Source: Candidatus Dojkabacteria bacterium
GTDB lineage: Bacteria > Patescibacteriota > Dojkabacteria > B142 > OLB20
DNA: 64,000 nucleotides
Assembly (NCBI GenBank): GCA_046753765.1
Contig: JBHHUN010000006.1
Span: forward strand, 130-64,129
Reading direction: 5' to 3'
Shown: positions 1-64,000 of the stretch, one piece after another
How the letters are laid out: every line of letters begins with the position of its first letter
Numbering within the stretch: the stretch's first letter is position 1
The notes under the pieces: generated by a model
The model's input: the letters and a program-made list of their open reading frames with translations, nothing else
Told to the model about the DNA's origin: nothing
Databases searched by the model: none
Translations under genes and position numbers: made by a program

Positions 1-681
1 GACTACTCCAGCGATATCATCAGGGTGCCCGACTCGGCCTGAGGGGTTGGCTTCAGCTGCTTGGTCAAAATCTTCGTCAGAGAGAATTGATCTGGTCAGA
101 CCTGTGTCGGTCAATCCTGGGGCGACACAGTTCACATTGATTCCATATTCACTAAATTCCAGCGCGCTTGCCTGAGTGAACTTAATTACACCAGCTGCTG
201 CTGGGCCATAAGCCCCAATCGTAGGGATAGTCTTTTCTTTTCCCATGCGCGACGCGATATTGACGATCCGTGGGTCGGGTGAATTTTTGAGTAATGGGAG
301 GGCATATTTTGTGACAGATAGCTTAGAAAACAAAACGACATCAATGACATAACGCATCTCCTTTAAAGTATATTCTTCGATGAGTTTTCCATAATCGAAT
401 CCTGCGTTGTTCACAACCAGATCAAGCTTGTCAGTGTATTCTTCAATCTTTTTGAACATGTCGGCAACCGCTTTGTCATCAGAGACATCAGCTTGTATCA
501 CAATGGAGTTTCTTCCAAGAGTGCGAACCTCGCGAGATACTTGATATGCGTCAGATTTTGACTTATTGAAGTGAATAAAAAGGTCGAAACCTTCTTTGGC
601 AAGCTCCAAAGCAATAGCCCTACCTATCCCTTTACTGGAACCTGTTACAAGTGCAATTTTTGATTCTGGTTTGAAATCCAT
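1..681 (-). CDS. Short-chain dehydrogenase/reductase (SDR) family oxidoreductase; C-terminus runs off the window edge
   Basis: Minus-strand translation from ATG at 681 gives MDFKPESKIALVTGSSKGIGRAIALELAKEG... with the Rossmann TGxxxGIG motif and SDR-like NNAG/YxxxK region; this ORF is absent from the supplied track because it runs off the window. Confidence 0.7.
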   Translation of the reverse strand, partial: MDFKPESKIALVTGSSKGIGRAIALELAKEGFDLFIHFNKSKSDAYQVSREVRTLGRNSIVIQADVSDDKAVADMFKKIEEYTDKLDLVVNNAGFDYGKLIEEYTLKEMRYVIDVVLFSKLSVTKYALPLLKNSPDPRIVNIASRMGKEKTIPTIGAYGPAAAGVIKFTQASALEFSEYGINVNCVAPGLTDTGLTRSILSDEDFDQAAEANPSGRVGHPDDIAGVV

Positions 682-702
682 GAGATCATTTTACTTCTTA
701 CT

Positions 703-1530
703 ATGGGATCTGTTAAAATGTTGTCCACAATGGCCGACACTCGAGACGTAAAAGACATAAAACAAAGCTTGAGAAATCTCGGACTTGATGAACTTGAGAT
801 CAAGGTGTACCTTGCATCCCTCACAGAAGACAGCAGAAGCATCTTAGCCCTAAGCAGAGAAACAAAGATACCCAGAACCAGCGTTTACAGGGCTGCAGAT
901 GACCTTGTAAACAAAAACTTTGCCCACTGGGTGATTAAGGATAAATCGAAGCATCTGAGAGCTGTTAAGCCCGATAGTTTGGGGTTCCTGCTTGAGGACA
1001 AGCGCGAGCAACTTGAAAGCACAAAGAACTCTCTATACTCTCTTCAGATGATGGCCAGCCAGATAACAAAAAACGTTCCGCAGACTCAGGTGCGCTATTA
1101 CAAAGGAAAGGAAGGCATGAAGCAGCTAATCTGGAACACTCTTGATGCAGAAGAGGAGATAATTGGTTACTCGCAGTTTGGACGCAAAGTTGTTGTAGGA
1201 GACAAGTTTTATGACTCCTACGTAGCAGAATTTAAGAAGCGAGACATCCGCGACAGGGCGATCGGCAACGAAAATGCTTTGAAGTACGTAAGGGGATATG
1301 TTCTAACTGAAAAACACCAACAGACTACGGATGATGTCAGAATAGTTCCAACAACTAAGTTTTACGTTTCAGGCGACAACTCGATGTACAATAACATCTA
1401 CGCTGTGAGCTACTGGGACAAGGGCGAGATCGTAGGCATTGAGATAGAGAACGCCGAGCTGGTTAAGCTTCATACGAGCATATTCGAACTTATGTGGGAG
1501 ATTGCAAAGCCGGTAAATGAGTACCTGTAG
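703..1530 (+). CDS. TrmB-like HTH transcriptional regulator (paralogue 1)
   Basis: N-terminal LGLDELEIKVYLASL...TSVYRAADDLVNKNFA winged-helix typical of TrmB-family sugar regulators; resembles the 3184..3924 product; start may be 718 or 730. Confidence 0.5.
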   Translation: MGSVKMLSTMADTRDVKDIKQSLRNLGLDELEIKVYLASLTEDSRSILALSRETKIPRTSVYRAADDLVNKNFAHWVIKDKSKHLRAVKPDSLGFLLEDKREQLESTKNSLYSLQMMASQITKNVPQTQVRYYKGKEGMKQLIWNTLDAEEEIIGYSQFGRKVVVGDKFYDSYVAEFKKRDIRDRAIGNENALKYVRGYVLTEKHQQTTDDVRIVPTTKFYVSGDNSMYNNIYAVSYWDKGEIVGIEIENAELVKLHTSIFELMWEIAKPVNEYL

Positions 1531-1543
1531 CAACCTCAGCGGT

Positions 1544-2113
1544 TTAGAAGCCGAGCTCTTCTTTGATAGATCGCAGGGCTTTGATGACAAACTCAATGTG
1601 CTCATCAAGCTCAACGCCAAGTTCATCGGCGCCATCTCGTATATCATCGCGATTAACCTGAGCAGCAAAGCCCTTGTCTTTAAGCTTTTTCTTAACTGAT
1701 TTTGCTTTCAGATCATCCAGCCCATTTGGCCTAACACGTGCAACTGCAACAATGAAACCAGCCAGCTCATCGCATGCAAACAGAGCTGAGTCAAATTTAC
1801 TCCTCCGCTCTTCAAAATAGTTTTGGGGATACTGATCACTATTGTTACCGTGACTTGCTATGGCCTGCACAATGCCATCGTCAACATTCATCTCTTTAAG
1901 CCTCTCAACTATCACCCTCGGATGGTCATCAGAAAATTTCTCCCAGTCAGCGTCGTGAAGTAGGCCTGCTATCCCCCACTTGTCTTCATCCTCGCCTAAC
2001 TTCTTGGCATAGGCCCGCATTGCTGCTTCGACGGCATACATATGCCTTTTGAGGTTCTCATTATCTACAAACTCGTTAAGTAATATGATGGCACTTCTGC
2101 GCTGAGGGATCAT
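1544..2113 (-). CDS. HD-domain phosphohydrolase
   Basis: GLLHDADW HD motif, later H...D residues, about 190 aa. Confidence 0.6.
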   Translation of the reverse strand: MIPQRRSAIILLNEFVDNENLKRHMYAVEAAMRAYAKKLGEDEDKWGIAGLLHDADWEKFSDDHPRVIVERLKEMNVDDGIVQAIASHGNNSDQYPQNYFEERRSKFDSALFACDELAGFIVAVARVRPNGLDDLKAKSVKKKLKDKGFAAQVNRDDIRDGADELGVELDEHIEFVIKALRSIKEELGF

Positions 2114-2218
2114 ACTAGATATATCTTAAAATTTAAAAGCAGGATCATTATAAAGGAAAATAACTCTGGAAAGAAATATTACCGAGATATGCCTACTGGA
2201 GTTGGGCTCGCAAGTCCG

Positions 2219-2968
2219 CTACTGTGAGCTCCAGATGCGTCCGCTTCCTGTGACGTTTTCGGTGACTTCGGGATTTCCTTCGTATAGTATCTCCCCGCTG
2301 CCATTTACATTTGCACTTAAGCTGGTTCGGCAATTTACTTTGATAGTCCCCGATCCATTTATGGTAGCATTACAATCCCTTGCCCGAAGATTGTAACTTG
2401 AGACAGCTCCGGGGCCGTTCACGGTGACTCCAAACTGTTCAACGTTTCCTGCGACCTCTGTTGAACCCGATCCGTTAATGACGATGTCCAGATTACTTGC
2501 GAAAAGATCAAGGGTGACACTTCCAGAACCGGAGACGTTAACATCCAGGCTTTGAGATTGTAGTCTTGGTGCGGTTATGAGACCCGAACCAGATACCGTT
2601 AACTCATTTATGGTTGTAACGGTCAGGTTGTAGACAATAGGCTTTGTGGGGATCAGATTGAAAAAGATTGTGTTGCGTCTCTTGATTGTGAGGGTACCAT
2701 CTACGACTTCGGTAACAATATTTTCAAGGATGTTGTCTTCTCCTTGAATTTCCAGTTTTGGTTCCGATCCCTGGGTTAAAATGATCTCCCCGGTTGTGGC
2801 CAGGTTTATCGCCTGAAATTCACCGATTTCTCTCTTCTGATTGATTACGTTTCCGGATCCGACAAGTGTGGACCTGAAGATGGATATAGATGCAATACCA
2901 CATACCGTACACAGGGCCATAAGGGCAAGTACTACGGTCAGGATTATGTACTTTGTTTTTTTGCTCAA
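2219..2968 (-). CDS. Membrane-anchored DUF2807-like (putative adhesin head, GIN domain) protein
   Basis: N-terminal TM helix followed by repetitive V/N-rich segments with recurrent GSG (VSGSGSVTL, INGSGTIKV, VNGSGEILY) typical of DUF2807 beta-solenoid proteins. Confidence 0.5.
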   Translation of the reverse strand: MSKKTKYIILTVVLALMALCTVCGIASISIFRSTLVGSGNVINQKREIGEFQAINLATTGEIILTQGSEPKLEIQGEDNILENIVTEVVDGTLTIKRRNTIFFNLIPTKPIVYNLTVTTINELTVSGSGLITAPRLQSQSLDVNVSGSGSVTLDLFASNLDIVINGSGSTEVAGNVEQFGVTVNGPGAVSSYNLRARDCNATINGSGTIKVNCRTSLSANVNGSGEILYEGNPEVTENVTGSGRIWSSQ

Positions 2969-3183
2969 GGGGGCGACATTAACTAAAAGTATGTTAATGC
3001 AAATATACTAGAAAGTCCATACGGACTTGGCGATTGTATATTTCGATAAAACAGATCTCGCGGCTGACACAAATGGGGTCGACTTTCTTGTTTCCCTCTG
3101 GTTTAGCCAATTCCGATTTTCTTTGTAAAACAAATTGTTACCTTACTTGAATGTGTATACAATAAGGGAACAATAGCTAACCC

Positions 3184-3924
3184 ATGTTTGTCGAAGATTT
3201 TACTAAAATCGGTCTTAACAAAGGCGAGGCGGAGATCTATGACTCTTTGCTTCAATTTGGTTCGTCCTCTGCCAGTGAGCTGGCAAAGAAGACCGACATT
3301 GGACGCACCAATGTTTATGAGTACGCGAATGGTCTCGTAAAAAAGGGGCTCGCAACTCAGATCGAAAAAAGCAACAAGATCTTCTTCAGGGCCGAGAACC
3401 CAAAGTTGCTCAGAGACCTTGCCCAGAAACAGTTGAGAGAGGCAAAAGAGATCACTAGCTCGTTCTCTTCTCTCCTGCCCAGGATCGAAGAGCTATATAA
3501 CAAAAATGTTTCAAAACCACTGATCGTTTTTTACCAGGGAGCATCCGGATACAACGAATTGATGGAGAAGATCTACCTGGAGACCGAGGATTGTTCAATC
3601 TGTCACCTGGTTCCCGATCTTGACCTCTACACCCCACCCGAGCCGAAGTACCGCAATACGTTTATCCGAAAAAATATCTTTACAAACCTCATAGCTAACA
3701 AAGGTGAGGCCATCGGTGAATTAAACAAACGGGATAAAAGGGCCCTTCGCAGGACAATAGTCGTTCCGGCTAAAGATTTTGCTATTAAGCAGGATATGGT
3801 TTTGTTTGAAGACAATATTGCTTTTGGAGACCTCAGCAAAGATAGTTTTAGCGCAACACTTATCAAGAATGACGGCCTGACCAAGCTCCTAAAATCCCTA
3901 TGTACAACACTTATGAGGAGCTGA
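3184..3924 (+). CDS. TrmB-like HTH transcriptional regulator (paralogue 2)
   Basis: N-terminal GLNKGEAEIYDSLLQFGSSSASELAKKTDIGRTNVYEYANGLVKKGL winged helix; same architecture as 703..1530. Confidence 0.5.
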   Translation: MFVEDFTKIGLNKGEAEIYDSLLQFGSSSASELAKKTDIGRTNVYEYANGLVKKGLATQIEKSNKIFFRAENPKLLRDLAQKQLREAKEITSSFSSLLPRIEELYNKNVSKPLIVFYQGASGYNELMEKIYLETEDCSICHLVPDLDLYTPPEPKYRNTFIRKNIFTNLIANKGEAIGELNKRDKRALRRTIVVPAKDFAIKQDMVLFEDNIAFGDLSKDSFSATLIKNDGLTKLLKSLCTTLMRS

Positions 3925-3986
3925 TTGTTACTCCTTGTTTTTAGAAACTGTAACCCCCACCGTCTAATAGTATAAACAGACAACCC

Positions 3987-4532
3987 GTGAACGAAGCCGA
4001 CTTGATAAAAGCAGCCAAGAAAAATGACGAAACAGCAATCGCTTTACTGTACAAGGCAAATTTTGACTGGCTATACAGGTTTGTGCGCTCCAGGGTTGAT
4101 GGCGATGAGACCGCAGAAGATATTACAGCGGATGCATTTTACAACGCATTTGCAAATATCAGTAAGTTTCGTGCAAAAAGCACCTTTAAAACATGGATCT
4201 ATACAATTGCTAGAAACGAGGTTACGGGTTGGTACCGCAGGAAAGATAAGACTATTTCTTTAAGCTTTGAGCCAGAGGGATATGAACACCGAGAGCGACA
4301 TCCCGAAGATCACAATTTGCAGGAAGCAGATAACTCAGGAGTAGAGAAACTTGTGAAAAAGATCCTCGGTCAGATGAAAGATAGGTACCGCGAAGTCCTG
4401 GAGCTAAGATATATCAGCAGGCTCAGCGTCAAGGAAACAGCGCTTGCGATGGAGATAAGTGAAAATAACGCAAAAGTTTTACAAAACCGCGCGCTTGCAA
4501 AGGCACGGAAAATTATGAACTTCAAACAATGA
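3987..4532 (+). CDS. ECF-type sigma-70 family RNA polymerase sigma factor
   Basis: Region 2 (FDWLYRFVRSRV...AEDITADAF...KTWIYTIARNEV) and region 4 (YREVLELRYISRLSVKETALAMEISENNAKVLQNRALAKAR) signatures. Confidence 0.8.
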   Translation: MNEADLIKAAKKNDETAIALLYKANFDWLYRFVRSRVDGDETAEDITADAFYNAFANISKFRAKSTFKTWIYTIARNEVTGWYRRKDKTISLSFEPEGYEHRERHPEDHNLQEADNSGVEKLVKKILGQMKDRYREVLELRYISRLSVKETALAMEISENNAKVLQNRALAKARKIMNFKQ

Positions 4533-5605
4533 AAAACGACATCGCAAACCTTTTTGAACAATACAGTGGTGAAATAAAACCTTCTGCTGCAGCAGAAGAG
4601 AGAGTATATGCCAATATCTCACAGCGCTTGAGAGACAGGCAAAGCAGTCTATTTTTTAAATTTAAAATGATGAGATACAAATTGTTTTCATTAAAGACCG
4701 GAGTGATCTTGGCACCGATCATCTTTGCCCTTGGCGCAGTGATGCTCCTCCTTCCCACGCTGTATATGGGGGCGCAGTTGGGATATGTTCCGGATCTGGC
4801 TCGCAATAGTGCGACTGATTTAGGAACTCCAGACACAGAGAAATTTGGTATCGGTAGTGAGCGTGCAGGCGAAAAGCCAGTTACATCAGAGGGGATGCTT
4901 TTCGATGGGAGTGACAATGATCTATATCCAATACCACCGCAACAAGAAAAAGAGGATACAGACACTCCTGAAACATCGAGAGCCAAAGAACAAACGGCGT
5001 ATTTTGTACTTGAAAGCTCGGATGTAAATTCCAGTTACGAGAGCGTTCGGTCGCTGGCCTCAACCCTTGAGGGATATATTAAGAGTGTAAATCTTGAAGG
5101 TGGAAAAAAGAAGACGGCCTACATAACGTTGAGGCTTCCCGCTGAGAAGTTTGAGCTTGCTCTTGGGAAGCTGAGAGATATGGACGTAGAGATTGTGAGT
5201 GAGTCGATAAGTACTGTTGACAGGCAAAACGAGCTCACCGAGATAACAGACAGTAGGAAGGCACTCCAGGATCAGATAAAGGAGATAGAGAAGAAACTTG
5301 CTGGAAACCCGAAGGATTCAGAACGGCAGACGCTCAAGTTTCAACTGGAGGTTGCGAAAGACGATCTGGAGTACTACAACAGTCAGATGGAGGGAGTAAA
5401 AACAGATACTCAGTACTCTACTCTGACCGTTACAATCCAGCAGGCGAAGCTTGGCAGCATATTCGGGAACCTTGAGGATGGAGTAAACAATGCAGTTATC
5501 TTCTGGGCACAGGTATTTGCCTGGATACTGATACCAGTTGGATTCGCACTTCCGGTCGTTGTAGTGGTACTTGTTCTTTACAAGCTTCTACGACGCAGGA
5601 AGTAG
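4529..5605 (+). CDS. Putative anti-sigma factor, DUF4349-like (TM, coiled coil, C-terminal TM)
   Basis: ATGA overlap with the sigma gene (translational coupling); TM helix near residue 60; central YITLRLPAEKFELALGKLRDMDVEIVSESISTVDRQNELTEITDSRKALQDQIKEIEKKL region matching the DUF4349 pattern; C-terminal TM. Confidence 0.55.
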   Translation: MKNDIANLFEQYSGEIKPSAAAEERVYANISQRLRDRQSSLFFKFKMMRYKLFSLKTGVILAPIIFALGAVMLLLPTLYMGAQLGYVPDLARNSATDLGTPDTEKFGIGSERAGEKPVTSEGMLFDGSDNDLYPIPPQQEKEDTDTPETSRAKEQTAYFVLESSDVNSSYESVRSLASTLEGYIKSVNLEGGKKKTAYITLRLPAEKFELALGKLRDMDVEIVSESISTVDRQNELTEITDSRKALQDQIKEIEKKLAGNPKDSERQTLKFQLEVAKDDLEYYNSQMEGVKTDTQYSTLTVTIQQAKLGSIFGNLEDGVNNAVIFWAQVFAWILIPVGFALPVVVVVLVLYKLLRRRK

Positions 5606-5639
5606 TGGTTGCTTCGAAGTTAGTTAGTTCCGAGAATCC

Positions 5640-5674
5640 AATCTCCCTGCTTTAGCGGGGAGATTCTATTTTGC
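5640..5674 (+). terminator. Rho-independent terminator after the sigma/anti-sigma pair
   Basis: AATCTCCC-loop-GGGAGATT hairpin followed by CTATTTTG. Confidence 0.4.
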
Positions 5675-5726
5675 TCCCCTCTCTCTTATGCTGTGATAGA
5701 ATGGACCATAATTCGCTTCTCCATTC

Positions 5727-7499
5727 ATGAAAGATAAACCAGTCAGTTGGAAGCTTTCCGATATCCTAAAACAAAATGAGTTTGAAGATCTGAAGCTCAA
5801 GATTCAGAAGGATATTAAGCGTTTTGCAGCTATGTGCAAACGGCTCTCTCCAGGAATGTCTCCAAAAAAGTTTAAGCAGATAGTTTTGCTTTCAGAGAAG
5901 ATCAGTGAAGATTTCTCGCGACTCTACGATCTTCCGGCCCTCATGGAGTCGGTCGACCAGCAGGCACCAAAACCAAAAAAAATGAAAGAACAGGCCAAGG
6001 ACGTTGAAATTGAGATTGAAAATTCCACAAGGCCGTTTTGGCACTGGATTAAGGGTAAGCGGGTTAAAGGTATTCGCAAGTTAGACAATAGGAATGCGCG
6101 ACGACTGTTCTCTTCTTTCCCTAAGATGAGATATATTTTGGAGAGAACTAAGGGAGCTGCTAAGTATACCCTAAGTGAATCGGAAGAGAGAATCTTAACT
6201 TTGAGCCAGGCTACAGGAATTTCAACCCTGTTAGATCTGAGATCTTTGATCGAGACAGAGCAGATATATCAAGTCAAGATCAAAGGTAAGTCTAAAAAAA
6301 TATCTACCACTAGCGAGCTCATGAAGCATGTGTATTCAGGAGATCCAAAGACGAGGAGATCGGCGTATAAGTCACTGTTTAAGGTCTATGAGCAGAATTT
6401 GATGAAGTACTTTCTCGTATATCAGTCACGGGTAAAGGATTGGGGACACGAGGTCGCCCTTAGGAGTTTCCCCACTCCCCTCTCCATGCGAAACGAGGCA
6501 AACGATATAGAGGACGAAACGGTTGATCTTCTCCTTGAAGTTGTCAGGGAAAACAGAGGTATTTTTCATGAGTATTTCCATTTAAAATCCAAGCGCTTGG
6601 GGACGAAAAAGCTTTCCAGGTACGACATATACGCTCCTATCGGTGATGAGAGACGTGAGCATATCCCCTACTCTTACGCTGTAAACATTGTTTTGGATAC
6701 TTTCGCAGAGTTTTCAAACAGTTTCGCCGATCACGCCAGGAGTATTGTTAATGAAGAGCATATCGATTCTCATCCATCCGAATCAAAGCAATCCGGCGCA
6801 TTTTGTGCAACCATTGGACCAAAGATTACACCTTACATTCTACTGAATTATACTGGTAGGAAACGTGATATCTCTACATTAGCACACGAACTCGGACACG
6901 GAATCCATTCTCTCTTCGCCAGTAAGCAGACAGTTACAGGTCAAAATGCTCCTCTTCCACTGGCCGAAACTGCTTCAACTTTCGGTGAGATGATAACCTT
7001 CGAAAGGCTTCTCTCAGAAGAGAGTTCTGTTTCACAGAAACGAGAAATGCTGATGGAAAAAGTCGCCGATTCGTACGCTACAATTCTCAGGCAGATGTAC
7101 TTTTTAACCTTTGAGATTAAAGCTCACAACGTGATATCCAAAGGGACAACTCCAGAGAGCCTCTCAGAATTGTTCTACTCTACTCTCAAAGAACAGTTTG
7201 GAAGCTCTGTAGTCATCCCCAAAGATTTCAGATACGAGTGGGCATATATTCCACACATCGTAAGAACCCCGTTTTATGTTTACGCATACGCTTTCGGTGA
7301 ATTGCTCTCTCTAGCACTCTACTCCCGCTACAAGTCCGAAGGCAAACAGTTCATCTCCAAGTTTATCCACATACTGGCTGCGGGCAAAACAGTCAAGCCA
7401 AGCAAGTTACTCAAAGAGATTGGTATTGATATCAGTCAAAAGTCTTTCTGGCAAGGAAGTTTCGAGGTAATTAGCTCCTGGATAAAGGCGGCTGGATAA
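5727..7499 (+). CDS. pepF: M3-family oligoendopeptidase F
   Basis: 590 aa with HEXXH zinc motif LAHELGHGIHSLF and M3B-like length and layout. Confidence 0.8.
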   Translation: MKDKPVSWKLSDILKQNEFEDLKLKIQKDIKRFAAMCKRLSPGMSPKKFKQIVLLSEKISEDFSRLYDLPALMESVDQQAPKPKKMKEQAKDVEIEIENSTRPFWHWIKGKRVKGIRKLDNRNARRLFSSFPKMRYILERTKGAAKYTLSESEERILTLSQATGISTLLDLRSLIETEQIYQVKIKGKSKKISTTSELMKHVYSGDPKTRRSAYKSLFKVYEQNLMKYFLVYQSRVKDWGHEVALRSFPTPLSMRNEANDIEDETVDLLLEVVRENRGIFHEYFHLKSKRLGTKKLSRYDIYAPIGDERREHIPYSYAVNIVLDTFAEFSNSFADHARSIVNEEHIDSHPSESKQSGAFCATIGPKITPYILLNYTGRKRDISTLAHELGHGIHSLFASKQTVTGQNAPLPLAETASTFGEMITFERLLSEESSVSQKREMLMEKVADSYATILRQMYFLTFEIKAHNVISKGTTPESLSELFYSTLKEQFGSSVVIPKDFRYEWAYIPHIVRTPFYVYAYAFGELLSLALYSRYKSEGKQFISKFIHILAAGKTVKPSKLLKEIGIDISQKSFWQGSFEVISSWIKAAG

Positions 7500-7643
7500 C
7501 CCTTGTGGACAAGGGCTTGCACGTGAACGTCGATCCCCTTCTTTAGCAGTTTAACGCAGCGGTGGGTTTTAGTGTGGACAACTTTCGGCAATTACAAGTG
7601 AAAGTTAAGAAATAATTAAGACTTGGTGTCTATAATGCGATCT

Positions 7644-9110
7644 ATGTTTAATGTAGTACAAACAATCGCTCTTCGGGGCTTAGAGGGGAGGGTAGTTGAT
7701 GTAGAGGTTGACATCAGCTCAGGATTATCACGATTCGAGATTGTAGGACTACCCGGGAAGGCCATTCAAGAATCCAAACAGAGGGTAATGGCGGCAATAA
7801 ACAACTCGGGATTCAAATTTCCTCACCAACGAATCACGATCAACCTAACTCCGGCCGATCTAAATAAAAAAGGCTCAGGATACGACCTGCCAATTGCCGT
7901 AGGTATACTCTTAACCTCTGGCCAGCTACCGCAACTAAAGAAAGGGATCTTTTGGGGGGCATTATCCCTTGAGGGCCAGACGCTTGCAGCAAATGGAGCT
8001 GTTGTAATTGCCGATGCGGTTCGGGAACTTGGGTTTAAAAGGCTATTTCTTGCAGAGATAAACGCCTCTGAAGCGGGGATTATTGCGGGAATAGATTTGG
8101 TCCCTATCAAAAGCCTTACTGCTATGCGAGATCCGGTTGCGTTAGAAACTGTAGCTCAACGAAATCCAAAATTCTCAGCACATGCAAATGCCAAGAGCGG
8201 CCCAGGAGAGGTTCCGGATATCTCTGAGATAAAGGGGCAAGCACAGGCAAAGAGAGCACTTGAGATTGCCGCAGCAGGAGGGCACAATCTGTTAATGTCA
8301 GGAAGCCCTGGATCTGGAAAAACCATGCTGGCGCGCTCTATGGCGGGAATTCTCCCAGAGATGAGTTTTAGCGAGCAAATTGAAGTGACTAAGATATACA
8401 GCGTGTCGGGAAAAATTGATATGGAGGGAAGCGTCGTATCACAAAGACCATTTAGAAACCCACACCATACAAGCTCGCATGTGGCACTAATAGGTGGAGG
8501 GAGTAGCCCAAGGCCTGGAGAAGTTTCGCTTGCGCACAAGGGAGTACTATTTCTTGACGAATTTCCAGAATTCTCAAATTACGCACTCGAATCGTTAAGG
8601 CAGCCCCTTGAGGATAAAGCTGTGAATATATCCCGCGCAGGTGTGTCTGTTCAATATCCAGCAGACTTCACGTTGCTTGCGGCGATGAACCCATGCAGGT
8701 GTGGTAACCTGACAGACCAGGACAGAGAGTGTACGTGCTCCCCAGCGGATATTAATCGTTACCAAAAGAGAATCAGTGGACCAATAACTGACCGGATTGA
8801 CATGAAGATCGCTGTCAATAGAGTGAACTCGACCGACCTTTTTGGATCTGGAGGTGGGGAGAGATCCGCTATGGTTAGTCAGAGAGTAGGGGAGTGCAGA
8901 AAGGTCCAGCTCGCAAGAGCGCCTGGTAAAAGCAAGACGGCAATCAGCAAAAGTGGTGAACGGATTCTGAAGCAGTCATTTGAGGTATTGAAGCTTAGTG
9001 TTCGCAGCTATAATAAAACCCTGGGTGTGGCTAGAACAATCGCTGATCTTGATAAGAGCGATGAGATTAAGAAAGTTCATGTAACAGAGGCTTTGAGCTA
9101 CAGAATCTGA
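7644..9110 (+). CDS. YifB/ComM family Mg-chelatase-like AAA+ ATPase
   Basis: N-terminus MFNVVQTIALRGLEGRVVDVEVDIS..GLPGKAIQESKQRV aligns with the YifB N-domain; Walker A SGSPGSGKTMLA; Mg-chelatase C-terminal region. The track start at 7623 is probably too early because a TATAAT sits at 7631-7636. Confidence 0.85.
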   Translation: MFNVVQTIALRGLEGRVVDVEVDISSGLSRFEIVGLPGKAIQESKQRVMAAINNSGFKFPHQRITINLTPADLNKKGSGYDLPIAVGILLTSGQLPQLKKGIFWGALSLEGQTLAANGAVVIADAVRELGFKRLFLAEINASEAGIIAGIDLVPIKSLTAMRDPVALETVAQRNPKFSAHANAKSGPGEVPDISEIKGQAQAKRALEIAAAGGHNLLMSGSPGSGKTMLARSMAGILPEMSFSEQIEVTKIYSVSGKIDMEGSVVSQRPFRNPHHTSSHVALIGGGSSPRPGEVSLAHKGVLFLDEFPEFSNYALESLRQPLEDKAVNISRAGVSVQYPADFTLLAAMNPCRCGNLTDQDRECTCSPADINRYQKRISGPITDRIDMKIAVNRVNSTDLFGSGGGERSAMVSQRVGECRKVQLARAPGKSKTAISKSGERILKQSFEVLKLSVRSYNKTLGVARTIADLDKSDEIKKVHVTEALSYRI

Positions 9111-9673
9111 GTGCGCTCCTTATGTTTCTCGACATATTTGTCGAGATCTGCACTCTTCCTGATATTCTTGGGGTTTTTTATGTACTTAAGAAAAAGAATG
9201 CCGTCCAGATGGTCTATTTCGTGTTGTATAAGATGGGAGAAGAATCCGTCTCCGGTAAGTGTTTTTGTCTTCCCGTTGGGAGCTGTAAACTCTGCAGTAG
9301 CAATCTCAGGTCTATCAACTGGACCCCAAAGCTGATCGTCACCTTTACCGATGCTCAGGCAGGCCTCCCAAATAAGAGACTGTTGAGCTGATCTTTCAAC
9401 TATCACCGGATTGATCATCACAGTCCAAAGCTCATCATCGGCGATCTTCCCACGACCGGTATCGTCTTCCAGGTCAACCCTTCTGACAACACAGATTCTC
9501 AGGTTCGAGTCAATTTGCGGCGCGGCAAGCCCAGCTGTATCTCTTTCGTTCGCCTTGCAGGTATCGAGCAGGTCAGAAATTAAAGACTTGACCTCGGCAG
9601 CATTTATGTCCGTGACTTTTTTAGTCTTTTGGGTTAGAATCGGGTTTCCGATTTGTACTATATCCTTTACCAT
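9098..9673 (-). CDS. def: Peptide deformylase
   Basis: Motifs GLAAPQI, EACLSIGKG and QHEIDHLDG (the three PDF signatures). Confidence 0.85.
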   Translation of the reverse strand: MVKDIVQIGNPILTQKTKKVTDINAAEVKSLISDLLDTCKANERDTAGLAAPQIDSNLRICVVRRVDLEDDTGRGKIADDELWTVMINPVIVERSAQQSLIWEACLSIGKGDDQLWGPVDRPEIATAEFTAPNGKTKTLTGDGFFSHLIQHEIDHLDGILFLKYIKNPKNIRKSADLDKYVEKHKERTQIL

Positions 9674-9695
9674 GCAATGATTTTAACATAAATCG

Positions 9696-10502
9696 ATGAG
9701 AATACTGTTTATTGGGGATGTATCCGGCAGACCAGGACGAGAAATGGTCGGTAGGGTACTCCCTAAACTCAAAAAACAGAAGAAGATTGATCTGGTTATT
9801 GCAAACGCAGAAAATTCTGCTGGTGGAATCGGTATCACAATCCCAATGCTTACCGAGCTTCAAGGTTACGGTGTCGACTTCTTCACCTCAGGAGACCACG
9901 TTTGGAAAGATAGAGAGTTCATTGAAGAGCTGAACGATGCAAACCTGCCACTTGTTAGACCGCTGAATTACGAGGCGCAGGAGCAATTGCCCGGTAAGGG
10001 ATACGACATAATTGATATGGGCAGCAAGGGTAGGGTAGTAGTAACCAATTTTCTTGGCCAGACATTTATGAACCAGCCTGTTAGAAATCCTTTTTGGAGA
10101 GCAGATGAGCTAATGCAGGAGCTTGAAGAGCAGGGGATAAATAGTGAGAAAGATGTAATACTGATAGATTTTCATGCAGAGGCTACCGCAGAGAAGATTT
10201 CGTTTGGATACTACTTGAGTGATAAGGTGACGGCCGTGCTTGGTACACACACACATGTACCAACCTCTGACGAGAGGCTTGTTAATGGTATGGCCTACGT
10301 CACTGATGTAGGAATGGTTGGGCCGCTGGATGCGTCGCTGTGGGCCGACTTTGAGAATATTGTCCATAACTTCAAATTCCCTTTCAAGCGTAGAATGAAG
10401 ATGAAAAAGAACGGAAGAATCGTTTTTAACTCAGTGTTAATTGAAACCAAAAAGGGTGAGGCAGTCAGCATAGAACGGATCGATAAGATCGATGAAGTGT
10501 AA
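9696..10502 (+). CDS. YmdB-like metallophosphoesterase (TIGR00282 family)
   Basis: MRILFIGDVSGRPGRE...DLVIANAENSAGGIGIT...FTSGDHVWK, characteristic of the YmdB 2',3'-cyclic-nucleotide phosphodiesterase family. Confidence 0.8.
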   Translation: MRILFIGDVSGRPGREMVGRVLPKLKKQKKIDLVIANAENSAGGIGITIPMLTELQGYGVDFFTSGDHVWKDREFIEELNDANLPLVRPLNYEAQEQLPGKGYDIIDMGSKGRVVVTNFLGQTFMNQPVRNPFWRADELMQELEEQGINSEKDVILIDFHAEATAEKISFGYYLSDKVTAVLGTHTHVPTSDERLVNGMAYVTDVGMVGPLDASLWADFENIVHNFKFPFKRRMKMKKNGRIVFNSVLIETKKGEAVSIERIDKIDEV

Positions 10503-10730
10503 CTTTCTTAGTTTTCTTTGTTCCAACCCCGTCTTCACTTACTAGGCAAGTGATCTAGCAGTTCCCCCTTGTGGGTGATAGCATCCGGCTGCGTACCGTC
10601 GAAAACGCCTATAGATTAATGCATACAAAGGAGACCTTCCAAACTAAAGTAAGTTATATTTACGGTTTTGAGATAGGAGGACTCTATTAAGAATGTAACC
10701 GTCCGATCACCCTATATATTAGGCGAATAC

Positions 10731-10760
10731 TTGACATTTTGAGTGTCCAGACCCTATACT
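10731..10760 (+). promoter_or_regulatory. Sigma-70-like promoter for the HU gene (TTGACA, 18 nt spacer, TATACT)
   Basis: TTGACA at 10731-10736 and TATACT at 10755-10760, about 50 nt upstream of hup; AAAGGGGGTG ribosome-binding site before ATG 10813. Confidence 0.4.
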
Positions 10761-10812
10761 GAAGCGTTTCCAATATTCTTGAAAAATCCAATAAAGAAAG
10801 GGGGTGTTAAAC

Positions 10813-11088
10813 ATGAACAAAAGTACACTTGTAGACTTTATTGCTAGCAAGACTGGACTTACCAAGAAAGCTGCAGCCGACGCGCTGGAAGCATTCATGG
10901 AAGCAGTTATGAGCAATGTTGCAAAGGGTGATTCAGTTACCCTAACAGGCTTCGGTACCTTCAGATCTAGCGCTAGAGCAGCCAGGACCGGACGTAACCC
11001 ACAGACCGGTGAGACAATCAAAATTCCAGCAAGGACAGTTCCAGTATTCAGACCAGGTAAAGAGTTTAAGGATATGGTAAGAGGCTAA
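10813..11088 (+). CDS. hup: HU-family DNA-binding protein
   Basis: MNKSTLVDFIASKTGLTKKAAADALEAF...GFGTFRSSARAARTGRNPQTGETIKIPARTVPVFRPGKEFKD; ribosome-binding site upstream of ATG 10813. Confidence 0.85.
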   Translation: MNKSTLVDFIASKTGLTKKAAADALEAFMEAVMSNVAKGDSVTLTGFGTFRSSARAARTGRNPQTGETIKIPARTVPVFRPGKEFKDMVRG

Positions 11089-11118
11089 TCTTGTGGTAAA
11101 ACATGAAGTTTAAGAAAA

Positions 11119-11147
11119 CCCTGCACGTTCGCAGGGTTTTTCGTTTT
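11119..11147 (+). terminator. Rho-independent terminator after hup
   Basis: CCCTGC-ACGTTC-GCAGGG hairpin followed by TTTTTCGTTTT. Confidence 0.5.
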
Positions 11148-11157
11148 ACGCTATATT

Positions 11158-12396
11158 GTGTGCATGAGAAAGTTCTTTACGAAACCGGGGAGCAGGAAGA
11201 TTTACTTCTTTCTATTGGTAGTTTTCCTCTGGATTGCAGCTGACACAATATTTGCCTATACACTTCCAGTCATTGTTGAAGATCGCTTTGATGACCTTGC
11301 GTTGGTCGGACTCTTGATAAGTCTTGGTGCAGTAGTAGGGATTGTAGTGGATCTTCTGGCAGGCTCGAAGCTTGTAGGGAGTAACTACTCCTTTTTTATT
11401 ATCTCGGGACTTGTAACAAGCTTGCTTGTTGCGGTTTTGTATAGGTTTGAGCACCCCGTCTTCTCTGTCCTTATGATTTTCACTGGAGGAGTTTACTCAG
11501 AGCTTCTAAATTTTGGTAGAGAGGGATTCTTATCAAAGGAATTTAAGAAAGAGGAGCACACAAAGATGGCAGGACTACTGGTGATGGTTGGATCCGTTGC
11601 TGCGCTTGGTGTTCCGCTATTCGTTACAGACGCAATTGAGAAGGCCAGCTTTCACGTGCCTTTTATTATGTTTGCCGTGTTAATGCTTCTCGCACTTGTT
11701 ACCTTCGTCTTTCTCAAGCCCAAACCCGAAGAACAGAAGAAAGTGAAGTTTCTCCATCCGATATCTATTGTTACTGAACTTAAAATCTGGGAGAAGCTTT
11801 CAGAAAAAACGGCATATATCTTAGTAATGATGATAATGGTATCAGTAATTGATGCTGTTTTCTGGACCACAGGTGCACTGTTAGCCATAGAGCTGATCTC
11901 GCAAAATGAAGCTGCGAAGTTCCTCATCCCTGTATTTATTCTTCCTGGATTGTTCGCTCCTTTTTACACTCCAAAGCTTTCAAAGCTGTTTGGAGAGAAG
12001 AGGGCGCTCATACTCTCGTTTATGTTGATGGGGGGATTTCTGATCGGATTTAACTTCACTGATAATGTGTTTGTAATTCTTATCTTGACAGCGCTTAGCA
12101 GCACCTTTATTTCATCCACGTACACGCTTATTGAAGGGACTCTCGCTCACCTGATAAACAGGCTCAGGGAGGATGGGAACCATATGATCAGCCTTCGGGG
12201 GATGACAGCTGACATTGGATACATCATTGGCCCCATACTTGCAGGACTGATCGCAAGCCAGTTAGGGCTGAAGGAGGGATACGTTGTAATCGGTATCCTC
12301 ATTGTATTAATTGGTATTGTCTTGATGATCTTTACCCAACGCGACATCCGTCTTCCACGCAAGGAGATTGATTGTCTCGAGAATGAAGCCGGGTAG
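11158..12396 (+). CDS. MFS-type transporter (about 12 TM helices)
   Basis: 412 aa, hydrophobic throughout, MFS-like two-halves organisation. Confidence 0.65.
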   Translation: MCMRKFFTKPGSRKIYFFLLVVFLWIAADTIFAYTLPVIVEDRFDDLALVGLLISLGAVVGIVVDLLAGSKLVGSNYSFFIISGLVTSLLVAVLYRFEHPVFSVLMIFTGGVYSELLNFGREGFLSKEFKKEEHTKMAGLLVMVGSVAALGVPLFVTDAIEKASFHVPFIMFAVLMLLALVTFVFLKPKPEEQKKVKFLHPISIVTELKIWEKLSEKTAYILVMMIMVSVIDAVFWTTGALLAIELISQNEAAKFLIPVFILPGLFAPFYTPKLSKLFGEKRALILSFMLMGGFLIGFNFTDNVFVILILTALSSTFISSTYTLIEGTLAHLINRLREDGNHMISLRGMTADIGYIIGPILAGLIASQLGLKEGYVVIGILIVLIGIVLMIFTQRDIRLPRKEIDCLENEAG

Positions 12397-12423
12397 CCTT
12401 GTGGGTGATATAATTGTTGGCCC

Positions 12424-13494
12424 ATGAAGATTCTCAAACTCACGCCAAAATCCGAAGATGATGTGCTAACAGAGGCACTGAAAGTTCTCCATAGAGGAGG
12501 ATTGATTGTGTTTCCCACCGAGACGGCTTATGGTGCTGGTGTGCTTGCAACATCCAGGGGAGGGGTATCAAAGCTTCTGGATTTCAAAAGGCGTCCCCCT
12601 GGAAAGGCTATCTCTGTTGCTGTTTCAACCGAAAAGATGGCTGGTGAGTATGTTAAGTTAAACAGCGAGGCAAAGGAGATATACAAGAAGTTTTTGCCCG
12701 GCCCGGTGACAGTTATCTCCAAAAACAGAGGGGTTGTTGATGTCAGGCTCATTTCTGAGCGAAAGACACTGGGGATCCGCATCCCTGACCATGATTTTGT
12801 ATTGAGGCTAATTCGTAAACTGGGGGAGGGGATCACTGCAACCTCTGCGAACACTCACGGAAGAAAAACGCCGTATAGTATTGAAGATATTCTTAATAAT
12901 ACTTCTAAAAAGCAGCAGAAACTGATTGACCTCATTATCGATGCCGGAGAGCTTGAAAAGACCCCGACATCAACAGTAATTGATACCACAAGGCATGGCA
13001 TGCAGGTCATCCGATCAGGTGGGGTAGATATCGGAAATCTGGTTTACCAAAAGAAGATCGATTCGGGGGGAGAGATGCAGCTTGAGGGGGAGAAGTTGGT
13101 GAAAAGCAAGATTTTGGAGATAAAAAGGAAAAGTTTGATAGTGCTTTTTAACGGCGAGCTCGGGACAGGGAAAACTCAATTTACAAAAGGTGTCGCCAAG
13201 GGACTTGGAATTAGTGAGATAGTGAATTCTCCTACGTATTCCATAATTAATGAATATGAGTACTCAGGTGGGATACTTGTGCATATGGATGCGTGGAGAC
13301 TTGAGAGCTTTGAAGAGTTTTTGCAGTTGGATATTGCAAGCTATATTAAACCGGGGAATGTGATTGCAGTGGAATGGTCTGGTTCGACTGAAGAGTTTTT
13401 CAAGAAATATAGGGAAGATGAAAAGGTCGATCTGGTTGAGGTTGAGATTAGTTATATCTCGGAAAGTGAGAGAGAGCTTTTAATTTTTGATTGA
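12424..13494 (+). CDS. Fused TsaC/Sua5/YrdC threonylcarbamoyl-AMP synthase and TsaE P-loop protein
   Basis: N-terminal half has the YrdC motifs (VFPTETAYGAGV, KRRPPGKAISVAV, PGPVTVI, ATSANTHG, TPTSTVIDTT); C-terminal half has the TsaE/YjeE motifs (LFNGELGTGKTQFTKGVAKGLGI, SPTYSIINEYEY, HMDAWRLES, IAVEWS). Confidence 0.8.
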   Translation: MKILKLTPKSEDDVLTEALKVLHRGGLIVFPTETAYGAGVLATSRGGVSKLLDFKRRPPGKAISVAVSTEKMAGEYVKLNSEAKEIYKKFLPGPVTVISKNRGVVDVRLISERKTLGIRIPDHDFVLRLIRKLGEGITATSANTHGRKTPYSIEDILNNTSKKQQKLIDLIIDAGELEKTPTSTVIDTTRHGMQVIRSGGVDIGNLVYQKKIDSGGEMQLEGEKLVKSKILEIKRKSLIVLFNGELGTGKTQFTKGVAKGLGISEIVNSPTYSIINEYEYSGGILVHMDAWRLESFEEFLQLDIASYIKPGNVIAVEWSGSTEEFFKKYREDEKVDLVEVEISYISESERELLIFD

Positions 13495-13529
13495 TTATGT
13501 CGTTTTGACTGAGGGTTTTACCTTGTGAG

Positions 13530-14651
13530 GTGGCAATAAATTCGATGAACAGTGAACTCGGAAAACTGATAGTTTTGGCGATTGATACATCCTGTGATGA
13601 TACTTCTGTCGCAGTTGTACAGGGTGCGCGTGTGCTTTCTAATGTCATCTCTTCGCAGGATGAGATCCATGGAGAGTGGGGTGGGGTAGTACCAGATTTA
13701 GCCAGAAGAGCTCACAACGAGAGGATTGATGCAGTGATCGAGCAGGCGCTGACGAGAGCCTCACGTAATTCGGGAGAGAAGATAAATTTCGAAACCATTG
13801 ATGCTATTGCTGCTACATACGGTCCCGGTCTGGCGATAGCTCTTGAGGTGGGGTTAAAGAAAGCACAGGCACTTGCTAGCGAGCATGGATTGCCCTTTGT
13901 AGCAGTTAACCACATGGAAGGGCATCTCCTGTCTGCGCTTGCACAAAACTCCAGGGGTAGTGGCCAAATTAGGGTAGAGGACCTTAGATTTCCGCTCCTT
14001 GGACTGCTGATTTCAGGGGGGCATACGGAGATCGTTTTGATGAAGAGTTTTGGCGACTATGAAATTGTTGCTCAGACTCTAGATGACGCTGTTGGTGAGG
14101 CTTACGATAAGGTTGCGAGGATGCTGGGGTTGGGGTACCCCGGTGGTAAAGTGCTTAGTGAGATGGCCAAGCTAGTTTCAGAGAAACTAGCTCGGCCAGA
14201 CGAGATGTATGCTCTTCCTATTCCTCTCAACAATGACGACAGGCTTGCGTTCAGCTACTCGGGGCTTAAAACGGCAGTGTATTACAAAGTGAAGCAGCTT
14301 AAGGAGAGTGCGGGAGGGCTTACAAAAAAACAGATCCACAACTTTGCAGCGTCATTTGAAAAGGCAGCAATCAGTCATCTACAGCAAAAGCTTTCAATGG
14401 CGATTGAGAAGTTTCAGCCAAAGATGATCCTGGTTGGAGGGGGCGTTGCTTCAAGTGCTAAGGTGAGGGCTGGTCTTAGAAAGGTCGCCAAAAACCTCGA
14501 GCTGCCGATATTCTTCCCTTCAAACAACAAATTGTATGTAGATAATGCTGCGATGATAGGTGTTGCTGGCTACTTCAAATTAGTAAGAGGAGAGCTTGCG
14601 CGCTCCAGTATCGATCGTGATCCGCGGGCTTCGATCTCAAAAGCGGCTTAG
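13530..14651 (+). CDS. tsaD: tRNA N6-adenosine threonylcarbamoyltransferase TsaD (Kae1/Gcp family)
   Basis: LAIDTSCDDTSVAVV, HMEGHLLSAL and GGGVASSAKVR motifs; t6A operon context. Confidence 0.85.
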   Translation: MAINSMNSELGKLIVLAIDTSCDDTSVAVVQGARVLSNVISSQDEIHGEWGGVVPDLARRAHNERIDAVIEQALTRASRNSGEKINFETIDAIAATYGPGLAIALEVGLKKAQALASEHGLPFVAVNHMEGHLLSALAQNSRGSGQIRVEDLRFPLLGLLISGGHTEIVLMKSFGDYEIVAQTLDDAVGEAYDKVARMLGLGYPGGKVLSEMAKLVSEKLARPDEMYALPIPLNNDDRLAFSYSGLKTAVYYKVKQLKESAGGLTKKQIHNFAASFEKAAISHLQQKLSMAIEKFQPKMILVGGGVASSAKVRAGLRKVAKNLELPIFFPSNNKLYVDNAAMIGVAGYFKLVRGELARSSIDRDPRASISKAA

Positions 14652-14811
14652 AGCAGCTAGTTGTTTGGGTTTATCTGAATATGGCTTCTTATTATAGTAT
14701 CCTATTATTCGGACAAAGCCGGCTACACCTGGTAGGTAGGTGTTTATGTTGGCGGTTATTGGCGCCATATGAGTGTTTGTGATTTCGAGAAAACAGCATT
14801 TTATGGTATAT

Positions 14812-15138
14812 TTATATAGTGACTAAATACATAAATATATGCTCTTTAAATGGGAATAATAGATGAATATAGGTCTCTGCACAGTTTTGCAGCATCGTGT
14901 ATTTATCCCCACACAAGTATGATCCGCAGCGCTTAGTGGTGCTCTTAAGGCTTTGCCTTAATGGCGTCACTGAGATATGCGCGTATGCGTTATCTTTATC
15001 CACCTGTTTAATTGGGTGGAGATCTTTAACAAGGGAATAGTATTCAAATAGGTTCCCCGTATCATGATATTCACCTTTTGGTGTTATCAGTAGACGGGGA
15101 ATCTCGTCTTGACAGTTACATAAAGGAGCAGGAATCAT
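14812..15138 (-). CDS. Small Cys-rich hypothetical protein (uncertain ORF)
   Basis: MIPAPLCNCQDEI...RCGSYLCGDK...; starts on the CATG palindrome shared with the + gene at 15137; no SD. Confidence 0.2.
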   Translation of the reverse strand: MIPAPLCNCQDEIPRLLITPKGEYHDTGNLFEYYSLVKDLHPIKQVDKDNAYAHISVTPLRQSLKSTTKRCGSYLCGDKYTMLQNCAETYIHLLFPFKEHIFMYLVTI

Positions 15139-15967
15139 GGGTAACGACGCAATTAGGAGAATGGACAGGGTAGTCCATCGCTGGGTATATCTTGGCGTGC
15201 TCGCCATCGTCGTCGTTGTTGGCATTGTTGCTATGGTTCAACATGAGCGTGGCCTTCAACAGGTTCGAGAGTGTGAAGAGCTTCTCAACACCAGGTTTTA
15301 CGGGTACATAGTAGAGGCTCGAGGGGAATGCAGTTCGCACCCCAACCTCTCTGAGGTTGCTGGAGCATTAGGTCTCCAACTTCGAGAGTTGCAGGAGAGG
15401 GTATCAAATACCATACACTCAGTCGAAACCAATGAGGTCGGCCCTGTTCAGGTGGTAGTGCCGTTAAATAAAGAGTCGGTTCACTTCTGGATCGAGTTCG
15501 TTCGCTCCTTCGATGGCGCTTTGAGTGTTCTAGGGCCAATAGAGCTGCCAGAAGGATGCCCGCCAGCGATTGAACTGGATGAAGGCATGGTCATAATCAC
15601 GCACAAGCTGGGCTGTTTTTCGCCCATTATCGTGCCGGAACAGGAGGGCTACCACGTCGTAGGCCTTATCCCGCTCGGAGACGAACAGGTGCAGGCTCGA
15701 AACTTGAGTACTGGTAGTATCCTCGCTATGGATCAAGTCCTCACTGTTGGTCAACTCCATGGTGAATGGATACTCGAACCGACTGGGGAACAGGAAGTCC
15801 TTGAGGCATTATTCTTTGTCTCGGAGAACTTGGATTTTGAGAACATGTCCGCAGAGTATACTGCGTGCATGATGCTTCTTGAGTTTCAAGCAACTGATAG
15901 GTGTTCGGTTTATCCGACCCTTCAGCCTCCCAACGACCTACCGACGGCTACTTCAGAACCGGAGTAG
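15137..15967 (+). CDS. Hypothetical membrane-anchored protein (orphan)
   Basis: Strong ribosome-binding site AAAGGAG 7 nt upstream; N-terminal TM (VYLGVLAIVVVVGIVAMV); no recognisable domain; local GC looks higher than in flanking genes. Confidence 0.45.
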   Translation: MGNDAIRRMDRVVHRWVYLGVLAIVVVVGIVAMVQHERGLQQVRECEELLNTRFYGYIVEARGECSSHPNLSEVAGALGLQLRELQERVSNTIHSVETNEVGPVQVVVPLNKESVHFWIEFVRSFDGALSVLGPIELPEGCPPAIELDEGMVIITHKLGCFSPIIVPEQEGYHVVGLIPLGDEQVQARNLSTGSILAMDQVLTVGQLHGEWILEPTGEQEVLEALFFVSENLDFENMSAEYTACMMLLEFQATDRCSVYPTLQPPNDLPTATSEPE

Positions 15968-16099
15968 CCCGCTGTCATCAAAGCAAAGGGAAAAGTCTTC
16001 ATGTTTCATACTGAGGACTTCGGGTTTACGCCCAATTGGCTCACGCCAATCCCCTCAGTTAGAATGCTATTCCCCTTTGTTTTTTCCTGATAATTACTA

Positions 16100-17464
16100 T
16101 TAAGGAGTGAGTGTATTGGTGGCGTGTCTGAATGCATTTACAACAACATTCAGCATACCGTCCGGCTGTGGTAGTCTACCACTTAGAACATCAGCGTAAT
16201 CTACAGCTGCCGCTTCATAGATTTTTGGTGTTAGTGAGGCCAGAATTATAGCCTTTTGAAGCTCTCCAAGGTCTTTATACTCTGCGACCAACTTACCTCT
16301 CCTCCGACTTATCCTGCCTCCAAGACCTTGTTGACGAAGTCCGTTTGCCGAGAGCGCAGGAGCAATAGATCTGTTTTGTGCAGCAATGAACTGAGTTGCT
16401 TTCCTTTGAGCATCAGGTGTTGAAAGTACATGAGCGACTACTTCTGGAGTCAGCAACATAGCTCCAGTACTACCAGTTTGGCCTGCACTGAAGTTGTCGT
16501 CCATTTGTCCAAACGCGTTTTGTAGAGAATTCTTTGCGGATCGTAACCTAAAACCAAATATACCCTTTGGTGTCCTGGCGGGCGAAGTTGCGTCAGCAGC
16601 GGGTATCAATTGCTCAAAAGCACCACCTGTTTGTATATCTCGATCTACTTGGTTTAAGAAGGCCACAGCAGCTGAAAATCCAAAAGCACTCAACACATTT
16701 CTGAAGGGTCCATTATATCTATGTACGTCAGATCCAAACATGCCAAGAGTGAAAGCTTCAGAGCAAGGGTTGTCGGTATCGTTTGAATCTAATACATTGC
16801 CAAGCAATGCATGGGCATAAAGCCCAGGCATACGGCCTGTGTCGACAGGAGCACATTTATTGAAGATAGGGGCTGTGTTTACCAATTGGTTTACCGCTGC
16901 ATTGGATTCCGTGAGTTCTCCCCTGAAACTTTTATAGTAGCCTAGAGCTATTGCGAGCTTGATAGTGTTTTCATACGTTGGAGCTTGCCCTGTCTCTATT
17001 GCTGTTAACTCTGTCTGCGTCTGCCTTAGAATATAGTTAGTGACTGTAGGAATCCTAAAGGCTAAGTTCCTGTATATCGTAAGTTCGGCGGCAGTAATCC
17101 ACGCCTGCCACATTCCTGCACCCTGTTGATATGCCTGAAGTTTGGACAGGTTCTCTATAGCACCTGCTTCATCAAAATCACCGTGCCTTTCCAGATGTCG
17201 TTGAGCTGCTAATCGAGCTTGAAAGCCAATATCCTCCTTTTTCTGCAGTTCATGCACCGCCTCCAGAGGAATATGCTGTGAGAAGACAAGCTGTGTTGCA
17301 ACTTCAAGATCCCATGTACCGATACCTTCAGTTCCTGTAAGAAGCCCAACTTGTTTCTCACGTTGCAAATCCGTAGCAGCATCCAGTGCCTCCGGAAACG
17401 CCGTTGATTCACGAGCGTCTGTAAGGACAGCCAATTCATGTCTTCTTCCTCGTAAAAGATCCAT
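16100..17464 (-). CDS. Hypothetical protein, 454 aa (orphan, Ala/Gln/Gly-rich)
   Basis: Long uninterrupted ORF with no motif I can recognise; convergent with 15137..15967. Confidence 0.5.
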   Translation of the reverse strand: MDLLRGRRHELAVLTDARESTAFPEALDAATDLQREKQVGLLTGTEGIGTWDLEVATQLVFSQHIPLEAVHELQKKEDIGFQARLAAQRHLERHGDFDEAGAIENLSKLQAYQQGAGMWQAWITAAELTIYRNLAFRIPTVTNYILRQTQTELTAIETGQAPTYENTIKLAIALGYYKSFRGELTESNAAVNQLVNTAPIFNKCAPVDTGRMPGLYAHALLGNVLDSNDTDNPCSEAFTLGMFGSDVHRYNGPFRNVLSAFGFSAAVAFLNQVDRDIQTGGAFEQLIPAADATSPARTPKGIFGFRLRSAKNSLQNAFGQMDDNFSAGQTGSTGAMLLTPEVVAHVLSTPDAQRKATQFIAAQNRSIAPALSANGLRQQGLGGRISRRRGKLVAEYKDLGELQKAIILASLTPKIYEAAAVDYADVLSGRLPQPDGMLNVVVNAFRHATNTLTP

Positions 17465-17565
17465 AATGAAACAGTTCTTAAATCTAAAGATATATGACCG
17501 GATTATATAGGCGGTGTATATGTTTTGTCAACTTGAGGTGTAACCAAAGTCTTGTTTAAGTAGAG

Positions 17566-18945
17566 CTACCTCCCCACAAACTCCCTCCCCATAAACGACC
17601 TCAAAACCTCAGGTACCTTTATCGTTCCATCTGACTGCTGATAGTTGTCCATTATTGAGATTAGCATTCTACCCATAGCGACACCCGTGTCGTTTACTGT
17701 GTGCACATATCGTTTCTTCCCATCCTGCGTCTTATACTTAATATTCATCCGTCGGGCCTGAAAATCGGTGGCATTTGTATCTGTCATGACCTCTATAAAC
17801 TCACCTTGCCCGGCAAGCCATACCTCGGGGTCAACCTGTTTGGCACTGGCGTGGTAACCGGCGTCTCCTGTACATTTAAGTGCGAGTTGGTAGGGGAGCT
17901 TAAGCTCCTGTAACAACCATTCGTTAATCCCAAGCAGCTCATCAAATACCTCGCCGGATTTTTCCGGTGTGGAGACAACATTCATCTCAATCTTGTCAAA
18001 CTGATGCAACCGTTTTATTCCCTTTGTATCTTTTCCCCACGATCCTGCCTCTGACCTGAAGCATGATGTATAAGCAAACAGTTTTATGGGAAGCTCGCTC
18101 TCATCGAGCACTTTGTCCATATAGTAAGAGAAATTCGCTGGCTCACTGGATCCAAGTAAATACAACTGCTGTCCCTCTTCAACAAACTCAGTATCAATTC
18201 TGTATATCTGATCTCGACCCTCTGGAATGTGAGTGGACCCGTAAAGTGCAGGCTCTCTTACTAAAAGAGGAGGGATTATCTGCCTAAATCCTGATGCAAG
18301 CAGCTTATCAAAAAACATCCTCTGAATTGCAAACTGCATGAGAGCAAGATCCCCCAACAGGTAAGTGAATCGCGTCCCTGAGACCTTTGCTGCCTGCTTG
18401 TTATCAATCACTCCTAGGGCCTCTCCAAGATCAAGGTGATGACGGGGCTTATAATCCTGCTTGTCTGCGTGCAGTGGAAAGCGTGGCATGTCGTCTTCGC
18501 TGTTGCCTCTCGCCTTGAGTCCTTCCAGCCTCTCAAGATACCCATTGTCAGGTGTCCAGGCTCTTAGAATTAAATTGTCTTCCTCCCCAGCACCCTCAGG
18601 CATATCACCAAGCGGCATGTTTGGAACCCAATCCAAAATCTCCTGCCACTCCTTCACTATGTCGTCAAGCTCAGCAGCAAGCTTCTGCGAACGCTCCTTA
18701 ACCTCCCGCCCCATAGCCCTGACCTTCTCAATATCTCCACCTTCTTTGCCAATCTTAGCCAGCTCATTTTTCTCGCGGTTAAGCTCATCCTGCGCCGAAA
18801 GAAGCTCACGCCTTTTAGCGTCAAGTTCCAGCCAGCGATCAATATCTGCCTTTTCAGGATCGGATCTTCCGCTCGCTATTACGCGCTTAACCTCATCTGC
18901 ATTGTTTCTTATAAAATCTGAATCCAACATGACTGATAAGTTCAA
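17566..18945 (-). CDS. serS: Seryl-tRNA synthetase
   Basis: N-terminal coiled-coil arm (MLDSDFIRNNADEVKRVI...RELLSAQDELNREKNELAKIGK) and class II catalytic core; T-box leader upstream. Confidence 0.85.
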   Translation of the reverse strand: MNLSVMLDSDFIRNNADEVKRVIASGRSDPEKADIDRWLELDAKRRELLSAQDELNREKNELAKIGKEGGDIEKVRAMGREVKERSQKLAAELDDIVKEWQEILDWVPNMPLGDMPEGAGEEDNLILRAWTPDNGYLERLEGLKARGNSEDDMPRFPLHADKQDYKPRHHLDLGEALGVIDNKQAAKVSGTRFTYLLGDLALMQFAIQRMFFDKLLASGFRQIIPPLLVREPALYGSTHIPEGRDQIYRIDTEFVEEGQQLYLLGSSEPANFSYYMDKVLDESELPIKLFAYTSCFRSEAGSWGKDTKGIKRLHQFDKIEMNVVSTPEKSGEVFDELLGINEWLLQELKLPYQLALKCTGDAGYHASAKQVDPEVWLAGQGEFIEVMTDTNATDFQARRMNIKYKTQDGKKRYVHTVNDTGVAMGRMLISIMDNYQQSDGTIKVPEVLRSFMGREFVGR

Positions 18946-18971
18946 AGATTAAAACTCTAGACTTCTTAAAC

Positions 18972-19250
18972 AAAAAAAGTCCCTATATCTATCTCCGTTC
19001 AGAAACAGATACAAGGACTCTTTCGAGTGGTGCCACCTTTGTTCCGAGCTGATTAAGTGTAACCGGCTCGGCGCTTTACAATACATTATTCAGTTGTCTG
19101 GAATAAACTCTCCACAGGCTTTCTCATTAGTTTGGTTCGCGTACATTTTGGACTTTTAGTAAGCCTTTTCTGTAGAGAAGAGCTTAGGTGAATATTACAT
19201 TAATGACCCCAAAATAGTCAATGGCAAATGCGGTTAACTTGGTGAGATTA
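18972..19250 (-). promoter_or_regulatory. T-box riboswitch leader of serS (candidate UCC specifier, T-box AAAGGUGGCACCACUCG, intrinsic terminator)
   Basis: Minus-strand RNA contains the T-box-like AAAGGUGGCACCACUCG (UGGC would pair with the GCCA end of tRNA-Ser). It is followed immediately by a GAGUCC...GGGACU hairpin and a U7 run (plus 18972-19020). CCGGUUAC (an F-box-like element) lies in an upstream hairpin. UCC followed by A, about 100 nt upstream, is a candidate specifier. Confidence 0.55.
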
Positions 19251-19253
19251 GGA

Positions 19254-20027
19254 TCAGTCTGACCATAGAACATCGAGGAATATTGAGGTGTTGTCTCGAA
19301 GCTGCAGGTATAGAGAGGTTCCTGTTTCTAGGCCGAATTCATCCAGGAAAGCATTTGGTTTTATACGTCTGATCTGTGGCACCTCCCTGTAAACAGGGTT
19401 TTTTACAATCTCCTGACGCGCATTTTTTCGAATACAATAGTATGCCAAGCCTTTCTCTTTTTTGAGGATCGAATAGTCCACGACGCCGTTCCCTCGGTGG
19501 ATTCTTACGAAAACAACTGGGTCAACCTCTGTATTAATGAAGGTATAAAAATATCCCTGCGGAACAGCCAGTTTTTCACCCTTTGAGAGCTTTACAATGA
19601 GCCCTTCCTCAACTGCCGTGTGAATATCAAACTCCTCCCTGGGGAGGTTTCTTTGCATGATTACTGTGAGGTTTCCGTGGTGTACCTCAATTACTGTGGA
19701 GCACTTTCCTCCCTCTTTGTCATTAGGGGAGAAATATATATGTGATTTGATGTACTCAACTCCGAGTAGTCCTGCGGGGATACATATGATATCGAAATAC
19801 AGACCTTTTTCGGGGATTCCATTGTCTTCGATATGGAAAACCTGTACATGTTCCTCATACACCATTTCGGGATAGTGAAGCGATTTGTTAAGCAGGGCAG
19901 GGGAGAGGTTTTTGAGTAGTATCCGTTTTGATTTTTTTTGGGTAACGTCATTACTGAATACGAGGCTATTGTTGTTTGGATCAAAGCCTATGTCTAGACA
20001 GCACGTATCAGATAAGTCCACCATCAC
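19254..20027 (-). CDS. Hypothetical protein, possibly cupin-fold
   Basis: 257 aa; weak cupin-like motifs (G..IEVHHG, PQGYFYTFIN); no confident family. Confidence 0.35.
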   Translation of the reverse strand: MMVDLSDTCCLDIGFDPNNNSLVFSNDVTQKKSKRILLKNLSPALLNKSLHYPEMVYEEHVQVFHIEDNGIPEKGLYFDIICIPAGLLGVEYIKSHIYFSPNDKEGGKCSTVIEVHHGNLTVIMQRNLPREEFDIHTAVEEGLIVKLSKGEKLAVPQGYFYTFINTEVDPVVFVRIHRGNGVVDYSILKKEKGLAYYCIRKNARQEIVKNPVYREVPQIRRIKPNAFLDEFGLETGTSLYLQLRDNTSIFLDVLWSD

Positions 20028-20242
20028 TTAAACGGTTTGTTAAGAGGAGAGTAAAGATTAGATTATTATACGCATCTAAAAATTTTTTTGTCAACTTAAA
20101 ACTGTATATGGTTCGTAGACAGCGTTTGCCAGAGGAGTATACTGTTGATCATCTTATCTATTATATTGCTCAGATGACATATAAAAGAGCAATATGGATA
20201 ATCACAGTGATCTCGATTGCGGGAGATGAGGCGATCAGCTGG

Positions 20243-21364
20243 TTAATTGCCAAATAGCTTGTCAGTGAAGCTTTTGTGTTCGGGGAGTTCATTTAGTTTC
20301 TCCCAGAGCTCCCTTTGTTCTTTTGAAAGCCTCTTTGGGATTTTGACCATAATTCTCACGTACTGGTCACCATTACCCGTTCCTCTAAACTTGGGGCCCC
20401 CTAATTTTGACATACGTAAAACGGTCTCCGGTTGAGTTCCCTGGGGGATCTTGAGTGTTTTATTTCCATGAACTGTTGGCACAGAAACCTCAGCCCCAAG
20501 AACTGCTGTGACAGAATCGATCTCTATATCAGTATAGATATCGTTTCCTCTGCGCTCCAACTTCTCATGAGGTGTAATTTCGATATTGACAAACAGATCA
20601 CCGTAACCTCCACCTTTGTCACCGGCGTGGCCCTGACCCGTGAACCTGAGGGTGACTCCATCTGGAATACCCTGCGGGATTCTAATTTTAAAAGTATCTG
20701 TTTTTGCTTCGTGTCCTTTGCCATTACACGTCTCGCAAGTTTCTTCGTAGACGTGTCCCTCTCCCTTGCATGTGGGACAGGATGTCACGGTTTGAATTCC
20801 TCCGAGAATAGTCTGTTGAACCTTGGCTACCCTTCCATTGCCACCACAGGTAGCACAGGTTTTCACTTTGTCGGGGTGCTTCGCGCCGGTACCTTTGCAA
20901 TCTTCACAGACCAGTCTGCGTTTATACTCAAGTGTTTTTTCAACACCAAAAACTGCCTCGTTAAAGCTGAGCTTAATCGTTGACTCAATATCCTGACCCT
21001 TCCTGGGGCCTCTCCGTTGTCCGGCAAATCCACCGAAGTTTCCACCGAAAAACTGTGCAAAGATGTCTTCAATACCGCCCATGTTGCCAAAATCAAACCC
21101 GTTGAAACCACCAAACCCGCCTTGTGCGCCACCTCCAAAACCCTGCGTTCCTGCGTGTCCAAACTGATCGTAGGCCTTTCTTTTTTGATCGTCAGAAAGT
21201 ACTTCATAGGCTTCCTGCACTTCCTTAAACTTCTCTTCTGCATCAGTTTCTTTATTTCGGTCAGGGTGAAACTTCTTAGCGAGTTTGCGAAATGCGGATT
21301 TTATCTGTTTTTTTGTTGCAGTTTTGGAGACACCCAAAACCTCATAGTAGTCTTTCTTTTCCAT
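20243..21364 (-). CDS. dnaJ: Molecular chaperone DnaJ
   Basis: J-domain with HPD ([34 protein letters not shown]), Gly/Phe-rich region, four CxxCxGxG zinc-finger repeats and a C-terminal domain. Confidence 0.9.
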
Positions 21365-21403
21365 CAGATGCTCTTGTTATTAGAACAAAATTGCGATGCA
21401 AGT

Positions 21404-21429
21404 TTAGCAGACAAACGTGTCGTTTGCTA
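21404..21429 (-). promoter_or_regulatory. CIRCE-like inverted repeat upstream of dnaJ (possible HrcA operator)
   Basis: TTAGCAGAC-N9-GTTTGCTAG resembles TTAGCACTC-N9-GAGTGCTAA; lies 40-65 nt upstream of the dnaJ start codon. Confidence 0.3.
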
Positions 21430-21518
21430 GATGATATTATAGCAGAACGGTCAATTATCATATAAGGTCTGCAGGGGATGCCGGGTTTCAAATTTAACAG
21501 GTGATATGTTAGAATCGC

Positions 21519-23156
21519 TTGTATTCTTTTACATTCCACGCTTTGGCCAAGAAGAAATCGACTAAGAAGAAAGTACAAAAGAAGAAGGAATTTTCTATTG
21601 GCAGGACACCAATAGTGGCTGTTATGGGACACGTGGATCACGGAAAGACTTCTCTGTTAGATGCTATTCGAGGCACTTCTGTGCAAGAGAGTGAAGCAGG
21701 CGGAATTACCCAAAACACGAGAGCACACCAGATTGAGTACAATGGCCAGAAGATCAGCTTTATTGATACCCCGGGTCACGAGGCCTTTAGCGATATGCGT
21801 TCACGTGGGGCGAAGGTCACAGATATGGTGCTTCTTGTTGTTGCCGCCGATGACGGTGTTCAACCTCAAACCAAAGAGTCTATTAAATTTGCTCAGGCAA
21901 GTAATGTCCCTGTGGTGGTTGCTATTAATAAGATCGACAAACCCGGCAAGAAGCTTGCAAAGCTGAAACAAGAGCTGGCATCCGCTGGTCTCGAACTCGA
22001 GGAGTTTGGTGGTGATACATTGGTAAATGAAGTATCTGCTATAGAAAAGAAGGGTCTTAGTGAGCTACTCGAGTCAATCTTATTAGTCGCTGAGCTTGAA
22101 GAGATCAAACCCGAGACCGCGCCAGCCGGAAGGCTTTCCACAGCGTTTGTACTAGAGGCATCGCTCGATAAAAATCTTGGCCCAGTAGCACTTATGCTTG
22201 TTAAGTCTGGTAGATTTACCGAGGGTAACTACGTCGTGCACGCAACGGGCTATGCAAAGGTGAGAGCCCTATTAGACGAGAATCAAGAGAAACTTGATGA
22301 AGCACAGCAGAGTGACCCAGTTTATGTTATCGGACTGAAAGAGGTACTGGCAACCGGTGAGATTGTAAATATTGTCGAGAATGAAAAACAGGCAAAGGCA
22401 CTTCTTAAAGAAGTGCTTCAAGGAGAGGCAGAGCTTCTTGAAGAGCAGCCCGAAAAGCAAGAAGAATCTGAAGATTTAGAACAACCTACTGAAGAGCAGG
22501 ACCTTGAAATGCTTTCCCAGCTCCTTAGTGCTGCACAAAGCGAGAAAGAGATAAAGTACCTGAATCTTGTTTTAAAGACAGGGTCTCAGGGAACACTGGA
22601 AGTAATAAAAAAGGAGCTTGGTGAGCTTGATGATAATGAGGTTAAGATTAAGCTGATCAGTGAAGGTATCGGCCCTATCACTGAAAAAGATGTCACAGCT
22701 GCAAAAGCGGCACACGGGATTGTAATAGGTTTTCAGGTTGAGATCCCCAAGAAACTCCAAAAACTTTCACTGAAAGAGAAGGTGCTTGTGCGAAACTACG
22801 AGGTAATTTACGAGTTGATAGACGAGATGTCAGATGCACTCGATAGTATGTCTGATCCGGTAATAGAGAAGGTAGAGGTTGCAAGGGCAAAGGTTAAGAA
22901 AGTGTTTGTCTTGACCGATGGCAATGCAGTTGCAGGATGTGAGGTGGCAAAAGGAACTGTCATTAAAGGGTACAAGGCCTTCGTTGAGAGGGACGAAGTT
23001 GAGATGGCAGTTGGAAAAATCACAAGCCTGAAGCAAAACAAGAACGAAGTAAAGGAGGTTAAAAAAGGACAGGATTGCGGAATCCTCCTGGAGCCAAACT
23101 ACAAGGAATTAGAGGAGGGAGATTTCATAGTGCTATTCAAGGAAGAGAAGATCTAA
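21519..23156 (+). CDS. infB: Translation initiation factor IF-2 (compact form, 545 aa)
   Basis: G-domain VAVMGHVDHGKTSLLD, DTPGHEAF and NKIDK motifs, then the IF-2 beta-barrel and C-terminal domains; lacks the long N-terminal extension. Confidence 0.85.
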   Translation: MYSFTFHALAKKKSTKKKVQKKKEFSIGRTPIVAVMGHVDHGKTSLLDAIRGTSVQESEAGGITQNTRAHQIEYNGQKISFIDTPGHEAFSDMRSRGAKVTDMVLLVVAADDGVQPQTKESIKFAQASNVPVVVAINKIDKPGKKLAKLKQELASAGLELEEFGGDTLVNEVSAIEKKGLSELLESILLVAELEEIKPETAPAGRLSTAFVLEASLDKNLGPVALMLVKSGRFTEGNYVVHATGYAKVRALLDENQEKLDEAQQSDPVYVIGLKEVLATGEIVNIVENEKQAKALLKEVLQGEAELLEEQPEKQEESEDLEQPTEEQDLEMLSQLLSAAQSEKEIKYLNLVLKTGSQGTLEVIKKELGELDDNEVKIKLISEGIGPITEKDVTAAKAAHGIVIGFQVEIPKKLQKLSLKEKVLVRNYEVIYELIDEMSDALDSMSDPVIEKVEVARAKVKKVFVLTDGNAVAGCEVAKGTVIKGYKAFVERDEVEMAVGKITSLKQNKNEVKEVKKGQDCGILLEPNYKELEEGDFIVLFKEEKI

Positions 23157-23422
23157 ACTAAGAACACCTCTTCCAGCTCATCAAACCCCGGTTCCACCAA
23201 TATCTTATCAACATCATCCTTAAAATCTATCACTATAGTTGGTACTGTCCGGTTTCCATTGTTAAGCTCCATAACAAGGGTTGCGGCTGTTTCGTCATCA
23301 TCGATATTGACCGGTACGTACTCGATCCTGTATTTTTCAAAGAAGATCTCTGCACGTTTGCAGTCAGCGCAAAAACTGGTCTTATACATGGTAATTTTGC
23401 GAATATCGTCTCTTACTTTCAT
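23153..23422 (-). CDS. Glutaredoxin-like / NrdH-like small redoxin
   Basis: 89 aa with CADC active-site motif and thioredoxin-fold spacing (TVPTIVID). Confidence 0.6.
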   Translation of the reverse strand: MKVRDDIRKITMYKTSFCADCKRAEIFFEKYRIEYVPVNIDDDETAATLVMELNNGNRTVPTIVIDFKDDVDKILVEPGFDELEEVFLV

Positions 23423-23470
23423 GGTATTATGGTTTCATGTTTAATTACAAACCCATCATAGCACACTAAT

Positions 23471-24229
23471 ATGCAGGAGTTTTTCGTTAATTTAAAGATG
23501 AGATTTAAATTGACGTACGCTTTAATGGCGGTCAATATCGTGTTGTTTTTACTGACGATCTTGCTTACGACCACCCTGAATGCTTTTCCAAATGATGTTC
23601 TAAGATTTCTTGGGGCTGAGTTTTTCCCAGACATAATCGCTGGCCAGGTCTGGAGGTTGATACTCCCGGCGTTTTTACATGGGGGACTCATCCACCTACT
23701 GATCAATATGTGGGCACTTTGGAACGTAGGTATTCATATCGAGAACTTCTACGGGCGAAGGAAGTTATTTCTTATCTATATTCTAACTGGACTGACAGCG
23801 TCACTGCTTAGTGTTGCCGTAACTTTCTTCGGTTTATTTACATCCGGTAGTACAGGACAGGGCTTTGCAGTGTCGATAGGATCCTCCGGTGCGATCTTTG
23901 GTCTCGTGGGGATTCTACTTGGAAACAATTATAAAAGAGACACATTTACGCCTCCGGTTCCTATTAATACCAGCGGGCTTTGGATCTTCGTGATAGTAAA
24001 CTTGATGTTTGGACTGGGGATAAACAGCCTCGGCGGAACCGTTGGTGTGAACAATGCGGCGCACATTGGTGGACTAATAGGAGGTTTTTTACTGGGGCTT
24101 TACTTAAATCCAATAAACGCTTATTTTGTATCTAAGCGGAAACAATTCGTGGAAAGCGCTCTATTTTTCGCAAGTGTTGCGTTACTCGCAGCAAGTTTCA
24201 TCGCTCATATAATATTTATTATCACCTAA
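23471..24229 (+). CDS. Rhomboid-family intramembrane serine protease
   Basis: Six TM helices; GSSGAIFGLVG (catalytic Ser) and AHIGGLIGG (catalytic His) motifs. Confidence 0.7.
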   Translation: MQEFFVNLKMRFKLTYALMAVNIVLFLLTILLTTTLNAFPNDVLRFLGAEFFPDIIAGQVWRLILPAFLHGGLIHLLINMWALWNVGIHIENFYGRRKLFLIYILTGLTASLLSVAVTFFGLFTSGSTGQGFAVSIGSSGAIFGLVGILLGNNYKRDTFTPPVPINTSGLWIFVIVNLMFGLGINSLGGTVGVNNAAHIGGLIGGFLLGLYLNPINAYFVSKRKQFVESALFFASVALLAASFIAHIIFIIT

Positions 24230-24231
24230 AG

Positions 24232-24879
24232 ATGGTATTGCTTTTTATTGGCCCGTCAGGAAGCGGTAAAGATACTCAAGGAAATCTGTTAGATAAGAAT
24301 TATGAATATCGCACAATCTCTTCTGGAGATGTTTTGAGGGCAGAGGTAGCCAGAGGGTCTGAGATTGGTGATGAGATTGACAAGACTATGAATGAGGGCA
24401 AATGGGTGCCTGATGCAATCACGTACGCCCTGCTTGAACAGCACATGGAAAACGTTCACAACGGAAACATCATCCTAACGGGAGTCGTCAGAACAGTGGA
24501 GCAGATTCCGATGCTTGATACAATGTTGAAAAGAAGAGGCAAGAAACTCGATAGAGTGGTCTACTTTAAGCTTGAGGATGAAGAGGCCGTCAAAAGACTG
24601 TCGAACAGATGGTACGCAAAAGACGGTACAATCTATCACTCAATCTATAATCCTCCAAAGGAGGAAGGTATACACGATGCTGATGGCAGTCCACTGTTTC
24701 AAAGAGAGGATGACAAACCTGATGCAATCAAAGAAAGGTTGAAGCAGTTCCACGAGACCAACAAACCAATCCTGGACACATATGAGGACAGGGGAATCCT
24801 CCTGACGGTCGATGCAGCTCCATCAATAGAGAAGATAAATAAAGTGCTAGTTAAAGAGCTAGGTTTAACTAAAGAGTAA
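24232..24879 (+). CDS. adk: Adenylate kinase family nucleoside-monophosphate kinase
   Basis: P-loop IGPSGSGKDTQ, NMP-binding and LID-like regions, about 215 aa. Confidence 0.65.
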   Translation: MVLLFIGPSGSGKDTQGNLLDKNYEYRTISSGDVLRAEVARGSEIGDEIDKTMNEGKWVPDAITYALLEQHMENVHNGNIILTGVVRTVEQIPMLDTMLKRRGKKLDRVVYFKLEDEEAVKRLSNRWYAKDGTIYHSIYNPPKEEGIHDADGSPLFQREDDKPDAIKERLKQFHETNKPILDTYEDRGILLTVDAAPSIEKINKVLVKELGLTKE

Positions 24880-25855
24880 GAGCTTCGATACCCGTAGTAC
24901 TAAGCACTGCCACCAGATAAACAACATAGATTACCAGAAAGAACAATCCCTCAGACCTATCGACCTTGTTGCGTTGGCCAAGAAATAGCGAGGCAATTAA
25001 GAGAAGAGTCGAAAGTGCGAGAACGAAGGAATCCAGCACGAGACTTTCGATGGATTGAATTGGCCTGATTGAGGCAGACATTCCAAGTATAAACAGGATG
25101 TTGAACACGTTCGATCCAACGATGTTTCCGATGCCGATCTCACCCTGATTTTGTTTAAGAGAAACAAGTATCGTAGCCAGTTCGGGTAATGAAGTACTGA
25201 TAGCAACTACTGTGAGTCCGATTATCCTGTTTGATATTCCCAGCATCTCCGCGATGCTGGTAGCACTTTGTACAATCGCTGTCCCCCCGAGAATCAGTAG
25301 TATCAATCCTGCTGTTCCCAGTGCAACCTGGTTAGTGAAGCGTTTGTGCGTGAGTTCGTGCTCAAGCTCATCATAGTGTTCTTTGTGAGAGAACGCTACG
25401 TAGTATATAAAAATTAAAAAGATCACGAGTAAGATTAGTCCATCGCTGCGTGATAGCAGATTTGGATCAACACCACCTGAAAAAAATGTGTCAAATATCA
25501 GGAGGATGAAGATGACGATGCTAGCAAATGCGAATGGAATGTCTCTGGTTGCCACAAGGTGTCTGACGCTGATGGGTTTAATAAGGGCAGCGATTCCAAT
25601 TACGAAGAGGATGTTAGCGATATTGGTGCCCACGATGTTTCCAATGACAAGATCATTAGCACCGTTCGCCGAGCCGATGATATTGACAATAACCTCAGGA
25701 ATTGATGTGCCGAATGCGATAACCGTGGCGCCAACGACAAATCTTGGCAACCCTGTCTTCTGCGCAATATAAATGCCTGCATCAACTACAAGCTTCGCAC
25801 CCCGCACCAGCAGGAATATACCGACAGGTATTAGTATGAGGTAGATAAGAATCAT
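24869..25855 (-). CDS. Ca2+/cation antiporter (CaCA family, YrbG-like)
   Basis: Two alpha-repeat motifs (GTSIPEV, GNIVGTNIANILFVIG and GNIVGSNVFNILFILG), 10 TM. Confidence 0.75.
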   Translation of the reverse strand: MILIYLILIPVGIFLLVRGAKLVVDAGIYIAQKTGLPRFVVGATVIAFGTSIPEVIVNIIGSANGANDLVIGNIVGTNIANILFVIGIAALIKPISVRHLVATRDIPFAFASIVIFILLIFDTFFSGGVDPNLLSRSDGLILLVIFLIFIYYVAFSHKEHYDELEHELTHKRFTNQVALGTAGLILLILGGTAIVQSATSIAEMLGISNRIIGLTVVAISTSLPELATILVSLKQNQGEIGIGNIVGSNVFNILFILGMSASIRPIQSIESLVLDSFVLALSTLLLIASLFLGQRNKVDRSEGLFFLVIYVVYLVAVLSTTGIEALTL

Positions 25856-25880
25856 TAGCGAGCTGTAATCTAAAGATATA

Positions 25881-26432
25881 CTAAATAATAACTAACAAGC
25901 TGACAATGCTCCCGAGTACAAGTTGTGCAAACTCATGTTTTTTTAAATATATTCTTGACCAAAAAAGGGGTGGTAGTAAGACCAGAAAGGCCAGGAATGC
26001 AGTACCAATCATAGAGCTGATCAATAAGACAGATATTGTGTAAAAAGTTGTATGAAAACTTATCTTCCAGTAAAAAGTGATTGCTGTTGTTACGACCAAC
26101 ACAATCAAGAGGCGGATAAGAATTGGTGTAATAACAGGCAGGGTGTTGATCGATAATAATATCGAGATACTCAGTCCAAGCATGGCAATTAGGAGGATCG
26201 GACGTCTGGTTTTGACATTCGTAAACTCGTAGTCTATCTTTCTCCAAACGAAAACATAAAGGAGGATGTACAAGCCCACTGGGACAACTACAGGTAGAGA
26301 CACAATTACAAGTGACACTAGATCAAGACTGTAGTGTTGCCATAGAGCAAAGCCTGCAAGAGAGATCCATACTGGCGGACCAAGGACTCTGGAGATTGCC
26401 TCTGCTATGACTGTTGTTGTTTTATTCGCCAC
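25881..26432 (-). CDS. Hypothetical integral membrane protein
   Basis: 183 aa, five or six hydrophobic helices, no motif recognised. Confidence 0.4.
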   Translation of the reverse strand: MANKTTTVIAEAISRVLGPPVWISLAGFALWQHYSLDLVSLVIVSLPVVVPVGLYILLYVFVWRKIDYEFTNVKTRRPILLIAMLGLSISILLSINTLPVITPILIRLLIVLVVTTAITFYWKISFHTTFYTISVLLISSMIGTAFLAFLVLLPPLFWSRIYLKKHEFAQLVLGSIVSLLVII

Positions 26433-27067
26433 TTCTTTATCTGCTCATGATCTCCAGAAAGTAGTACATTGGGAACTGTCCACATCTCGCCCTCACTGGT
26501 TAGAAATTCTGCGGGCCTGGTGTACTGTGGTGCTTCGATCATTCCCGGCTGGTTGTGGGATTCACTGGCAAGAGACTCGTCGTTCCCCAAGGCTCCGGGT
26601 AGTAGTCGGATAGTAGCATCTGCAATCACCATCGCAGGTAGCTCTCCCCCTGTGAGTACGTAGTCGCCAATAGAAACGACGTCATCAACGAGATGTAAAG
26701 CCACTCGGTTGTCAACACCCTCGTACCGACCGGTAATAATAATGAGTTGGTCCAGCTTCGAGTAAGACTGTGCACTGGGTTGACTAAAGTGCTCACCGCG
26801 CGCGCTTGTTAAGACCGTTCGCGAATTTACTTCGGTCATTCTGATTTCACCCAGTGCTTTGTAGATCGGCTCAACCATCATTACCATCCCCGGCCCACCA
26901 CCAAATGGGTTGTCATCAACTGTTTTGTGATTATCACTCGTCCAGTCTCTGAGATCATGGAGATTGATCTTGACCAGCTCATCATCAACTGCACGCTTCA
27001 CGATACTCTCACCGAAGGGAGAGGCAAACATACCGGGAAAGATTGTAATAATATCAATTTGTAACAT
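26405..27067 (-). CDS. trmD: tRNA (guanine37-N1)-methyltransferase
   Basis: MLQIDIITIFPGMF...DDNPFGGGPGMVMMVEP...GRYEGVDNR motifs; start taken at the second Met. Confidence 0.85.
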   Translation of the reverse strand: MLQIDIITIFPGMFASPFGESIVKRAVDDELVKINLHDLRDWTSDNHKTVDDNPFGGGPGMVMMVEPIYKALGEIRMTEVNSRTVLTSARGEHFSQPSAQSYSKLDQLIIITGRYEGVDNRVALHLVDDVVSIGDYVLTGGELPAMVIADATIRLLPGALGNDESLASESHNQPGMIEAPQYTRPAEFLTSEGEMWTVPNVLLSGDHEQIKKWRIKQQQS

Positions 27068-27174
27068 CCCTCTACAGATAATTATTAACACAGCATATCT
27101 GCAATTGTAATTTTTTTTGTGTCAGATGCAAAGCAGTGTTACGTTATCATTATGCTTATTAATAAATCTCGCTC

Positions 27175-28521
27175 ATGTCCATCAAAATAGGTTCGACCAA
27201 TGTCTCGGGAATCTTCTGGAAGTACATCCTTTTTGGAGTGTTGTTTACGGCTCTAATTGCCGTTTTTAGTGTAATTATGGCGGGGATAGCATCTTTCCGT
27301 AATGAAGTAACTTTTGATAACTATCTCAGCACGCAGGATATATATCACGGCCCGCTTGAACAATCGGCACCAAGTCTGCAGCCACTTGAGCCCGAAAGCG
27401 AGTTGTATATAGTCAACAGATTAGACGAAATCAAGGCGAAGAGCTTCATTGATAATACGCTGCTATCCTCTACAGATGCGACGGTTGTAATAGATGCTGA
27501 TTTTGTCAAAAAAGGACTATCATATCAGCCAACCTTCCGCACCAGTTTTGATGGGGTCTTTACGCTGAAAAATAAGCTGAATGAGAAGAGCGTTGTGAAG
27601 TTTGTCTTTCCCTTACCCGTGAGCAATGAAAGTGATGAGTTGAGTAATGCAAGATTGGTTGTGGGTGGTAAAGAGGTTGAAAATGCAAAAACTACTGTGA
27701 AGATAACTGACGAGTATGGATTTGTTCAGACGATCAGCGGACTTAAGTGGCAGGGTGAAATTACAGCGGGGGGAGCTGTAGACATTCAGGCAAGCTATAA
27801 CACGGTAGGTCTGTCGTTTTTCACGTATGAAGGCATAGAAAATTCCAAGTCATCTCAGGATATTAGATTTGCGCTTACAATCAACGGTACCCGATCTTAC
27901 AATGTGACCCAGGGCCTTTCTGTTGACGAACGTGAGTTTGGCGAAGACTATGTGAAGCTCACCTGGGATAAAACAGACCTTTTCTCAAAACCACTGATAA
28001 GCGTTTCAGTAGGCGAGAAGTTGAACCCGTCAACACAGGTGTCCCGGGTTTACCTGACTATGGCCCCAATTTACGTCGTGTTTTTTGCAATCCTTCTTTA
28101 TACTTCGTTTCGTTTTGGGAAAATACTGGGTATTCTTGATATGTTCCTTCTTACGGTTCTTTTCACAGTATTTTTCCCGCTGGTTCACTACTTATCCAGT
28201 TTCACCATTGATCCGACAATGGAGCTGTTTGCCGGCATGTCTGATGTGGGCCAATTTTCAATGCCAATCTATGGTGCATTCGTGATTGCGTGGACACTAA
28301 TTGGAGGGATAATGCTTTACCTGACCAGCAGAATATCTGGATTCAAATACTCTTTAAAATTCGCCCTACCAGCGCTTATCCTGTTCATGGGATTCTTCCC
28401 GCTAGTAGTGACAGTCCCTGAGTACAGCATGTTGCTCGTTATCCTGGGATTCGTTGCACTGGTGGCGATTGTTGTTCAAGTTAGGATTAACGTAGGCCAA
28501 ACGGAGAAAGCCGTAGGCTAG
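27175..28521 (+). CDS. Large membrane protein (N-terminal TM, extracytoplasmic domain, C-terminal polytopic region; CreD-like topology)
   Basis: 448 aa; one TM near residue 20, a roughly 250 aa soluble domain, then four or five TM helices. Confidence 0.45.
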   Translation: MSIKIGSTNVSGIFWKYILFGVLFTALIAVFSVIMAGIASFRNEVTFDNYLSTQDIYHGPLEQSAPSLQPLEPESELYIVNRLDEIKAKSFIDNTLLSSTDATVVIDADFVKKGLSYQPTFRTSFDGVFTLKNKLNEKSVVKFVFPLPVSNESDELSNARLVVGGKEVENAKTTVKITDEYGFVQTISGLKWQGEITAGGAVDIQASYNTVGLSFFTYEGIENSKSSQDIRFALTINGTRSYNVTQGLSVDEREFGEDYVKLTWDKTDLFSKPLISVSVGEKLNPSTQVSRVYLTMAPIYVVFFAILLYTSFRFGKILGILDMFLLTVLFTVFFPLVHYLSSFTIDPTMELFAGMSDVGQFSMPIYGAFVIAWTLIGGIMLYLTSRISGFKYSLKFALPALILFMGFFPLVVTVPEYSMLLVILGFVALVAIVVQVRINVGQTEKAVG

Positions 28522-28949
28522 AAAGTGCATGCGGCGTATATACCTGGAAATGACTATGTCAAGTCAACTTCCTCAACAAAGTTATAGTCCGGATTCCAGA
28601 GCATGGGGACGTAACCACGTTTCTGCTCTTTGAATTTTGTAAGACCTATTGACTTGAGAAAATCCCTGATCACTTTCTTTCCTTCGGTTGGTTTTTTGAT
28701 GTTGTCTTTGAGGTGTATCCAAGTGCCTGAAGTTTACCGAGGGCTACATCACCATCAGAAACATCGTACTCATATTCATCACAATGGGTAGCTTTATCGG
28801 AATTCGGAATGAAGTGGAAGTGTTTTAGGCAAACACTTGCTCCACTTTTTCAACTCCCCCAACTGTTTTGGGGTAATCTGGATTTTGGTCTCAATCTCTT
28901 CACAATTGGTGAAAGATTTCTCCGACTTGTAGTAGCTGTGGTGGAGCTA

Positions 28950-29162
28950 CTATTTCTTATTCATCGTCTCGCTTACCCAGACAAGAGCAACCCAAACTGC
29001 TCCAAGTCCGACAAGAGCATATACTACCCGGGCGAGTGTAGACATATCGCCAAACAGAGTAGCAACGAGGTCGTAGTCAAAAAGACCTACAAGTCCCCAG
29101 CTGAGCCCGCCAACTACTACAAGCAGTAAAGCAAGCATGTATAACATTCCTTCGCTTTTCAC
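28950..29162 (-). CDS. DUF378-family small membrane protein
   Basis: LALLLVVVGGLSWGLVGLFDYDLVATLFG...RVVYALVGLGAV matches the DUF378/YuzA signature; the opposite-strand ORF 28809..29129 is judged spurious. Confidence 0.7.
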   Translation of the reverse strand: MKSEGMLYMLALLLVVVGGLSWGLVGLFDYDLVATLFGDMSTLARVVYALVGLGAVWVALVWVSETMNKK

Positions 29163-29197
29163 TTATATCACCTCCTTTACACTGAGATTCTTAGCTA

Positions 29198-29629
29198 ATG
29201 TTACAGTTTTCTTTCTATCATAGCAATTTGGGCTATACTAGCTTTGTGGATAAAGATACAAGGGAGGAAAAACTTGAGAGGATAGCTACTCTGGAAAAGA
29301 AGTTAGACGACCTAAAGCAGGTTTACGCAAATGATGTCGCGACTTCCCACCACGAGCCGCACCAAACTCAACAAATGATGCAGCTTCTAGAGAGACAGAT
29401 CTATGAAATTGAGCAGTCTCTAAGTGAGACAAGGGGTGACGAATACATCCTTTCTGATAGAGAAAATAAGGAGAGAAGGTTTTACCTCGTAAACGATAAC
29501 CCCAACAGCCTTCTTAGCAGGATTAGTAGAGAGTCTGCTGTTGGAGAGAAACTTGCAAAGCTGAAGGTCGGAGATAAGTTGGATCTTGGTGATCAGGAGT
29601 TGAGACTTAAAGAGGTTAACCCTGAATAG
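29198..29629 (+). CDS. Hypothetical coiled-coil protein with a GreA/GreB-like C-terminal domain
   Basis: C-terminal ISRESAVGEKLAKLKVGDKLDLGDQELRLKEV resembles the FKBP-like C-terminal domain of GreA/Rnk; N-terminal coiled coil; start uncertain. Confidence 0.35.
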   Translation: MLQFSFYHSNLGYTSFVDKDTREEKLERIATLEKKLDDLKQVYANDVATSHHEPHQTQQMMQLLERQIYEIEQSLSETRGDEYILSDRENKERRFYLVNDNPNSLLSRISRESAVGEKLAKLKVGDKLDLGDQELRLKEVNPE

Positions 29630-29690
29630 TTGTTGTCCTTATTTTTTGTTCATGATAATTTAGAGTATTATTTCAGTATAAAGATGAATC

Positions 29691-30299
29691 ATGGCAGAAA
29701 AAGAATCTGACGGTGAAGCTACCGGTCCTTCAGACGTAACAAAGACCACAAGTTCCAATGACAATACGAAGAAGGTGATAATCATTGTAGTTGTAGCCCT
29801 TATTGTTTGTGCGGTAGTTTGTGGTGTACTTACTTTGGGGAGTGGGCTGTTGGTTCAGCAGGGTGCCAATCAGTTAGTAAATGAGCTAGAGGAGGGATTA
29901 AAGCCGTTTGAAGATAATCTTAAAACTTACGAGGACGATTTCCGAGACCTTAATGGAACGGATGGTGATCTTGAACTTTTTCCCGGTATGACAGGGGGAG
30001 AGTGGCCGGCAGATATGCCTTCAGATGTGCCAGTATACAAGCATGGTAGTATCAGGCTTGCTAGTACAGATAACGAATCAAATATTGTGAGCGTGCTCTT
30101 ATATGAATTTTCTCTTGACGCGTTCGAAGACTACAAAAGTGACCTTGAAGCTGCGGGCTGGACAATCGACTCAGATGTCGACTCAGATGTCGACTCAAGA
30201 GTTGACTATCTCACAGCCTCTAAAGGAAACTTAGAGCTACAATATTCAGTGTCTATTGCTGATGATTCGGGGTTTGTTACTGTGAGGATAGGAAACTAA
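29691..30299 (+). CDS. Membrane-anchored acidic hypothetical protein
   Basis: N-terminal TM (VIIIVVVALIVCAVVCGVLTL), acidic ectodomain, internal DSDVDSDVDS micro-repeat. Confidence 0.45.
   Translation: MAEKESDGEATGPSDVTKTTSSNDNTKKVIIIVVVALIVCAVVCGVLTLGSGLLVQQGANQLVNELEEGLKPFEDNLKTYEDDFRDLNGTDGDLELFPGMTGGEWPADMPSDVPVYKHGSIRLASTDNESNIVSVLLYEFSLDAFEDYKSDLEAAGWTIDSDVDSDVDSRVDYLTASKGNLELQYSVSIADDSGFVTVRIGN
30170..30200 (+). repeat. Short tandem repeat (tcagatgtcgac x2.5) encoding DSDVDSDVDS
   Basis: Direct repetition visible in the sequence. Confidence 0.6.
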
Positions 30300-30601
30300 G
30301 CGTAGTACTTAGGTTGAGCTATCTTAAGGCCCTTGACCCGCTTGAAGTCCCTTGGGTTGATCGTTACCAGTGGTACTCCGATGTCTAGTGCAGTACTGGC
30401 GATCATGATGTCGGCAGTTTTTGGATTACGGAGGCTGTTTTTCTTTCGTGATCTCAGAGTTTTTGCACATAGTTCTCCCATAGATTGGTTCAACGGGATT
30501 ATTTCGAACATCTCAATGTCTTCTTTAAGGAAAGCAAGATACTTCTGATTTCTGGATAGAATATAGATCAGGATATTTGTGTCTAGTAAAAGGTCAACCA
30601 T
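30296..30601 (-). CDS. PIN-domain (VapC-like) toxin
   Basis: MVDLLLDTNILIYIL...TADIMIASTALDIGVPLVTINPRDF, the PIN acidic-residue pattern; start at the second Met (30601). Confidence 0.7.
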   Translation of the reverse strand: MVDLLLDTNILIYILSRNQKYLAFLKEDIEMFEIIPLNQSMGELCAKTLRSRKKNSLRNPKTADIMIASTALDIGVPLVTINPRDFKRVKGLKIAQPKYYA

Positions 30602-30933
30602 CTGTCTGGAACAGATCGTCAAACAAACCCCTGGGTCTCTCTATGTCGAGAGGTGAGCTGCTACTGAAGCTCAAAAAGTTTACGGCCAGTGTTAGATTGC
30701 TCGGCTAAGCTGATGACGAGCTCATTCTTGTCGTAACTTCTAGTTCTGGCTGCATATTGAAGTAATAACCAAGTAATATTAACGGTCTGTATGACAAGTT
30801 GTCAGGCAAGGGTTTGGCGAAGGAAAAAATGCCATGAAGCGAGCAGACACCGATTACACAGGTTTGATATAATTGACACACGTCAATACATCGTGTCTGT
30901 CTTGGTTGAGGCTGGGCGGATTACCACTTTTAA

Positions 30934-31022
30934 GGAGAGGTGGCTGAGTGGTCGAAAGCGATGGTTTGCTAAATCATTGTACGGGTCACACCGTACCGCA
31001 GGTTCGAATCCTGTCCTCTCCG
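30934..31022 (+). tRNA. tRNA-Ser (anticodon GCU), class II with long variable arm
   Basis: GGAGAGG acceptor stem and its CCTCTCC complement, D-arm GCT/AGC, anticodon loop TTGCTAA, variable-arm hairpin GTACGG/CCGTAC, T-loop GGTTCGAAT; CCA not encoded. Confidence 0.85.
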
Positions 31023-31186
31023 CTCAGTTCCCAATAAAATTGGGGAATGAGCCGAGACAAAAAAAGTTAAGAACCACATCATGCCGACGGCTCGCACCCA
31101 AACTAACGGGGCTACGAGTTAATGTTTAGCGCTATCTACAAGAAATTGCTAGACTTGAACTATCTTTAAGTTAGTCCAAAGCTTCT

Positions 31187-31405
31187 ATGAAATATCTTGT
31201 TGCAATAATTATTGGAATCATCGTGCTGTTTGCTGCAGCTCTTGCTGCGTTGGCGTTTGTTGCAGCCCCCGGAGCTGATTCTGGTACGAACCCTGATCCG
31301 GAACCTGTAGCTTGCACTCTCGAAGCAAAACTGTGCCCCGATGGCAGCTCTGTAGGAAGAAGTGGTCCCGACTGCGAGTTTGACCCGTGCCCTGACGATT
31401 TATAA
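31187..31405 (+). CDS. Small secreted/membrane Cys-rich peptide (72 aa)
   Basis: Hydrophobic N-terminus then PDPEPVACTLEAKLCPDG...GPDCEFDPCPDD with four Cys; the alternative minus-strand ORF 31171..31416 overlaps and is judged less likely. Confidence 0.4.
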   Translation: MKYLVAIIIGIIVLFAAALAALAFVAAPGADSGTNPDPEPVACTLEAKLCPDGSSVGRSGPDCEFDPCPDDL

Positions 31406-31500
31406 AATGACATCAAGACGTAGTGGAAAGTTTGTGTCTTTGGCTAAGCTTCCGGACTACATCCCTTGGACAACTAATTTAGAGGAGTATGAAGTAGTAC

Positions 31501-31884
31501 TCAAAGAATGTTCAGATCAACAACCCTGAGTATCGGCAGGATGATCGAAAGCGAAAAGACTGCAAACCCGATAATCGAAATTACTACAAGTAGCAGGATT
31601 CTCCCTATCCACTGATATAGATTATCTCTAACGAATTTCGTTGATCCGGTCAGTAGTCGGTAGAGTGCTGCGAGGCCTATCCCACCATATGCGACAGCAA
31701 GTATCGCGAATACGTAAACTGGAAATGTAGGTGGATGAGTTCCCAATCTGGAGTAGTATCTCTCTATCCTGGGATTTGAGAACAGAAACACAACCCCAAC
31801 AACAACAGCATAAAGAATAGAATACACTATCACGAAAATATGCAGAGCTCTTATCGCAGCTTTGTAGTTCTCCTTATGTGTCAC
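31501..31884 (-). CDS. Hypothetical four-TM membrane protein
   Basis: 127 aa, four hydrophobic helices. Confidence 0.45.
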   Translation of the reverse strand: MTHKENYKAAIRALHIFVIVYSILYAVVVGVVFLFSNPRIERYYSRLGTHPPTFPVYVFAILAVAYGGIGLAALYRLLTGSTKFVRDNLYQWIGRILLLVVISIIGFAVFSLSIILPILRVVDLNIL

Positions 31885-32173
31885 TTGCCTTTTTTAATAA
31901 AGATCTTTGTTTAATAATAGAAGGTTTTATCGTAAGGGGTCAATCCATGCGATCGTGTCGTCTGGACGTTCACGAAAATCCGAGGTGGTTCCTGCACTGT
32001 AATCGAGAACTACCCCTTCCCACCCCAATTCTTCTTCGAGCTCCTTTTTAATTACCCAATCGCGGGGGGACCCTCACCAGTGTCAGCAAGACTTGTATCG
32101 TTCTCAATCCAATTGAGGTTTTGTTAAAATACCAGTTATGCTAAATTGGTAAGTATATTTACGTATCTGCCCA

Positions 32174-32830
32174 GTGGCTAAAAAAGGGTTCAATTTACTT
32201 AGACCACAAATAGAACCACCCACAGTCTGGACTAAGGTGTACGACTACATCGTTGGTTCAGCCAGAGTGATTGTGATACTGGTTGAATTAGTTGTTGTGT
32301 TGGCCTTTGTAGTTAGGTTGGTTGTGGATGTTCAAAGCAAAAACCTGGATGAGGAGATTGTGGTAAAAGAGGCTATTGTGAAGAGCTTTGCCCAGGCCGA
32401 AGCGCGTTACGTGCGTATTCAAAACAAGACTGGAGCGTTCAACGCTATCTGGACAAATTCCCCAATATATATCCAGCTATACTCCGAGATAAATGGGTAT
32501 ATCCCAAACAGCGCAAGAGAGATGACAATACAGATAGACAATGACAAGATCTTCATTACAGGGATCGCAATCACATCGGAGATAGGTGAAATGGAGAATG
32601 CCTTCAAAAACTCGGACACATTTTATAAACAGGAATTGGACCAACTTGAGACAGAGGGTGTCTCTGACGATACACTTGGAAACTTCACTCTCAGGGCGCA
32701 GCTTAATGAACTACCTATGCGTGAGCTGATTGACCAGACTGTTCTGGACCAACCAGAAGTAATTCCAACTCCTACACTCTTCGAAGATAATTCTACTGTA
32801 TTACCAACTCTCACTGACACGATCCAGTAA
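32174..32830 (+). CDS. PilN-like type IV pilus assembly protein (bitopic)
   Basis: N-terminal FNLL motif then TM; periplasmic region with KIFITGIAITSEIGEMENAFKNSDTF matching the PilN pattern. Confidence 0.45.
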   Translation: MAKKGFNLLRPQIEPPTVWTKVYDYIVGSARVIVILVELVVVLAFVVRLVVDVQSKNLDEEIVVKEAIVKSFAQAEARYVRIQNKTGAFNAIWTNSPIYIQLYSEINGYIPNSAREMTIQIDNDKIFITGIAITSEIGEMENAFKNSDTFYKQELDQLETEGVSDDTLGNFTLRAQLNELPMRELIDQTVLDQPEVIPTPTLFEDNSTVLPTLTDTIQ

Positions 32831-32838
32831 TAAATGAT

Positions 32839-33456
32839 ATGGCACAAAGACGAATCGAAATAAAAAAGATACTAGCGACAACACAGGGGAGGGCGTACGC
32901 AGTTGTTGGGGTTACAATCTTTTTAATTGTACTTATGTTCTTTCTCGCGATTAGGCCGGCATTTCTGTCTATCACGAACCAGAATACGCAAAATGATGAG
33001 AAGCGGGAGTATCTTGAGGAGCTTACCGACAAAGAGAACACGTTAAAAGCTCTTGCTAAGCAAGAGATAGAGCTGCAGAGTCAGATAGATCTCATGAATG
33101 AGTATTTACCTGACAAACGTAATGACGAGTACTTCGCTGCGAATATTGCTGCCATCGCTGACCTGTACGGTGTAGATGTCCTCGTGATTAACTTCAATAA
33201 AAATGAGGTGATTACTGATGCGGAGTTGATCCAGTACACTCAGATGCTCTCCGTCCCGTTCAGAATCTCTGTGAAGGGCAATCTGGCTGATTTACAGTTG
33301 TTCCTTGGTCATCTTGAGAATTTTCCGGCACCTGTAAGAGTTGAAGGTATGGCATACTCAGACAAAGAGCAGGAGATCTTTGTTGAAGGGACGGGAGTGA
33401 AGGCATTTACACTCGACATTGATGCGGTATATTATTTCTGGAGATTCGGAGTATGA
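32839..33456 (+). CDS. PilO-like type IV pilus assembly protein
   Basis: TM, coiled coil (ENTLKALAKQEIELQSQIDLMNEYLP), then a VPFRISVKGNLADLQLFLGHLENFPAPVRVEGM PilO-like C-terminal domain. Confidence 0.45.
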   Translation: MAQRRIEIKKILATTQGRAYAVVGVTIFLIVLMFFLAIRPAFLSITNQNTQNDEKREYLEELTDKENTLKALAKQEIELQSQIDLMNEYLPDKRNDEYFAANIAAIADLYGVDVLVINFNKNEVITDAELIQYTQMLSVPFRISVKGNLADLQLFLGHLENFPAPVRVEGMAYSDKEQEIFVEGTGVKAFTLDIDAVYYFWRFGV

Positions 33457-33725
33457 ACAGATCGTGGATAGCATTAATAGTTATAGCAGTCGTCACTATG
33501 CTTGGCATTATTGGGTATGAGTTTTTTCAATCACTCAGCGGGGCTAACGTAGAGTTTAGAAGGGGGATCCAAACGACCGAATTGCCGGCAGATCTTGGGA
33601 CGAAGCAACTGGGCTTTGTAGGGTTTCTGGAAGAAAGCGTTCTTGTAAAAGACGCTGAGCTTGAAGGCGAGACAACAGAACAGCTAACGCTCCCTGAAGG
33701 TACACAAGAAGGTGCAAATCCATAG
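33453..33725 (+). CDS. Small single-TM protein (possible pilus-assembly accessory)
   Basis: 90 aa, one N-terminal TM, overlaps the upstream gene by 4 nt. Confidence 0.35.
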   Translation: MNRSWIALIVIAVVTMLGIIGYEFFQSLSGANVEFRRGIQTTELPADLGTKQLGFVGFLEESVLVKDAELEGETTEQLTLPEGTQEGANP

Positions 33726-33736
33726 TATAATTCACC

Positions 33737-34660
33737 ATGAGTAAATCAAAGAACAAAACATCAGATGGTGGTATTAATATTTCACTCGAGAATATTGGCC
33801 TTGCTGAGCTTGTTAACCCCATTGCAATATTGATAGGAGGCATTCTTATTGCAGCAGCAATCTTTTATGGGTCAGCAGAGCTGCGACCCGAGGCATCACG
33901 TGTGAAAACCAACTGTTCGGAAACCGCGCCACTTTCAGAAGACTGCCTGGTCGAATATGCTCAAGAACTAAGTCTGGATATACCTAGGTTCGAGACCTGT
34001 CTGACTGAAGGCGAAAAGGGTGATCAGGTCTCTTCGGAGATTGAGAGCGCCACCAGCCTGAGCCTTACCGGAACACCGACATTGATTCTTGCAACTGGGA
34101 GAGGTAATGAGGTGAGAGGATTTAACCTGGGAGCTGTAGATACAATCGAGAATTTCAACGAGCTTTATGATCGCGTAACTAACGGGTCAATTGAAGACGC
34201 ACAAAGTTATTGGGTAGATGTTCAGCTTGATCAACTCAAAAGCTTCAGGTCAGAGGTAAGAGATTTTTTTAAGTCAAAGGATGGAGGAGGATTAAAAGGT
34301 GCAAAATTGGACAAAGAGGTTTCTGCGTTCATGACAGACCAGAAACGAAGTGTCGAAGCACACAGTGAACTAAAAGACTTCCCGCTAGGGGAGGGGATTT
34401 CGAAGGGCGAAGGGGAGGTAGTGCTTATGGAATTTAGTGACTACGAATGTCCGTTTTGCGCTGAGTTTTCAGCGGGCATAGGGAATCAAATCATCGAAGA
34501 ATATGTTAACAAGGATAAGCTAAGATTTGTCTTCAGAGATTTCCCTCTTGAGGATATTCACCCCAATGCCAGGCTGGCTGCTGAAGCTGCGCGATGCGCT
34601 GGTGATCAAGAGAAGTACTTCGAGTACCATGATCTGCTATTTGGAATTGAACCTGGATAA
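33737..34660 (+). CDS. Membrane-anchored DsbA-like thiol:disulfide oxidoreductase with apparently permuted domain order
   Basis: TM near residue 30. Residues 60-170 resemble the DsbA C-terminal half (LGLD-type helix, cis-Pro loop TGTPTLIL). Residues 230-307 resemble the DsbA N-terminal half (VVLMEFSDYECPFCAEF CxxC, RFVFRDFPL, HPNARLAAEAARCA). Confidence 0.7.
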   Translation: MSKSKNKTSDGGINISLENIGLAELVNPIAILIGGILIAAAIFYGSAELRPEASRVKTNCSETAPLSEDCLVEYAQELSLDIPRFETCLTEGEKGDQVSSEIESATSLSLTGTPTLILATGRGNEVRGFNLGAVDTIENFNELYDRVTNGSIEDAQSYWVDVQLDQLKSFRSEVRDFFKSKDGGGLKGAKLDKEVSAFMTDQKRSVEAHSELKDFPLGEGISKGEGEVVLMEFSDYECPFCAEFSAGIGNQIIEEYVNKDKLRFVFRDFPLEDIHPNARLAAEAARCAGDQEKYFEYHDLLFGIEPG

Positions 34661-34697
34661 GCTGGGCATATCCATTTTGATTCATTAAGATGGATGT

Positions 34698-35183
34698 ATG
34701 AGAAACACTATCCTGATCGTAGTAACAACATTCTTTTTCACTGCTTTGTTTCTGCATGTTTTCAATAATGTGAGCCCATGGAATACTGATGCAGTCCAAC
34801 TGGCAATCGAACGTTACGGTCTTGAAACTCAAGATAACTTCACTGAGTTTGTAGATCAGGCAATGGAATTCGGGCTCATCTGGAGCCTGATTGATATCAA
34901 GAACCTGCTGCTACTGTTAGCACTACTTGGTGGTGCAGTCGTTTCGGGATTTGCGGTGCTACACCTCATTATTGATAAGCTATTTGTTAAGAAATTCTAT
35001 GAGAAGCCAAATGTTTCTGTTGCGTTCAGAAGGGGTGTCCTGGTCTACCTTGTGATCGTTAGTCTGATTTTGCTGAGACTGATCGCCGGATTGTTTTGGT
35101 ATAATGCACTCGCGGTGTTGATCTTGGCAGTGTCGATTGAATATGCCTTCGTAAACTATTTTAAAGATAGAGGGAATGAATAA
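34698..35183 (+). CDS. Hypothetical four-TM membrane protein (no Cys; not DsbB/VKOR)
   Basis: 161 aa with four hydrophobic helices. Confidence 0.45.
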   Translation: MRNTILIVVTTFFFTALFLHVFNNVSPWNTDAVQLAIERYGLETQDNFTEFVDQAMEFGLIWSLIDIKNLLLLLALLGGAVVSGFAVLHLIIDKLFVKKFYEKPNVSVAFRRGVLVYLVIVSLILLRLIAGLFWYNALAVLILAVSIEYAFVNYFKDRGNE

Positions 35184-36924
35184 AAAGATACTCGTTGCAA
35201 TCGCTTGGCCCTATGTTAACGGCGATATCCACCTTGGACATCTTGCTGGCTACCTTTTGCCGGCTGACATTTTTGCCAGGTATCAGAGATTGAAAGGAAA
35301 TGACGTGCTAATGGTTTCTGGCAGTGACACCCACGGAACACCTATAACTGTACAGGCGGATAAAGAAGGGGTTTCACCCGAGGAAATCGTTGAAAAGTAC
35401 CACAAAAGTGATGTTGCACTGTTTAAACAGTACAAGCTCAGTTACAACCTCTACACTACGACGAGAACAGAAAATCACAAACGCGTCGTACAGGAGCTAT
35501 TCCTACAGCTGCTCGACAACGACTATATTGTTGTTGATACTCAGGAGCAGTACTACTCGAGTAAGGACGAGCAGTTTTTGCCGGACCGCTACGTAAAGGG
35601 GACGTGCCCTTATTGCGGGGCAGAACACCAGCGAAGTGACCAATGTGAAAGCTGTGGCCGTTGGATAGGCGATGGTGAGTTGGTTGCCCCTTACAGTGTG
35701 CTCACTCGGGCACCGGTTGAGCTGAAAGAGACAGAGCACTACTTTCTCGATTTCCCAAAGGCACAGAAAGAGCTTGAAAAGTATGTTGAGTCGAAGAAAG
35801 ATGTATGGCGAAACTGGATCTGGAAAGAAGCAAGTGGTTGGTTAAAAGAGGGGCTTGAGAAAAGAGCGATTACTCGTGATATGGATTGGGCAATTGAGCT
35901 CCCCATCGATGAAATCAAGAAGCGTCCGAAATCGAAACAGCTCAAATTCTTTGAGGGAAAACGGATTTACGTCTGGTTTGAAGCTGTTATTGGCTATCTT
36001 TCGGCTCCTCAAGAATGGGTTGATCTCAATGAGGGTGGAGAAGATAAGATTTTTCTTAAGACCAAAGGTCAGTCAAATGACTGGAAGGACTGGTGGATGA
36101 ATGGAGACTCCGAGCAGTTCTACTTCATGGGCCAGGATAACCTGGTTTTTCATACACTTATGTGGCAGGCAGAGCTGATGGGAAGTGGAGTCGACTATAC
36201 ACTGCCGCACAACGTTCTTGTTAACAAATTTATGAATTATGAGGGTAAGAAGTTTTCAAAGAGCAGAAACTGGACTATTGATTCAAAAGCCATGGCTGAT
36301 AAATATGGTGTTGACGCTGTGCGTTTTTACATCGCATCAAACTTCCCCGAAAACAAAGAGGGCGACTTCACCTGGGAGGGGTTTGTTGACTCGATCAACA
36401 ACGAGCTTGTCGCAAATCTGGGTAATCTGGTTAACAGAATTTTGAAGTTTATTGAGAGTAGCTTTGAGGGCAAGCTTTCCCCAGACGATTATGAGCTTGA
36501 TGAGAAAGTAAAAAACGAGGTTGATAGTGCATTTACTGAGATCGGTGAACATATTCAGAAAGGTGAGTTTGTTGCCGGGCTGGACAGAATAATGGAACTT
36601 ACGCGATTCGGTAATAAGTACTTCGACAGCTCAAAGGTGTGGAAGGTTGCAAAAGATCATCCCGATGAAGCTGAGAGGATTCTCATGAACATGATTAATC
36701 TGATTAGTGCGATTCCTTTCATTTTAGCCCCGTATCTGCCCGAGGGAACAGGGAAGCTTTGCATGTACCTCCGTTTTAAACCGTTAAACCCGAAGGTCGG
36801 CACAGATCTTTGGCAACCTACTTTCCGCAACAGTTTTGAGCTTAATCATGAGGTTAAACCAGTTTTTGCAAAGCTGGAACGGGACACGGTGTTAGCCGAA
36901 AAAGAAGGAACTTCTGATGAGTAA
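35176..36924 (+). CDS. metG: Methionyl-tRNA synthetase
   Basis: Class I HLGH (WPYVNGDIHLGHLAGY), zinc knuckle CPYCG...CESCG, KFSKSRNW (KMSKS), anticodon-binding helical domain. Confidence 0.9.
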   Translation: MNKKILVAIAWPYVNGDIHLGHLAGYLLPADIFARYQRLKGNDVLMVSGSDTHGTPITVQADKEGVSPEEIVEKYHKSDVALFKQYKLSYNLYTTTRTENHKRVVQELFLQLLDNDYIVVDTQEQYYSSKDEQFLPDRYVKGTCPYCGAEHQRSDQCESCGRWIGDGELVAPYSVLTRAPVELKETEHYFLDFPKAQKELEKYVESKKDVWRNWIWKEASGWLKEGLEKRAITRDMDWAIELPIDEIKKRPKSKQLKFFEGKRIYVWFEAVIGYLSAPQEWVDLNEGGEDKIFLKTKGQSNDWKDWWMNGDSEQFYFMGQDNLVFHTLMWQAELMGSGVDYTLPHNVLVNKFMNYEGKKFSKSRNWTIDSKAMADKYGVDAVRFYIASNFPENKEGDFTWEGFVDSINNELVANLGNLVNRILKFIESSFEGKLSPDDYELDEKVKNEVDSAFTEIGEHIQKGEFVAGLDRIMELTRFGNKYFDSSKVWKVAKDHPDEAERILMNMINLISAIPFILAPYLPEGTGKLCMYLRFKPLNPKVGTDLWQPTFRNSFELNHEVKPVFAKLERDTVLAEKEGTSDE

Positions 36925-37741
36925 GATCTTGCCCTTCACAGATCTCTTTGACTCACACTGTCACTTAAATGATTCCAGATTTGATGAGGATAGAGACGAG
37001 GTTGTAGATCGTGCAATTGAGACAGGTGTGAAACATATCGTCGATGTTGCCGTCGATGTTAATTCAGCCGGGAGATCCTTGGAGCTGAGTGGGAAGTATA
37101 AAGGGGTTGTACACTCTACTGTTGGCATCTATCCTGAGTTCTTGATACCCGGTGCGAGTATGTTTAAAGGGGAGGTGGGAGAGGATGAAGTTCTTGCCAG
37201 GATTGAAGATATTGATAGTTTACTATCCAAACACAAAGGCAGGTTTCTGATGGTAGGAGAGTGTGGTTTGGATTATTATTGGTTGGTGAAGAATGTCAGA
37301 GGTAAAGAAGAGTTTGACAGGAGTGTCTCTCTTCAAAAACTCTTGTTTGAAGAGCAGATTAAATTGGCAGTAAAGCACAAGCTTCCATTGACCGTTCACC
37401 ACCGTGAAAGCACAGACGATTGCCTTGAGTTGCTCGCAAAATACCCTGAAACCAGGGCCATCTTTCATAGTTTCACTGGTGACCTTAGACAGGCAAACGC
37501 TATCCTTAGTGCAGGGCACAACGTTGGAATCAATGGAATTATCACGTTTCCTAATGCGACTGAGTTGCAACAAGTGGTTAAGGGTATCCTGGACGGAGTT
37601 TCGATTGAGTCACCACAGGATCTGTATGAAAAAGGAGTCTACCTGGAAACCGATTCGCCATATCTTGCTCCACAAGCAAAGAGGGGTAAGAGGAATGAAC
37701 CGGAGAATATATCGGCAATATTTCGTTCCCTTGTACCGTAA
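36917..37741 (+). CDS. tatD: TatD-family metal-dependent hydrolase
   Basis: FDSHCHLND motif, ECGLDYY and TIM-barrel His/Asp ligands. Confidence 0.85.
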   Translation: MSKILPFTDLFDSHCHLNDSRFDEDRDEVVDRAIETGVKHIVDVAVDVNSAGRSLELSGKYKGVVHSTVGIYPEFLIPGASMFKGEVGEDEVLARIEDIDSLLSKHKGRFLMVGECGLDYYWLVKNVRGKEEFDRSVSLQKLLFEEQIKLAVKHKLPLTVHHRESTDDCLELLAKYPETRAIFHSFTGDLRQANAILSAGHNVGINGIITFPNATELQQVVKGILDGVSIESPQDLYEKGVYLETDSPYLAPQAKRGKRNEPENISAIFRSLVP

Positions 37742-37862
37742 TGCGTTCACTTCTGGAGTGCGTAAATGGGAAAAGAAAGGCTAGACGTCCAAGATATATA
37801 CTGTTACTATGGCACTCACTATTCCTTTTCTCTCGTAGCAGTTAGGATAGCTATTCAGTAAT

Positions 37863-39083
37863 ATGGAGTCACTGCATCTCTTAGGTGTTGACGAGATTGG
37901 CTTTGATATAATCTCTAGAGGAGTTCTTCCTTCAACGGGGGATTTAAGTAGACAGATACAGCCTGGGGACACAGTTTTCTCACAGGATTCTCGCGTTGTC
38001 TCCCGAATAAATGAACTTCTCGGACAGCACTCCATGGTTGAGGGTTGGGGAATAGTCGAACGTGGTGGGGAGGCACGTAGGATTCATTTTGGTGAGGATG
38101 CAGAGCATTTGTCGGGACTTATAACTTCAGATCCTGGTGTTCGTCAAACAGCATTACTGTCTAGAAGGAATGGGAATATGCTAGCGGTTGCTAGGTCATC
38201 AGGAGGGTATGGTTTTATAGACTACAATTCTCCGTTGGATACCGAAAGGATAGAGTTTCTTGCAGCTGCGATAAATCCTATACTTCTATTAAAAGGTAGC
38301 TCTGAGGAAAGCGATAAAGAAGAGTTTTTGCTCAGCTTTGGTCAGCTTGTGCAAGATAAAGAGGTACGTCATGCTTTGAAGTCAAGATTCACGAGTCTTA
38401 ATCTTCGAGCAGGTATTATCAAGAGTAGAAAAAGTGCGTTAGAGCACCTTCCGTTTGAGGCTCTTAGAGTTGTGAAAGAATTGGAGAGGTTAGATTCAAC
38501 TCTATGGATTATGGATGAGGTGGATAGACAAACTGAGCTTACTGTGCGCAGGGGGCTCGGACTAGTCGGAAGTTCTATTGGTACACACGACTTTGCACAT
38601 ATTACATATATCGAGCAAGGATTGCAGGATAGACTTGTCCCAGCTCGCACGTTTCTACATCTCTTAGAAACCGTTAACAATGCTGCTGTTGGTGGCAAAG
38701 CGACGGCGGTGGTAATTTGCGCGAAGAAGCATTCGGCCGATGAAATTGAGTTTTCTGTGCTCGATAACGGAATGGGGATGCAGTATGCGGATATGGTTAA
38801 ATACATCAAGCCAGGTGTTTCAGGAACAGGTAGTACAGGACAGGGATTACCCGCGATTATCGAGTACTTTGGTAGACAAGGAATTCAGGTCACCTTGAAA
38901 TCTTATGGTAATACTACGGAATCGCCTTTTTGGTATGAAGTGCAACTTAATCCGGCAGGGTCAGAGGGAAGCATACAGGTACACGTTTCTTTGAAGAGCA
39001 CTCTAGAGGACGTCCAAGGAATCTGGCCTGATCGAATGAGTGGGTCAGAGGTGAGCGTAATACATCCTGTATCGAGCTCCTAA
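37863..39083 (+). CDS. GHKL/HATPase_c-like ATPase domain protein (paralogue A)
   Basis: C-terminal N-box FLHLLETVNNAAVGG, G1 box LDNGMGM, G2 box GTGSTGQGLP; N-terminal 250 aa have no recognisable HisKA. Confidence 0.5.
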   Translation: MESLHLLGVDEIGFDIISRGVLPSTGDLSRQIQPGDTVFSQDSRVVSRINELLGQHSMVEGWGIVERGGEARRIHFGEDAEHLSGLITSDPGVRQTALLSRRNGNMLAVARSSGGYGFIDYNSPLDTERIEFLAAAINPILLLKGSSEESDKEEFLLSFGQLVQDKEVRHALKSRFTSLNLRAGIIKSRKSALEHLPFEALRVVKELERLDSTLWIMDEVDRQTELTVRRGLGLVGSSIGTHDFAHITYIEQGLQDRLVPARTFLHLLETVNNAAVGGKATAVVICAKKHSADEIEFSVLDNGMGMQYADMVKYIKPGVSGTGSTGQGLPAIIEYFGRQGIQVTLKSYGNTTESPFWYEVQLNPAGSEGSIQVHVSLKSTLEDVQGIWPDRMSGSEVSVIHPVSSS

Positions 39084-39169
39084 AAAATATTATGATTAGG
39101 GGATAGAGTATTGTTTTGGTATAATGGGTGTATGTAATCGATATATAGTTATCTGAATAACTTCTACCC

Positions 39170-40183
39170 ATGAGTATCTATATCGAAACTGGGCAACACA
39201 GAACTAATACGAGACAGATGAAAAGCTCTCTTGTTGGTAGTTATTTGGTGGACAGTGAGGTTCCCATTACTGCAGACGGGTTTACAGAGTTTGAAGGAAG
39301 TGTTCTTACAGGGTTTACGAACATAAGAGAAGGAAAGACCGCTAGTGGTGAGGCTCCTCCATGGGAGCGTGACAGTGTGGATGAGCTGGATGAAATGTGG
39401 TCAATACTCTGCCTCGGCAACTTTCAGGACCCTTTTGAGCCCTCTCCTTTTGAGAAAGCGGCAGATCATCTGATGCATAACATTTGGGCGAAAGTGGCCG
39501 GGTCAATTCATGTCTTGAGTTCGCCCGATGGGGAGGTTACAGAGGATCTTCTACATGTACAAGCGACCTATCTTACGAATATGATCGCTCTAAAAAACAT
39601 ATCCGACTTAGCCAGGAACCACTATGAAACTGATAGGTCTTCATCAAGGCAAAGTTCGTTCAGTTTATCTGTAGTAGCACGAACGCTTAACCTGATGGGC
39701 AGGAGGAATAGTGCCTCGGTAGAAACACTTTTTAATGGTAGTCCTGCAGTAGAGTTGGGCGCGGAGGTTGAAATAGACTCATTCGCAGCTATCCATTTGA
39801 TAGAACTTGGATTGGCAGGAGTCACTTCAAGTGCGGAGCAACATGAAGTCAAGATTGATGTGCAGCAAACCGGTCTTGGGACGAGTATTACGGTTGATGA
39901 TACTGGGGGCGGTATAGACCCCTCTGTCGCAGGGAACGTTTTTCAGATGGGTGTCTCCACTACAGGAGGGGGAAAGGGAAAGGCGTATTTGGCAGACTGG
40001 GTAAAGTCCCGTAAGGGGAAACTGTCAGCAACGTCATTTGCGAAAGGAAACTGCCTGGGGACTTATACTGATGCACTTGACCCAGAGAATACGCGCTCAA
40101 TTCAAAGGACTGACGAACCTTACAATACTCGCTTTGCCTTATACATTCCCGATCAACAGCTGGTCATCGGGATTGCTGCCTAG
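39170..40183 (+). CDS. GHKL/HATPase_c-like ATPase domain protein (paralogue B)
   Basis: N-box-like AAIHLIELGLAGV, G1 VDDTGGGID, G2 TTGGGKGKAYL; extended -10 TGGTATAAT at 39117-39125 upstream. Confidence 0.5.
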   Translation: MSIYIETGQHRTNTRQMKSSLVGSYLVDSEVPITADGFTEFEGSVLTGFTNIREGKTASGEAPPWERDSVDELDEMWSILCLGNFQDPFEPSPFEKAADHLMHNIWAKVAGSIHVLSSPDGEVTEDLLHVQATYLTNMIALKNISDLARNHYETDRSSSRQSSFSLSVVARTLNLMGRRNSASVETLFNGSPAVELGAEVEIDSFAAIHLIELGLAGVTSSAEQHEVKIDVQQTGLGTSITVDDTGGGIDPSVAGNVFQMGVSTTGGGKGKAYLADWVKSRKGKLSATSFAKGNCLGTYTDALDPENTRSIQRTDEPYNTRFALYIPDQQLVIGIAA

Positions 40184-43053
40184 CCAGCTTGGTACGGCCA
40201 ACGCGCATACATTATCGTCTCTGTATCACCTTCGATCTTTGGAAACTCTTTCCACACCCTCTCTGTTATGAAAGGGATGAATGGATGCAGCAGGATCATG
40301 TAGTTTCTGTAAACATGGTAGAGCGTCCATTGGGCAGCCATTCTGCTTGTCTTTGCTTCATCTGATGCATTAATCTCATTCCCATCGCGGTCTTTGGTAT
40401 ACAGCCGTGTTTTAATCTTCTCGAGATAGATATCAGCGAATGTGTGCCAGAACGATTCGTAAAGCTCTTGAGCAGCAACTCCCAGTAAAAATTTATCCAT
40501 ACGTTTTTTTGTATCCTTACAGAGTTTGCTAATATGGTCCAGCACCTCTTTATCTTCGACTTCAAGTTTGAGGTCCTCTTTAGTGAGACTCGTGACATCA
40601 TCTGCGCCCTCAAGGTTAGTAAGCGCGAACTTACCTGCATTCCAGATCTTGTTTAGGAATCGCTTAAAGCCTTCCAGCTTCTCGTACGAGATAGGATAGC
40701 CAGCGCCCGCTTTGTTACCGACTATGTACATCAACCGCAATGCGTCTGCGCCGTATTTATTAATTATGTCATCGGGCATCACAACGTTCCCCCTTGACTT
40801 ACTCATCTTCTGTCCATCAGGTGCTTTTACCAAACCATGTAAATAGACGTCTTCAAAAGGGATTTCGCCTTGAGTATAGATACCGAGCATGATCATTCGT
40901 GAGACCCAGAGTTCAAGAATATCGTAAGCTGTCTCCATTACGTGAGAAGGGTAAAAGGTGTCCATCAGATCATGTGCCGTAAGTGTTGCATACGGCCACT
41001 GACCGGAGGAGAACCATGTGTCGAAAACATCATTGTCCTGGATCCAGCCTGGTTCGGCAATGTTAAATTTAAGCTCTTCCAGATTATTTGCATCTTCTTT
41101 ACGGGATTCTTCAGGTGTTACATGCCATAATTTTCTCTTCAATATCCTGATAATGCCGACATGCGCAACAACAAGTATGTTTTTCCCTTCGTACTCTTCA
41201 ATTAGTTTCTCAATAAAGTCCTCGACTCTTGTTTCAACCTCTTCAATAGATTCACCGGATGGTAAATATGGTTGGTAGTTTGGGTGATTTTTTGCGGCGA
41301 GATCAGGATGCTTGTTTGCAAACTCATCCCAGGTAAGACCCTCGGCCTCGCCAAAATCCCGCTCAATAAGGAGGTCTTCAACCTCAACCTCAGCCCCAAG
41401 TTTCTCTGCGATTATCTCTGCCGTCTGGATACTTCTTTTGAGGGGTGAGGTGAGAACGATGTCATATTTATTTTCGCCAGATTCAGAATACTGCTCTGCT
41501 TGAGTTTTTCCGCTTTCGTTCAAAGGCAGGTCGGTCCTTCCTGATAGTTTGCCCTCTTTATTGTCGTCAGTTTCGCCATGCCTTATCACTGTCAGGGTGA
41601 TACCTGGTGGGTCAGTCTGTACCCTTGCCAGACCTTTCTGTGCGGCATCATAGATGCCAGCAATAGGCTTCCCGTCTATTGTTTCGACTACCTGTCCGTT
41701 TTCGTCTATGTGTTCACTAAGCTCTCCTTTATACCAGACCGGTATACGATACCCCCACCATAGCGAGCGGGAAACAGGCCAGTCATGCAGGTTTTCCATC
41801 CAGTTAAGATACTTTTTTTTCATGTAGTCGGGGTGGATGTGGACCCTTCCACTTTTGACGACATCAATGGCCGGTTTTTTTAGTTTCTCAACGTCAATGA
41901 ACCACTGTGATGACATTATCTGTTCTATCACAGCTTTAGAGCGTTCGCCGATCATTACTCTTTGGGTTATTCTCTCTGTTTTGATAACCAGATCCCCAAG
42001 GTCTTTTACTACCTCTTTCCGACAGTCTTCGGTAGTCATGCCTATATACTTCCCCGGAATCGGACCGGTCATCTTTGCGTCTTTATCTATCACGTTCACG
42101 TATCCGATTTTTCCTTTTACGGTCTTTTGTTCGGAGTTCCACTCGTTCATGATGACATAGTCTTCGTACGCGTGGGATGGTGTGAGCTTGAGGGCTCCTG
42201 TACCAAATTCCATTTCGATTCTTCCCGAGCTTATGATTGGGATTTCGCGTTCAACTAAAGGAAGGATGACAGTTTGACCGATTAAGTGCTTGTAACGTTT
42301 GTCTTTGGGATCAACAACAACAGCAGTGTCTCCCAGCATTGTTTCGGGGCGGGTTGTGGCTACAGTTATGTGTTTAGTATCTCCGTCCGCCTCCTTTAAG
42401 GGGTAGTTAATGTAGATAAGTTGAGATTCCCGCTCAACTCTTTCTGTGTCAATGTCGGCGAGTGTAGTTTGAGCCACAGGGTCCCAGTTAACGATTCGCA
42501 CACCCTTATAGACCATGTTGTCGTCAAACATCTTTAGAAAAGTGCCCAGCACGGTGTCGACTATCTTTGGATCAAGGGTAAACAGGTCGCGGTCATAGTC
42601 ACTTGAGAGACCGATACGCTTCTCATCATCAACGATGAGTGGCCTCAGTTTTTCAAAGTGAGCGTACGCTGCCTTGTAAAACTTCTCGCGGCCCATGTCT
42701 GCCTTTGATTTCTTTTTGTTTTCTAAGAAGATCTTTTCAACCAGCACTTCCCCTTGGATTCCAGCGTGATCACGTCCAGGTTGGCCAAGGACTTTCTTGC
42801 CGAGTATTCTTTGGTAGCGAAGCATTGCATCTTGGTAAGCAAATCCTGAGACATTACCTATGTGAGGGCGGGAGTATGCGTTTGGTGGCGGATTGATGAT
42901 GCAAAAAGGTGAACGGGCGTCTTTCTCCATCTCTTCTTTCGAGAGTAGTCCTTTATCGCGATCGTACTCAGGCTTGTAGAAGGGATTGTCAAGCCAGAAC
43001 TTCAGTATCTCTTCTTCGGTTTTGGTTGCGTTGTACGGGCCTTTTGGTAGCAT
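40180..43053 (-). CDS. valS: Valyl-tRNA synthetase with an inserted histidine-phosphatase (PGM-like) domain
   Basis: INPPPNAYSRPHIGN...GQPGRDHAGIQ (ValRS HIGH region), CP1 editing TTRPETMLGDTAVVV, WPVSRSLWWGYRIPVWY, DVFDTWFSS, KMSKSRGNVV. Between WY (about residue 441) and DVFDTWF (about 675) sit roughly 190 extra residues containing LTVIRHGETDDN...VAHVGIIRIL (the RHG...H histidine-phosphatase signature). The ORF is continuous over 957 aa. Confidence 0.85.
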   Translation of the reverse strand: MLPKGPYNATKTEEEILKFWLDNPFYKPEYDRDKGLLSKEEMEKDARSPFCIINPPPNAYSRPHIGNVSGFAYQDAMLRYQRILGKKVLGQPGRDHAGIQGEVLVEKIFLENKKKSKADMGREKFYKAAYAHFEKLRPLIVDDEKRIGLSSDYDRDLFTLDPKIVDTVLGTFLKMFDDNMVYKGVRIVNWDPVAQTTLADIDTERVERESQLIYINYPLKEADGDTKHITVATTRPETMLGDTAVVVDPKDKRYKHLIGQTVILPLVEREIPIISSGRIEMEFGTGALKLTPSHAYEDYVIMNEWNSEQKTVKGKIGYVNVIDKDAKMTGPIPGKYIGMTTEDCRKEVVKDLGDLVIKTERITQRVMIGERSKAVIEQIMSSQWFIDVEKLKKPAIDVVKSGRVHIHPDYMKKKYLNWMENLHDWPVSRSLWWGYRIPVWYKGELSEHIDENGQVVETIDGKPIAGIYDAAQKGLARVQTDPPGITLTVIRHGETDDNKEGKLSGRTDLPLNESGKTQAEQYSESGENKYDIVLTSPLKRSIQTAEIIAEKLGAEVEVEDLLIERDFGEAEGLTWDEFANKHPDLAAKNHPNYQPYLPSGESIEEVETRVEDFIEKLIEEYEGKNILVVAHVGIIRILKRKLWHVTPEESRKEDANNLEELKFNIAEPGWIQDNDVFDTWFSSGQWPYATLTAHDLMDTFYPSHVMETAYDILELWVSRMIMLGIYTQGEIPFEDVYLHGLVKAPDGQKMSKSRGNVVMPDDIINKYGADALRLMYIVGNKAGAGYPISYEKLEGFKRFLNKIWNAGKFALTNLEGADDVTSLTKEDLKLEVEDKEVLDHISKLCKDTKKRMDKFLLGVAAQELYESFWHTFADIYLEKIKTRLYTKDRDGNEINASDEAKTSRMAAQWTLYHVYRNYMILLHPFIPFITERVWKEFPKIEGDTETIMYARWPYQAG

Positions 43054-43120
43054 GCTTTTCTCAGTTCACCGAGTGGGGATTCCCCTAACCCCTGTCGTAA
43101 GTATATATAAAATTACCAAA

Positions 43121-43156
43121 TTTACCGAGCTAGTTATTAATAACTAGCTCGGTAAA
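43121..43156. repeat. 36-bp perfect palindrome TTTACCGAGCTAGTTATTAATAACTAGCTCGGTAAA in the valS leader
   Basis: Exact reverse-complement symmetry read directly from the sequence; sits between the T-box terminator and the valS start. Confidence 0.6.
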
Positions 43157-43157
43157 C

Positions 43158-43202
43158 GAAAAAACCCCTGACCGATTACCATTCATGATAACAGGTCAGA
43201 GG
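43158..43202 (-). terminator. Intrinsic terminator of the valS T-box leader
   Basis: Minus-strand ACCUCUGACC...GGUCAGGGG stem followed by UUUUUU (plus 43158-43163 aaaaaa). Confidence 0.55.
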
Positions 43203-43385
43203 TCTTCTATTAGACGGTACCACTCTGAGTTTCACTTGATCAGCTGTAACGGGCTTACCCGGGAGGTTCTTGCCGTCACCCTAATTAACTTAGGATCTAC
43301 GGTTTTTCCTCCGGCCTGCCGGGCTGCGAGCTTGTCTCCTGCCTGGCTGGTTCGGTGACGAGTCGAACTCTGACCTTTGGTTATT
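43158..43385 (-). promoter_or_regulatory. T-box riboswitch leader of valS (candidate GUC specifier, F-box CCGUUA, T-box AGAGUGGUACCGUC, terminator)
   Basis: Minus-strand RNA contains CCCGUUAC (F-box) at plus 43246-43253. The T-box-like AGAGUGGUACCGUC sits at plus 43213-43226; its UGGU would pair with the ACCA end of tRNA-Val. A terminator follows immediately. GUC followed by A, in the loop of a short GUUCG/CGAAC hairpin about 135 nt upstream, is a candidate specifier. Confidence 0.6.
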
Positions 43386-43450
43386 TAGTTCGCTCGATTT
43401 TAGCAGAAAGAGAGGAGATAGGCAATCATGGTATTAGTTTGTAGATTGTT

Positions 43451-44621
43451 TTAGAATTCGCACATCGGCGATCCTTCTGTTGTGGTATGTATCTGGAGTA
43501 TCTTTCTAGCAACTGCGACAGGAGCATCGGGTGATACCCGCATTGCGAGGACAGCCAGAGTGTAATCGTCTGTACGCATCACTTTATTCATCAATCGTGA
43601 TTCCGGTCTGAATAAATTCTCTGCCTCCTCACAAAGTTGACTGGCTAGTATACGATTCGCTTTTGCCCTGTCGGTTCCGTGTCTAGTTCTGACATGTCTG
43701 CAAATATAAAAAGTAAAGTCGTAGTTTATTATGTTTTTTGCTTTCTTTATTATTTTGATTTGATTTTTACCGCCCGAATCTCCTGAGTGCAAAATTAAAA
43801 GCACCTATTGGGAAATTTTCTGAAAGTGCGAATAGATCAGTTCGCCCTGCATCAATGTCTGCTCTCCTCAATCTAGAAAGAGACATACCCAGTGGTACGT
43901 CAAGTTCTGGCCCTATTGTCAGAAAATTCGAGGTTAGTAACCCTCCGGTGAATTGATTGACGAAATAAACATGTTGGTCCTCACCGCCACTTTGGACAGT
44001 TGCAACATTTACCGACCAGATTGTATCCAGCAGTTCAGCAGGGTGTTGAAATATGGAGTTACTGGGGAACTGAACAAAGAAGTGATCGGATTCATTCTGA
44101 GCCCTTGTAAGGTCTAGCAGGGTACGCAGTGCAGTTCTATCCTCGGTGTTTGTATAGCGAAGATCATCTTTCGCGTAATGGTAGGCTGTGTCGGGTCCTC
44201 CTGTTAGGGGTGGAAGAAACCCGAGGTCATTAGGCTGATCCGCGGGTGGGAAAGTTGATTGGTATGCCTGAGTTTCACGTATCGTGCGTTTCGACCCGAG
44301 TGGTATACCCAGTCTCTTCATTTGGGTTACTTCTACCGTATGCAGTGAAGCTGCAAAAAGGAACGGCCTGTTTTCTGGATCAGGAATGCCGGGTTCAAAC
44401 AGAAGAACTGTTGCGCATGTAAACGGAACATTCGGGCTTAACACAACAACTTGAACGAATTGCTGGATTGTACCACTGGTGCGAAGTCGTGTTGCTACTC
44501 CGATTTGAGACCCTTTCAACGCTTGGGTAACAAACTCTCCTGCCTCGTGCCTGAGCCTTGCTAATGTTTTAGCCTCTGAAGCGTCCTCACCACTGAGTTG
44601 TTCTGATATGGCTTCGTTCAT
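43451..44621 (-). pseudogene. Frameshifted gene (two overlapping ORFs, 284 + 117 aa), possibly a trypsin-like serine peptidase (GDSGG motif)
   Basis: ORFs 43767..44621 and 43451..43804 overlap by 38 nt in different frames; the downstream piece begins ...ILHSGDSGGKN, immediately after the frame break. Confidence 0.45.
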
Positions 44622-44887
44622 GAGAAGTAAAGTTGTTACCAGTTATGTCTCTTGCTTTCTTTAAAAGGGTTTCCCCATATTAGAAATAGTTGGAATAGTT
44701 ACTCTCGGGGTAGGGGTGAGAGCTAAAGAGAGGATAAATACACGATTCTGCAAAAAAGTGCAGCCACCTATATTCATCTACTAACTAATCCGTGTTAAAG
44801 AGCTATATACTAAATATATTATACCAGATATTGGATATTTATCTCTTATAATTTCAGTGAAATTGGGGGCTATAACGGGGATATGCG

Positions 44888-46771
44888 CTATGCTTCAGGG
44901 TCAAGGTTTCCCATGCTTCTCTCTTCAAATTGCTGTTTTTTGACCCTTTTTCGTTCTCTAATTAGCACATATTTCCCTCCTACGTCCCAAAGCTTTTCAC
45001 CAAGGTCTACATGAAGTCCGAATCTAAAGATCGTTGCCCCAATAGCCAGGAGAATAATGGCAAAGATAATGCGATCGTCCACGTCACTAATGAGGGCTGT
45101 ATCGGGTGTGCAGAATGGGGTAATTGTGGCTGTGTCCCGTCCACGTTCTGTGCCGCCTTCTGTCACAATTACAGTATTCTCAAAGGTCTGGTTGTATTGC
45201 GACTGGGTAAATTCAACATCATAATTTAACGTAACTGATGAATTTCCATCGATATCAATATCGCTCCAGGTAATAACACCGTTTGAGAGCATCCCCCCGA
45301 ATGTGATACTGGTAAGAATTACCTGGTTGTCACTAACACCACTATCGAGTGTGTCGGTAACATTAAATGTTCGTGTCTGTGAGTCGGGATTAGTAACTGT
45401 AATCGAGTAGGTCGCAACAGATGTACTGTTACCACTGCCACAAGATTGTGAGGCAGTTTTAACCACGGTGACTGCATCTATTGGGGTGCACATGTCAGCC
45501 AGACATTCAGAAGGTGTGTCTATGCACATGTTTAACTGACATACTCCTGTTCCGTCACTGTCGTCGTCTGTGCAGGTGTGGTCCTGCTCACAGGCATCTG
45601 CTCCTTGTGCGGGGTCACATGGCTCTCCGCATGCTGTTATTACAAATGTTGGCGTTGGGGATGGCGTTGGTGTTGGGCTCACAAGTGGCGTACACATATC
45701 AGACTCGCACAGTGATGGATCACCGATACACATATCGAATTGGCACACACCCATACCATCACTATCATCGTCAATACACTGATGATCCTGCTCGCAGGCG
45801 TTAGGTCCACCGGCGGGGTCGCAAGGCATGCCACACACTGCAGGTGTTGGTGAAGGAGTGGGTGTTGGCGTTGGACTGATCACTGCCTCGGGTACCCAGG
45901 TCCAGTTCATGGAAACGTTTGCCAGATTACCCACACGATTCAAGTATAACGACTCGCTGAACTGGTTGCCCTCCTGGTGGTTGTTTCTTCCTACGTACGT
46001 GGTTTGTGGCGAATTTGGAAACCGCGATGCCATTGTTTCAAACGTAACGTCATTCTGGTCGAAGACAACAACGGTATTTTGATTGTCACTGGTGATGTTT
46101 GTTGAGTCGATCTTAAAATAGCCACCACCTTTTGGGTCATCGGCATCGAATGTAAATCTTGCCCCGGAGCCAAAATCGTTAAACCATCCCTGTGGGAAGT
46201 AGGGAACAAACCGATAGTATTCAAGTGTGTCATCTGCAGTACGGGAGACTGTGGCGTGAGGACGCGCCTGATTGTAAGCAGCTGTGATGCACTGCACCTG
46301 GCCAAGGTATCCAAGAGCAACAATGTTGTATGTTGTGTTAGTAGTTTCTGTGCAACTGGTCCTGTCCAACGAAGGTGTACCGCCAAACTGCATTGCACGA
46401 AACGTGACACCGTAGATCTGCATACCCCAGGTAGCCTCAAGATGCTCTGCGGTGAGTGTGCCACAGCGATCACCGCCACCACCGTCGTCCATATGCGCTC
46501 TGCCATTTGTATTGGTCACGAAGTAAAGTGCGGGGGCAGCTCCACGACCGTTGTAGTTTTGCTCTTTAGCGAGCATGTCTTTTCCGAGCGGTGTAAAAAC
46601 CGAGATGACCATTCCCTCAAGGGCGGTATCTGGAGTTGCAAGACCATCTATCTCTGCCCTGACTCTCATCTGAGCGTTGCCTGGTTGAAATGCCGAAGCA
46701 GTAGAGGAGAATAGGGCGAAACTAATAAGTGCTATGAGTGAACCGATTGTAATGTAAACTAGTCTTCTCAC
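44888..46771 (-). CDS. Large secreted/cell-surface protein with Cys-rich tandem modules, Pro/Thr linkers, a DUF11-like domain and a C-terminal TM anchor
   Basis: Signal peptide; two roughly 45-aa Cys-rich repeats (CG.PCDPA.G..ACEQDH.C.DDDSDG.GVCQ..MCI..PS.C..DMCTP) separated by SPTPTPSPTP linkers; C-terminal hydrophobic anchor IIFAIILLAIGATIF. Confidence 0.6.
   Translation of the reverse strand: MRRLVYITIGSLIALISFALFSSTASAFQPGNAQMRVRAEIDGLATPDTALEGMVISVFTPLGKDMLAKEQNYNGRGAAPALYFVTNTNGRAHMDDGGGGDRCGTLTAEHLEATWGMQIYGVTFRAMQFGGTPSLDRTSCTETTNTTYNIVALGYLGQVQCITAAYNQARPHATVSRTADDTLEYYRFVPYFPQGWFNDFGSGARFTFDADDPKGGGYFKIDSTNITSDNQNTVVVFDQNDVTFETMASRFPNSPQTTYVGRNNHQEGNQFSESLYLNRVGNLANVSMNWTWVPEAVISPTPTPTPSPTPAVCGMPCDPAGGPNACEQDHQCIDDDSDGMGVCQFDMCIGDPSLCESDMCTPLVSPTPTPSPTPTFVITACGEPCDPAQGADACEQDHTCTDDDSDGTGVCQLNMCIDTPSECLADMCTPIDAVTVVKTASQSCGSGNSTSVATYSITVTNPDSQTRTFNVTDTLDSGVSDNQVILTSITFGGMLSNGVITWSDIDIDGNSSVTLNYDVEFTQSQYNQTFENTVIVTEGGTERGRDTATITPFCTPDTALISDVDDRIIFAIILLAIGATIFRFGLHVDLGEKLWDVGGKYVLIRERKRVKKQQFEERSMGNLDPEA
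45484..45901 (-). repeat. Intragenic tandem repeat (two roughly 135-bp units) encoding Cys-rich modules and PT linkers
   Basis: Near-identical DNA and protein segments visible by eye. Confidence 0.5.
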
Positions 46772-47883
46772 TGTGTTGTTCCTCCTTTATGGATATTAAT
46801 GCTTGCCTCTCCTTCTTTAACAGCTTCGTCAGCCGCCTTTTCAAAATAATCGTCTGTTGACCCAAAGCCCTCACCGAGTGTTCTTTTATTTACTTTTATG
46901 ATGGCGAAAAAGATCTCTTCCCCTTCAAACTCAGGATCAGCAATAGCGTTTGTTACAGTGATCACGTTTGTCATCTGACCCTCTCCCAGTGACCACAACT
47001 GTCGGTTCAGCTCGTCTGAGTTAAAAGCAGGAAATCCATCTCTTTGGGCTGTAAAACTGGCATATGCATTGCCGTCTGCGGCTGGATCAACCTTTGTCTC
47101 TATTTCATTATCAGCAATGATAATGTCGCCTGCCTCTTTCATGGTGATCTTTTCAGAGTCAATCCTCTCCCAAAGATCATCAATTTTCGCTTTTGCAATC
47201 TTTTTACCTTCTTCTACTGACACGGGAACAATGTTGTTTCTAAACCAGATAGAGATGACCTCTGCCTCTATGGTCTCAATCACGTAAGGCTCGACCTTGG
47301 GTAGCATTTTCGTAACGAGCCTGTTTCTATCGGTGAAGTTTTTCTTTGGATCGTTGTATACGTTGTTACTGAGGGTAGTTAAGCCTAATTCTTCTGCCTT
47401 CTGGAGTATGAGTGAGTGATTGATCAGAACGTCCAGCCCCTGATCGACATCTGCATCGGTCAGCGCTTCAGAAGAAACGTAAGTTTCAAACTGGAGCAGG
47501 AACATGTAGTAGTTCAGATCGCGGCCATAGAGCGTTTCATTGCCCACGTTTAGGATTGGAGCCTCTGACCTGAACCTCGCACCCTCACCATCAAGGAATG
47601 CTTTCTGCTCTTCAAATGACTTGACCTTAATAGGCTCCCACCTTGAAGCAAACTGAAGCCTCTCGGTCTGGTTGCGTGGTATCTCTGCGTCCCACACTTG
47701 TTGCGAAGCCGCTGCCGTCTCCTCGGGTGACAGGTCGGGCTGTTCTTGAAGCTGGATTCCAACGTAAATTGCGCCCGCTCCGAGTGCGACGGTGACTATC
47801 AGTAAAACTGCAAATAAAACGCTTCTTCGTCTTCGCATAAGCAATCCAGGATGTTCATACAAATTAGCAGTTTCAGGGGGCAA
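46768..47883 (-). CDS. Membrane-anchored PrsA/SurA-like foldase (degenerate PpiC/parvulin-like domain)
   Basis: N-terminal TM (VLFAVLLIVTVALGAGAIYV); SurA-N-like helical region; C-terminal segment with a weak parvulin pattern (AEVISIWF...GNAYASFTAQRDGFPAFNSDELNRQLWSLGEGQMTNVITV). Confidence 0.4.
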   Translation of the reverse strand: MPPETANLYEHPGLLMRRRRSVLFAVLLIVTVALGAGAIYVGIQLQEQPDLSPEETAAASQQVWDAEIPRNQTERLQFASRWEPIKVKSFEEQKAFLDGEGARFRSEAPILNVGNETLYGRDLNYYMFLLQFETYVSSEALTDADVDQGLDVLINHSLILQKAEELGLTTLSNNVYNDPKKNFTDRNRLVTKMLPKVEPYVIETIEAEVISIWFRNNIVPVSVEEGKKIAKAKIDDLWERIDSEKITMKEAGDIIIADNEIETKVDPAADGNAYASFTAQRDGFPAFNSDELNRQLWSLGEGQMTNVITVTNAIADPEFEGEEIFFAIIKVNKRTLGEGFGSTDDYFEKAADEAVKEGEASINIHKGGTTQ

Positions 47884-47913
47884 TATCTAGGTACAACGCT
47901 CACTTTTTGGCCC

Positions 47914-48660
47914 TCAGACGAGCCTGACAACTGATGCTTTTTCAAAAATATTTGGGATGTTAAGTTTAAGGCTGCGATAAACCGAACTTGTTACCGAAAC
48001 GTCTGCCAGATAAAGCTCTCCGGTGTAGTCAAGTGCCCGCTCTGACAGAAGACCCCTCTTGGGAAGTGCCAGGGTAATTGTTGCATATGCGTTAACTGTA
48101 GGGTTCATCGGTTCACCTGTTTCACCATCAAGCCCGGAGGGGAGATCGTTTGAGATGACAATAGTGTCAACCATGTTGGCAAGGTTTATCATTTGGGATA
48201 TTGGTTTGCGGGGGTCGCCTTGCAGACGGTAACCTACCAGCCCGTCCAGAATTATATCGCTGTCTTTCAAGATTGATTCTGCTTTGTTTTCCTCAACTTC
48301 ATCGAAATAAAACAGGCTGGCTCCCGAGTTTTTTAGAATCTGTACCTGGGCGCTCGCTGGTTTGGTCATTTCGCTGTCTTTGTTCGAGAGAAGGGCGGTT
48401 ACGTGTGCCCCCGCGTTAAGCAGATGTCTGGCTGCAGCAAGAGTTCCGCCTCCATTGTTACCTTTTCCGGCCATTACTGTGATCGTTTTCCCCTGAACAG
48501 ATCCATCCAAGCTGCTGCGTATTACGTGAGCGATTGCCCGGCCTGCGTTCTCCATCATCATTATTATGGGGACACCGATCTCTTCTACCATAAGCCGGTC
48601 AATCTCTTTCATCTGGTCAACAGAAATCGTGGGGAGGGAGGTTTTATCGATCTTCTCCAT
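47914..48660 (-). CDS. NAD(P)H-hydrate epimerase (YjeF N-terminal domain)
   Basis: ITVMAGKGNNGGGTLAAARHLLNAGAHVT signature of the YjeF_N/NnrE family. Confidence 0.8.
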   Translation of the reverse strand: MEKIDKTSLPTISVDQMKEIDRLMVEEIGVPIIMMMENAGRAIAHVIRSSLDGSVQGKTITVMAGKGNNGGGTLAAARHLLNAGAHVTALLSNKDSEMTKPASAQVQILKNSGASLFYFDEVEENKAESILKDSDIILDGLVGYRLQGDPRKPISQMINLANMVDTIVISNDLPSGLDGETGEPMNPTVNAYATITLALPKRGLLSERALDYTGELYLADVSVTSSVYRSLKLNIPNIFEKASVVRLV

Positions 48661-48790
48661 GAAATTATTTTAACTGAGCTGGTTAAAAATATCCAGCTCG
48701 GAAGTTATGAGAGATTCTGGTATTTGTGGATAAATTAAGGACTAGTTAAGGTATGTGTTGTATAGATGGTTTATACATAGGGGTTAAAGT

Positions 48791-49450
48791 GTGAGACGGG
48801 ACAGGCAAAATCGGAAGGGTGTCTTTGATGTCATTCTTGATGTTATCTTCCCCGAATTTTGTGTTATCTGCGATACGATGGGACGGTACATATGTGATGA
48901 GTGTAAAAATGGCAAGCTGCAAAAGATTGCAGGAGTGCATTCCTTTAACCCTGGCGAGGATTCATTTTTGGAGGAGGTTATTGCTTGTGTCGAATATGAA
49001 AAGGCTGCAGCCAAGGTTCTGGGGGAAATAAAATACAACTTTTATCATGCAATCACAGGTGAGATTGCGCGCATGATGCAGGACCGTCTTGCAAAGGCAG
49101 GCATCACTTATGATTACTTGGTTCCTGTCCCGCTCTCCAGGAAGCGGCAGAATTGGAGGGGATTTAATCAGTCAGAGCTGATTGCAAAGAAGATCTCACC
49201 TAACACTCTGAACGCACTTTCAAGAAAGAGCTTCAAGAGGCCTCAGGTAGGGTTAAGTAGAGATGCCAGGCTCAAAAACGTTAAGAACGCTTTCAGGTTG
49301 AAAGAGAATATCAGGGGGAAGACACTTGTTTTGGTTGATGATGTAATGACTACTGGTGCCACACTTGAATCCTGTGCTGCGGCCTTAAAAAGAGGCGGGG
49401 CAAAGAGAGTTTATGGGTTAGTGTGGGCAAGGGATCTACTGAATGAATAG
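48791..49450 (+). CDS. comF: ComF-family phosphoribosyltransferase-domain protein
   Basis: N-terminal CxxC...CxxC zinc knuckle (CVICDTMGRYICDECK) and C-terminal PRTase motif LVLVDDVMTTGATL. Confidence 0.75.
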   Translation: MRRDRQNRKGVFDVILDVIFPEFCVICDTMGRYICDECKNGKLQKIAGVHSFNPGEDSFLEEVIACVEYEKAAAKVLGEIKYNFYHAITGEIARMMQDRLAKAGITYDYLVPVPLSRKRQNWRGFNQSELIAKKISPNTLNALSRKSFKRPQVGLSRDARLKNVKNAFRLKENIRGKTLVLVDDVMTTGATLESCAAALKRGGAKRVYGLVWARDLLNE

Positions 49451-49514
49451 GCAGTGGTGATTGACGAAAATCCTGGAATCAACTATTATGCATATAATAG
49501 TAAATATATGTATT

Positions 49515-49775
49515 ATGCGGAAGTTTACATCTACGCAACTAAACAGAGAGAGTAGAACAATTGTCAAAACTGTACTTAAGAATCCGGACGAGCCTGTTGT
49601 GATATACAATCACAAGGATCCGGAGGTCGTAATCATTAGCTACTCCACCTGGAAAAAAAGAAAGAGGCTTGGACAGAAATTACCTGCACTGGGGGACCTT
49701 GAAAAATATATGATCAAAACTGGGAAGAAAATTGACACTGCGAAGATGATCAGGGAATGGAGAGATGCGGAGTAA
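49515..49775 (+). CDS. Phd/YefM-type antitoxin
   Basis: MRKFTSTQLNRESRTIVKTVLKNPDEPVVIYNHKDPEVVIISYSTWKK matches the Phd/YefM pattern; 11-nt overlap with the downstream PIN gene. Confidence 0.55.
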   Translation: MRKFTSTQLNRESRTIVKTVLKNPDEPVVIYNHKDPEVVIISYSTWKKRKRLGQKLPALGDLEKYMIKTGKKIDTAKMIREWRDAE

Positions 49776-50157
49776 ACGGGTCATAGATACAAGTTTTGTC
49801 TCGTCTTTGGTTGTTGCAGACGATGTCAATCATCAAAAAGCGATAAAGCTGTACCTTGATCTTAAACCAGGGACAGCACTCATAGCGCCCAGGACGGTTC
49901 AGCTTGAAGCCCTTCATGTTGCAGAGAGATTAGACAGTCACGACTCTATGGTATCTTTTCTGAAGAAACTGAAGGTTCGATGGGTGGACATTGATGAGGG
50001 GTTTATGCGAAAGTACGCGAAATTTTTCAAGGGTAAAAAGGCCAACTTAAAACCGATTGATTCTACAATCTGGTTCCTGGCTACAACGATAAAGGCTAAC
50101 GTACTCAGTTTTGATAGAAAGCTTTTACGGGCAGTTGATGCTGGGTTTGGCAAGTAG
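49765..50157 (+). CDS. PIN-domain (VapC-like) toxin
   Basis: VIDTSFVSSLVV (first Asp), central acidic residues, C-terminal KPIDSTIWFLATTIKANVLSFDRK. Confidence 0.65.
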   Translation: MRSKRVIDTSFVSSLVVADDVNHQKAIKLYLDLKPGTALIAPRTVQLEALHVAERLDSHDSMVSFLKKLKVRWVDIDEGFMRKYAKFFKGKKANLKPIDSTIWFLATTIKANVLSFDRKLLRAVDAGFGK

Positions 50158-50161
50158 AAGA

Positions 50162-50539
50162 CTATGCCTCTCGCTGATCTGCGGGAAGCCATTCCCTGAC
50201 CGTATTGTATGCACTAGCAGCGCCTTGCCTCACGGTTTTGGCAGTATGAGTGACACCATCCCGTGCAATTCTAGCCATATTTCTTGCTCCATTGCGTGTT
50301 CGCTCATGAAAAACTAAGCCTAATCCGTAGTGAATTGTAGATAGTCCAGTAATGGTTAGTAAGATACTTCTAATCTGCCTAAAAGGCCTTTTTGGGAGAT
50401 CATCTTCAATAGATCTCAACTCGACTGGACCTGAATCTGGACCCGTAGCCATGTTATATTTGATAACAAAAAGATATACTTTCATTATATAACGGACGAT
50501 GGGAATCATGTCACACTCCTGCAAAAAGTTGAGATACAC
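50162..50539 (-). CDS. Hypothetical protein
   Basis: 125-aa ORF; no motif recognised; start uncertain. Confidence 0.3.
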   Translation of the reverse strand: MYLNFLQECDMIPIVRYIMKVYLFVIKYNMATGPDSGPVELRSIEDDLPKRPFRQIRSILLTITGLSTIHYGLGLVFHERTRNGARNMARIARDGVTHTAKTVRQGAASAYNTVREWLPADQREA

Positions 50540-50582
50540 TGGGGATGTGTGGAATAATGAGCGATATAACAGCAGACCATAA

Positions 50583-51896
50583 ATGGATCTTCACTACAAA
50601 GACTCAGCACTTATCGATGAGAATGAACTGTCAGCCGAACTTGAGCGACTGAGGCCGTACAGGGATCATCTGGCGGAAGTGGTTGAGAACAACGATCTCA
50701 CTGTACCAGAGGCTTCCATTAATCTTCCTGGACGCATCGAGACTCTGGAGGAAATTGAAGAGATGGCAGCAAAAGTAGGGACAAAATCACTGCGTTACGT
50801 TCTCGTGATAGGCATTGGTGGATCCAATCTTGGTGCTCAGGCGATTTACAACGCAATCTACGGTAAAGAATACAACTTTCTCGAACATCAACAAACCGAG
50901 CTTTTGTTTTTAGATACCGTTTCACCGACTCGCCTTAAGAACATCCTGGATCTCCTGAGAGATGAGATTAAAGACCCCAGGGAGCTTCTTGTAAATGTTG
51001 TAAGCAAGTCAGGGAGCACAAACGAAACGATTGCAAACTTCAAGATTGTTTTGCAGCAACTACAAGAGCTGTTTCCGAATATTCAAGATCGATTTGTGTT
51101 CACAACAGATAAAGGGACAGACCTGTGGAATACAGCACAAAAGGAGGGCGCCCACATTCTTGAGCATCCTCAACATGTTGGAGGTAGATATTCAGTTCTC
51201 TCGGTCGTTGGACTCTTTCCATTGTATTTGGCAGGAGTTGACACAAAAGCCCTCTTAGAAGGTGCTAGTTCGATGGTCGAAAATAGTATTGATGAAGATT
51301 TCAGTAACAGCCTTTCCAGACTGTCTGCGGGCATAATTTACATCCATGCGAAGAGGGGGATTAGAATTAACAATAGCTTCTTTTTTAACCCAGAGCTTGA
51401 ATCAGTAGGAAAGTGGTACAGACAACTAATGGGCGAGAGCATTGGTAAACAGTATGATGTTGACGGTACCGAGGTAAACTCCGGCATTACACCAATTGTC
51501 TCAATCGGCTCGACAGACCTCCATTCTATGGCGCAGCTGTACTATGGGGGGCCACATGATAAGTTAACCAATATCGTCTTTGCGCGGCATCCGGAGGGTG
51601 AATTTCCTATTCCGGATAGTGACACCTATTCAGGTTTGGTAGAGAGTCTTAAGGGGAAAAGTGCGGGAGAATTGATGGATGCGATTATTGGTGGTGTTAA
51701 GAAAGCCTACGAAAACAACGGGTTACCATATGTCGAGGTTGAGCTTCCGGGTATCAACGAAAGGTCCATTGGGAGCTATATGCAGATGAAGATGGTGGAG
51801 ATGATGTATCTTGCGAAACTAATGAACCTGAACGCGTTTGACCAGCCCAGTGTTGAAGATTATAAATTAGAAACAAAAAAACTACTAAAATTATGA
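50583..51896 (+). CDS. pgi: Glucose-6-phosphate isomerase
   Basis: GIGGSNLGAQAIY and GGRYSVLSVVGLFP PGI signatures, 437 aa. Confidence 0.85.
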   Translation: MDLHYKDSALIDENELSAELERLRPYRDHLAEVVENNDLTVPEASINLPGRIETLEEIEEMAAKVGTKSLRYVLVIGIGGSNLGAQAIYNAIYGKEYNFLEHQQTELLFLDTVSPTRLKNILDLLRDEIKDPRELLVNVVSKSGSTNETIANFKIVLQQLQELFPNIQDRFVFTTDKGTDLWNTAQKEGAHILEHPQHVGGRYSVLSVVGLFPLYLAGVDTKALLEGASSMVENSIDEDFSNSLSRLSAGIIYIHAKRGIRINNSFFFNPELESVGKWYRQLMGESIGKQYDVDGTEVNSGITPIVSIGSTDLHSMAQLYYGGPHDKLTNIVFARHPEGEFPIPDSDTYSGLVESLKGKSAGELMDAIIGGVKKAYENNGLPYVEVELPGINERSIGSYMQMKMVEMMYLAKLMNLNAFDQPSVEDYKLETKKLLKL

Positions 51897-52264
51897 AAAT
51901 ATACGTATCACACTCAAGCAATTTTGACTACAAGGTAGAGCTGTACGCTCCCATTCGTGAGTCAGAGCTTAATAAAGTTCATAGATTCACGCTCCCTCAT
52001 GAGGACTCCGATGAGCAGTACGATTCCCGCACAGAGATGCCGGAATTTGGAATGGTGCTGGCTGAGGTATCGTTCCCCTCAACGGGACAAGGTATTGAGC
52101 TTGGCTGGGCGGATAGCGAGACGATCCCAATTGTGTGTATTTATAAAACGGGCGCAAAGATCTCCGGGGCGCTGGAGGTAATCAGCGATGTATTCATTGA
52201 TTACGATGATTCGCAGGACATGATCATCAAATTCACCGACTTTCTGGCGCAGGACACAATTTAG
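51893..52264 (+). CDS. Nucleoside 2-deoxyribosyltransferase-like (NDT-fold) protein
   Basis: MKIYVSHS... and VLAEVSFPSTGQGIELGWA, compared with the NDT catalytic motif DVGLGMELGYA. Confidence 0.55.
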   Translation: MKIYVSHSSNFDYKVELYAPIRESELNKVHRFTLPHEDSDEQYDSRTEMPEFGMVLAEVSFPSTGQGIELGWADSETIPIVCIYKTGAKISGALEVISDVFIDYDDSQDMIIKFTDFLAQDTI

Positions 52265-52364
52265 GGATACTACTATCCTAGCAGCACACACGAAGCATAC
52301 GAGGAGTGGCAGAGGGCGGCAAAATAAACTATAGTATCCACATAACATCTTATTTATCCAGACC

Positions 52365-52973
52365 ATGGAACAACAAACTGAATCGCAGGCTCCTATGCCA
52401 GCAGCTCCACCACAGAAGAGCAACATCATTCTTTATGTGCTGATCGCCTTCATTCTTGGGTTAATATTGGGAGCGCTCGGCTTTTCACTTCTTGGCGGCA
52501 CGCTAAATACAACAACCGATAACAAGACTGAGCCAACCGCCACGGTAGAACCGACCGAGGCAGTCCCTGCAGTCGATCTCACACAAAAATGTACAACCGA
52601 TTCGTTAAATGTGACGGTAAACCTGCCTGCAGGCTGGACCTGTAAAGGTGACGAGGTAGGCAGTGCAAACTTCGCCCTTGAAATCAGTGGCAACGATTTT
52701 GATATTACGATCAGTAACCTGGGGCGAGGGGTTGGTTGTGCACCAGGTGCTGACTCTGATGATTGTACTGAAGAAGAGTATTACAAGGGAGATGCAGTCG
52801 ACCTAACCGTTCAAAGGACTGATGGTGTGATGGGAGAGATCTATGGACCCATGAAGGTCAAGGATGAGTCAGGCGGTTTCCCGTTTATCTTTATCACCTA
52901 TACCGGAACAGAGGATGAGATGCCGGCAGCAAGCAAAGACCTTCTAACCGCAATCCTTGATGGAATCGAATAA
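52365..52973 (+). CDS. Membrane-anchored hypothetical ectoprotein (4 Cys)
   Basis: Pro/Ala-rich N-terminus, TM (IILYVLIAFILGLILGALGF), then a Thr-rich linker and a soluble domain. Confidence 0.45.
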   Translation: MEQQTESQAPMPAAPPQKSNIILYVLIAFILGLILGALGFSLLGGTLNTTTDNKTEPTATVEPTEAVPAVDLTQKCTTDSLNVTVNLPAGWTCKGDEVGSANFALEISGNDFDITISNLGRGVGCAPGADSDDCTEEEYYKGDAVDLTVQRTDGVMGEIYGPMKVKDESGGFPFIFITYTGTEDEMPAASKDLLTAILDGIE

Positions 52974-52982
52974 AAGCTGACC

Positions 52983-53423
52983 TTGACGATAAACATAGAA
53001 CCAACAAACGAAAAATGTGCCGGGTTGATTCTTGACAAAGAGGGCAGACTGCTCATTGTTGAACCGACAGGTAAGGAACTATGGATTAATGTTGGTGGGA
53101 AGATTGAAGATGGTGAAACACATCTGGAATGTCTCGCCCGCGAAATAGAAGAGGAGTTGTGTCTTGAACTCAAGGGTGAAGTAACTCCATATCATGTTAG
53201 TGCAGTTGTCCCTGCTGCAAACAATCCCGAAAAGACTGTTAGAATATCCATTCTTACTTAGTTGAGGTAGAAGAGCTCTCCCCGCGCATAGAAAAACACG
53301 AAAAGTTAAGTGATTTCCACTGGCTCACAATGAAAGAGTACGAAGAAGGGAAGTACAAACTGGGTAGTATCCTACAGGACTTCATAATCCCAAAGCTGAT
53401 AGAGGACGGTCTGATGAAATAGT
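52983..53423 (+). pseudogene. Nudix hydrolase gene interrupted by a frameshift/stop near 53260
   Basis: Nudix box GGKIEDGETHLECLAREIEEELCL in frame 1 ends at TAG 53259-53261; the C-terminal continuation EVEELSPRIEKHEKLSDFHWLTMKEYEEG... reads on in another frame to 53423. Confidence 0.5.
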
Positions 53424-53457
53424 TTTGTGGCATAGTGATCCGGCCGGAGTTACTCAG

Positions 53458-54927
53458 CTATTGTGTGCTTTGAGTAGCAGGGACCTGGCAATCCATCCCG
53501 TTTTGTATCCCATCGAGGCCAAGCCAGGCGAGTGTCCTGACGTCGTTATTAGGATCAGCGAACACCCAGTAGCATTCCTGTGAGTACACGGGGGTCTGCT
53601 CGCGGTGTGCGTCAAAGATACTTTCGGATCGTTGTTTTGCAATCTGAAGAAACTGCAGATTATATGTTAGGCCGTCATTTCCTGCGAGGTGCTCGTTAAC
53701 AGCGTACAACTCTTGCTCGAATATGCTGGTTGTGCCCCAGAGCTTTTTGCTCACCGGGTCGGATGAAGAAAACAAGCTCGTTAGAACAATAAGGGGTAAG
53801 ATGATCTTAACCATCCAGCCAAAGAAGGTGGATTTTTCAATGATCATATATGTAGTATAAGCAACCCCCAGGAGTAGAATAGGGATGAGCGGAAGTCCAT
53901 AGCGTGTAATTGTATAGGTCTGAAATGTAAGGACTGTCAAGAAATATCCAAGGAAGAATAAAAGCATTGCGGCGAACACACGAATCTTCTGATCCCCGGC
54001 TTTTACTGCAGCAACAATGTTTCTCTTTTGCCCTCTTTTTGCCGTCCATAGATAAAGAATTGGTCCTGTCAAAAAGATGCCCCATAAAACCCAGTTGAAG
54101 TTAAGGATGAGCAACTGGTTCCAGTTTTGAAAAGCCCACTGATTGAGGAAGTCGAGTGAAACCAGGTTATTTATAACTGTCGCAATAGCACCAATCTCCG
54201 GATTATTTGTGAATATCCAATCCCCCCAGACCTTGCTACCGTTCGAACTTAAAAAGGATTGCCAGGCTATAAATACTAAAAAGGGTAGCAATATAAGTAG
54301 TTTTTTGTAGTTTGCTTTTAGCTTCAATTTCTTTCTCTTTATTATTTGAGTCAGCAGCTGATATATCCCAAATAGGAGCTCAGTGGCAATCACAGCACCG
54401 GCAAGTGCAAGGCCCTGCTCTTTGATCATAACGGCTAACATTAGCGTAAATCCAAGTAACAGATATCTTTTCTCGAGATATAGAAACAGAGTTGCCAGTA
54501 GAACAACCGCCAGTACGAAGTCTTTCAGCCAGAAGAGACTTAAAGACAGGTAGAGAGGTGATGTTGATATGAGCAGCGCGAAGATAAGCCCAACTTTTTT
54601 ACTGAACAGCCGTGAGCCGAGCAGGTACGCAAACACAACCCCAATAATAGAAATCGTTATTCCAATCAGGTTGTATATGATGTGGCTGACACCAAATAGT
54701 TTGATAGCTGTTGATCCGAGAAGTACCTTAAAGGGAGGATGAATACTGGCCCAGTTTGCTATCAACTGATCAAATCCACCCTCGAAGAAATCCATTGACT
54801 GGACGAAATCAATATTGCCATCAAGATAGGGGAGTGTACTTGCGAACAGTCCTGTGAGGAGGACTACCAATGTGACGGGCAGGGCGAGAGTGCGGTTTTC
54901 TTTCAGCCACTTTCTGAGTGCCTTCAT
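53458..54927 (-). CDS. GT39/GT83-like (PMT/ArnT-family) membrane glycosyltransferase
   Basis: 489 aa, at least 11 TM helices, N-terminal loop and overall layout like dolichyl-phosphate-mannose protein mannosyltransferase-type glycosyltransferases. Confidence 0.55.
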   Translation of the reverse strand: MKALRKWLKENRTLALPVTLVVLLTGLFASTLPYLDGNIDFVQSMDFFEGGFDQLIANWASIHPPFKVLLGSTAIKLFGVSHIIYNLIGITISIIGVVFAYLLGSRLFSKKVGLIFALLISTSPLYLSLSLFWLKDFVLAVVLLATLFLYLEKRYLLLGFTLMLAVMIKEQGLALAGAVIATELLFGIYQLLTQIIKRKKLKLKANYKKLLILLPFLVFIAWQSFLSSNGSKVWGDWIFTNNPEIGAIATVINNLVSLDFLNQWAFQNWNQLLILNFNWVLWGIFLTGPILYLWTAKRGQKRNIVAAVKAGDQKIRVFAAMLLFFLGYFLTVLTFQTYTITRYGLPLIPILLLGVAYTTYMIIEKSTFFGWMVKIILPLIVLTSLFSSSDPVSKKLWGTTSIFEQELYAVNEHLAGNDGLTYNLQFLQIAKQRSESIFDAHREQTPVYSQECYWVFADPNNDVRTLAWLGLDGIQNGMDCQVPATQSTQ

Positions 54928-55685
54928 CCCTCTGTAGGCAGTTCGTCTTGAATAAATTTCACAGTTTTTGCAATAACTTCGTCTTGCTCGTGCCTAAAGG
55001 AATGATCTGCTCCCTGTAGCAGTCCTAGCTCCTTGATACCCGGAAGAAGTTCAAATGCTTTTTCAGATTGTTGATAGGGGACGTCTTTATCTGAGTCACC
55101 ATGAAGAAGCAGCGTGGGAACATATACTTTTTTAAGTAGATCGTATACATCTACGTCAACAATCTCTTTGTAGAGTTTTGGTCCGACCCTGAACTCTTCT
55201 ATTTCTACGAACCCTTCCTTTTTCAGTTTTTCTTCTGAACGTACGTTTATGAAGTCTCTGAACAAGCAATCCCGAAGTTCAAATAGGGGATACCAGAACA
55301 CCATCATATCGACCTTTTCAGTGTAGGCTTTTGCTAAGACAGCCCCGGCGAAGCTTTCGCCAACAAGGATAATCCTCTTATATCTTTCTTTCTTTGCGTG
55401 TCCAATGATTGTTTTTAAATCCTTGACTTCTCCTGCAAGTGTCATGTCTTCCTGGTTACCTTCACTTGGAGAAGTGCCTCGGAAATTGAATCGGATCACA
55501 GAATAACCCTCTTCTTGTAGTCTTCTAGAAAGCTTGACATAGATATCCTGTGGACCGTTCATGTTGCCAGTATAACCATGTGCCAAAATGACAACCGCTT
55601 TTTGCCCTGGATTTTCAATCACCCCAAACAGCTCCTGCCCCGCCACTTTTAACTTTAGATCCTGATGCATGGCGATATTATACAA
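54924..55685 (-). CDS. Alpha/beta-hydrolase fold protein
   Basis: Nucleophile elbow GESFAG, HGYTG oxyanion region and C-terminal HGDSDKDVP...H triad. Confidence 0.7.
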   Translation of the reverse strand: MYNIAMHQDLKLKVAGQELFGVIENPGQKAVVILAHGYTGNMNGPQDIYVKLSRRLQEEGYSVIRFNFRGTSPSEGNQEDMTLAGEVKDLKTIIGHAKKERYKRIILVGESFAGAVLAKAYTEKVDMMVFWYPLFELRDCLFRDFINVRSEEKLKKEGFVEIEEFRVGPKLYKEIVDVDVYDLLKKVYVPTLLLHGDSDKDVPYQQSEKAFELLPGIKELGLLQGADHSFRHEQDEVIAKTVKFIQDELPTEG

Positions 55686-55751
55686 TTTGAACGTAGCGTT
55701 GACTATCTTAAGAGCATTGAACTACACATCCATTTGATAGATAATTCATAC

Positions 55752-56195
55752 ATGTCAGGAGACAATACAGACACAAATATTAAGCAGTTCCGAAACGGTG
55801 GATGGGATAACAGAGGTGTTTCCGTGGATGCGATTGTCGTTAATGAGCACGGTGAGCTGCTGCTAATCAGGAGAGGAGTGGAGCCCTTTAAGGGAAGCTG
55901 GGCGCTGCCGGGTGGTTACGTTGACTGGGATGAAACCGTTGAAGAGGCTGTTGCGAGGGAACTTAAAGAAGAGACAACACTTGACGCTGTGAGCATGGTT
56001 TTGATCGGAGTATTCAGTAAGCCATCCCGGCACCCAAACCAGGTAATTAATGTTGCGTTTCTGGTTGAGGCAAAGGGAGATGCCTCTGCAGGTGATGACG
56101 CTGTTGATCTTAGATATCTCCCTTTAAGTGATCTTCCAAAGTTGGCGTTTGATCATGCAGAGATAATTTCGGATTACCTGAAGCGAAATGATTAA
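55752..56195 (+). CDS. Nudix hydrolase
   Basis: Nudix box GSWALPGGYVDWDETVEEAVARELKEETTL; start taken at the Met giving about 148 aa. Confidence 0.7.
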   Translation: MSGDNTDTNIKQFRNGGWDNRGVSVDAIVVNEHGELLLIRRGVEPFKGSWALPGGYVDWDETVEEAVARELKEETTLDAVSMVLIGVFSKPSRHPNQVINVAFLVEAKGDASAGDDAVDLRYLPLSDLPKLAFDHAEIISDYLKRND

Positions 56196-57036
56196 AGCAG
56201 TTATTCTTGATGTTGATGGTGTGATTGTCGGTGGTAAGCCAGGAGTGAACTTTCCATATCCCTCAGACAAAGTTATCACAGCATTAAAAAAGCTGAATGC
56301 CAGTGGAGTGCCGGTGGCGCTCATGACATCAAAATCTCATTTCGGAACGATGAAGATCATTGAAGACGCTGAGCTTGGGTCCAGCATTCATATTACAGAT
56401 GGTGGTTCGGTTATTATCGACTGGTCAAACGGAACAATAGATGCCCACAGGACAATTGATAAGGCAGTTGTGGGGAAGGCCCTGCAGAAGCTATTAGGTG
56501 AGACGATCTACACCGAGGTGTACACAACTCAGGCCTGGCACGTTCAGAGTAATCTTGATGGTGAGATGCACAAGGTTCACGCGGAGATACTTCAGAAGCA
56601 GCCCGAGGTTGTCCGTGATTTAAAGAGTTTTGTTGAAGAGCTGCCGGTAACAAAAATCATTGCCTCGCCAAGCCCTGAGCATGAGGCCCTGCAAAAAGAG
56701 ATGATTGAAATATTGGACCCTGAGCTTAAGGTCAGTTGGAGCAGCCACCCGGCATTTGGACAACGGAAGTTGGCGATAATTACCCCTAAAGCTGTATCAA
56801 AGCGCTCAGGGGCTGAGCGTATATCGGAGCATTTGAGTATAGAGCTAAATGATTTTCTTGGTGTAGGGGATAACTTATCCGATTGGCAGTTTATGGAGTT
56901 TTGTGGGTACACTGCGACTGTTGCTAACGGATCGGATGAGCTAAAAAAGCTCGTTGGTGAGGCGAATGGATTTCTTGGCCCTTCGGTTGATGACAATGGA
57001 ATCCTTGATATCTTCGAACACTTTAATCTTTTATAG
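56188..57036 (+). CDS. HAD-superfamily hydrolase, Cof-like (subfamily IIB)
   Basis: MIKAVILDVDGVIV motif I and GVGDNLSDWQFME motif IV with cap insertion. Confidence 0.75.
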   Translation: MIKAVILDVDGVIVGGKPGVNFPYPSDKVITALKKLNASGVPVALMTSKSHFGTMKIIEDAELGSSIHITDGGSVIIDWSNGTIDAHRTIDKAVVGKALQKLLGETIYTEVYTTQAWHVQSNLDGEMHKVHAEILQKQPEVVRDLKSFVEELPVTKIIASPSPEHEALQKEMIEILDPELKVSWSSHPAFGQRKLAIITPKAVSKRSGAERISEHLSIELNDFLGVGDNLSDWQFMEFCGYTATVANGSDELKKLVGEANGFLGPSVDDNGILDIFEHFNLL

Positions 57037-57247
57037 TTAGATTATGGATACAACAACAATAGTTGGAATCAGTGGGGACGGTGGCATAAAGACAGTATTA
57101 GCTACGACCTAGCCAACTTTCTTGGCGGCTCAATTCTGGTCATCTACGCACTGCTTCTTTCTAGCTGGCCGTTTGTATTGCTCAATTTCGTCTGGGCAGG
57201 TTTCTCACTGAGGGACATTCTCAAGAGGGGTGGCTCCTAGTCCAGAC

Positions 57248-59215
57248 TTAGTATTTGAAGACGAGTACTGCGTAGGGAGCAATGACCTCGATTGGAATCC
57301 CGTATTTGAAATACTTGAAGAGGCAAGTTTTCTCTGGAGTAAACGTTTCCTGGTAGTGAGTCCTGCCGCTCCCAGAGTATTCAAAGCTGTCACTGTTGAG
57401 AATCAACTTATGCTCAGTTTGCACCACAGTTGGTACCGTGAAATCTGTAGTCAAGATAGATGAGATGTTTATGACAATCAGAAACCCATGTTTATCTTTG
57501 GGGTCGGCACTCCTTTTAATAACCAACGTCTTTGATGCTTCATCTAGATTGATATACTGACGTTTATCTGTATTGACTGGCCAGAACGCCTCATCTTCCA
57601 TAGTCTCGTTGATGCATCTTTTGAAATTCAACATCCCTCTGATCGCTTCAGTTTGCTCAAGAAACCAATGAATTGTAGAGTCATGTTCAAAAGTTCCAGT
57701 CTGCAGAAGAAAGGTTTGTAATAAGTCTAGTGTTCGTCCTTCTGCTCCATAGCTAATCAATGCCTCCATAACTTTTATCTTTCCGATTGCATGGAAGTGC
57801 AGTTCGGGATTATCGAGAAGTAATGCATCATATGCGTAAGAACCGGTAGCTCTACCCGTCATCAATCCAGCAGCTGCATCATGGTTATGAAAATCGGCAA
57901 CAGTAGAATTTGATTTCCCCCATTCTTTCTCTTCGGCAATATCCTTAAACTTCCAAATACTTACCTCGTCTGATGACATAGGCATTAATTTAGAATGAAA
58001 GTAGTAAGTCAGGCGGGACGATGTATAGGCGGTTGCTCCCAGAGCCTGTTTGTGGCTTTTAAGTGGAGCGACCAGCAAGTGTGCATTGTTCTTATAAAAA
58101 TAGTGAGACTCGTAATTGAGTAGAGTTTGTGGAGCGTACGAATACACGGTCTCGGCGAAAGTTCGCATAAATTCTCTGGCGTGAGGCCTCCCTTCCCCTT
58201 GTCCTGCAGCTCCCTTACGCAGTATTCCATCTACGTTATCTATACGAAAGCCATCAACGCGATAATGCTTAATGAAGTGGATTGCAGAGTCTGTGACGAA
58301 TCTTCGGATATTCTCATCAGATATGCGGTAGCGTTTTGTTCCCCAAGATGTCCTCTCTCCCAAAAATACTTGCTGGTCATCATTATCTTTCCAGTGGTGA
58401 ATTCCTATGTCTTCGGCCGGGATATTAAAGATGGTGAAGTCTTTGTATGGCGCGTGCGAGATCACCAGATCGAGTATGACTGCGATGCCATGTTTATGGA
58501 ATGTATCAATCATTCTGGTAAACTCATCGGGGTCCCCCCAATAGTCATTAATAGAATAGAGAAAGGGGACAAGGTAGCGCATGCTCCACTTTCCTCCGTC
58601 GATAGATCTTGCAACAGGCAGAAACTGAATAGTGTTAAATCCAAGGTCCTTAATCTTTTTAATCACACCGCTCTCAGTTATGAAGCGGTAAGAGTCTGAA
58701 GTATCAATCTCCCAACCAAGTTTTCCGGACTTAGATCTAAAGTGAGTAATTAGTCCTGGCAGATCAGTCTGAAGTATCCTGGTAGACCTCTTTAGCTTAT
58801 CCGGGGGATTATGCCTAAGCTGGTACGTCCCCGGATCGTCGTAATCCCAAAAGACAGAATTACCTTTATTATCAAAAAAGACACTCGCTGGATCGCGGAG
58901 ATGTACACCATTAACCAGGAATAGATAAGGCGTCTTATGCTTTATCTTTCCTTCGCTCACCTTAAGGGTGAAAAAGGTTGAAGTCTTGTCGGGTTTCAGT
59001 GTGTAGTTTCTGCCGCTTGTCTTTCCCCAATCGTTGAATGGTCCTACAAGGGTTATGTGGGTGAATTTCTGTTTAACGTACAATTTAAATTCAACTGTTT
59101 TCGCCTTGCCGTTTTGATACCTCTTGGTCACTTGTACACCCAAAAGCTGCCTAAACTTCTTTATGTCTTTTTTAGGCTTTTGTCCGGCGAGACTCTGCCA
59201 CTGATAGTCATGCAT
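57248..59215 (-). CDS. GH13-family alpha-glucan-active enzyme with N-terminal CBM48-like domain (branching-enzyme-like)
   Basis: GH13 regions: VILDLVISHA (I), GFRIDNVDGI (II), AEDIGIHHW (III-like), FHNHDAA (IV); N-terminal E-set/CBM48-like THITLVGPFNDWG. Confidence 0.65.
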   Translation of the reverse strand: MHDYQWQSLAGQKPKKDIKKFRQLLGVQVTKRYQNGKAKTVEFKLYVKQKFTHITLVGPFNDWGKTSGRNYTLKPDKTSTFFTLKVSEGKIKHKTPYLFLVNGVHLRDPASVFFDNKGNSVFWDYDDPGTYQLRHNPPDKLKRSTRILQTDLPGLITHFRSKSGKLGWEIDTSDSYRFITESGVIKKIKDLGFNTIQFLPVARSIDGGKWSMRYLVPFLYSINDYWGDPDEFTRMIDTFHKHGIAVILDLVISHAPYKDFTIFNIPAEDIGIHHWKDNDDQQVFLGERTSWGTKRYRISDENIRRFVTDSAIHFIKHYRVDGFRIDNVDGILRKGAAGQGEGRPHAREFMRTFAETVYSYAPQTLLNYESHYFYKNNAHLLVAPLKSHKQALGATAYTSSRLTYYFHSKLMPMSSDEVSIWKFKDIAEEKEWGKSNSTVADFHNHDAAAGLMTGRATGSYAYDALLLDNPELHFHAIGKIKVMEALISYGAEGRTLDLLQTFLLQTGTFEHDSTIHWFLEQTEAIRGMLNFKRCINETMEDEAFWPVNTDKRQYINLDEASKTLVIKRSADPKDKHGFLIVINISSILTTDFTVPTVVQTEHKLILNSDSFEYSGSGRTHYQETFTPEKTCLFKYFKYGIPIEVIAPYAVLVFKY

Positions 59216-59277
59216 GTCCTTATTCTACACAAATCCGGGGCGATTTGTTGTAAAATGGCACTGTTGAAGGTAATGCT

Positions 59278-60276
59278 ATGGCGGATAAAAAACGCATATT
59301 GACAGGAGACAGACCAACAGGTGAGCTTCACCTGGGTCACTACGTTGGATCGCTTAAGCAACGGGCAGAGCTTCAGGATGAGTTCGACACATTTTTGCTT
59401 GTAGCAGATGTTCAGGCTCTGACAGATAACTTTGATAACCCCGAGAAGGTCCGCGACCACGTGCTGAAAGATGTTCTTGGCAATATTGCCGCTGGAGTCG
59501 ATCCCGAAAAGGTGACGTTTATTCTTCAGTCAGCTATTCCCCAAACGGCCGAGTTAACTGTGTTTTTCGCTAACCTTATCTCGATTCAAAAGCTTGGTCA
59601 CAATCCTACTGTGAAAACTGAGCTGAAGCAGAAGGGTATGGAGAGCAGTGTTCCCCTTGGCTTTTTTATGTATCCTGTCAGTCAGGCAGCAGACATTACA
59701 ATTTATGACGCTGATCTTGTGCCTGTCGGAGAAGACCAGATCCCCCATGTTGAATTGACGCAGCAGTTGGTTCGCAAGTTTAATGGAATTTATGGCAAGG
59801 CCCTTGTGGAGCCGAAGGTGAAGCTTTCAAGTTTTGGAAGGCTCGTGGGACTCGATAACAATGCAAAGATGAGCAAGTCGCTGGATAATGCAATCTATCT
59901 TAATGAGTCATCCGAAGATTTAAGAAAGAAAATTATGGGAATGTATACGGACCCAAACAGAATCCACGCTACAGACCCCGGAAAGGTTGAAGGTAACCCC
60001 GTATTTGTTTATCACGATGCGTTTAATCTTGATACAGAAGAAGTGAAGGATCTCAAGGAGAGATACAAGAAGGGTAAGGTGGGGGATGTTGAGGTGAAGG
60101 AAAAGCTCTTTAAAGCGCTGGATGAATTTTTAAAACCACTTCGGGAGAGAAGGGCAAAGTACGACGATGAGAAAGTGCTCACAGAGATCTTATCCGAAGG
60201 GACAAAACGCGGTTACAAAAAGGCGGAAGAGGTGATGGACAGGGTGAAGGATGCAATGAAGTTGTTCAGGGTATAG
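59278..60276 (+). CDS. trpS: Tryptophanyl-tRNA synthetase
   Basis: ILTGDRPTGELHLGHYVGSL (HIGH) and KMSKSLDNAIYL (KMSKS). Confidence 0.9.
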   Translation: MADKKRILTGDRPTGELHLGHYVGSLKQRAELQDEFDTFLLVADVQALTDNFDNPEKVRDHVLKDVLGNIAAGVDPEKVTFILQSAIPQTAELTVFFANLISIQKLGHNPTVKTELKQKGMESSVPLGFFMYPVSQAADITIYDADLVPVGEDQIPHVELTQQLVRKFNGIYGKALVEPKVKLSSFGRLVGLDNNAKMSKSLDNAIYLNESSEDLRKKIMGMYTDPNRIHATDPGKVEGNPVFVYHDAFNLDTEEVKDLKERYKKGKVGDVEVKEKLFKALDEFLKPLRERRAKYDDEKVLTEILSEGTKRGYKKAEEVMDRVKDAMKLFRV

Positions 60277-60280
60277 CAGG

Positions 60281-60910
60281 TCAGCTGGTTAATTTGTGTA
60301 GTGAATTAATGTGGTTCTGACCATCGCCCTCTATCCCGCTTCTATCGATTCTTATAAAATCAATCCCCGCGTTTCGTGAAGCTAGTTCATCTGAATCGCT
60401 GTCTCCAATATAGACGGTCTCATTTTTTGTGATATTTCCCTGACCGAGGATTTTTAATACCGGGTCAAAAACCCTCTTGTCGGGTTTGTGAAAAAGAGTG
60501 TCCTCACTGGTTTGAATATATGTAAAAGAGCCGACCGCAAACTTAAGTCTCAGCAAATCGTCAATGACAGGTTTTCGCCCACTTGCCGTTAGAATCGAGA
60601 CTCTAAAAAAAGGAAACAACTGGTTGAGTGTTGGCAGAGTATCTTCAAACGCAAGCATAGGGTAACTCTCGCTCGTCTTGGCGTAGTTTCTTTGGAGGTT
60701 CTCGAAGCTGTCAATATCACCCATGACACCACACAGCATCTCTTTAAATGGTTGCCCCCAGTGCTCTTCAATGTTTTCTGTGGTGATGTCGAGGTCGTAA
60801 TGGTCTTTTGCAGTCGCCACTAGCGCGGCCCACTTTATCTCCCTGGTTCTGACCAGAGTGTCATCAAAGTCGAAAATGATAGCTTTTTTGCCGCTTAAAG
60901 GCTTATACAT
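60281..60910 (-). CDS. HAD-superfamily hydrolase (subfamily IA)
   Basis: KKAIIFDFDDTLV motif I, motif II Thr/Ser, C-terminal YIGDSDSDE motif IV. Confidence 0.7.
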   Translation of the reverse strand: MYKPLSGKKAIIFDFDDTLVRTREIKWAALVATAKDHYDLDITTENIEEHWGQPFKEMLCGVMGDIDSFENLQRNYAKTSESYPMLAFEDTLPTLNQLFPFFRVSILTASGRKPVIDDLLRLKFAVGSFTYIQTSEDTLFHKPDKRVFDPVLKILGQGNITKNETVYIGDSDSDELASRNAGIDFIRIDRSGIEGDGQNHINSLHKLTS

Positions 60911-60998
60911 ACGGTGGGTACATAATGTGTGTATTATAGTGCCGGAGAGGTTCTGTCCAAAGAGTACGATGTACATACACATGTGTTACAATCAGTGC

Positions 60999-61607
60999 AT
61001 GAAAGTCTTTTTAACGTATTCATATAGTGGTCAAAAGAGGAGTGACAGTAACTACAAGCTGCTCGAAGAGTCGCTAAAACAGATTCAAGGGGTAACCTTA
61101 ATTACTACGAAGAGCAAGTTGTACCTCACGAGGGCGGAAGAACGCAAAATCAGGAAAGGACTGGAAACCCTCGATATAGAAAATACTTCACCATACGAAT
61201 CTCCCCAGATCGGGCAGATCCATGATGAGGCTGTCAAGCGGACTATTTTACGTAGTGATTTTATTGTAGTGGAGGTGAGCGAGCAGAGCACTAAGCTTGG
61301 TATGGAGATTTGGTTTGCTATCGCGCATAAAACTCCTACACTAATCCTTTCGAAAACGAAAAACTACGCTGATTATATTAAATCCCCCTACCTATTTGGG
61401 GCCCGGTATACAAAGTACACTTTGCGCGAGCATCTGGAAGCGTTTTTTGAGCGAGGGAAGAGGGAGCTGTTATCCAAACGATTCAATATGTACCTGTCTG
61501 ATGCACAGTTTGAAGATCTGGAGATACTTGCAAAAAAAGAGGACATGAATATTTCAGAATATATAAGGGATTTAGTAAATGAGAAAAGGTCGAAACTCAA
61601 GAGCTGA
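60999..61607 (+). CDS. NDT-fold (nucleoside 2-deoxyribosyltransferase-like) domain fused to a C-terminal ribbon-helix-helix domain
   Basis: MKVFLTYSYS...DFIVVEVSEQSTKLGMEIWFAIAH (the NDT-type GxGxExG/A motif, paralogous to 51893..52264); C-terminal FNMYLSDAQFEDLEILAKKEDMNISEYIRDLV typical of a CopG/RHH beta-alpha-alpha unit. Confidence 0.5.
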   Translation: MKVFLTYSYSGQKRSDSNYKLLEESLKQIQGVTLITTKSKLYLTRAEERKIRKGLETLDIENTSPYESPQIGQIHDEAVKRTILRSDFIVVEVSEQSTKLGMEIWFAIAHKTPTLILSKTKNYADYIKSPYLFGARYTKYTLREHLEAFFERGKRELLSKRFNMYLSDAQFEDLEILAKKEDMNISEYIRDLVNEKRSKLKS

Positions 61608-61659
61608 GCTGTTCTAAACTTCTTGAAAGTTCTATAAAATACGATAGATATCACTGCAT

Positions 61660-62628
61660 ATGATTCTTAAAAAGTATCTTAAAACAGAACCGACGACTAA
61701 CCTGTTCTTTGTGGCAGCACTGTTTACACTTTCTGTTTTGGTTGGAGGAACTCTCTTCGCCAGGCAGGATACCACTCCTATAGAGGGGAGCGCCGTTGTT
61801 TGTCCGAATTATGAGAGTTGTAATGAAGATGAAGTGTTTGTGGTGACCGGAAGAGACGGCAGCTGCCTGCGGGCAGAATGTTTGCCTCGGGGCGAGGTGA
61901 CAACGTGTGATGTTCCAGGTTGCAATGAAGGGCAGACAGCAGTTTGTGAGATCACTACACCAGGCCAGTGCAGTGGCTGTAACTGTAAACCGTCCCTGTG
62001 TCCAACTCCACCCTCTTGCAGGCCGGGACAGACTGTACTTGAGAAGGATTACCTTTTTATCTGTACAGAGTTTGAATGTGTCGGTGAAGCTCACACATCA
62101 ACACCAACTCCCTCTCCATCACTAACCCCAACACCTACGTCCACTCCGATACCAACGAGCTCTCCAAAACCAACAAAGACGCCAACACCATCACCGACAA
62201 AACGAACAACTCAACATACGACTCAGAAACCGCCCGAGCCGACCCCAACCAGTGAGGAGGCAGCAGTCACCGGTACACCAACCCCGAGCCCAACAATCTG
62301 TCCAGTGGCGCTTTGTGATCCCGGATACGATCTGCTATGTAAAATTGCTTATGATCAATGCCCGGAGTGTACCTGTACGAAAACAGATTCTGAGACTCCT
62401 GGTGAGGATGTAGTTGAGCCGACATATGTAACTCCAACTCCGACCCCAACTCTATCTCCGCTGCCGACTCTTGAGTATGAGTCAATTGCTCCAAGTGAGG
62501 GCGAGGTTCCAGAGGAGACTGTGGTTGCTCTACTAGCATTAGTACTAGTGGGATTGTTTGTTACCGGATCACTTTATACGATCTACAAGAGAAGAAGGGA
62601 AGATAAGCGGAAAAGAGCGTTTGGTTGA
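61660..62628 (+). CDS. Secreted Cys-rich surface protein with Pro/Thr-rich linkers and C-terminal TM anchor
   Basis: N-terminal signal/TM; multiple Cys-rich segments (CPNYESCNED, CDVPGCNEGQTAVCE, CSGCNCKPSLCPTPPSC, CPVALCDPGYDLLCKIAYDQCPECTC); TPTPSP linkers; C-terminal anchor ALLALVLVGLFVTG plus basic tail. Confidence 0.55.
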   Translation: MILKKYLKTEPTTNLFFVAALFTLSVLVGGTLFARQDTTPIEGSAVVCPNYESCNEDEVFVVTGRDGSCLRAECLPRGEVTTCDVPGCNEGQTAVCEITTPGQCSGCNCKPSLCPTPPSCRPGQTVLEKDYLFICTEFECVGEAHTSTPTPSPSLTPTPTSTPIPTSSPKPTKTPTPSPTKRTTQHTTQKPPEPTPTSEEAAVTGTPTPSPTICPVALCDPGYDLLCKIAYDQCPECTCTKTDSETPGEDVVEPTYVTPTPTPTLSPLPTLEYESIAPSEGEVPEETVVALLALVLVGLFVTGSLYTIYKRRREDKRKRAFG

Positions 62629-62708
62629 GACAGCTTTCGTGTATAATTCTCTTTTGGTCACGGTTATTGTATATTGCTTAGATGCTCCCGATTACCGATT
62701 GATTTGAT

Positions 62709-63206
62709 ATGGCATTACTGAAGAGTTTAACTAGAAAGAAAAGAATAATGCACTTCCTGGATCAGATTCACAAAGATGCAACAGTGCTGGACATTGGCTG
62801 TGGAGATAGATGGGCTGGCGAGCACCTGCGTTCTTCAGGCGTAGAAAACTATACTGGTTTAGACCTCGCAAATCCTGCAGCTGACATAGTTGGCGACATT
62901 CTTAAATGGAAGAAGTTAGGACTAAAAGAGAACTCGTTCGACTATATCCTCCTGTTTGAAGTGATCGAGCATGTCGATTGCATGGAAGATTGTTTCAAGC
63001 TCTTGAAACCGGGGGGGAAACTGATGCTAACCTCACCTGTTCCTCACTTTGACTGGGTAATGAAGATACTGGAAAGAGTTGGGTTGAATCAAAAAAGAAC
63101 AAGTCCTCACTCTAACCTCATCTATTTTGACAAGGTGAAGACATTTACTGATAAGGATATCGACGTCATCCTGTTTGTGTCTCAGTTTGGAATATTCACG
63201 AAGTAG
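62709..63206 (+). CDS. Class I SAM-dependent methyltransferase
   Basis: Motif I VLDIGCGDRWAGEHL; post-I acidic residue; LKPGGKLMLTSP. Confidence 0.7.
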   Translation: MALLKSLTRKKRIMHFLDQIHKDATVLDIGCGDRWAGEHLRSSGVENYTGLDLANPAADIVGDILKWKKLGLKENSFDYILLFEVIEHVDCMEDCFKLLKPGGKLMLTSPVPHFDWVMKILERVGLNQKRTSPHSNLIYFDKVKTFTDKDIDVILFVSQFGIFTK

Positions 63207-64000
63207 GCTACAGCTTATCTACGTGCGGAACTATATGCAGGACGGTTATGAAGTTCAAGACTACATTCTCGTCAAACGAGAAAGGGGAAATTTGGCAGAT
63301 AAAGCTGCAGAAGCGTTAGTTGAGGTTGCTGACGTTGTAGATAATTCTTTTCAGACTTATCTTGCTAACCCCGATAGGGTAGATGTGATGCTACCCATCT
63401 TGAATATCTTTGCTCCAGTATCATAACTATCATCGTTCCTAAACAAAGTTAATCCTGCATTTCAAACCAGCCTTCTCAAGTGCCGCTTTGGGCATAGAGT
63501 GCTTTCCCCTGGCAAGGAATATTGTCGTCGTAAGTAATACGTACTATGTATCGGGCAGAGCAGCGAGCCATCATTAGCTAGGATTGCTCCGCCACCTATC
63601 TGATCGTAATGACCCGTATGTCTTGTACAGCTGGTTAGACTAATTGCTTTGGGGGAGGGCACCGGGATGATTTCCTGTTCCGGGAATACTAAATGGAGAA
63701 TAGCTGCTTGATCTTGCGATAACGTTCTTTCGGTGGTAAAAATGTAATCTCGCTTCCAAATGCATACCTTCCTCCCTCGCACAGATGCTCGTCAACGATG
63801 ATGGTTTTCCCCTGAAACAGTTCCAATGCACGGAGGTTTCTGTGGAGGATAGGATAAATAATGGCTGCATCGTCTCCACATATAATTACAGTATATCGGA
63901 TTGAATTTTCGGAAATATTTAGTTAATTACAATGGATACCTTGTCTCGCAACCTATTATGCCTACTACTTATTGGGAATCCGTGCTATAATATAGTATTC

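What the first reader, a model, noticed from the sequence alone, without database searches (positions are those of the whole stretch)
33737..34660. DsbA-like oxidoreductase with swapped domain order (apparent circular permutation)
After an N-terminal membrane anchor, residues about 60-170 read like the C-terminal half of DsbA: the helical-domain motif around LSLDIPRFETCL, the cis-Pro loop LTGTPTLILA, and a closing beta-strand and helix. Residues about 230-307 then read like the canonical N-terminal half: the first beta-strand VVLMEFSDYE, the CPFC active site, RFVFRDFPL and HPNARLAAEAARCA. The protein ends there. The thioredoxin-fold elements are all present but in permuted order, joined by a linker of about 60 aa. 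The gene follows PilN/PilO-like genes, which is consistent with a pilin disulfide-oxidase role.
Basis: partly seen in the sequence, partly recalled or inferred. Interest (0 to 1): 0.65.

Follow-up and report, generated by a model that had tools for sequence, protein, structure and literature searches.

The report
Naturally circularly permuted DsbA oxidoreductase
This gene encodes a membrane-anchored DsbA-type disulfide enzyme whose two halves are in swapped order yet are predicted to form one normal fold; the arrangement is conserved in many uncultured Patescibacteria, arose at least twice, and I found no published description of it.

Summary
ORF 33737..34660 (+, 307 aa; NCBI MFQ5492961.1, Candidatus Dojkabacteria) matches DsbA/Thioredoxin_4 profiles in two out-of-order pieces. 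Residues 65-146 are the C-terminal half and residues ~189-302 the N-terminal half with CPFC. The two pieces abut at one breakpoint. Rejoining them in silico gives a single full-length match.

AlphaFold2 gives one compact domain (pLDDT 95.8, pTM 0.90). The only PDB chain aligned over its full length is 1UN2, the laboratory-made circular permutant of E. coli DsbA (Q100/T99). The natural breakpoint lies in the same alpha3/alpha4 loop.

It is not an assembly artefact. About 20 Dojkabacteria-type clusters, at least 32 Microgenomates-type clusters and 17 clusters of a third type share the order.

The third type groups with normal-order proteins (NJ bootstrap 100/100) and never with the other permuted types. 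So permutation happened at least twice.

The Dojkabacteria type adds a conserved 58-residue helical hairpin at the old termini and an extra Cys pair at the new N-terminus.

The likely function is extracytoplasmic disulfide formation. The pilin link is weak.

I found no literature on a natural permuted DsbA. I rate it a new variant of a known kind, of moderate to high interest.

The parts
33737..34660 (+). Whole gene: membrane-anchored, circularly permuted DsbA-like (Thioredoxin_4) oxidoreductase, 307 aa
   Evidence: ORF. Pfam hits in permuted order. Identical to NCBI MFQ5492961.1, 'DsbA family protein [Candidatus Dojkabacteria bacterium]'.
33737..33871 (+). Residues 1-45: Lys-rich cytoplasmic tail (MSKSKNK) and one transmembrane helix (about 22-45). 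Inferred signal anchor, N-in and catalytic domain outside.
   Evidence: AF2 helix 22-45 followed by a disordered stretch 46-57. There is no Cys for a lipobox. Topology is inferred from the positive-inside rule.
33914..33946 (+). Residues 60-70: extra cysteine pair C60-x9-C70 at the new N-terminus of the fold, specific to the Dojkabacteria type
   Evidence: C60 is conserved in 96% and C70 in 100% of 24 Dojkabacteria-type sequences. The pair is absent from the Microgenomates type. A disulfide between them is inferred, not shown.
33929..34174 (+). Residues 65-146: C-terminal half of a DsbA fold (helices alpha4-alpha6 of the helical insert, cis-Pro loop, two strands, last helix)
   Evidence: Matches nodes 172-254 of the canonical-homologue HMM, DSBA profile positions 114-176 and E. 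coli DsbA residues about 116-176. AF2 elements H68-77, H82-90, H95-107, E115-120, E125-132, H137-149.
34070..34078 (+). G112-T113-P114: cis-Pro loop motif of thioredoxin-fold enzymes
   Evidence: Invariant in all 44 aligned permuted proteins. The cis conformation itself is not testable here.
34190..34363 (+). Residues 152-209: two long helices (152-179, 188-209) forming a hairpin that joins the old C- and N-termini. Present only in the Dojkabacteria type.
   Evidence: AF2 secondary structure with pLDDT above 90. About as conserved as the C-half: 0.50 vs 0.55 mean frequency of the commonest residue. The Microgenomates type has a short linker of about 20 aa instead.
34367..34642 (+). Residues 211-302: N-terminal half of a DsbA fold (strand beta1, CPFC helix alpha1, strand, RDFPL..IHP motif, helices alpha2-alpha3). 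The protein ends 5 residues later.
   Evidence: Thioredoxin_4 profile positions 14-87. Nodes up to 167 of the canonical HMM. 37% identity to C. diphtheriae DsbA 4PWO residues 75-151.
34448..34459 (+). C238-P-F-C241 active-site motif
   Evidence: Codons tgt ccg ttt tgc read directly. C238 and P239 are invariant and C241 is in at least 90% of 44 sequences. The closest solved relative, 4PWO, has the same CPFC.
33998..34000 (+). C88 (FETCL), inferred structural disulfide partner of C287
   Evidence: Invariant in 44 of 44 permuted proteins. Also conserved in normal-order homologues (consensus 'FkeCLdsg'). The pairing is inferred.
34595..34597 (+). C287 (AARCAG), inferred partner of C88. The bond would tie the C-terminal segment to the N-terminal segment next to the new chain ends.
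   Evidence: Invariant in 44 of 44. Consensus 'AEAArCAGdq' in canonical homologues.
34698..35183 (+). Context: 161-aa cysteine-free multi-pass membrane protein of unknown family, conserved directly downstream in Dojkabacteria
   Evidence: 44% identity to the gene in the same position in L001. The same gene is at L006 5879-6364. No Pfam hit. With no Cys it cannot be a DsbB/VKOR-type reoxidase.
32174..33725 (+). Context: PilN-like, PilO-like and a 90-aa single-TM ORF directly upstream. Not shown to be functionally linked.
   Evidence: PilO 29.1 bits (above cutoff) and PilN 18.9 bits (below cutoff). Synteny is only partly conserved.

Best explanation
The gene encodes a genuine, naturally circularly permuted member of the DsbA/MdbA/BdbD (Pfam Thioredoxin_4) family. 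A single N-terminal transmembrane anchor is inferred to place it outside the cytoplasmic membrane.

The chain starts in the helical insertion domain, at the equivalent of E. coli DsbA helix alpha4. It runs through the cis-Pro loop (T113-P114), the last strands and the last helix. It then crosses the position of the old termini through a conserved 58-residue helical hairpin. It continues with strand beta1, the CPFC active-site helix, the next strand and helices alpha2-alpha3, and stops. The two halves pack into one ordinary DsbA fold. That packing is predicted by the model, not shown experimentally.

Inferred function: C238/C241 exchange disulfides with secreted or surface proteins, as in the closest solved relative, C. 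diphtheriae DsbA/MdbA, which has the same CPFC motif. The enzyme would be reoxidised by a VKOR/DsbB-type partner encoded elsewhere.

The invariant C88-C287 pair probably forms a structural disulfide clamping the two chain ends. C60-C70 probably caps the new N-terminus.

The permutation moves the membrane tether from the thioredoxin-domain side to the tip of the helical domain, which by my recollection of the E. coli DsbA structure is far from the active site. Chemistry should therefore be unchanged while orientation to the membrane changes.

Inferred origin: internal tandem duplication of the domain (TM-N1C1-N2C2), followed by in-frame loss of N1 and truncation of C2. Such events happened at least twice in Patescibacteria in the same alpha3/alpha4 loop.
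For: Permuted order with a clean breakpoint:
- Pfam and a PDB profile search. In the latter, profile positions 212-304 match 4PWO residues 67-157, positions 72-143 match 4PWO residues 171-236, and positions 77-142 match E. coli DsbA residues 116-176.
- Custom HMM: residues 65-146 on nodes 172-254 and residues 189-302 on nodes 52-167. The de-permuted sequence gives one hit of 194 bits on nodes 88-248.

One compact fold:
- AF2 of residues 58-307 gives pLDDT 95.8 and pTM 0.90. The full-length model gives 88.3 and 0.77.
- In Foldseek against the PDB, only 1UN2 (engineered cpDsbA Q100T99) aligns over 245 columns (TM 0.54 on the target). Normal-order DsbAs align over only 84-90 columns.

Conservation:
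- 20 Dojkabacteria-type clusters at 36-45% identity and more than 80% coverage, and at least 32 Microgenomates-type clusters.
- Catalytic and structural residues are invariant.
- The arrangement occurs in GTDB species genomes of Dojkabacteria, Microgenomates and Daviesbacteria, and in a bin labelled Saccharibacteria.
- There is a second, independently assembled member of this protein's cluster.

Independent origins:
- The third permuted type plus normal-order CPR proteins form a clade with bootstrap 100/100. All permuted types together get 0/100.
- Each half alone gives the same picture.
- The TM anchors of the third type and of its normal-order relatives are visibly similar.

Duplication substrate:
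- Proteins with 2 to 6 or more tandem DsbA domains are abundant.
- Some tandem domains have Microgenomates-type permutants as their closest relatives, at up to 60% identity.

Oxidase-like features:
- CPFC and Thr-Pro as in 4PWO.
Against: - No experiment supports any of this. Fold, disulfide pairing and topology are predictions.
- I could not read model coordinates, so intra-domain contacts, the C88-C287 and C60-C70 distances and a permutation-aware superposition were not measured.
- The Foldseek alignment to 1UN2 has a high rmsd (9.8 A over 245 columns with gaps) because of the hairpin.
- No VKOR/DsbB-like partner was found in the window or within 5 kb of nine related loci. The redox direction (oxidase, isomerase or reductase) is therefore open.
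- For the Dojkabacteria type itself, no close normal-order or tandem relative was found: identity to every other group is at most 0.43. Its own origin is unresolved.
- The tree is neighbour-joining on 168 columns with limited sampling.
Confidence: 0.82

Rival explanations
1. The swapped order is an assembly or annotation artefact: a chimeric contig, or a local rearrangement at about 34.3 kb.
For: The window comes from a metagenome-assembled genome, where local mis-joins do occur. No read data were available.
Against: The same order and the same stop position occur in dozens of distinct 90%-identity clusters from independent assemblies and sources. They also occur in GTDB genomes and in a second assembly of this same cluster. 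Composition is flat across the gene. The reading frame is uninterrupted.
Confidence: 0.01
2. It is a decaying remnant of a tandem DsbA-DsbA gene, with the first N-half and second C-half lost, and is non-functional.
For: Tandem DsbA-DsbA proteins match it as C-half of domain 1 plus N-half of domain 2. That is how such a remnant would look.
Against: Active-site CPFC, the GTP cis-Pro loop, RDFPL..IH and both structural Cys are invariant across 44 sequences that share only about 37% column identity. The membrane anchor is kept. The linker hairpin is conserved. AF2 gives a very confident single fold. This is the pattern of long-term purifying selection.
Confidence: 0.03
3. The two halves do not pair within one chain. 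They pair between chains, as a domain-swapped dimer or oligomer, with the long helical hairpin as the oligomerisation arm. This would give an isomerase-like multivalent enzyme, as in DsbC/DsbG/ScsC/BcfH.
For: The conserved hairpin has no obvious role in a monomer. The second hairpin helix and the adjoining region align weakly with the N-terminal helical regions of oligomeric ScsC, BcfH and DsbG in the PDB profile search (4xvw, 7jve, 2h0i).
Against: The monomer model is compact with pTM 0.90. The Microgenomates-type permutants have only a ~20-aa linker and no hairpin, yet the same order. The engineered permutant 1UN2 keeps the global DsbA fold according to its PDB title. No multimer prediction could be run.
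Confidence: 0.1
4. The fold is as described, but the enzyme is a reductase or isomerase, or is dedicated to one pathway (for example copper or cytochrome handling), rather than a general disulfide-forming oxidase.
For: No oxidising partner was found nearby. Thioredoxin_4 relatives in the PDB list include the ScsC and copper-resistance proteins. The extra C60/C70 pair could be redox-active.
Against: The best solved matches are DsbA-type enzymes with the same CPFC and Thr-cisPro (4PWO, 7UNN, BdbD, alpha-DsbA1). That these act as oxidases is from my recollection of the literature, not from a tool result.
Confidence: 0.2

Closest known systems
Engineered circularly permuted E. coli DsbA, cpDsbA_Q100T99 (PDB 1UN2), from the random-permutation work of Hennecke, Sebbel and Glockshuber 1999 (cited in PMC3281007 and PMC13552848)
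   Same: Same connectivity: the chain starts at helix alpha4 of the helical domain and ends after alpha3, with the old termini joined. It is the only PDB chain that Foldseek aligns over the whole model (245 columns, TM 0.54 on the target). The profile mapping puts the natural breakpoint at about DsbA residues 99-104.
   Different: That protein is man-made, soluble and periplasmic, with a CPHC site. By my recollection it has a 5-residue linker. The window protein is natural and membrane-anchored, has CPFC, belongs to the Thioredoxin_4 branch (13% identity to 1UN2) and joins the old termini with a 58-residue conserved helical hairpin.
Corynebacterium diphtheriae DsbA/MdbA (PDB 4PWO/4PWP) and its paralogue TsdA (7UNN)
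   Same: Closest solved relatives by sequence: 37% identity over the N-half, the same CPFC motif and the same GTP cis-Pro loop. All are Thioredoxin_4-type DsbA-like enzymes. By my recollection they are membrane-tethered extracytoplasmic oxidases of a monoderm bacterium.
   Different: They have normal domain order. Only one half at a time can be aligned: 84-87 Foldseek columns, or two out-of-order HMM stretches.
Normal-order single-domain and tandem multi-domain DsbA proteins of Patescibacteria, DPANN archaea and Chloroflexota (for example P0068, P0269-P0271, P0046)
   Same: Same family, same motifs (EFSDYxCPFC, RDFPL..IHP, AAEAARCAGDQ, F..CL, GTP). In Microgenomates the TM anchor motif is also similar.
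   Different: Order is N-half then C-half, once or repeated 2 to 6 or more times. The window protein has exactly one N-half and one C-half, in reverse order.
DsbB versus VKOR, the membrane partners of DsbA-like proteins
   Same: [quoted passage not shown] This is a precedent for permutation inside the same pathway.
   Different: They are a different fold (four-helix membrane bundle) and a different protein. No such gene was found in this window.

Membership tests
DsbA-like / Pfam Thioredoxin_4 (PF13462) thiol:disulfide oxidoreductases | Significant match to the family profile above the curated threshold | tested here: met
   77.4 bits against a cutoff of 23.2, E=1.8e-21. DSBA PF01323 scores 39.8 bits against 25.6.
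DsbA-like / Pfam Thioredoxin_4 (PF13462) thiol:disulfide oxidoreductases | CxxC active site at the start of helix alpha1 | tested here: met
   C238-P-F-C241 sits at the start of AF2 helix 239-257. It is conserved.
DsbA-like / Pfam Thioredoxin_4 (PF13462) thiol:disulfide oxidoreductases | cis-Pro loop facing the active site | tested here: inconclusive
   The G112-T113-P114 motif is invariant and aligns with the family's GTP. Peptide-bond geometry and proximity could not be read because no coordinates were available.
DsbA-like / Pfam Thioredoxin_4 (PF13462) thiol:disulfide oxidoreductases | Thioredoxin fold with an inserted all-helical domain, forming one globular unit | tested here: met
   AF2 pLDDT 95.8 and pTM 0.90 with the expected elements. 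All top Foldseek hits are DsbA-family structures.
DsbA-like / Pfam Thioredoxin_4 (PF13462) thiol:disulfide oxidoreductases | Canonical sequential order: beta1-CxxC helix-beta, then helical insert, then cis-Pro strands and last helix | tested here: not met
   The order is reversed around a breakpoint inside the helical insert. For this reason I file it as a permuted variant and not an ordinary member.
DsbA-like / Pfam Thioredoxin_4 (PF13462) thiol:disulfide oxidoreductases | Thiol-disulfide exchange activity and an oxidising redox potential | not testable with these tools
   This needs biochemistry or complementation.
DsbA-like / Pfam Thioredoxin_4 (PF13462) thiol:disulfide oxidoreductases | A reoxidising partner (DsbB or VKOR) in the genome | tested here: inconclusive
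   None was found among the CxxC-containing ORFs of the 64-kb window or within 5 kb of nine related loci. Whole genomes could not be scanned.
Circular permutants of DsbA with termini in the alpha3/alpha4 loop (topology of 1UN2) | New N-terminus before alpha4, new C-terminus after alpha3, old termini covalently joined | tested here: met
   HMM breakpoint at nodes 167|172. Mapping to E. coli DsbA residues 116-176 for window residues ~79-144 places window helix 68-77 on DsbA ~105-114. Full-length Foldseek alignment only to 1UN2.
Type IV pilus assembly gene cluster (as an accessory pilin oxidase) | Conserved co-location with pil genes across relatives | tested here: not met
   In Dojkabacteria, pilN/O are nearby but separated by an AP-endonuclease gene or lie on the other strand. 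Microgenomates-type genes lie between pth and NUDIX or other genes. The window has no prepilin motif.
NCBIfam NF041057 Rcas_1661 family thioredoxin-like (seleno)lipoprotein | Score above the curated cutoff | tested here: not met
   71.6 bits against a cutoff of 190. There is no lipobox Cys.

The most novel reading that the evidence does not exclude
Natural selection has repeatedly re-made DsbA by circular permutation in Patescibacteria, in three or more independent events. Each time the chain was opened in the same alpha3/alpha4 loop that laboratory random permutation found permissive. In these lineages the permuted form would be the main or only extracytoplasmic disulfide catalyst. Re-siting the membrane tether on the helical domain, plus the hairpin in Dojkabacteria, would be adaptive, for example for docking to a membrane partner or for oligomerisation, rather than neutral.
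Probability: 0.25. Interest if true: 0.75.

Novelty: new variant of a known kind. Interest (0 to 1): 0.6.

Why it matters
DsbA is a classic model both for oxidative protein folding and for engineered circular permutation. From recollection of Hennecke et al. 1999 (a paper I could not read here), more than fifty active laboratory permutants were described. I found no report of a natural one in the searchable literature.

- **Natural counterpart of the engineered protein.** This is a conserved natural family whose chain break falls in the same loop as the crystallised engineered variant 1UN2. It arose at least twice. That makes it a clean natural test of the duplication-deletion route to permutation, because normal, tandem and permuted forms coexist in related organisms.
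- **Annotation.** Pipelines label these proteins simply "DsbA family" or "thioredoxin domain-containing". Domain tables show two partial hits that could be mistaken for fragments.
- **CPR biology.** It identifies the likely extracytoplasmic disulfide catalyst of several lineages and shows that its membrane tether is placed differently from all characterised DsbA-like enzymes.
- **Pathway symmetry.** The membrane partners DsbB and VKOR are themselves thought to be circular permutants of each other.

Tried and rejected
- **Ancestry from tandem proteins.** BLAST of each half against the two domains of 40 tandem DsbA proteins gave no consistent "C-half like domain 1, N-half like domain 2" signal. 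No direct ancestor of the window's type was identified.
- **Apparent 1.5-domain intermediates.** P0058, P0065, P0023 and similar proteins turned out to be gene fragments cut at contig ends. P0066 and P0048 are full two-domain proteins whose first active site has degenerated. None is a true intermediate.
- **Representative search.** The search of 1.8 billion representatives with the permuted profile was dominated by proteins with 3 to 7 or more DsbA repeats. It could not be used to count permuted members.
- **First tree.** The first NJ tree, without the normal-order relatives of the third type, could not say whether the permuted types share an origin. This was resolved only after the second homologue search.
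- **Redox partner.** The search for a VKOR/DsbB partner in the window and in nine loci found nothing.
- **Pilin substrate.** The prepilin motif search of the window found nothing.
- **Rejected family.** The NCBIfam Rcas_1661 selenolipoprotein family scores far below its cutoff.
- **Literature.** Searches for a natural permuted DsbA, a permuted thioredoxin-like oxidoreductase, or DsbA in the CPR returned only engineered-permutant citations and the DsbB/VKOR permutation paper.
Full report
**What is there.** GC content and skew run smoothly across it. The protein is identical to NCBI MFQ5492961.1, [quoted passage not shown]. Its 90% cluster has a second member from an independent Logan assembly.

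**The order really is swapped.**
- Pfam Thioredoxin_4 (E=1.8e-21) matches residues 227-302 to profile positions 14-87 of 165. Pfam DSBA (E=5.3e-10) matches residues 61-129 to positions 114-176 of 191.
- A profile of 44 permuted relatives, searched against PDB sequences, hits every DsbA-like structure in two out-of-order stretches. For C. diphtheriae DsbA (4PWO), profile positions 212-304 match chain residues 67-157 and positions 72-143 match chain residues 171-236. For E. coli DsbA, profile positions 77-142 match residues 116-176.
- I built an HMM from 20 normal-order single-domain homologues. The native protein matches as residues 65-146 on nodes 172-254 and residues 189-302 on nodes 52-167. 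The two pieces abut at one breakpoint, with nothing lost or duplicated.
- When I rejoined the halves in silico (residues 210-307 followed by 58-150), the sequence gave one continuous hit on nodes 88-248 at 194 bits.
- The same breakpoint (nodes about 167-182) is seen in a Daviesbacteria relative (P0108) and in two further relatives, L036 and L084.

**One fold, not two fragments.**
- AlphaFold2 with a 44-sequence alignment gave pLDDT 88.3 and pTM 0.77 for the full chain.
- For residues 58-307 it gave pLDDT 95.8 and pTM 0.90.
- Element order in the full-length model is: TM helix 22-45; a disordered tether; three helices (68-77, 82-90, 95-107); two strands (115-120, 125-132); a helix (137-149); two long helices (152-179, 188-209); strands 213-216, 221-223 and 228-234; the CPFC helix (239-257); a strand (262-268); and two helices (278-289, 294-301).
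- In Foldseek against the PDB, normal-order DsbA structures (4PWO/4PWP, 7UNN, 3F4R, 3EU3/4) align over only 84-90 columns, which is one half.
- The single chain aligned over the whole model is 1UN2, "circularly permuted CPDSBA_Q100T99": 245 columns, probability 1.00, TM 0.54 normalised to the target.
- maps window residue ~79 to DsbA residue 116. That puts window helix 68-77 on DsbA ~105-114 and the first folded residues on DsbA ~97-104.
- The natural break therefore lies in the alpha3/alpha4 loop of the helical insert, the same loop as the engineered Q100/T99 break. The helix numbering of E. coli DsbA is from my own knowledge.

**Not an artefact, and not rare.**
- In the first homologue search, 20 clusters of about 300 aa (36-45% identity, more than 80% coverage; Dojkabacteria where named) have the cis-Pro motif before the CxxC and end just after "YHDxLF".
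- So do at least 32 clusters of about 245 aa, with about 30% identity in the best local alignment. One is named Daviesbacteria. They end "NQxxIF".
- In an alignment of 44 such proteins the following are invariant: F85, C88, G112-T113-P114, F233-S234-D235, C238-P239, R267-D268, P270-L271, I274-H275, A284-A285-R286-C287, Y294, H298 and F302.
- A scan of GTDB species genomes found the arrangement in two Dojkabacteria, a "Patescibacteria group" MAG, a Microgenomates MAG, a Daviesbacteria MAG, a bin labelled Saccharibacteria (L036) and a bin labelled Gammaproteobacteria (L084).
- A second homologue search started from L084 found 17 more permuted clusters of a third type, ending "..NTKSNGxG[VIL]". 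It also found 101 normal-order proteins that reach 70-81% identity to L084 in the best local alignment, which covers one half (about 35-48% of the query).

**How it arose.**
- I de-permuted all permuted proteins, aligned them with normal-order and tandem domains to the same HMM (168 columns) and ran neighbour-joining with 100 bootstraps.
- The Dojkabacteria type is monophyletic (100) and so is the Microgenomates type (100).
- The third type groups with its normal-order relatives (100). A clade of all permuted forms was never recovered (0). Dojkabacteria plus Microgenomates types together got 1.
- Each half analysed alone gives the same picture. The third type plus its normal-order relatives scored 46/50 with the N-half and 27/50 with the C-half.
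- Mean identity of the third type is 0.56 to those normal-order proteins, against 0.35 and 0.44 to the other permuted types.
- The TM anchors of the third type and its normal-order relatives are plainly similar, for example ILVGAVIISIAILIHGGYIRIKG against VLVGAVLISVSILLHGGIIRIKG.
- The order has therefore changed at least twice in this family, each time in the same loop.
- The raw material is abundant. Proteins with two to at least six DsbA domains in tandem dominate the strongest hits among 1.8 billion representatives. Several CPR/DPANN-like tandem proteins (P0044, P0049, P0056, P0345) have Microgenomates-type permutants as their nearest non-tandem relatives, at up to 60% identity.
- This fits the classical route: duplication to TM-N1C1-N2C2, in-frame loss of N1, and truncation of C2. 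That route is inferred, not demonstrated.
- For the window's own Dojkabacteria type no close normal-order or tandem relative was found (identity to other groups is at most 0.43). Whether it shares an event with the Microgenomates type is open.

**Features special to the window's type.**
- *Hairpin.* The old termini are joined by two long helices (152-179 and 188-209) rather than a short linker. Across 24 Dojkabacteria-type sequences this segment is about as conserved as the catalytic C-half (0.50 vs 0.55), with a conserved GG.L.G turn. It is likely to matter, but I cannot say for what. Helix 2 aligns weakly with the pre-beta1 region of normal-order homologues and with the N-terminal helical regions of ScsC, BcfH and DsbG. 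I keep oligomerisation as a rival.
- *Six conserved cysteines*. C238 and C241 are the active site. C88 and C287 are conserved in both permuted and normal-order relatives. They probably form the helical-domain disulfide known in some DsbA-like proteins, such as Wolbachia alpha-DsbA1 C97-C146. The equivalence is inferred from alignment offsets and from my own knowledge. In the permuted chain that bond would tie the C-terminal segment to the N-terminal one, right beside the new ends. C60 and C70 (C-x9-C) occur only in the Dojkabacteria type and sit at the new N-terminus.

**Context.**
- In the window the genes run PilN-like (below the Pfam cutoff), PilO-like (above the cutoff), a 90-aa TM ORF, the permuted DsbA, a 161-aa Cys-free membrane protein, MetRS and a TatD-like gene. 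Gaps range from -8 to +37 nt.
- The DsbA, 161-aa protein, MetRS string is conserved in two other Dojkabacteria (44% identity for the membrane protein).
- There, an AP-endonuclease gene separates pilN/O from the DsbA gene, or pilN/O lie on the other strand.
- Microgenomates-type genes lie in unrelated neighbourhoods.
- The window has no prepilin motif. No VKOR/DsbB-like gene was found in the window or near nine related loci.
- The pilin-oxidase idea therefore remains an untested possibility resting on adjacency in a compact genome.

**Likely mechanism.**
- *Shown:* family membership by profile, the permuted order, and conservation of catalytic motifs.
- *Predicted:* the single DsbA fold and the membrane anchor.
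- *Inferred:* the Lys-rich N-terminus stays inside and the domain faces outward. C238/C241 exchange disulfides with exported proteins, as in the closest solved relatives (C. diphtheriae DsbA/MdbA with the same CPFC, BdbD, alpha-DsbA1). Reoxidation is by a VKOR/DsbB-type enzyme encoded elsewhere. The new termini lie at the far tip of the helical domain (my recollection of the E. coli DsbA structure), so catalysis should be unaffected. The tether now leaves from the helical domain instead of the thioredoxin domain, which changes how the active-site face is presented relative to the membrane.

**What is known.**
- The literature library returned only the engineered DsbA permutants (Hennecke et al. 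1999, cited in PMC3281007 and PMC13552848) and the proposal that DsbB and VKOR are permutants of each other (PMC4555120).
- Nothing was found on a natural permuted DsbA or on DsbA in CPR bacteria.
- Databases name these proteins "DsbA family protein" or "thioredoxin domain-containing protein".
- I rate it a new variant of a known kind.

**Limits.**
- There are no experiments and no access to model coordinates.
- The phylogeny is neighbour-joining only.
- Whole genomes were not searchable for partners or paralogues.

Noticed in passing
window 31187..31405 (+): 72-aa ORF with an N-terminal hydrophobic signal or anchor and four cysteines packed into its last 30 residues (CTLEAKLCPDGSSVGRSGPDCEFDPC). 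It looks like a small secreted disulfide-rich peptide and could be a substrate of a DsbA-like enzyme. No Pfam hit.
   Followed up: no
window 34698..35183 (+); also L001 7033..7512 and L006 5879..6364: 161-aa cysteine-free multi-pass membrane protein with no Pfam family. It is always directly downstream of the permuted DsbA gene and upstream of MetRS in three Dojkabacteria (44% identity). Function unknown. It could be a partner or merely syntenic.
   Followed up: partly
proteins P0121-P0265: Very long proteins (600-1200 aa) carry 4 to 11 matched half-domain stretches, which corresponds to arrays of up to about six tandem DsbA domains. They are the strongest hits in the 1.8-billion representative library. 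Such multi-DsbA arrays are unusual in their own right.
   Followed up: no
L084 (contig CAZZEB010000002.1): A bin labelled 'uncultured Gammaproteobacteria' carries a permuted DsbA. Its TM anchor and its relatives, where named, are Daviesbacteria or Patescibacteria. The taxonomic label of the bin may be wrong.
   Followed up: no
window 30296..30622 (-): A 108-aa PIN-domain protein (PF01850, E=1.8e-7), possibly a VapC-type toxin. No obvious antitoxin ORF was examined.
   Followed up: partly
window 30934..31023 (+): The only Rfam or ARAGORN RNA hit in the 64-kb window is a 90-nt tRNA-Ser (GCT). The 112-aa mechanical ORF at 30791..31129 overlaps it and is probably not a gene.
   Followed up: yes
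window 32174..33725 (+): A PilN-like, PilO-like and 90-aa TM ORF trio stands alone, with no pilM directly upstream and no pilin-motif gene in the window. The PilN assignment is below Pfam's cutoff.
   Followed up: partly
window 58127..58699 (+) and 46256..46714 (+): Two cysteine-rich ORFs (190 aa with 8 Cys; 152 aa with 14 Cys) have no Pfam match. I did not check whether they are real genes.
   Followed up: no
P0048 (536 aa, Nanoarchaeota) and P0066: Tandem DsbA proteins whose first domain has lost the second active-site cysteine or the whole CxxC (CPFS in P0048, DPFT in P0066). This shows divergence of one copy after duplication.
   Followed up: no

Follow-up and report, generated by a model that had tools for sequence, protein, structure and literature searches.

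The window, i.e., the whole 64,000-nucleotide stretch of DNA that was analysed, comes from a small Candidatus Dojkabacteria genome (Candidate Phyla Radiation, CPR/Patescibacteria). Its valS gene (40180..43053, minus strand) encodes 957 amino acids plus a stop codon, and the ORF together with Pfam and NCBIfam matches identifies the product as a class Ia valyl-tRNA synthetase (ValRS) with a nested phosphatase. As the initial annotation stated, the reading frame is continuous, with no stop or frameshift inside, and the hallmarks of ValRS are intact. The synthetase part matches Pfam tRNA-synt_1 (E 2e-102) in two separate stretches, exceeds the cut-offs of both NCBIfam valS equivalogs (NF004349, 729.6 versus 704; TIGR00422, 705.8 versus 612.1), and ends in an Anticodon_1 match (residues 834-953, 40195..40554, minus strand like all features below; E 1e-25). 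Both class I signatures are present: the HIGH-type motif, here PHIGN (residues 63-67, 42853..42867), in which H64 and G66 are invariant and N67 near-invariant across 120 relatives, and KMSKS (residues 749-753, 40795..40809). The CP1 editing-domain motifs ATTRPETMLGDTAV (residues 232-245) and GTGALKLTPSHAYEDY (residues 284-299) span 42157..42360; the Thr-rich motif and the conserved Asp are there, and residues 227-345 match solved ValRS editing domains (1wka and 1wk9). The AF2 model of the whole chain is confident (pLDDT 94.7, pTM 0.89). The core is expected to aminoacylate tRNA(Val) and to edit in the usual way.

Among solved structures, Thermus thermophilus ValRS (PDB ID: 1GAX; TM 0.66/0.73) is the closest in fold, and it also aligns in sequence (E 1.3e-118). 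The two enzymes (see also PDB ID: 1IVS) share the split Rossmann fold, the CP1 editing domain, CP2, CP3, KMSKS, and the helical anticodon-binding domain; they differ in the first signature (PHIGN instead of HIGH) and at the C-terminus. Bacterial ValRS typically carries a C-terminal coiled-coil tRNA-binding domain. No such coiled coil was found in the window protein, whose chain stops after Anticodon_1 and whose alignment with 1GAX stops at residue 706 of 862. Relatives of 750-790 aa also lack it, which makes the absence a lineage-wide trait and not an effect of the insert.

The extra block lies at a single site and amounts to 183 residues in comparison with a plain Dojkabacteria ValRS (P0021, 781 aa). 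Upstream of it are the CP2-CP3 linker WPVSRSLWWG (residues 425-434, 41752..41781), recognized by homology to the yeast IleRS linker, and the native CP3 subdomain (residues 439-483, 41605..41739, WYKGELSEHIDENGQ...ARVQTDPP), which forms several short strands and one helix in the model. In yeast IleRS the linker ARDWNVSRNRYWG lines the pocket that binds the tRNA-site inhibitor reveromycin A (PMC7955072). Downstream, the strand WIQDNDVFDTWFSS (residues 670-683, 41005..41046), assigned from sequence and alignment, opens the second half of the Rossmann fold. With the CP subdomains defined as in PMC7955072 and PMC7191050, the insertion point is the end of the variable CP3, between its last strand and WIQDNDVFDTWFSS, so that the insert sits at the junction with the second Rossmann half instead of in the catalytic core, where it was initially placed. 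Other details of that description were close: the insert, reported at 41075-41600 with about 190 extra residues, maps to 41050..41604 (within 25 nt), and the roughly 45 residues said to be normal between the flanking motifs are right for this lineage (47 between WY and WIQD in plain relatives), compared with about 26 in T. thermophilus (418-443 in 1GAX), where a short loop takes the place of the enzyme nested here. An intein or other mobile insertion was considered and rejected: Pfam gives no Hint or homing-endonuclease match, no flanking repeats were found at the junctions, and GC content is 0.436 within the insert versus 0.461 in the remaining gene.

The inserted domain (residues 484-668) is a branch-1 histidine phosphatase by Pfam, alignment, and model. 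Residues 488-666 (41056-41592) match His_Phos_1 (PF00300) over profile positions 2-182 of 194 (E 6.1e-48, 163.5 bits versus a cut-off of 21.7). The signature strings quoted in the initial annotation, ITLTVIRHGETDDN and ILVVAHVGIIRIL, are both there and the catalytic set is complete. It comprises, from sequence and alignment, the RHG motif (R491, H492 as the predicted phospho-accepting nucleophile, and G493; 41575..41583), SPLKRS with the second phosphate-binding Arg, R540 (41431..41448), ERDFGEAEG with E564, the predicted general acid/base (41338..41364), and VAHVG with the second catalytic His, H631 (41155..41169). The alignment adds an ESR...N motif (EESRKEDANN with R651 and N657; 41083..41112) that is kept in embedded copies, varied in free copies linked to valS and, among the sequences shown, missing from two other free-standing homologues. 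Among 102 family members, the catalytic R, H, R, and H never vary and the E hardly does.

Modelled alone, the insert is also well defined (pLDDT 94.2) and has the alpha/beta fold of the superfamily. Its nearest folds are small-molecule phosphatases: the phosphoserine phosphatase PspA (4ij5/4ij6, TM-score 0.90), CobC (0.84-0.88), a riboflavin-pathway histidine family phosphatase (9mmh), and GpgP. With PhoE, the CobC alpha-ribazole phosphatase, and PspA, all of PF00300, it shares the fold (TM 0.84-0.90, rmsd 2.1-2.7 A), the RHG...R...E...H set, and a length of about 185 aa; it differs from them in being nested, in the clade-specific ESR...N motif, and in belonging to a valS-linked clade. No curated subfamily cut-off is reached: the scores are 130.2 versus 162.9 for CobC (TIGR03162), 91.7 versus 350 for PspA, 75.6 versus 225 for dPGM_arch, 58 versus 81.7 for pgm_1, and 29.2 versus 74.5 for SixA. 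The protein phosphatases SixA, Sts, and PGAM5 are not among the top 50 fold matches. Judged by sequence and model, the insert is thus a complete, catalytically equipped, and apparently active PhoE/CobC/PspA-like enzyme.

The valS gene is preceded by a T-box-like leader of four elements (43159..43368), supported by sequence, folding, and related leaders: a specifier hairpin GUUCG-ACUCGUCAC-CGAAC presenting the Val codon GUC (43350-43368), a conserved segment AGAACCUCCCGGGUAAGCCCG (43250-43270), the T-box core AGAGUGGUACCGUC (43213-43226), part of an antiterminator whose 7-nt bulge reads UGGUACC, and, from folding, an intrinsic terminator as the alternative (43159-43204). The antiterminator CAGAG[UGGUACC]GUCU...AGACCUCUG and the terminator (-27 to -30 kcal/mol, with a U-run after it) are mutually exclusive. 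In the window and in all six related leaders, GUC occupies the loop of a short hairpin whose stem sequences differ yet pair. The T-box leader noted initially is therefore borne out in its hairpin, antiterminator, and terminator, but not by Rfam, since RF00230 gives no match to the window leader even at E<=10. Homologous valS leaders match that model at E 3.6e-10 to 0.012, with scores (58.7, 34, and 29.5 bits) under the gathering score of 93. The window leader would be a variant of the T-box that escapes the Rfam model. Truncated-Stem I T-box riboswitches have been reported for actinobacterial ileS leaders; like them, the valS leader combines a specifier codon in a short hairpin, an antiterminator with a UGGN bulge, and a regulated aminoacyl-tRNA synthetase gene, and unlike them it uses an intrinsic terminator as expression platform and is matched weakly (relatives) or not at all (window) by RF00230. 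Where a long Stem I with a distal platform for docking the tRNA elbow might be expected, a 4-6-bp hairpin directly after a -10-like box was found, the in-depth analysis extending up to the 80 nt that lead on to the AGAACC motif. The presence of a GUC-specifier leader on insert-bearing genes argues that these are the housekeeping valS, and the specifier is indirect evidence for valine-specific charging of tRNA(Val).

Such an insertion had been described as unfamiliar in ValRS. A literature search found no paper describing a phosphatase insertion in ValRS; the architecture itself nevertheless recurs. The same site holds the domain in at least 28 other ValRS clusters (Dojkabacteria wherever source names exist; 42-67% identity to the query), which come from independent NCBI, JGI, ENA, and Logan assemblies and include a complete 1.17-Mb genome (CP129475.1, locus L005). 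Neither of the two other outcomes that would have undone the first description, a lack of the RHG...H geometry or a chimeric assembly, was found; the third, a lineage-specific ValRS insertion, describes what the survey shows. Each of R491, H492, R540, E564, and H631 is retained by at least 90% of the set formed by the 29 insert-bearing ValRS and P0020, in which P0041 (RH replaced by CY, R540 by P) is the sole degenerate copy seen; at loci L007, L008, and L011, VHG or AHG replaces RHG.

The domain is also present in ValRS of other Patescibacteria and in CPR IleRS. In the ValRS of Falkowbacteria, Komeilibacteria, and the Parcubacteria group, His_Phos_1 directly follows IPVWYK and precedes the VYVG strand; in Dojkabacteria the insert lies beyond that strand. 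In a neighbour-joining tree the domains from these other Patescibacteria fall in separate clades. IleRS of the CPR carry two His_Phos_1 domains, placed in several different loops, and one ValRS-like fragment carries four. The 150 closest His_Phos_1 domains listed, which were drawn from 1.84 billion representatives, include 26 representatives at least 500 aa long; 24 of these are class Ia synthetases that carry the domain internally. Unrelated domains occupy the same ValRS loops in relatives, namely HAD, Ham1, GNAT (as in the Dojkabacteria ValRS P0062 and P0109), Ser_hydrolase, and an ASCH-like module; HAD and Ham1, which are other phosphohydrolase families, sit in the CP1 region.

Sister genomes with insert-free ValRS encode the orthologous phosphatase as a separate gene downstream of valS. 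The phosphatase gene overlaps the valS stop by ATGA (L083/L084), follows at 44 bp (L089) or 190 bp (L018), comes after a 121-aa ORF (L086/L087), or lies 5 kb downstream, adjoining tatD-metS (L002). The window keeps the metS-tatD-valS neighbourhood and contains no free copy of the phosphatase. The trees, all of them neighbour-joining, resolve one clade but not the order within it: embedded copies and free copies linked to valS group together in 81 of 100 bootstraps. The best free-standing homologue (P0121) matches at E 2e-39, versus 1e-24 for the next. More distant Dojkabacteria have plain ValRS and no phosphatase near valS.

Partial parallels exist among known enzymes. IleRS with an embedded GNAT (NCBIfam NF040702, 'ileS_w_GNAT') is likewise a class Ia synthetase curated as having an extra enzyme domain; the inserted enzyme is a different one, and the window protein matches that family through its synthetase part only (139 bits versus 1999). 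The RNase H/acid phosphatase of the Rv2228c type (NF005567), the best NCBIfam match to the insert (133 bits versus a cut-off of 326), also joins a CobC-like histidine phosphatase to a nucleic-acid enzyme, but end to end and with an unrelated partner. The CP1 editing domain is a precedent in design, as a hydrolytic domain that is nested in a connective polypeptide of the Rossmann fold and works in cis with the synthetic site; it is universal and hydrolyses mis-acylated tRNA, while the nested phosphatase is lineage-restricted and located in CP3.

The reading that we tentatively prefer, and to which we give not quite an even chance, is that the valS product is a two-enzyme polypeptide in which ValRS and the phosphatase form a dedicated functional pair, a bifunctional module. 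The pair would have become a single chain by domain insertion in this lineage, with either insertion or fission as the direction of change. By analogy with the family, H492 would attack a phosphomonoester held by R491, R540, and H631, E564 would protonate the leaving group, and the phospho-histidine would then be hydrolysed. A position beside the synthetase may matter for the phosphatase; this is suggested by fusions that are always internal (in CP3 or other loops) and never a C-terminal read-through, by the different points of entry into CP3 across lineages, and by the occurrence of the domain in IleRS as well. As a guess, the likeliest substrate is a small, nucleotide-like phosphomonoester near the acceptor-end/adenylate site. 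The initial annotation had suggested an alarmone or a 3'-phospho or cyclic-phosphate tRNA end as candidates; the nearest structures of the domain are small-molecule phosphatases. The several IleRS loops that host the domain argue against one precise geometry, and the presence of HAD, Ham1, GNAT, and others in the same loops is as compatible with a permissive loop that holds a passenger enzyme as with specific coupling. Also counting against the preferred reading are the failure of the domain to reach any curated subfamily cut-off, the loss of catalytic residues in some copies, and the more distant Dojkabacteria that lack a phosphatase close to valS.

The inserted enzyme could be an ordinary housekeeping small-molecule phosphatase with no link to aminoacylation, CP3 being permissive and the fusion providing co-expression and saving regulatory DNA in a reduced genome. 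This is possible, if doubtful. It agrees with the nature of the nearest structures, all of them small-molecule phosphatases, with the unrelated domains in the same loops, with the plain ValRS of more distant Dojkabacteria that have no phosphatase nearby, and with a faster evolution of the insert than of the core (median identity to the query 47% versus 68%). Loss of the stop codon at the ATGA overlap would, however, yield a C-terminal fusion, yet all fusions seen are internal; moreover, the insertion points differ between lineages and extend to IleRS, the multidomain contexts of the closest His_Phos_1 domains are almost all class Ia synthetases, and the operon linkage is kept across several sublineages.

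A narrower reading, which we consider unlikely, makes the domain a cis-acting tRNA 3'-end phosphatase that clears a 3'- or 2'-phosphate, an opened cyclic phosphate, or a 3'-pyrophosphate at CCA, so that damaged or toxin-modified tRNA(Val) becomes chargeable. Such modification is known, as toxSAS toxins pyrophosphorylate tRNA CCA ends (bioRxiv 10.1101/2021.04.30.441581; PMC11559606). In favour, the insert lies within CP3, which the CP2-3 linker immediately precedes and whose linker equivalent in yeast IleRS helps form the reveromycin A pocket; fusions are always internal, the CP1 editing domain is a precedent for a nested hydrolytic domain acting on the tRNA 3' end, and the HAD and Ham1 insertions place further phosphohydrolases in the CP1 region of relatives. 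On the other hand, we know of no branch-1 histidine phosphatase that acts on RNA ends, and the enzymes closest in fold have small-molecule substrates and a capped active site. PADLOC returned no matches, a single monoesterase step would not suffice to remove a pyrophosphate, and the reading does not account for the singling-out of Val and Ile. In its broadest form, the idea would make the nested phosphatase a second quality-control or repair site on CPR class Ia synthetases, dephosphorylating the acceptor end in cis and letting ValRS and IleRS recharge tRNAs blocked by nucleases or toxSAS-type toxins, which we regard as a long shot. If true, the operon and nested forms would be two states of one repair module, and the HAD, Ham1, serine-hydrolase, and GNAT insertions would represent more synthetases serving as platforms for tRNA-end or nucleotide enzymes.

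It is quite improbable that the domain acts as a non-catalytic or regulatory module, be it a tRNA-binding or structural prop that makes up for the missing coiled coil, a sensor of a ligand, or a protein phosphatase lifting inhibitory phosphorylation of the synthetase. Dojkabacteria ValRS does end after the anticodon-binding domain, the domain is kept despite lost catalytic residues in P0041 and the VHG/AHG variants, and the high pTM of the model suggests rigid packing against the core. Against this stand the conservation of each of the five catalytic residues in at least 90% of the set compared, with P0041 the only degenerate copy seen, the plain ValRS of 750-790 aa that also lack the coiled coil and manage without the insert, the free-standing operon form, which implies that the domain need not belong to the ValRS scaffold, and the absence of SixA, Sts, and PGAM5 from the top fold matches together with the low SixA score. 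It is hardly credible that the gene is a pseudogene, a product of chimeric assembly, or one of two redundant valS copies. Although one MAG contig is the sole source of this exact protein (P0001), the frame is continuous, 28 independent clusters from four data sources share the architecture, the catalytic residues are conserved, composition does not change abruptly, the protein scores above the valS equivalog cut-offs, the leader is T-box-like, and no assembly is present twice among the 80 loci kept. This last count is the one observation that speaks against a second valS elsewhere in the genome.

Few enzymes have been studied as thoroughly as aminoacyl-tRNA synthetases, and to our knowledge the editing domain is essentially the only extra catalytic domain nested in their connective polypeptide. 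In the Candidate Phyla Radiation, CP3 of ValRS and IleRS has repeatedly taken up a second family of hydrolases, with as many as four copies. The insert-bearing proteins are already public, labelled only as 'valine--tRNA ligase' or 'class I tRNA ligase family protein'. The ValRS-phosphatase lends itself to direct tests with the wild type, H492A, an exact deletion, and the split form found in nature. It also illustrates how neighbouring genes can undergo nested fusion or fission, and the insertions in its relatives chart where a class Ia synthetase tolerates extra domains. Taken together, the gene fusion and the conserved neighbourhood, in which either the nested domain or a translationally coupled gene downstream is present, point strongly to a functional link, so far unrecognised, of tRNA charging with a phosphomonoesterase.

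The valS ORF (40180-43053, minus strand) encodes 957 aa in a single continuous frame. Its product matches tRNA-synt_1 in two stretches (Pfam, E 2e-102), His_Phos_1 at residues 488-666 (E 6.1e-48, profile positions 2-182 of 194, i.e., near full length), and Anticodon_1 at residues 834-953, and it passes the NCBI valS equivalog models (729.6 against a cut-off of 704; 705.8 against 612.1). The ValRS motifs PHIGN, KMSKS, the two editing-domain motifs, the CP2-3 linker, and the WIQDNDVFDTWFSS strand are all present. NCBI already lists an identical protein under the name 'class I tRNA ligase family protein [Candidatus Dojkabacteria bacterium]', which makes the window part of a CPR/Patescibacteria MAG. 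Compared with the plain, insert-free 781-aa ValRS of the related protein cluster P0021, the sole large difference is a block of 183 residues at a single site. The extra phosphatase block described in the initial annotation is thereby confirmed, and its placement against the plain relative (residues 484-668; window 41050-41604, minus strand) lies within 25 nt of where it had been drawn. Dojkabacteria ValRSs (750-790 aa in the plain form) also end without the coiled-coil tRNA-binding domain found at the C-terminus of typical bacterial ValRS (window 40180-40554) and carry HIGN in place of HIGH (window 42853-42867).

In the alignment with 1GAX, residues 44-442 of the query correspond to 30-417 and residues 668-953 to 444-706; because of this break, the position of the insert corresponds to a loop of ~26 residues in Thermus. 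By the domain definitions for the homologous IleRS, the CP3 subdomain lies between the CP2-3 linker and the second half of the Rossmann fold, and it varies structurally between species (PMC7955072; PMC7191050). The linker of yeast IleRS (ARDWNVSRNRYWG; PMC7955072) has its counterpart in WPVSRSLWWG of the window ValRS. The structural model contains a small native CP3 (residues 439-478) of several short strands and one helix, followed by the phosphatase and then by the strand WIQ.

Structure predictions were made with a ValRS-only alignment for the chain and a domain-only alignment for the insert; a combined alignment of full-length ValRSs and free phosphatases misplaced the free proteins outside the insert and was set aside. 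The AlphaFold2 model of the full chain (120-sequence alignment; pLDDT 94.7, pTM 0.89) has no disordered linker, and its best fold match is T. thermophilus ValRS. Modelled alone, the insert folds as a histidine phosphatase (pLDDT 94.2), closest to PspA phosphoserine phosphatase (TM 0.90, rmsd 2.1 A) and CobC alpha-ribazole phosphatases (TM 0.84-0.88). Further matches are other small-molecule histidine phosphatases, with no protein phosphatase among the top 50. The insert reached no cut-off of the curated functional subfamily models, and its assignment to dPGM, CobC, PspA, or SixA was dropped for that reason; PADLOC gave no match for the insert and four neighbouring ORFs. Residues R491, H492, R540, E564, and H631 are each kept in at least 90% of the compared sequences, and sequence change has been faster in the insert than in the core (median identity to the query 47% vs 68%). 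One lineage, P0041, is degenerate, having lost Arg and His (CY) as well as the second Arg. The RHG arginine is also lost (VHG or AHG) in the embedded copies of three related genomic loci (L007 5980-9333, L008 5106-8366, and L011 4877-7405); like P0041, they could be pseudo-enzymes kept for some role other than catalysis. Judged by its sequence, the window protein joins a competent-looking ValRS and a competent-looking phosphatase in one chain.

A survey of relatives shows the insertion to be recurrent and not unique to one genome. His_Phos_1 occupies the same alignment position in 28 other ValRS clusters from NCBI, JGI, ENA, and Logan assemblies (42-67% identity to the query), whose source names, where given, are Dojkabacteria or WS6. 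The complete 1.17-Mb genome of L005 (CP129475.1) holds one such ValRS. This CP3 position, site 3, contains His_Phos_1 alone, Ser_hydrolase alone, Ser_hydrolase with His_Phos_1, or two Ser_hydrolase domains; P0020, P0050, P0053, P0057, and P0083 carry PF06821 serine hydrolase there, in one or two copies. About 20 residues upstream, site 2 accommodates a GNAT acetyltransferase (P0062 and P0109). A second hot spot, site 1, is found where the chain enters the CP1 editing domain, flanked by YIKYPL and ATTRPETMLGD, and receives a HAD (HAD-IA hydrolase), a Ham1/ITPase, an ASCH-like module of ~96 aa (weak Pfam match, E 0.046, below cut-off), or a second module of ~96 aa (carriers: P0016 at L010 6001-9822; P0007, P0009, P0046, P0091, P0002, and P0022). 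The second module ('DLPF.FG..DYKI') matches no Pfam family, and its reading as a pyrophosphatase was dropped for want of Pfam support. In P0007 (1477 aa), a HAD, the second site-1 module, Ser_hydrolase, and His_Phos_1 reside within one ValRS.

The combination is not confined to Dojkabacteria. In ValRSs of Falkowbacteria, Komeilibacteria, and the Parcubacteria group, His_Phos_1 follows directly after IPVWYK and precedes the VYVG strand, whereas the Dojkabacteria insert lies after that strand; in the neighbour-joining (NJ) tree, the method used for all trees, these domains fall into separate clades. The different CP3 position and the separate clades suggest independent insertions. Among 1.84 billion representatives searched, there are also type-2 IleRSs (DUF5915 C-terminus; CPR) with two His_Phos_1 domains (P0244, P0246, P0249, P0252, P0258, and P0247, one labelled Candidatus Peribacteria). 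Usually both are located in CP3; in some cases one of them follows the DCWFESG strand or sits where the anticodon-binding domain begins. A ValRS-like fragment, P0263, contains four His_Phos_1 copies. Free-standing tandem double His_Phos_1 proteins of ~400-430 aa (P0256, P0257, P0259-P0262) constitute a sizeable family; in the matches listed, they are among the nearest to the insert, and they are possibly akin to the tandem pairs in IleRS.

In related loci, viewed with 6-10 kb of flank each, the phosphatase also occurs as a gene of its own. Among free-standing proteins, P0121 comes nearest to the insert (47% identity, E 2e-39; next match 1e-24); it shares its contig with a ValRS lacking the site-3 insert and lies 5 kb downstream, adjoining tatD-metS. 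In four more cases, a ValRS gene without the site-3 insert is followed directly, on its own strand, by a separate phosphatase gene. The free gene overlaps the valS stop by ATGA in L083/L084, comes after a 121-aa ORF downstream of valS in L086/L087, and starts 44 bp and 190 bp downstream of valS in L089 and L018, respectively. In 81 of 100 NJ bootstraps, the embedded copies group with the valS-linked free ones in a single clade. Monophyly was recovered in 20% of replicates for the free copies and in 2% for the embedded ones, and the bootstrap favours neither insertion nor fission as the direction, nor any one order inside the clade. By these gene arrangements and trees, the phosphatase clade is genetically tied to valS, either nested or in an operon.

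Convergence of metS-tatD with valS is conserved across Dojkabacteria (window; L002, L083, L085, L086, L089, and L090). The window retains metS (35176-36924) and tatD (36917-37741), both on the plus strand, and has no free-standing phosphatase in this neighbourhood. Between tatD and valS lie two adjacent plus-strand ORFs (37863-39083 and 39170-40183) with weak HATPase_c similarity (E 3e-4 and 4e-5, below cut-off) and no PADLOC match, the latter overlapping the valS stop codon convergently; the free phosphatase of several relatives is located in this slot. Upstream of valS, relatives usually encode a ComF-like phosphoribosyltransferase on the opposite strand; the window ORF in that position (43767-44621) matches no family. 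No annotated phosphatase is found downstream of the plain valS P0023 (L085), nor near valS in more distant Dojkabacteria. In L085, two ORFs of 357 and 119 aa (12310-13744), without family match, overlap or follow the valS end. A tmRNA gene lies ~3 kb upstream of valS in L004 (2342-2821) and L010 (2348-2820), on the minus strand; the 64-kb window contains none.

Rfam reports no T-box in the window leader, either across the whole window at the gathering score or at E<=10 on 951 nt and 371 nt, so the leader was judged from homologous loci and folding. On the minus strand, it comprises a short specifier hairpin with GUC in the loop (43350-43368), a conserved AGAACCUCCCGGGUAAGCCCG (43250-43270), the T-box core AGAGUGGUACCGUC (43213-43226), and a terminator (43159-43204) mutually exclusive with the antiterminator. 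The core folds as CAGAG[UGGUACC]GUCU...AGACCUCUG, a classic antiterminator with a 7-nt bulge. Six related valS leaders contain the same elements, with GUC in all and specifier stems that vary in sequence yet pair; three of them match RF00230 (58.7, 34, and 29.5 bits; E 3.6e-10 to 0.012), all below its gathering score of 93 bits. In Dojkabacteria valS leaders (window 43159-43368, minus strand; L004 5791-5956, L018 5783-5948, and L003 3920-4060), the GUC hairpin is very short and directly follows a -10-like box. From this comparison, the leader is a T-box variant whose Stem I is truncated and which scores too low with the curated model, and with four T-box elements in place, the earlier claim of a T-box leader proves right in substance. 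The leader supports this gene as the housekeeping valS; no assembly contributed two valS loci in one scan of related genome contigs. Between the terminator and the ribosome-binding site lies a perfect 36-nt palindrome, TTTACCGAGCTAGTTATT/AATAACTAGCTCGGTAAA (window 43121-43156), a candidate for a second hairpin or an operator.

As to function, our tentative preference is that ValRS and phosphatase form a functional module acting on a small nucleotide-like phosphomonoester near the acceptor-end/adenylate site. Changing a single base in the ATGA overlap would suffice for a C-terminal fusion, yet all fusions seen are internal: 24 of the 26 matches of at least 500 aa (among 150 matches listed) are class Ia synthetases with an internal domain, and none is a C-terminal fusion. 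That the fusion is always internal, enters CP3 at different points, and occurs also in IleRS suggests that proximity of the phosphatase to the synthetase body matters. Somewhat less likely is that a housekeeping phosphatase merely sits in a permissive loop as a passenger; many unrelated enzymes occupy the same ValRS loops, and the fold neighbours of the insert are small-molecule enzymes. It is improbable that the insert serves as a cis-acting tRNA 3'-end phosphatase, for which the CP1 precedent and the pyrophosphorylation of CCA ends by toxSAS toxins (bioRxiv 10.1101/2021.04.30.441581; PMC11559606) can be adduced. A non-catalytic or regulatory module, suggested by the copies that have lost catalytic residues, appears very doubtful alongside the general retention of these residues. 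An artefact is a negligible explanation: an assembly chimera, a pseudogene, and an intein or mobile element were all rejected, given the continuous open frame, the Pfam content, the same architecture in independent clusters, the absence of repeats flanking the insert junctions, and the lack of a compositional break (GC 0.436 in the insert vs 0.461 in the remainder of the gene).

Sequences of insert-bearing synthetases are already public under generic synthetase names, and an NCBIfam model exists for one such synthetase-enzyme combination, IleRS with a GNAT domain; full-text searches for an earlier description gave no account of a histidine phosphatase or such enzyme insertions in ValRS or IleRS. 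The window protein belongs to a kind already known, the multidomain, bifunctional synthetases. In its phosphatase, H492 would form the phospho-enzyme, as established for the superfamily, while the phosphate would be bound by R491, R540, and H631 and E564 would serve as acid/base.

What the first reader, a model, noticed from the sequence alone, without database searches (positions are those of the whole stretch)
43158..43385. T-box riboswitch leader upstream of valS with a candidate hairpin-loop specifier
Read on the minus strand, the valS 5' region contains an F-box (CCCGUUAC) and a T-box-like sequence (AGAGUGGUACCGUC). The UGGU of the T-box matches the ACCA 3' end expected for tRNA-Val. An intrinsic terminator, ACCUCUGACC/GGUCAGGGG plus U6, follows immediately, so the T-box can alternatively pair with its 5' half as an antiterminator. 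The only GUN codon followed by a purine in the right place (GUCA) lies in the terminal loop of a short GUUCG/CGAAC hairpin. That would be an unusually minimal Stem I, reminiscent of the ultrashort Stem I described for actinobacterial ileS T-boxes, rather than a canonical Stem I internal loop.
Basis: partly seen in the sequence, partly recalled or inferred. Interest (0 to 1): 0.6.

Follow-up and report, generated by a model that had tools for sequence, protein, structure and literature searches.

The report
Minimal T-box riboswitch controlling valS
In front of the valyl-tRNA synthetase gene of an uncultured Dojkabacteria (CPR) bacterium sits a tRNA-sensing RNA switch (T-box) that lacks the usual long tRNA-gripping arm yet appears to act by terminating transcription, a combination the T-box papers I could search do not describe.

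Summary
They form a real, conserved T-box leader. Fourteen Dojkabacteria valS leaders share the same layout:
- a promoter;
- a 4-6 bp hairpin with an invariant GUC (Val) on the 3' side of its 7-11 nt loop;
- Stem II with S-turn strands;
- a Stem IIA hairpin plus F-box;
- the T-box bulge UGGNACC inside an A1/A2 antiterminator;
- in 11 of 14, a strong terminator that reuses the A1 3' strand.

On a hand-registered alignment, 21 of 25 base pairs show compensatory changes and 93% of cells are paired (0 of 500 shuffles reach this). The Rfam T-box model misses the window. It does give significant sub-threshold hits for three sister leaders (34-40 bits). Its alignment shows the base of Stem I kept and about 76 interior positions replaced by a 9-nt loop holding GUC.

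This is therefore a T-box with a truncated Stem I, like the actinobacterial ileS T-boxes. It differs in being Val-specific, terminator-coupled and found in a CPR lineage. Searches of the held papers found no T-box report for that lineage.

The cognate tRNA-Val could not be checked. A second, more divergent T-box precedes serS in the same window.

The parts
43397..43425 (-). Sigma-70-type promoter: -35 TTGCCT, 17-nt spacer, TG-extended -10 TAAAAT. The predicted transcription start is near 43390.
   Evidence: only promoter-like site in 43000-43520. Relatives have TATAAT-like boxes at the equivalent place. The start site is inferred, not measured.
43350..43368 (-). Truncated Stem I: GUUCG(A)-CUCGUCA-(C)CGAAC. 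The specifier GUC is at 43359-43357 and the following purine A at 43356.
   Evidence: the hairpin is in the MFE when folding starts at the predicted start site. GUC is invariant and 5 of 6 stem pairs show compensatory changes across 14 leaders. L166 and L167 carry the same loop with different stems.
43318..43347 (-). Window-specific imperfect hairpin inserted between Stem I and Stem II. Relatives have a 4-19 nt linker here.
   Evidence: Folds; linker lengths. Its function is unknown.
43262..43312 (-). Stem II: lower helix GGAGG/CCUCC flanking the S-turn strands AAAAAC and GCAAGAA, plus a variable apical hairpin.
   Evidence: Folds. All 5 lower-helix pairs covary and are 100% paired. RF00230 aligns the equivalent GAA/AGUA of L166 to the model's Stem II. 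The window's S-turn strands deviate from the family consensus AAGAAC/AGUAGAA.
43246..43261 (-). Stem IIA hairpin CGGG-UAAG-CCCG, with the F-box-like CCCGUUAC at 43253-43246.
   Evidence: 98% paired. Aligned to the model's CGg...cCGUUA in L166. Nearly identical to the Chloroflexia valS T-box L021, CCGGGUUCGCCCGUUACAGC. The IIB pseudoknot pairing was not established.
43196..43228 (-). Antiterminator: A1 UCAGAG/CUCUGA, 7-nt T-box bulge UGGUACC (43222-43216), A2 GUCU/AGAC. The T-box 14-mer is at 43226-43213.
   Evidence: Fold. A1 and A2 covary (5 of 6 and 4 of 4 pairs). UGG.ACC is invariant in 14 of 14.
43159..43204 (-). Intrinsic terminator: a long hairpin whose 5' strand contains the A1 3' strand, followed by U6 at 43164-43159.
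   Evidence: -24.6 to -27.8 kcal/mol, z = -6.6. Equivalent terminators occur in 11 of 14 leaders. The simple pattern scanner missed it.
43117..43157 (-). A 17-bp perfect palindrome immediately after the terminator. Whether it belongs to the switch is uncertain.
   Evidence: -24.8 kcal/mol, z = -8.5. Unique in the window. Not seen in relatives.
40180..43053 (-). The regulated gene: valS (valine--tRNA ligase, 957 aa), carrying an inserted histidine-phosphatase domain.
   Evidence: NCBIfam NF004349 at 729.6 bits, above its cutoff of 704. Pfam His_Phos_1 at aa 488-666.

Best explanation
This is a valine-specific T-box riboswitch that controls valS by tRNA-dependent transcription antitermination. 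It is built on a truncated Stem I.

**What the sequence and comparison show**
- Transcription starts near 43390.
- A 5-bp hairpin (43368-43350) presents GUC in its apical loop.
- A Stem II with S-turn strands and a Stem IIA/F-box element follow.
- The 3' domain can fold in two mutually exclusive ways. One is an A1/bulge/A2 antiterminator with the bulge UGGUACC. The other is a much more stable terminator plus U6 that uses the same CUCUGA strand.

**What is inferred from the established T-box mechanism**
- Uncharged tRNA-Val(GAC) pairs its anticodon with GUC.
- That pairing is clamped by the Stem II S-turn, as in the solved ileS T-box-tRNA complexes.
- The free 3'-NCCA end pairs with UGGU in the bulge. 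This stabilises the antiterminator, so RNA polymerase reads through into valS.
- Charged Val-tRNA cannot do this, and the terminator forms.

The long upper Stem I, which in canonical T-boxes grips the tRNA elbow, is absent. tRNA recognition must therefore rest on the anticodon and the 3' end alone.
For: **Sequence and folds in the window**
- All motifs are present.
- The antiterminator and terminator folds are as described.
- The decoding module folded from the predicted start site contains the Stem I hairpin, Stem II and IIA in its MFE.

**Comparison across 14 leaders**
- All share the layout.
- The hand-registered alignment A4 gives 93.1% paired cells, with 21 of 25 pairs changed on both sides and 0 of 500 shuffles reaching this. 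Slid controls give 30-52%.
- GUC and UGG.ACC are invariant.
- A terminator overlaps A1 in 11 of 14.

**Homology to the T-box family**
- RF00230 hits L164 (40.2 bits), L166 (39.6) and L016 (34) with E of 2e-5 to 7e-4.
- The L166 alignment maps Stem II, IIA/F-box, Stem III and the T-box to the model. It replaces 76 Stem I positions by 9 nt containing GUC.
- A model built from the 13 relatives finds the window leader as the best hit in 64 kb (21.9 bits, E = 0.0013).

**Gene identity and genome context**
- The downstream gene is valS.
- T-box logic operates in this genome. A second T-box homolog precedes serS (RF00230 28.1 bits, E = 1e-4). It has a conserved Ser codon UCY. Its bulge UGGC is complementary to G73 of the window's tRNA-Ser gene.

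**Literature**
- The solved actinobacterial ileS T-boxes have a K-turn Stem I with the specifier in the apical loop, a Stem II S-turn and a IIA/B pseudoknot (PMC7583486; PMC10651847).
Against: - **No family-model hit for the window.** RF00230 finds nothing for the window's valS leader even at E <= 10.
- **Deviations from the family consensus.** The window's S-turn strands differ (AAAAAC/GCAAGAA against AAGAAC/AGUAGAA). A 37-nt linker carrying a 30-nt hairpin separates Stem I from Stem II.
- **A competing hairpin.** If transcription started a few bases further upstream, a more stable competitor would sequester the 5' strand of Stem I (GAGCGAAC/GUUCGaCUC, -7.6 against -4.2 kcal/mol).
- **No K-turn signature in the window.** It is clear in L001, L003, L165, L014 and L167.
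- **Base after GUC.** It is C, not a purine, in 3 of 14 leaders.
- **Bulge N varies.** It is U in 9, A in 3 and C in 2, and no tRNA-Val gene is available to test covariation.
- **Alignment bias.** A4 was registered by hand to the structure, which inflates the paired percentage, though not the compensatory changes.
- **No experimental data.**
Confidence: 0.8

Rival explanations
1. It is a T-box, but the specifier is the other GUCA (43374-43371). That site lies in the large loop of the thermodynamically favoured 5' hairpin GAGCGAAC...GUUCGaCUC (43395-43360).
For: Its loop begins UAAAUAAC, like the L008 and L016 loops.
Against: The site aligns to GCAUUUGA, the GA-motif strand, in the closest leaders L164, L166 and L167. 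It is therefore not a conserved GUC. L166 and L167 share the CUCGUCA loop with compensatory stem changes.
Confidence: 0.06
2. It is a decaying or non-functional T-box remnant in this genome. The terminator acts constitutively, or is overcome by something other than tRNA.
For: The window leader is the only one examined in detail that gets no RF00230 hit at E <= 10. Its S-turn strands deviate. A hairpin is inserted next to Stem I. No K-turn signature is visible. Four related valS loci have no leader at all, so the element is dispensable.
Against: GUC, the 7-nt bulge, the A1/A2 helices, Stem II pairing, IIA/F-box and the overlapping terminator are all intact in the window. A constitutive -25 kcal/mol terminator in front of an essential single-copy valS would be harmful unless it can be relieved.
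Confidence: 0.08
3. The switch acts mainly on translation or mRNA stability rather than on transcription termination, as in the actinobacterial short-Stem-I T-boxes.
For: All previously described ultrashort-Stem-I T-boxes are translational (PMC7583486). L001, L002 and L089 lack a clear terminator that overlaps A1.
Against: In the window the alternative helix is a classic hairpin plus U6. It lies about 105 nt upstream of the start codon and does not touch the ribosome-binding region. Eleven of 14 leaders have the same design.
Confidence: 0.05
4. It is not a tRNA sensor at all. The motifs are a chance resemblance in a leader regulated by a protein or by a simple attenuator.
For: No Rfam hit for the window. 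The antiterminator fold alone is not unusual for its composition (z = -0.8).
Against: The T-box bulge and GUC are invariant. Helices covary across 14 loci. Sister leaders have significant RF00230 matches with a collinear alignment.
Confidence: 0.01

Closest known systems
Actinobacterial ileS T-box riboswitches with short or 'ultrashort' Stem I (Mycobacterium tuberculosis and Nocardia farcinica; Sherwood et al. 2015; structures 6UFG and 6UFM as cited in PMC7583486)
   Same: - Stem I is reduced to its base, with a K-turn signature visible in several Dojkabacteria relatives.
- The specifier sits on the 3' side of the apical loop, usually followed by a purine.
- There is no elbow-binding double T-loop platform.
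- Stem II with an S-turn, Stem IIA and the F-box are retained, as is the same A1/7-nt bulge/A2 discriminator.
- The codon lies about 18-20 nt from the base of Stem I in L166, against 16-18 in N. farcinica.
   Different: - The specifier is GUC (Val) in front of valS, not AUC (Ile) in front of ileS.
- The expression platform is an intrinsic terminator in 11 of 14 leaders, not a Shine-Dalgarno sequestrator.
- The host is Candidatus Dojkabacteria (Patescibacteria/CPR), not Actinobacteria.
- The IIA/F-box sequence resembles Chloroflexia valS T-boxes. The truncation is therefore probably independent (an inference).
- Three of 14 leaders have C after the codon.
Canonical transcriptional valS T-box leaders (Rfam RF00230), e.g. 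Chryseomicrobium L034 and Chloroflexia L019 and L021
   Same: - The regulated gene is the same.
- The specifier is a Val codon (GUA in L034 and L019, GUC in L021).
- The Stem II GAA/AGUA motif, the IIA/F-box (CCGGGU..GCCCGUUACAGC), the T-box bulge and the terminator/antiterminator competition are shared.
   Different: - Canonical leaders have a roughly 100-nt Stem I with an internal Specifier Loop, AG bulge and distal loop. They score 82-136 bits.
- The Dojkabacteria leaders lack all of that. They score 34-40 bits or nothing.
glyQS T-boxes (a minimal transcriptional T-box lacking Stem II)
   Same: Both are naturally reduced T-boxes that still act on transcription.
   Different: glyQS keeps the long Stem I with the elbow platform and drops Stem II and IIA/B. 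The Dojkabacteria valS element does the opposite (PMC7583486).

Membership tests
T-box leader (Rfam RF00230) | Covariance-model score at or above the gathering threshold (93 bits) | tested here: not met
   The window has no hit at gathering or at E <= 10. Sister leaders score 34-40 bits with E of 2e-5 to 7e-4. The positive control L034 scores 135.7 bits.
T-box leader (Rfam RF00230) | Conserved T-box sequence AGGGUGGNACCGCG, with a 7-nt bulge UGGNACC between helices A1 and A2 | tested here: met
   AGAGUGGUACCGUC at 43226-43213. The fold gives A1 (6 bp), the 7-nt bulge and A2 (4 bp). UGG.ACC is invariant in 14 of 14, and A1 and A2 covary.
T-box leader (Rfam RF00230) | A mutually exclusive terminator (or sequestrator) that shares a strand with the antiterminator | tested here: met
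   CUCUGA (43201-43196) is both the A1 3' strand and the terminator 5' strand. The terminator folds at -24.6 kcal/mol and is followed by U6. The same holds in 11 of 14 leaders.
T-box leader (Rfam RF00230) | A specifier codon that matches the amino acid of the regulated gene | tested here: met
   GUC is invariant in the Stem I loop of 14 valS leaders. The gene is valS. The serS leader of the same window carries a conserved UCY.
T-box leader (Rfam RF00230) | A long Stem I with an internal Specifier Loop, AG bulge and distal loop forming the tRNA-elbow platform | tested here: not met
   The RF00230 alignment of L166 replaces 76 model positions of Stem I by 9 nt. The window Stem I is a 19-nt hairpin.
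T-box leader (Rfam RF00230) | Stem II with an S-turn, and a Stem IIA/B pseudoknot containing the F-box | tested here: inconclusive
   The Stem II helix and the IIA hairpin covary and are 98-100% paired. The F-box-like CCCGUUAC is present. The IIB pseudoknot pairing could not be defined, and the window's S-turn strands deviate from the consensus.
T-box leader (Rfam RF00230) | A cognate uncharged tRNA whose anticodon and discriminator (N73) match the specifier and the bulge N | not testable with these tools
There is only indirect support: the serS T-box bulge UGGC matches G73 of the window's tRNA-Ser.
Short-Stem-I ('class II', actinobacterial ileS-type) T-box | Specifier in the apical loop of a short Stem I, followed by a conserved purine | tested here: met
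   GUC lies at the 3' side of a 7-11 nt apical loop in 14 of 14 leaders. The next base is A in 8, G in 3 and C in 3.
Short-Stem-I ('class II', actinobacterial ileS-type) T-box | A K-turn at the base of Stem I | tested here: inconclusive
   The signature GC-NNU-GA...GA-GC is clear in L001, L003, L165, L014 and L167 and partial in others. It is not evident in the window.
Short-Stem-I ('class II', actinobacterial ileS-type) T-box | Translational control by sequestering the Shine-Dalgarno sequence | tested here: not met
   The window has an intrinsic terminator about 105 nt upstream of the start codon. Eleven of 14 leaders are terminator-type.
Short-Stem-I ('class II', actinobacterial ileS-type) T-box | ileS gene, Ile specifier, Actinobacteria | tested here: not met
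   The gene is valS, the specifier is GUC, and the source is a Candidatus Dojkabacteria MAG.

The most novel reading that the evidence does not exclude
Dojkabacteria carry a lineage of T-boxes that terminate transcription without any tRNA-elbow contact. They decode tRNA-Val with a roughly 19-nt Stem I plus Stem II only. If so, they independently reproduce the actinobacterial truncation, but under the kinetic constraint of co-transcriptional decision-making. The same genomes carry a serS T-box homolog whose only conserved Ser codon lies on the 5' side of the decoding domain, an arrangement that fits no described T-box.
Probability: 0.5. Interest if true: 0.72.

Novelty: new variant of a known kind. 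Interest (0 to 1): 0.6.

Why it matters
The current view (PMC7583486) is that transcriptional T-boxes need the long Stem I platform to capture tRNA quickly. On that view, Stem I can be shortened only where regulation is translational and not time-limited. A conserved family that pairs a truncated Stem I with an intrinsic terminator would be a natural counter-example. It would also be a compact system for testing that kinetic argument.

The family would extend T-box regulation to the Candidate Phyla Radiation. [quoted passage not shown] T-boxes may therefore be under-counted in uncultured lineages.

Practically, the 14 leaders give a seed for a new covariance model.

Tried and rejected
- **Rfam scans of the window.** A scan at gathering and two at E <= 10 gave no T-box hit for the valS leader. 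Cutting the RNA at Stem II to provoke a truncated match did not help.
- **MAFFT on full leaders (A2).** It aligned only the Stem II 3' strand through the T-box. Stem I and the loops were scrambled. I therefore built equal-length, N-padded constructs in a hand-chosen register (A3 shifted two rows and was replaced by A4).
- **The 5' hairpin 43395-43360 as Stem I.** Considered and rejected on homology and on the predicted start site.
- **Covariance model R1, built from the 13 relatives.** It finds the window leader but misplaces Stem I onto a nearer hairpin. It scores even its own training loci at only 18-27 bits, because the constructs omit the variable inserts. It is not useful for discovery.
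- **A IIB pseudoknot pairing.** Sought by eye. Only L002 and L008 show obvious complementarity between the loop and the 3' tail. No consistent register was found, so none is claimed.
- **RNAalifold on five serS leaders.** It recovered only the antiterminator.
- **The canonical specifier slot of the serS leader.** It reads AGC in four of the five leaders, but that position covaries as part of a helix (AAC in L161). I rejected it as the codon.
- **tRNA searches of 29 sources (the window and 28 loci).** No tRNA-Val was found.
- **Literature.** Sherwood 2015 and Vitreschak 2008 are not held in the library. Searches for T-box with Patescibacteria, CPR or Dojkabacteria found nothing relevant.

Full report
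**What is in the sequence**

All positions in this section are read on the minus strand.
  - CCCGUUAC at 43253-43246;
  - AGAGUGGUACCGUC at 43226-43213;
  - a hairpin pairing ACCUCUGACC with GGUCAGGGGU, followed by U6 (43204-43159);
  - GUUCG-ACUCGUCAC-CGAAC at 43368-43350.
- The ORF is valine--tRNA ligase. NCBIfam NF004349 scores 729.6 bits against a cutoff of 704.
- Folding 43228-43191 alone gives exactly the T-box discriminator topology: A1 of 6 bp, the 7-nt bulge UGGUACC, and A2 of 4 bp (-8.3 kcal/mol).
- The overlapping terminator folds at -24.6 to -27.8 kcal/mol, with z about -6.6.
- The A1 3' strand CUCUGA is the 5' part of the terminator stem, so the two folds exclude each other.
- A TG-extended sigma-70-type promoter lies just upstream: -35 at 43425-43420 and -10 at 43402-43397.

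**The family model fails on the window**

- RF00230 gave no hit at the gathering score.
- It gave none at E <= 10 on 601 nt.
- It gave none when the RNA was cut at Stem II.

**Origin and relatives**

- The ValRS and SerRS of the window are 100% identical to proteins that NCBI labels Candidatus Dojkabacteria.
- The nearest ValRS loci are WS6/Dojkabacteria MAGs at 55-70% identity.
- Thirteen of those loci carry the same leader:
  - L001, L002, L003, L004, L008 and L016;
  - L086 and L089;
  - L164, L165, L166 and L167;
  - L014, where the leader sits 1.4 kb upstream, ahead of an aroE-like and a NUDIX gene that precede valS.
- Four related loci have none: L081, L087, L090 and L105.

**Anatomy shared by the 14 leaders**

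- **Promoter.** Each leader has a -10 box.
- **Stem I.** A 4-6 bp hairpin follows. Its 7-11 nt loop ends in GUC plus one base, which is A in 8, G in 3 and C in 3.
- **Linker.** It is 4-19 nt in the relatives and 37 nt in the window.
- **Stem II.** Its lower helix flanks AAGAAC and (A)GUAGAA.
- **Stem IIA and F-box.** The sequence CGGG-UAAG-CCCG is followed by UUAC/AAUAGC.
- **Stem III.** It is optional.
- **Discriminator.** It reads (A/G)G(A/G)G-UGGNACC with A2 and A1'.

Covariation was counted on an equal-length, hand-registered alignment (A4).
- 93.1% of cells are paired, and 21 of 25 pairs change on both sides.
- The covariation score is 0.651 against 0.253 in shuffles. None of 500 shuffles reaches it, and slid registers give 30-52% paired.
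- Every helix contributes: Stem I 5 of 6 pairs, Stem II 5 of 5, IIA 2 of 4, A1 5 of 6 and A2 4 of 4.
- The register was chosen by me, which favours pairing. The compensatory changes are harder to bias.

In 11 of 14 leaders, a hairpin of -14 to -32 kcal/mol that contains the A1 3' strand is followed directly by a U-run. L001, L002 and L089 are unclear.

**Which GUCA is the specifier?**

The window has two candidates. The MFE of the whole intergenic RNA prefers a 5' hairpin (43395-43360).
- **Closest leaders.** They have the same loop with different, complementary stems: window GUUCGA-CUCGUCA-CCGAAC, L167 GUCUGA-CUCGUCA-CCAGAC and L166 AUUCGG-CUCGUCA-CCGAAU.
- **Conservation.** The upstream GGUCAGA aligns to GGCAUUUGA in L164, L166 and L167. 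RF00230 assigns that segment to the GA (K-turn) strand at the base of Stem I. That GUC is therefore not conserved.
- **Start site.** The predicted start near 43390 leaves only 3-4 nt of the competing 5' strand. The start site is inferred, not measured.

**Homology to T-boxes**

- At an E-value threshold, RF00230 matches L164 (40.2 bits, E = 1.9e-5), L166 (39.6) and L016 (34).
- Chloroflexia valS leaders, which have a canonical long Stem I, score 82-90 bits.
- The L166 alignment is collinear with the model. In order, it matches:
  - the base of Stem I (aagC-gaUGAa-agGG ... CCcu-gGA-Gc) to GC-AUUUGA-AUUCG ... CGAAU-AA-GC;
  - the next 76 model positions to 9 nt (GCUCGUCAC);
  - Stem II (GAA/AGUA), IIA plus F-box, AAGUG, Stem III and the T-box.
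- This is the anatomy described for the actinobacterial ileS T-boxes: a K-turn Stem I with the specifier in its apical loop, a Stem II S-turn and a IIA/B pseudoknot.
- A covariance model built from the 13 relatives alone picks the window leader as its best hit in the 64-kb window (21.9 bits, E = 0.0013). The model misplaces Stem I and is weak overall.

**Mechanism**

- Shown: the two exclusive 3' folds, the conserved codon-bearing loop, the conserved bulge and the identity of the gene.
- Inferred from the established T-box mechanism:
  - uncharged tRNA-Val(GAC) pairs with GUC;
  - the 3'-ACCA end pairs with UGGU, which stabilises the antiterminator and lets transcription continue into valS;
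  - charged tRNA leaves the terminator to form.
- tRNA-Val could not be examined, because no tRNA-Val gene lies in the window or in any locus.
- The bulge N varies: U in 9, A in 3 and C in 2. This makes a clear prediction for N73 in those genomes.

**Weaknesses specific to the window**

- No RF00230 hit.
- S-turn strands AAAAAC/GCAAGAA instead of AAGAAC/AGUAGAA.
- A 37-nt linker next to Stem I that carries a 30-nt hairpin.
- No visible K-turn signature.

These leave some room for a decaying element. Even so, every pairing and every invariant motif is intact.

**Comparison and novelty**

- The element is a T-box by homology and by architecture.
- It fails the curated Rfam threshold and lacks the canonical upper Stem I.
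- It works like the short-Stem-I ileS T-boxes of Actinobacteria. It is not one of them, because the gene, the codon and the phylum all differ and the expression platform is a terminator.
- The review literature states that transcriptional T-boxes generally require the long Stem I. It states that short Stem I goes with translational control.
- Full-text searches found no T-box report for Patescibacteria, CPR or Dojkabacteria.
- The IIA/F-box is nearly identical to that of a Chloroflexia valS T-box. This suggests descent from a canonical valS T-box and an independent truncation; that is an inference.
- I rate it a new variant of a known kind.

**Other observations**

- **A second T-box homolog.** It precedes serS at 19187-19010 on the minus strand (RF00230 28.1 bits, E = 1.1e-4).
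  - It has a terminator.
  - Its bulge UGGC is complementary to G73 of the window's tRNA-Ser.
  - Its decoding domain fits no described layout.
- **Inserted enzyme domains in ValRS.** Dojkabacteria ValRS proteins carry a remarkable variety of them.

Noticed in passing
window 18969-19221 (minus strand), upstream of serS 17566-18930: A second T-box homolog. It has a promoter (19221-19192), a bulge UGGCACC (19035-19029) inside an A1/A2 antiterminator, and a terminator plus U-run (19021-18976). RF00230 scores only 28.1 bits (E = 1.1e-4). Relatives L161, L163, L168 and L169 share it. Helices P1 and P2 covary (89.6% paired, 9 of 25 compensatory). The only conserved Ser codon is UCY (19152-19150; UCC in four, UCU in one). 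It lies on the 5' side, between P2 and a mini-hairpin with the invariant loop UACGCGAAC. The canonical specifier slot is part of a helix. UGGC matches G73 of the window's tRNA-Ser. How it decodes tRNA is open, and it may be more unusual than the valS element.
   Followed up: partly
window 40180-43053 (minus strand), ValRS aa ~486-666; also L008, L016 and proteins P0122-P0240: The ValRS carries a complete histidine-phosphatase (His_Phos_1) domain with its RHG motif intact. It is inserted between the IPVWY...DPPG segment and GWIQDNDVFDTWF. Other Dojkabacteria ValRS proteins carry different inserted enzyme domains at this site or in the CP1 region: HAD hydrolase, Ser_hydrolase or alpha/beta hydrolase, GNAT acetyltransferase and Ham1p-like. 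Some carry none, and lengths range from 717 to 1477 aa. One literature search found no description.
   Followed up: partly
window 43117-43157: A perfect 17-bp palindrome (UUUACCGAGCUAGUUAUUAAUAACUAGCUCGGUAAA; -24.8 kcal/mol, z = -8.5) lies directly after the valS terminator. It is unique in the window and has no clean U-run on either strand. It is not seen in related leaders. Its role is unknown.
   Followed up: partly
L014:1490-1706, then ORFs 1717-2562 and 2562-3023, valS at 3001: In WS6 bacterium OLB20 the same GUC T-box sits ahead of an aroE-like (shikimate dehydrogenase family, below cutoff) gene and a NUDIX gene that precede valS. The switch there appears to control a three-gene operon. 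The valS reading frame in this assembly breaks after 41 codons.
   Followed up: partly
L019:2610-2861 and L021:2569-2876 (Chloroflexia valS leaders): These are canonical long-Stem-I valS T-boxes that fall just below the Rfam gathering score (82.1 and 89.9 bits against 93). The curated threshold therefore also misses ordinary T-boxes outside Firmicutes.
   Followed up: no
window 35176-36924 (plus strand): The third aminoacyl-tRNA synthetase gene of the window, metG, has no leader. An upstream ORF runs right up to it. T-box control in this genome is therefore gene-specific.
   Followed up: yes
window 43375-43370 with 43243-43238 (minus strand): When the leader is folded from the predicted start site, a long-range helix GGUCAG/CUGAUC encloses Stem I, Stem II and IIA. 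It is not conserved in relatives and is probably fortuitous.
   Followed up: no
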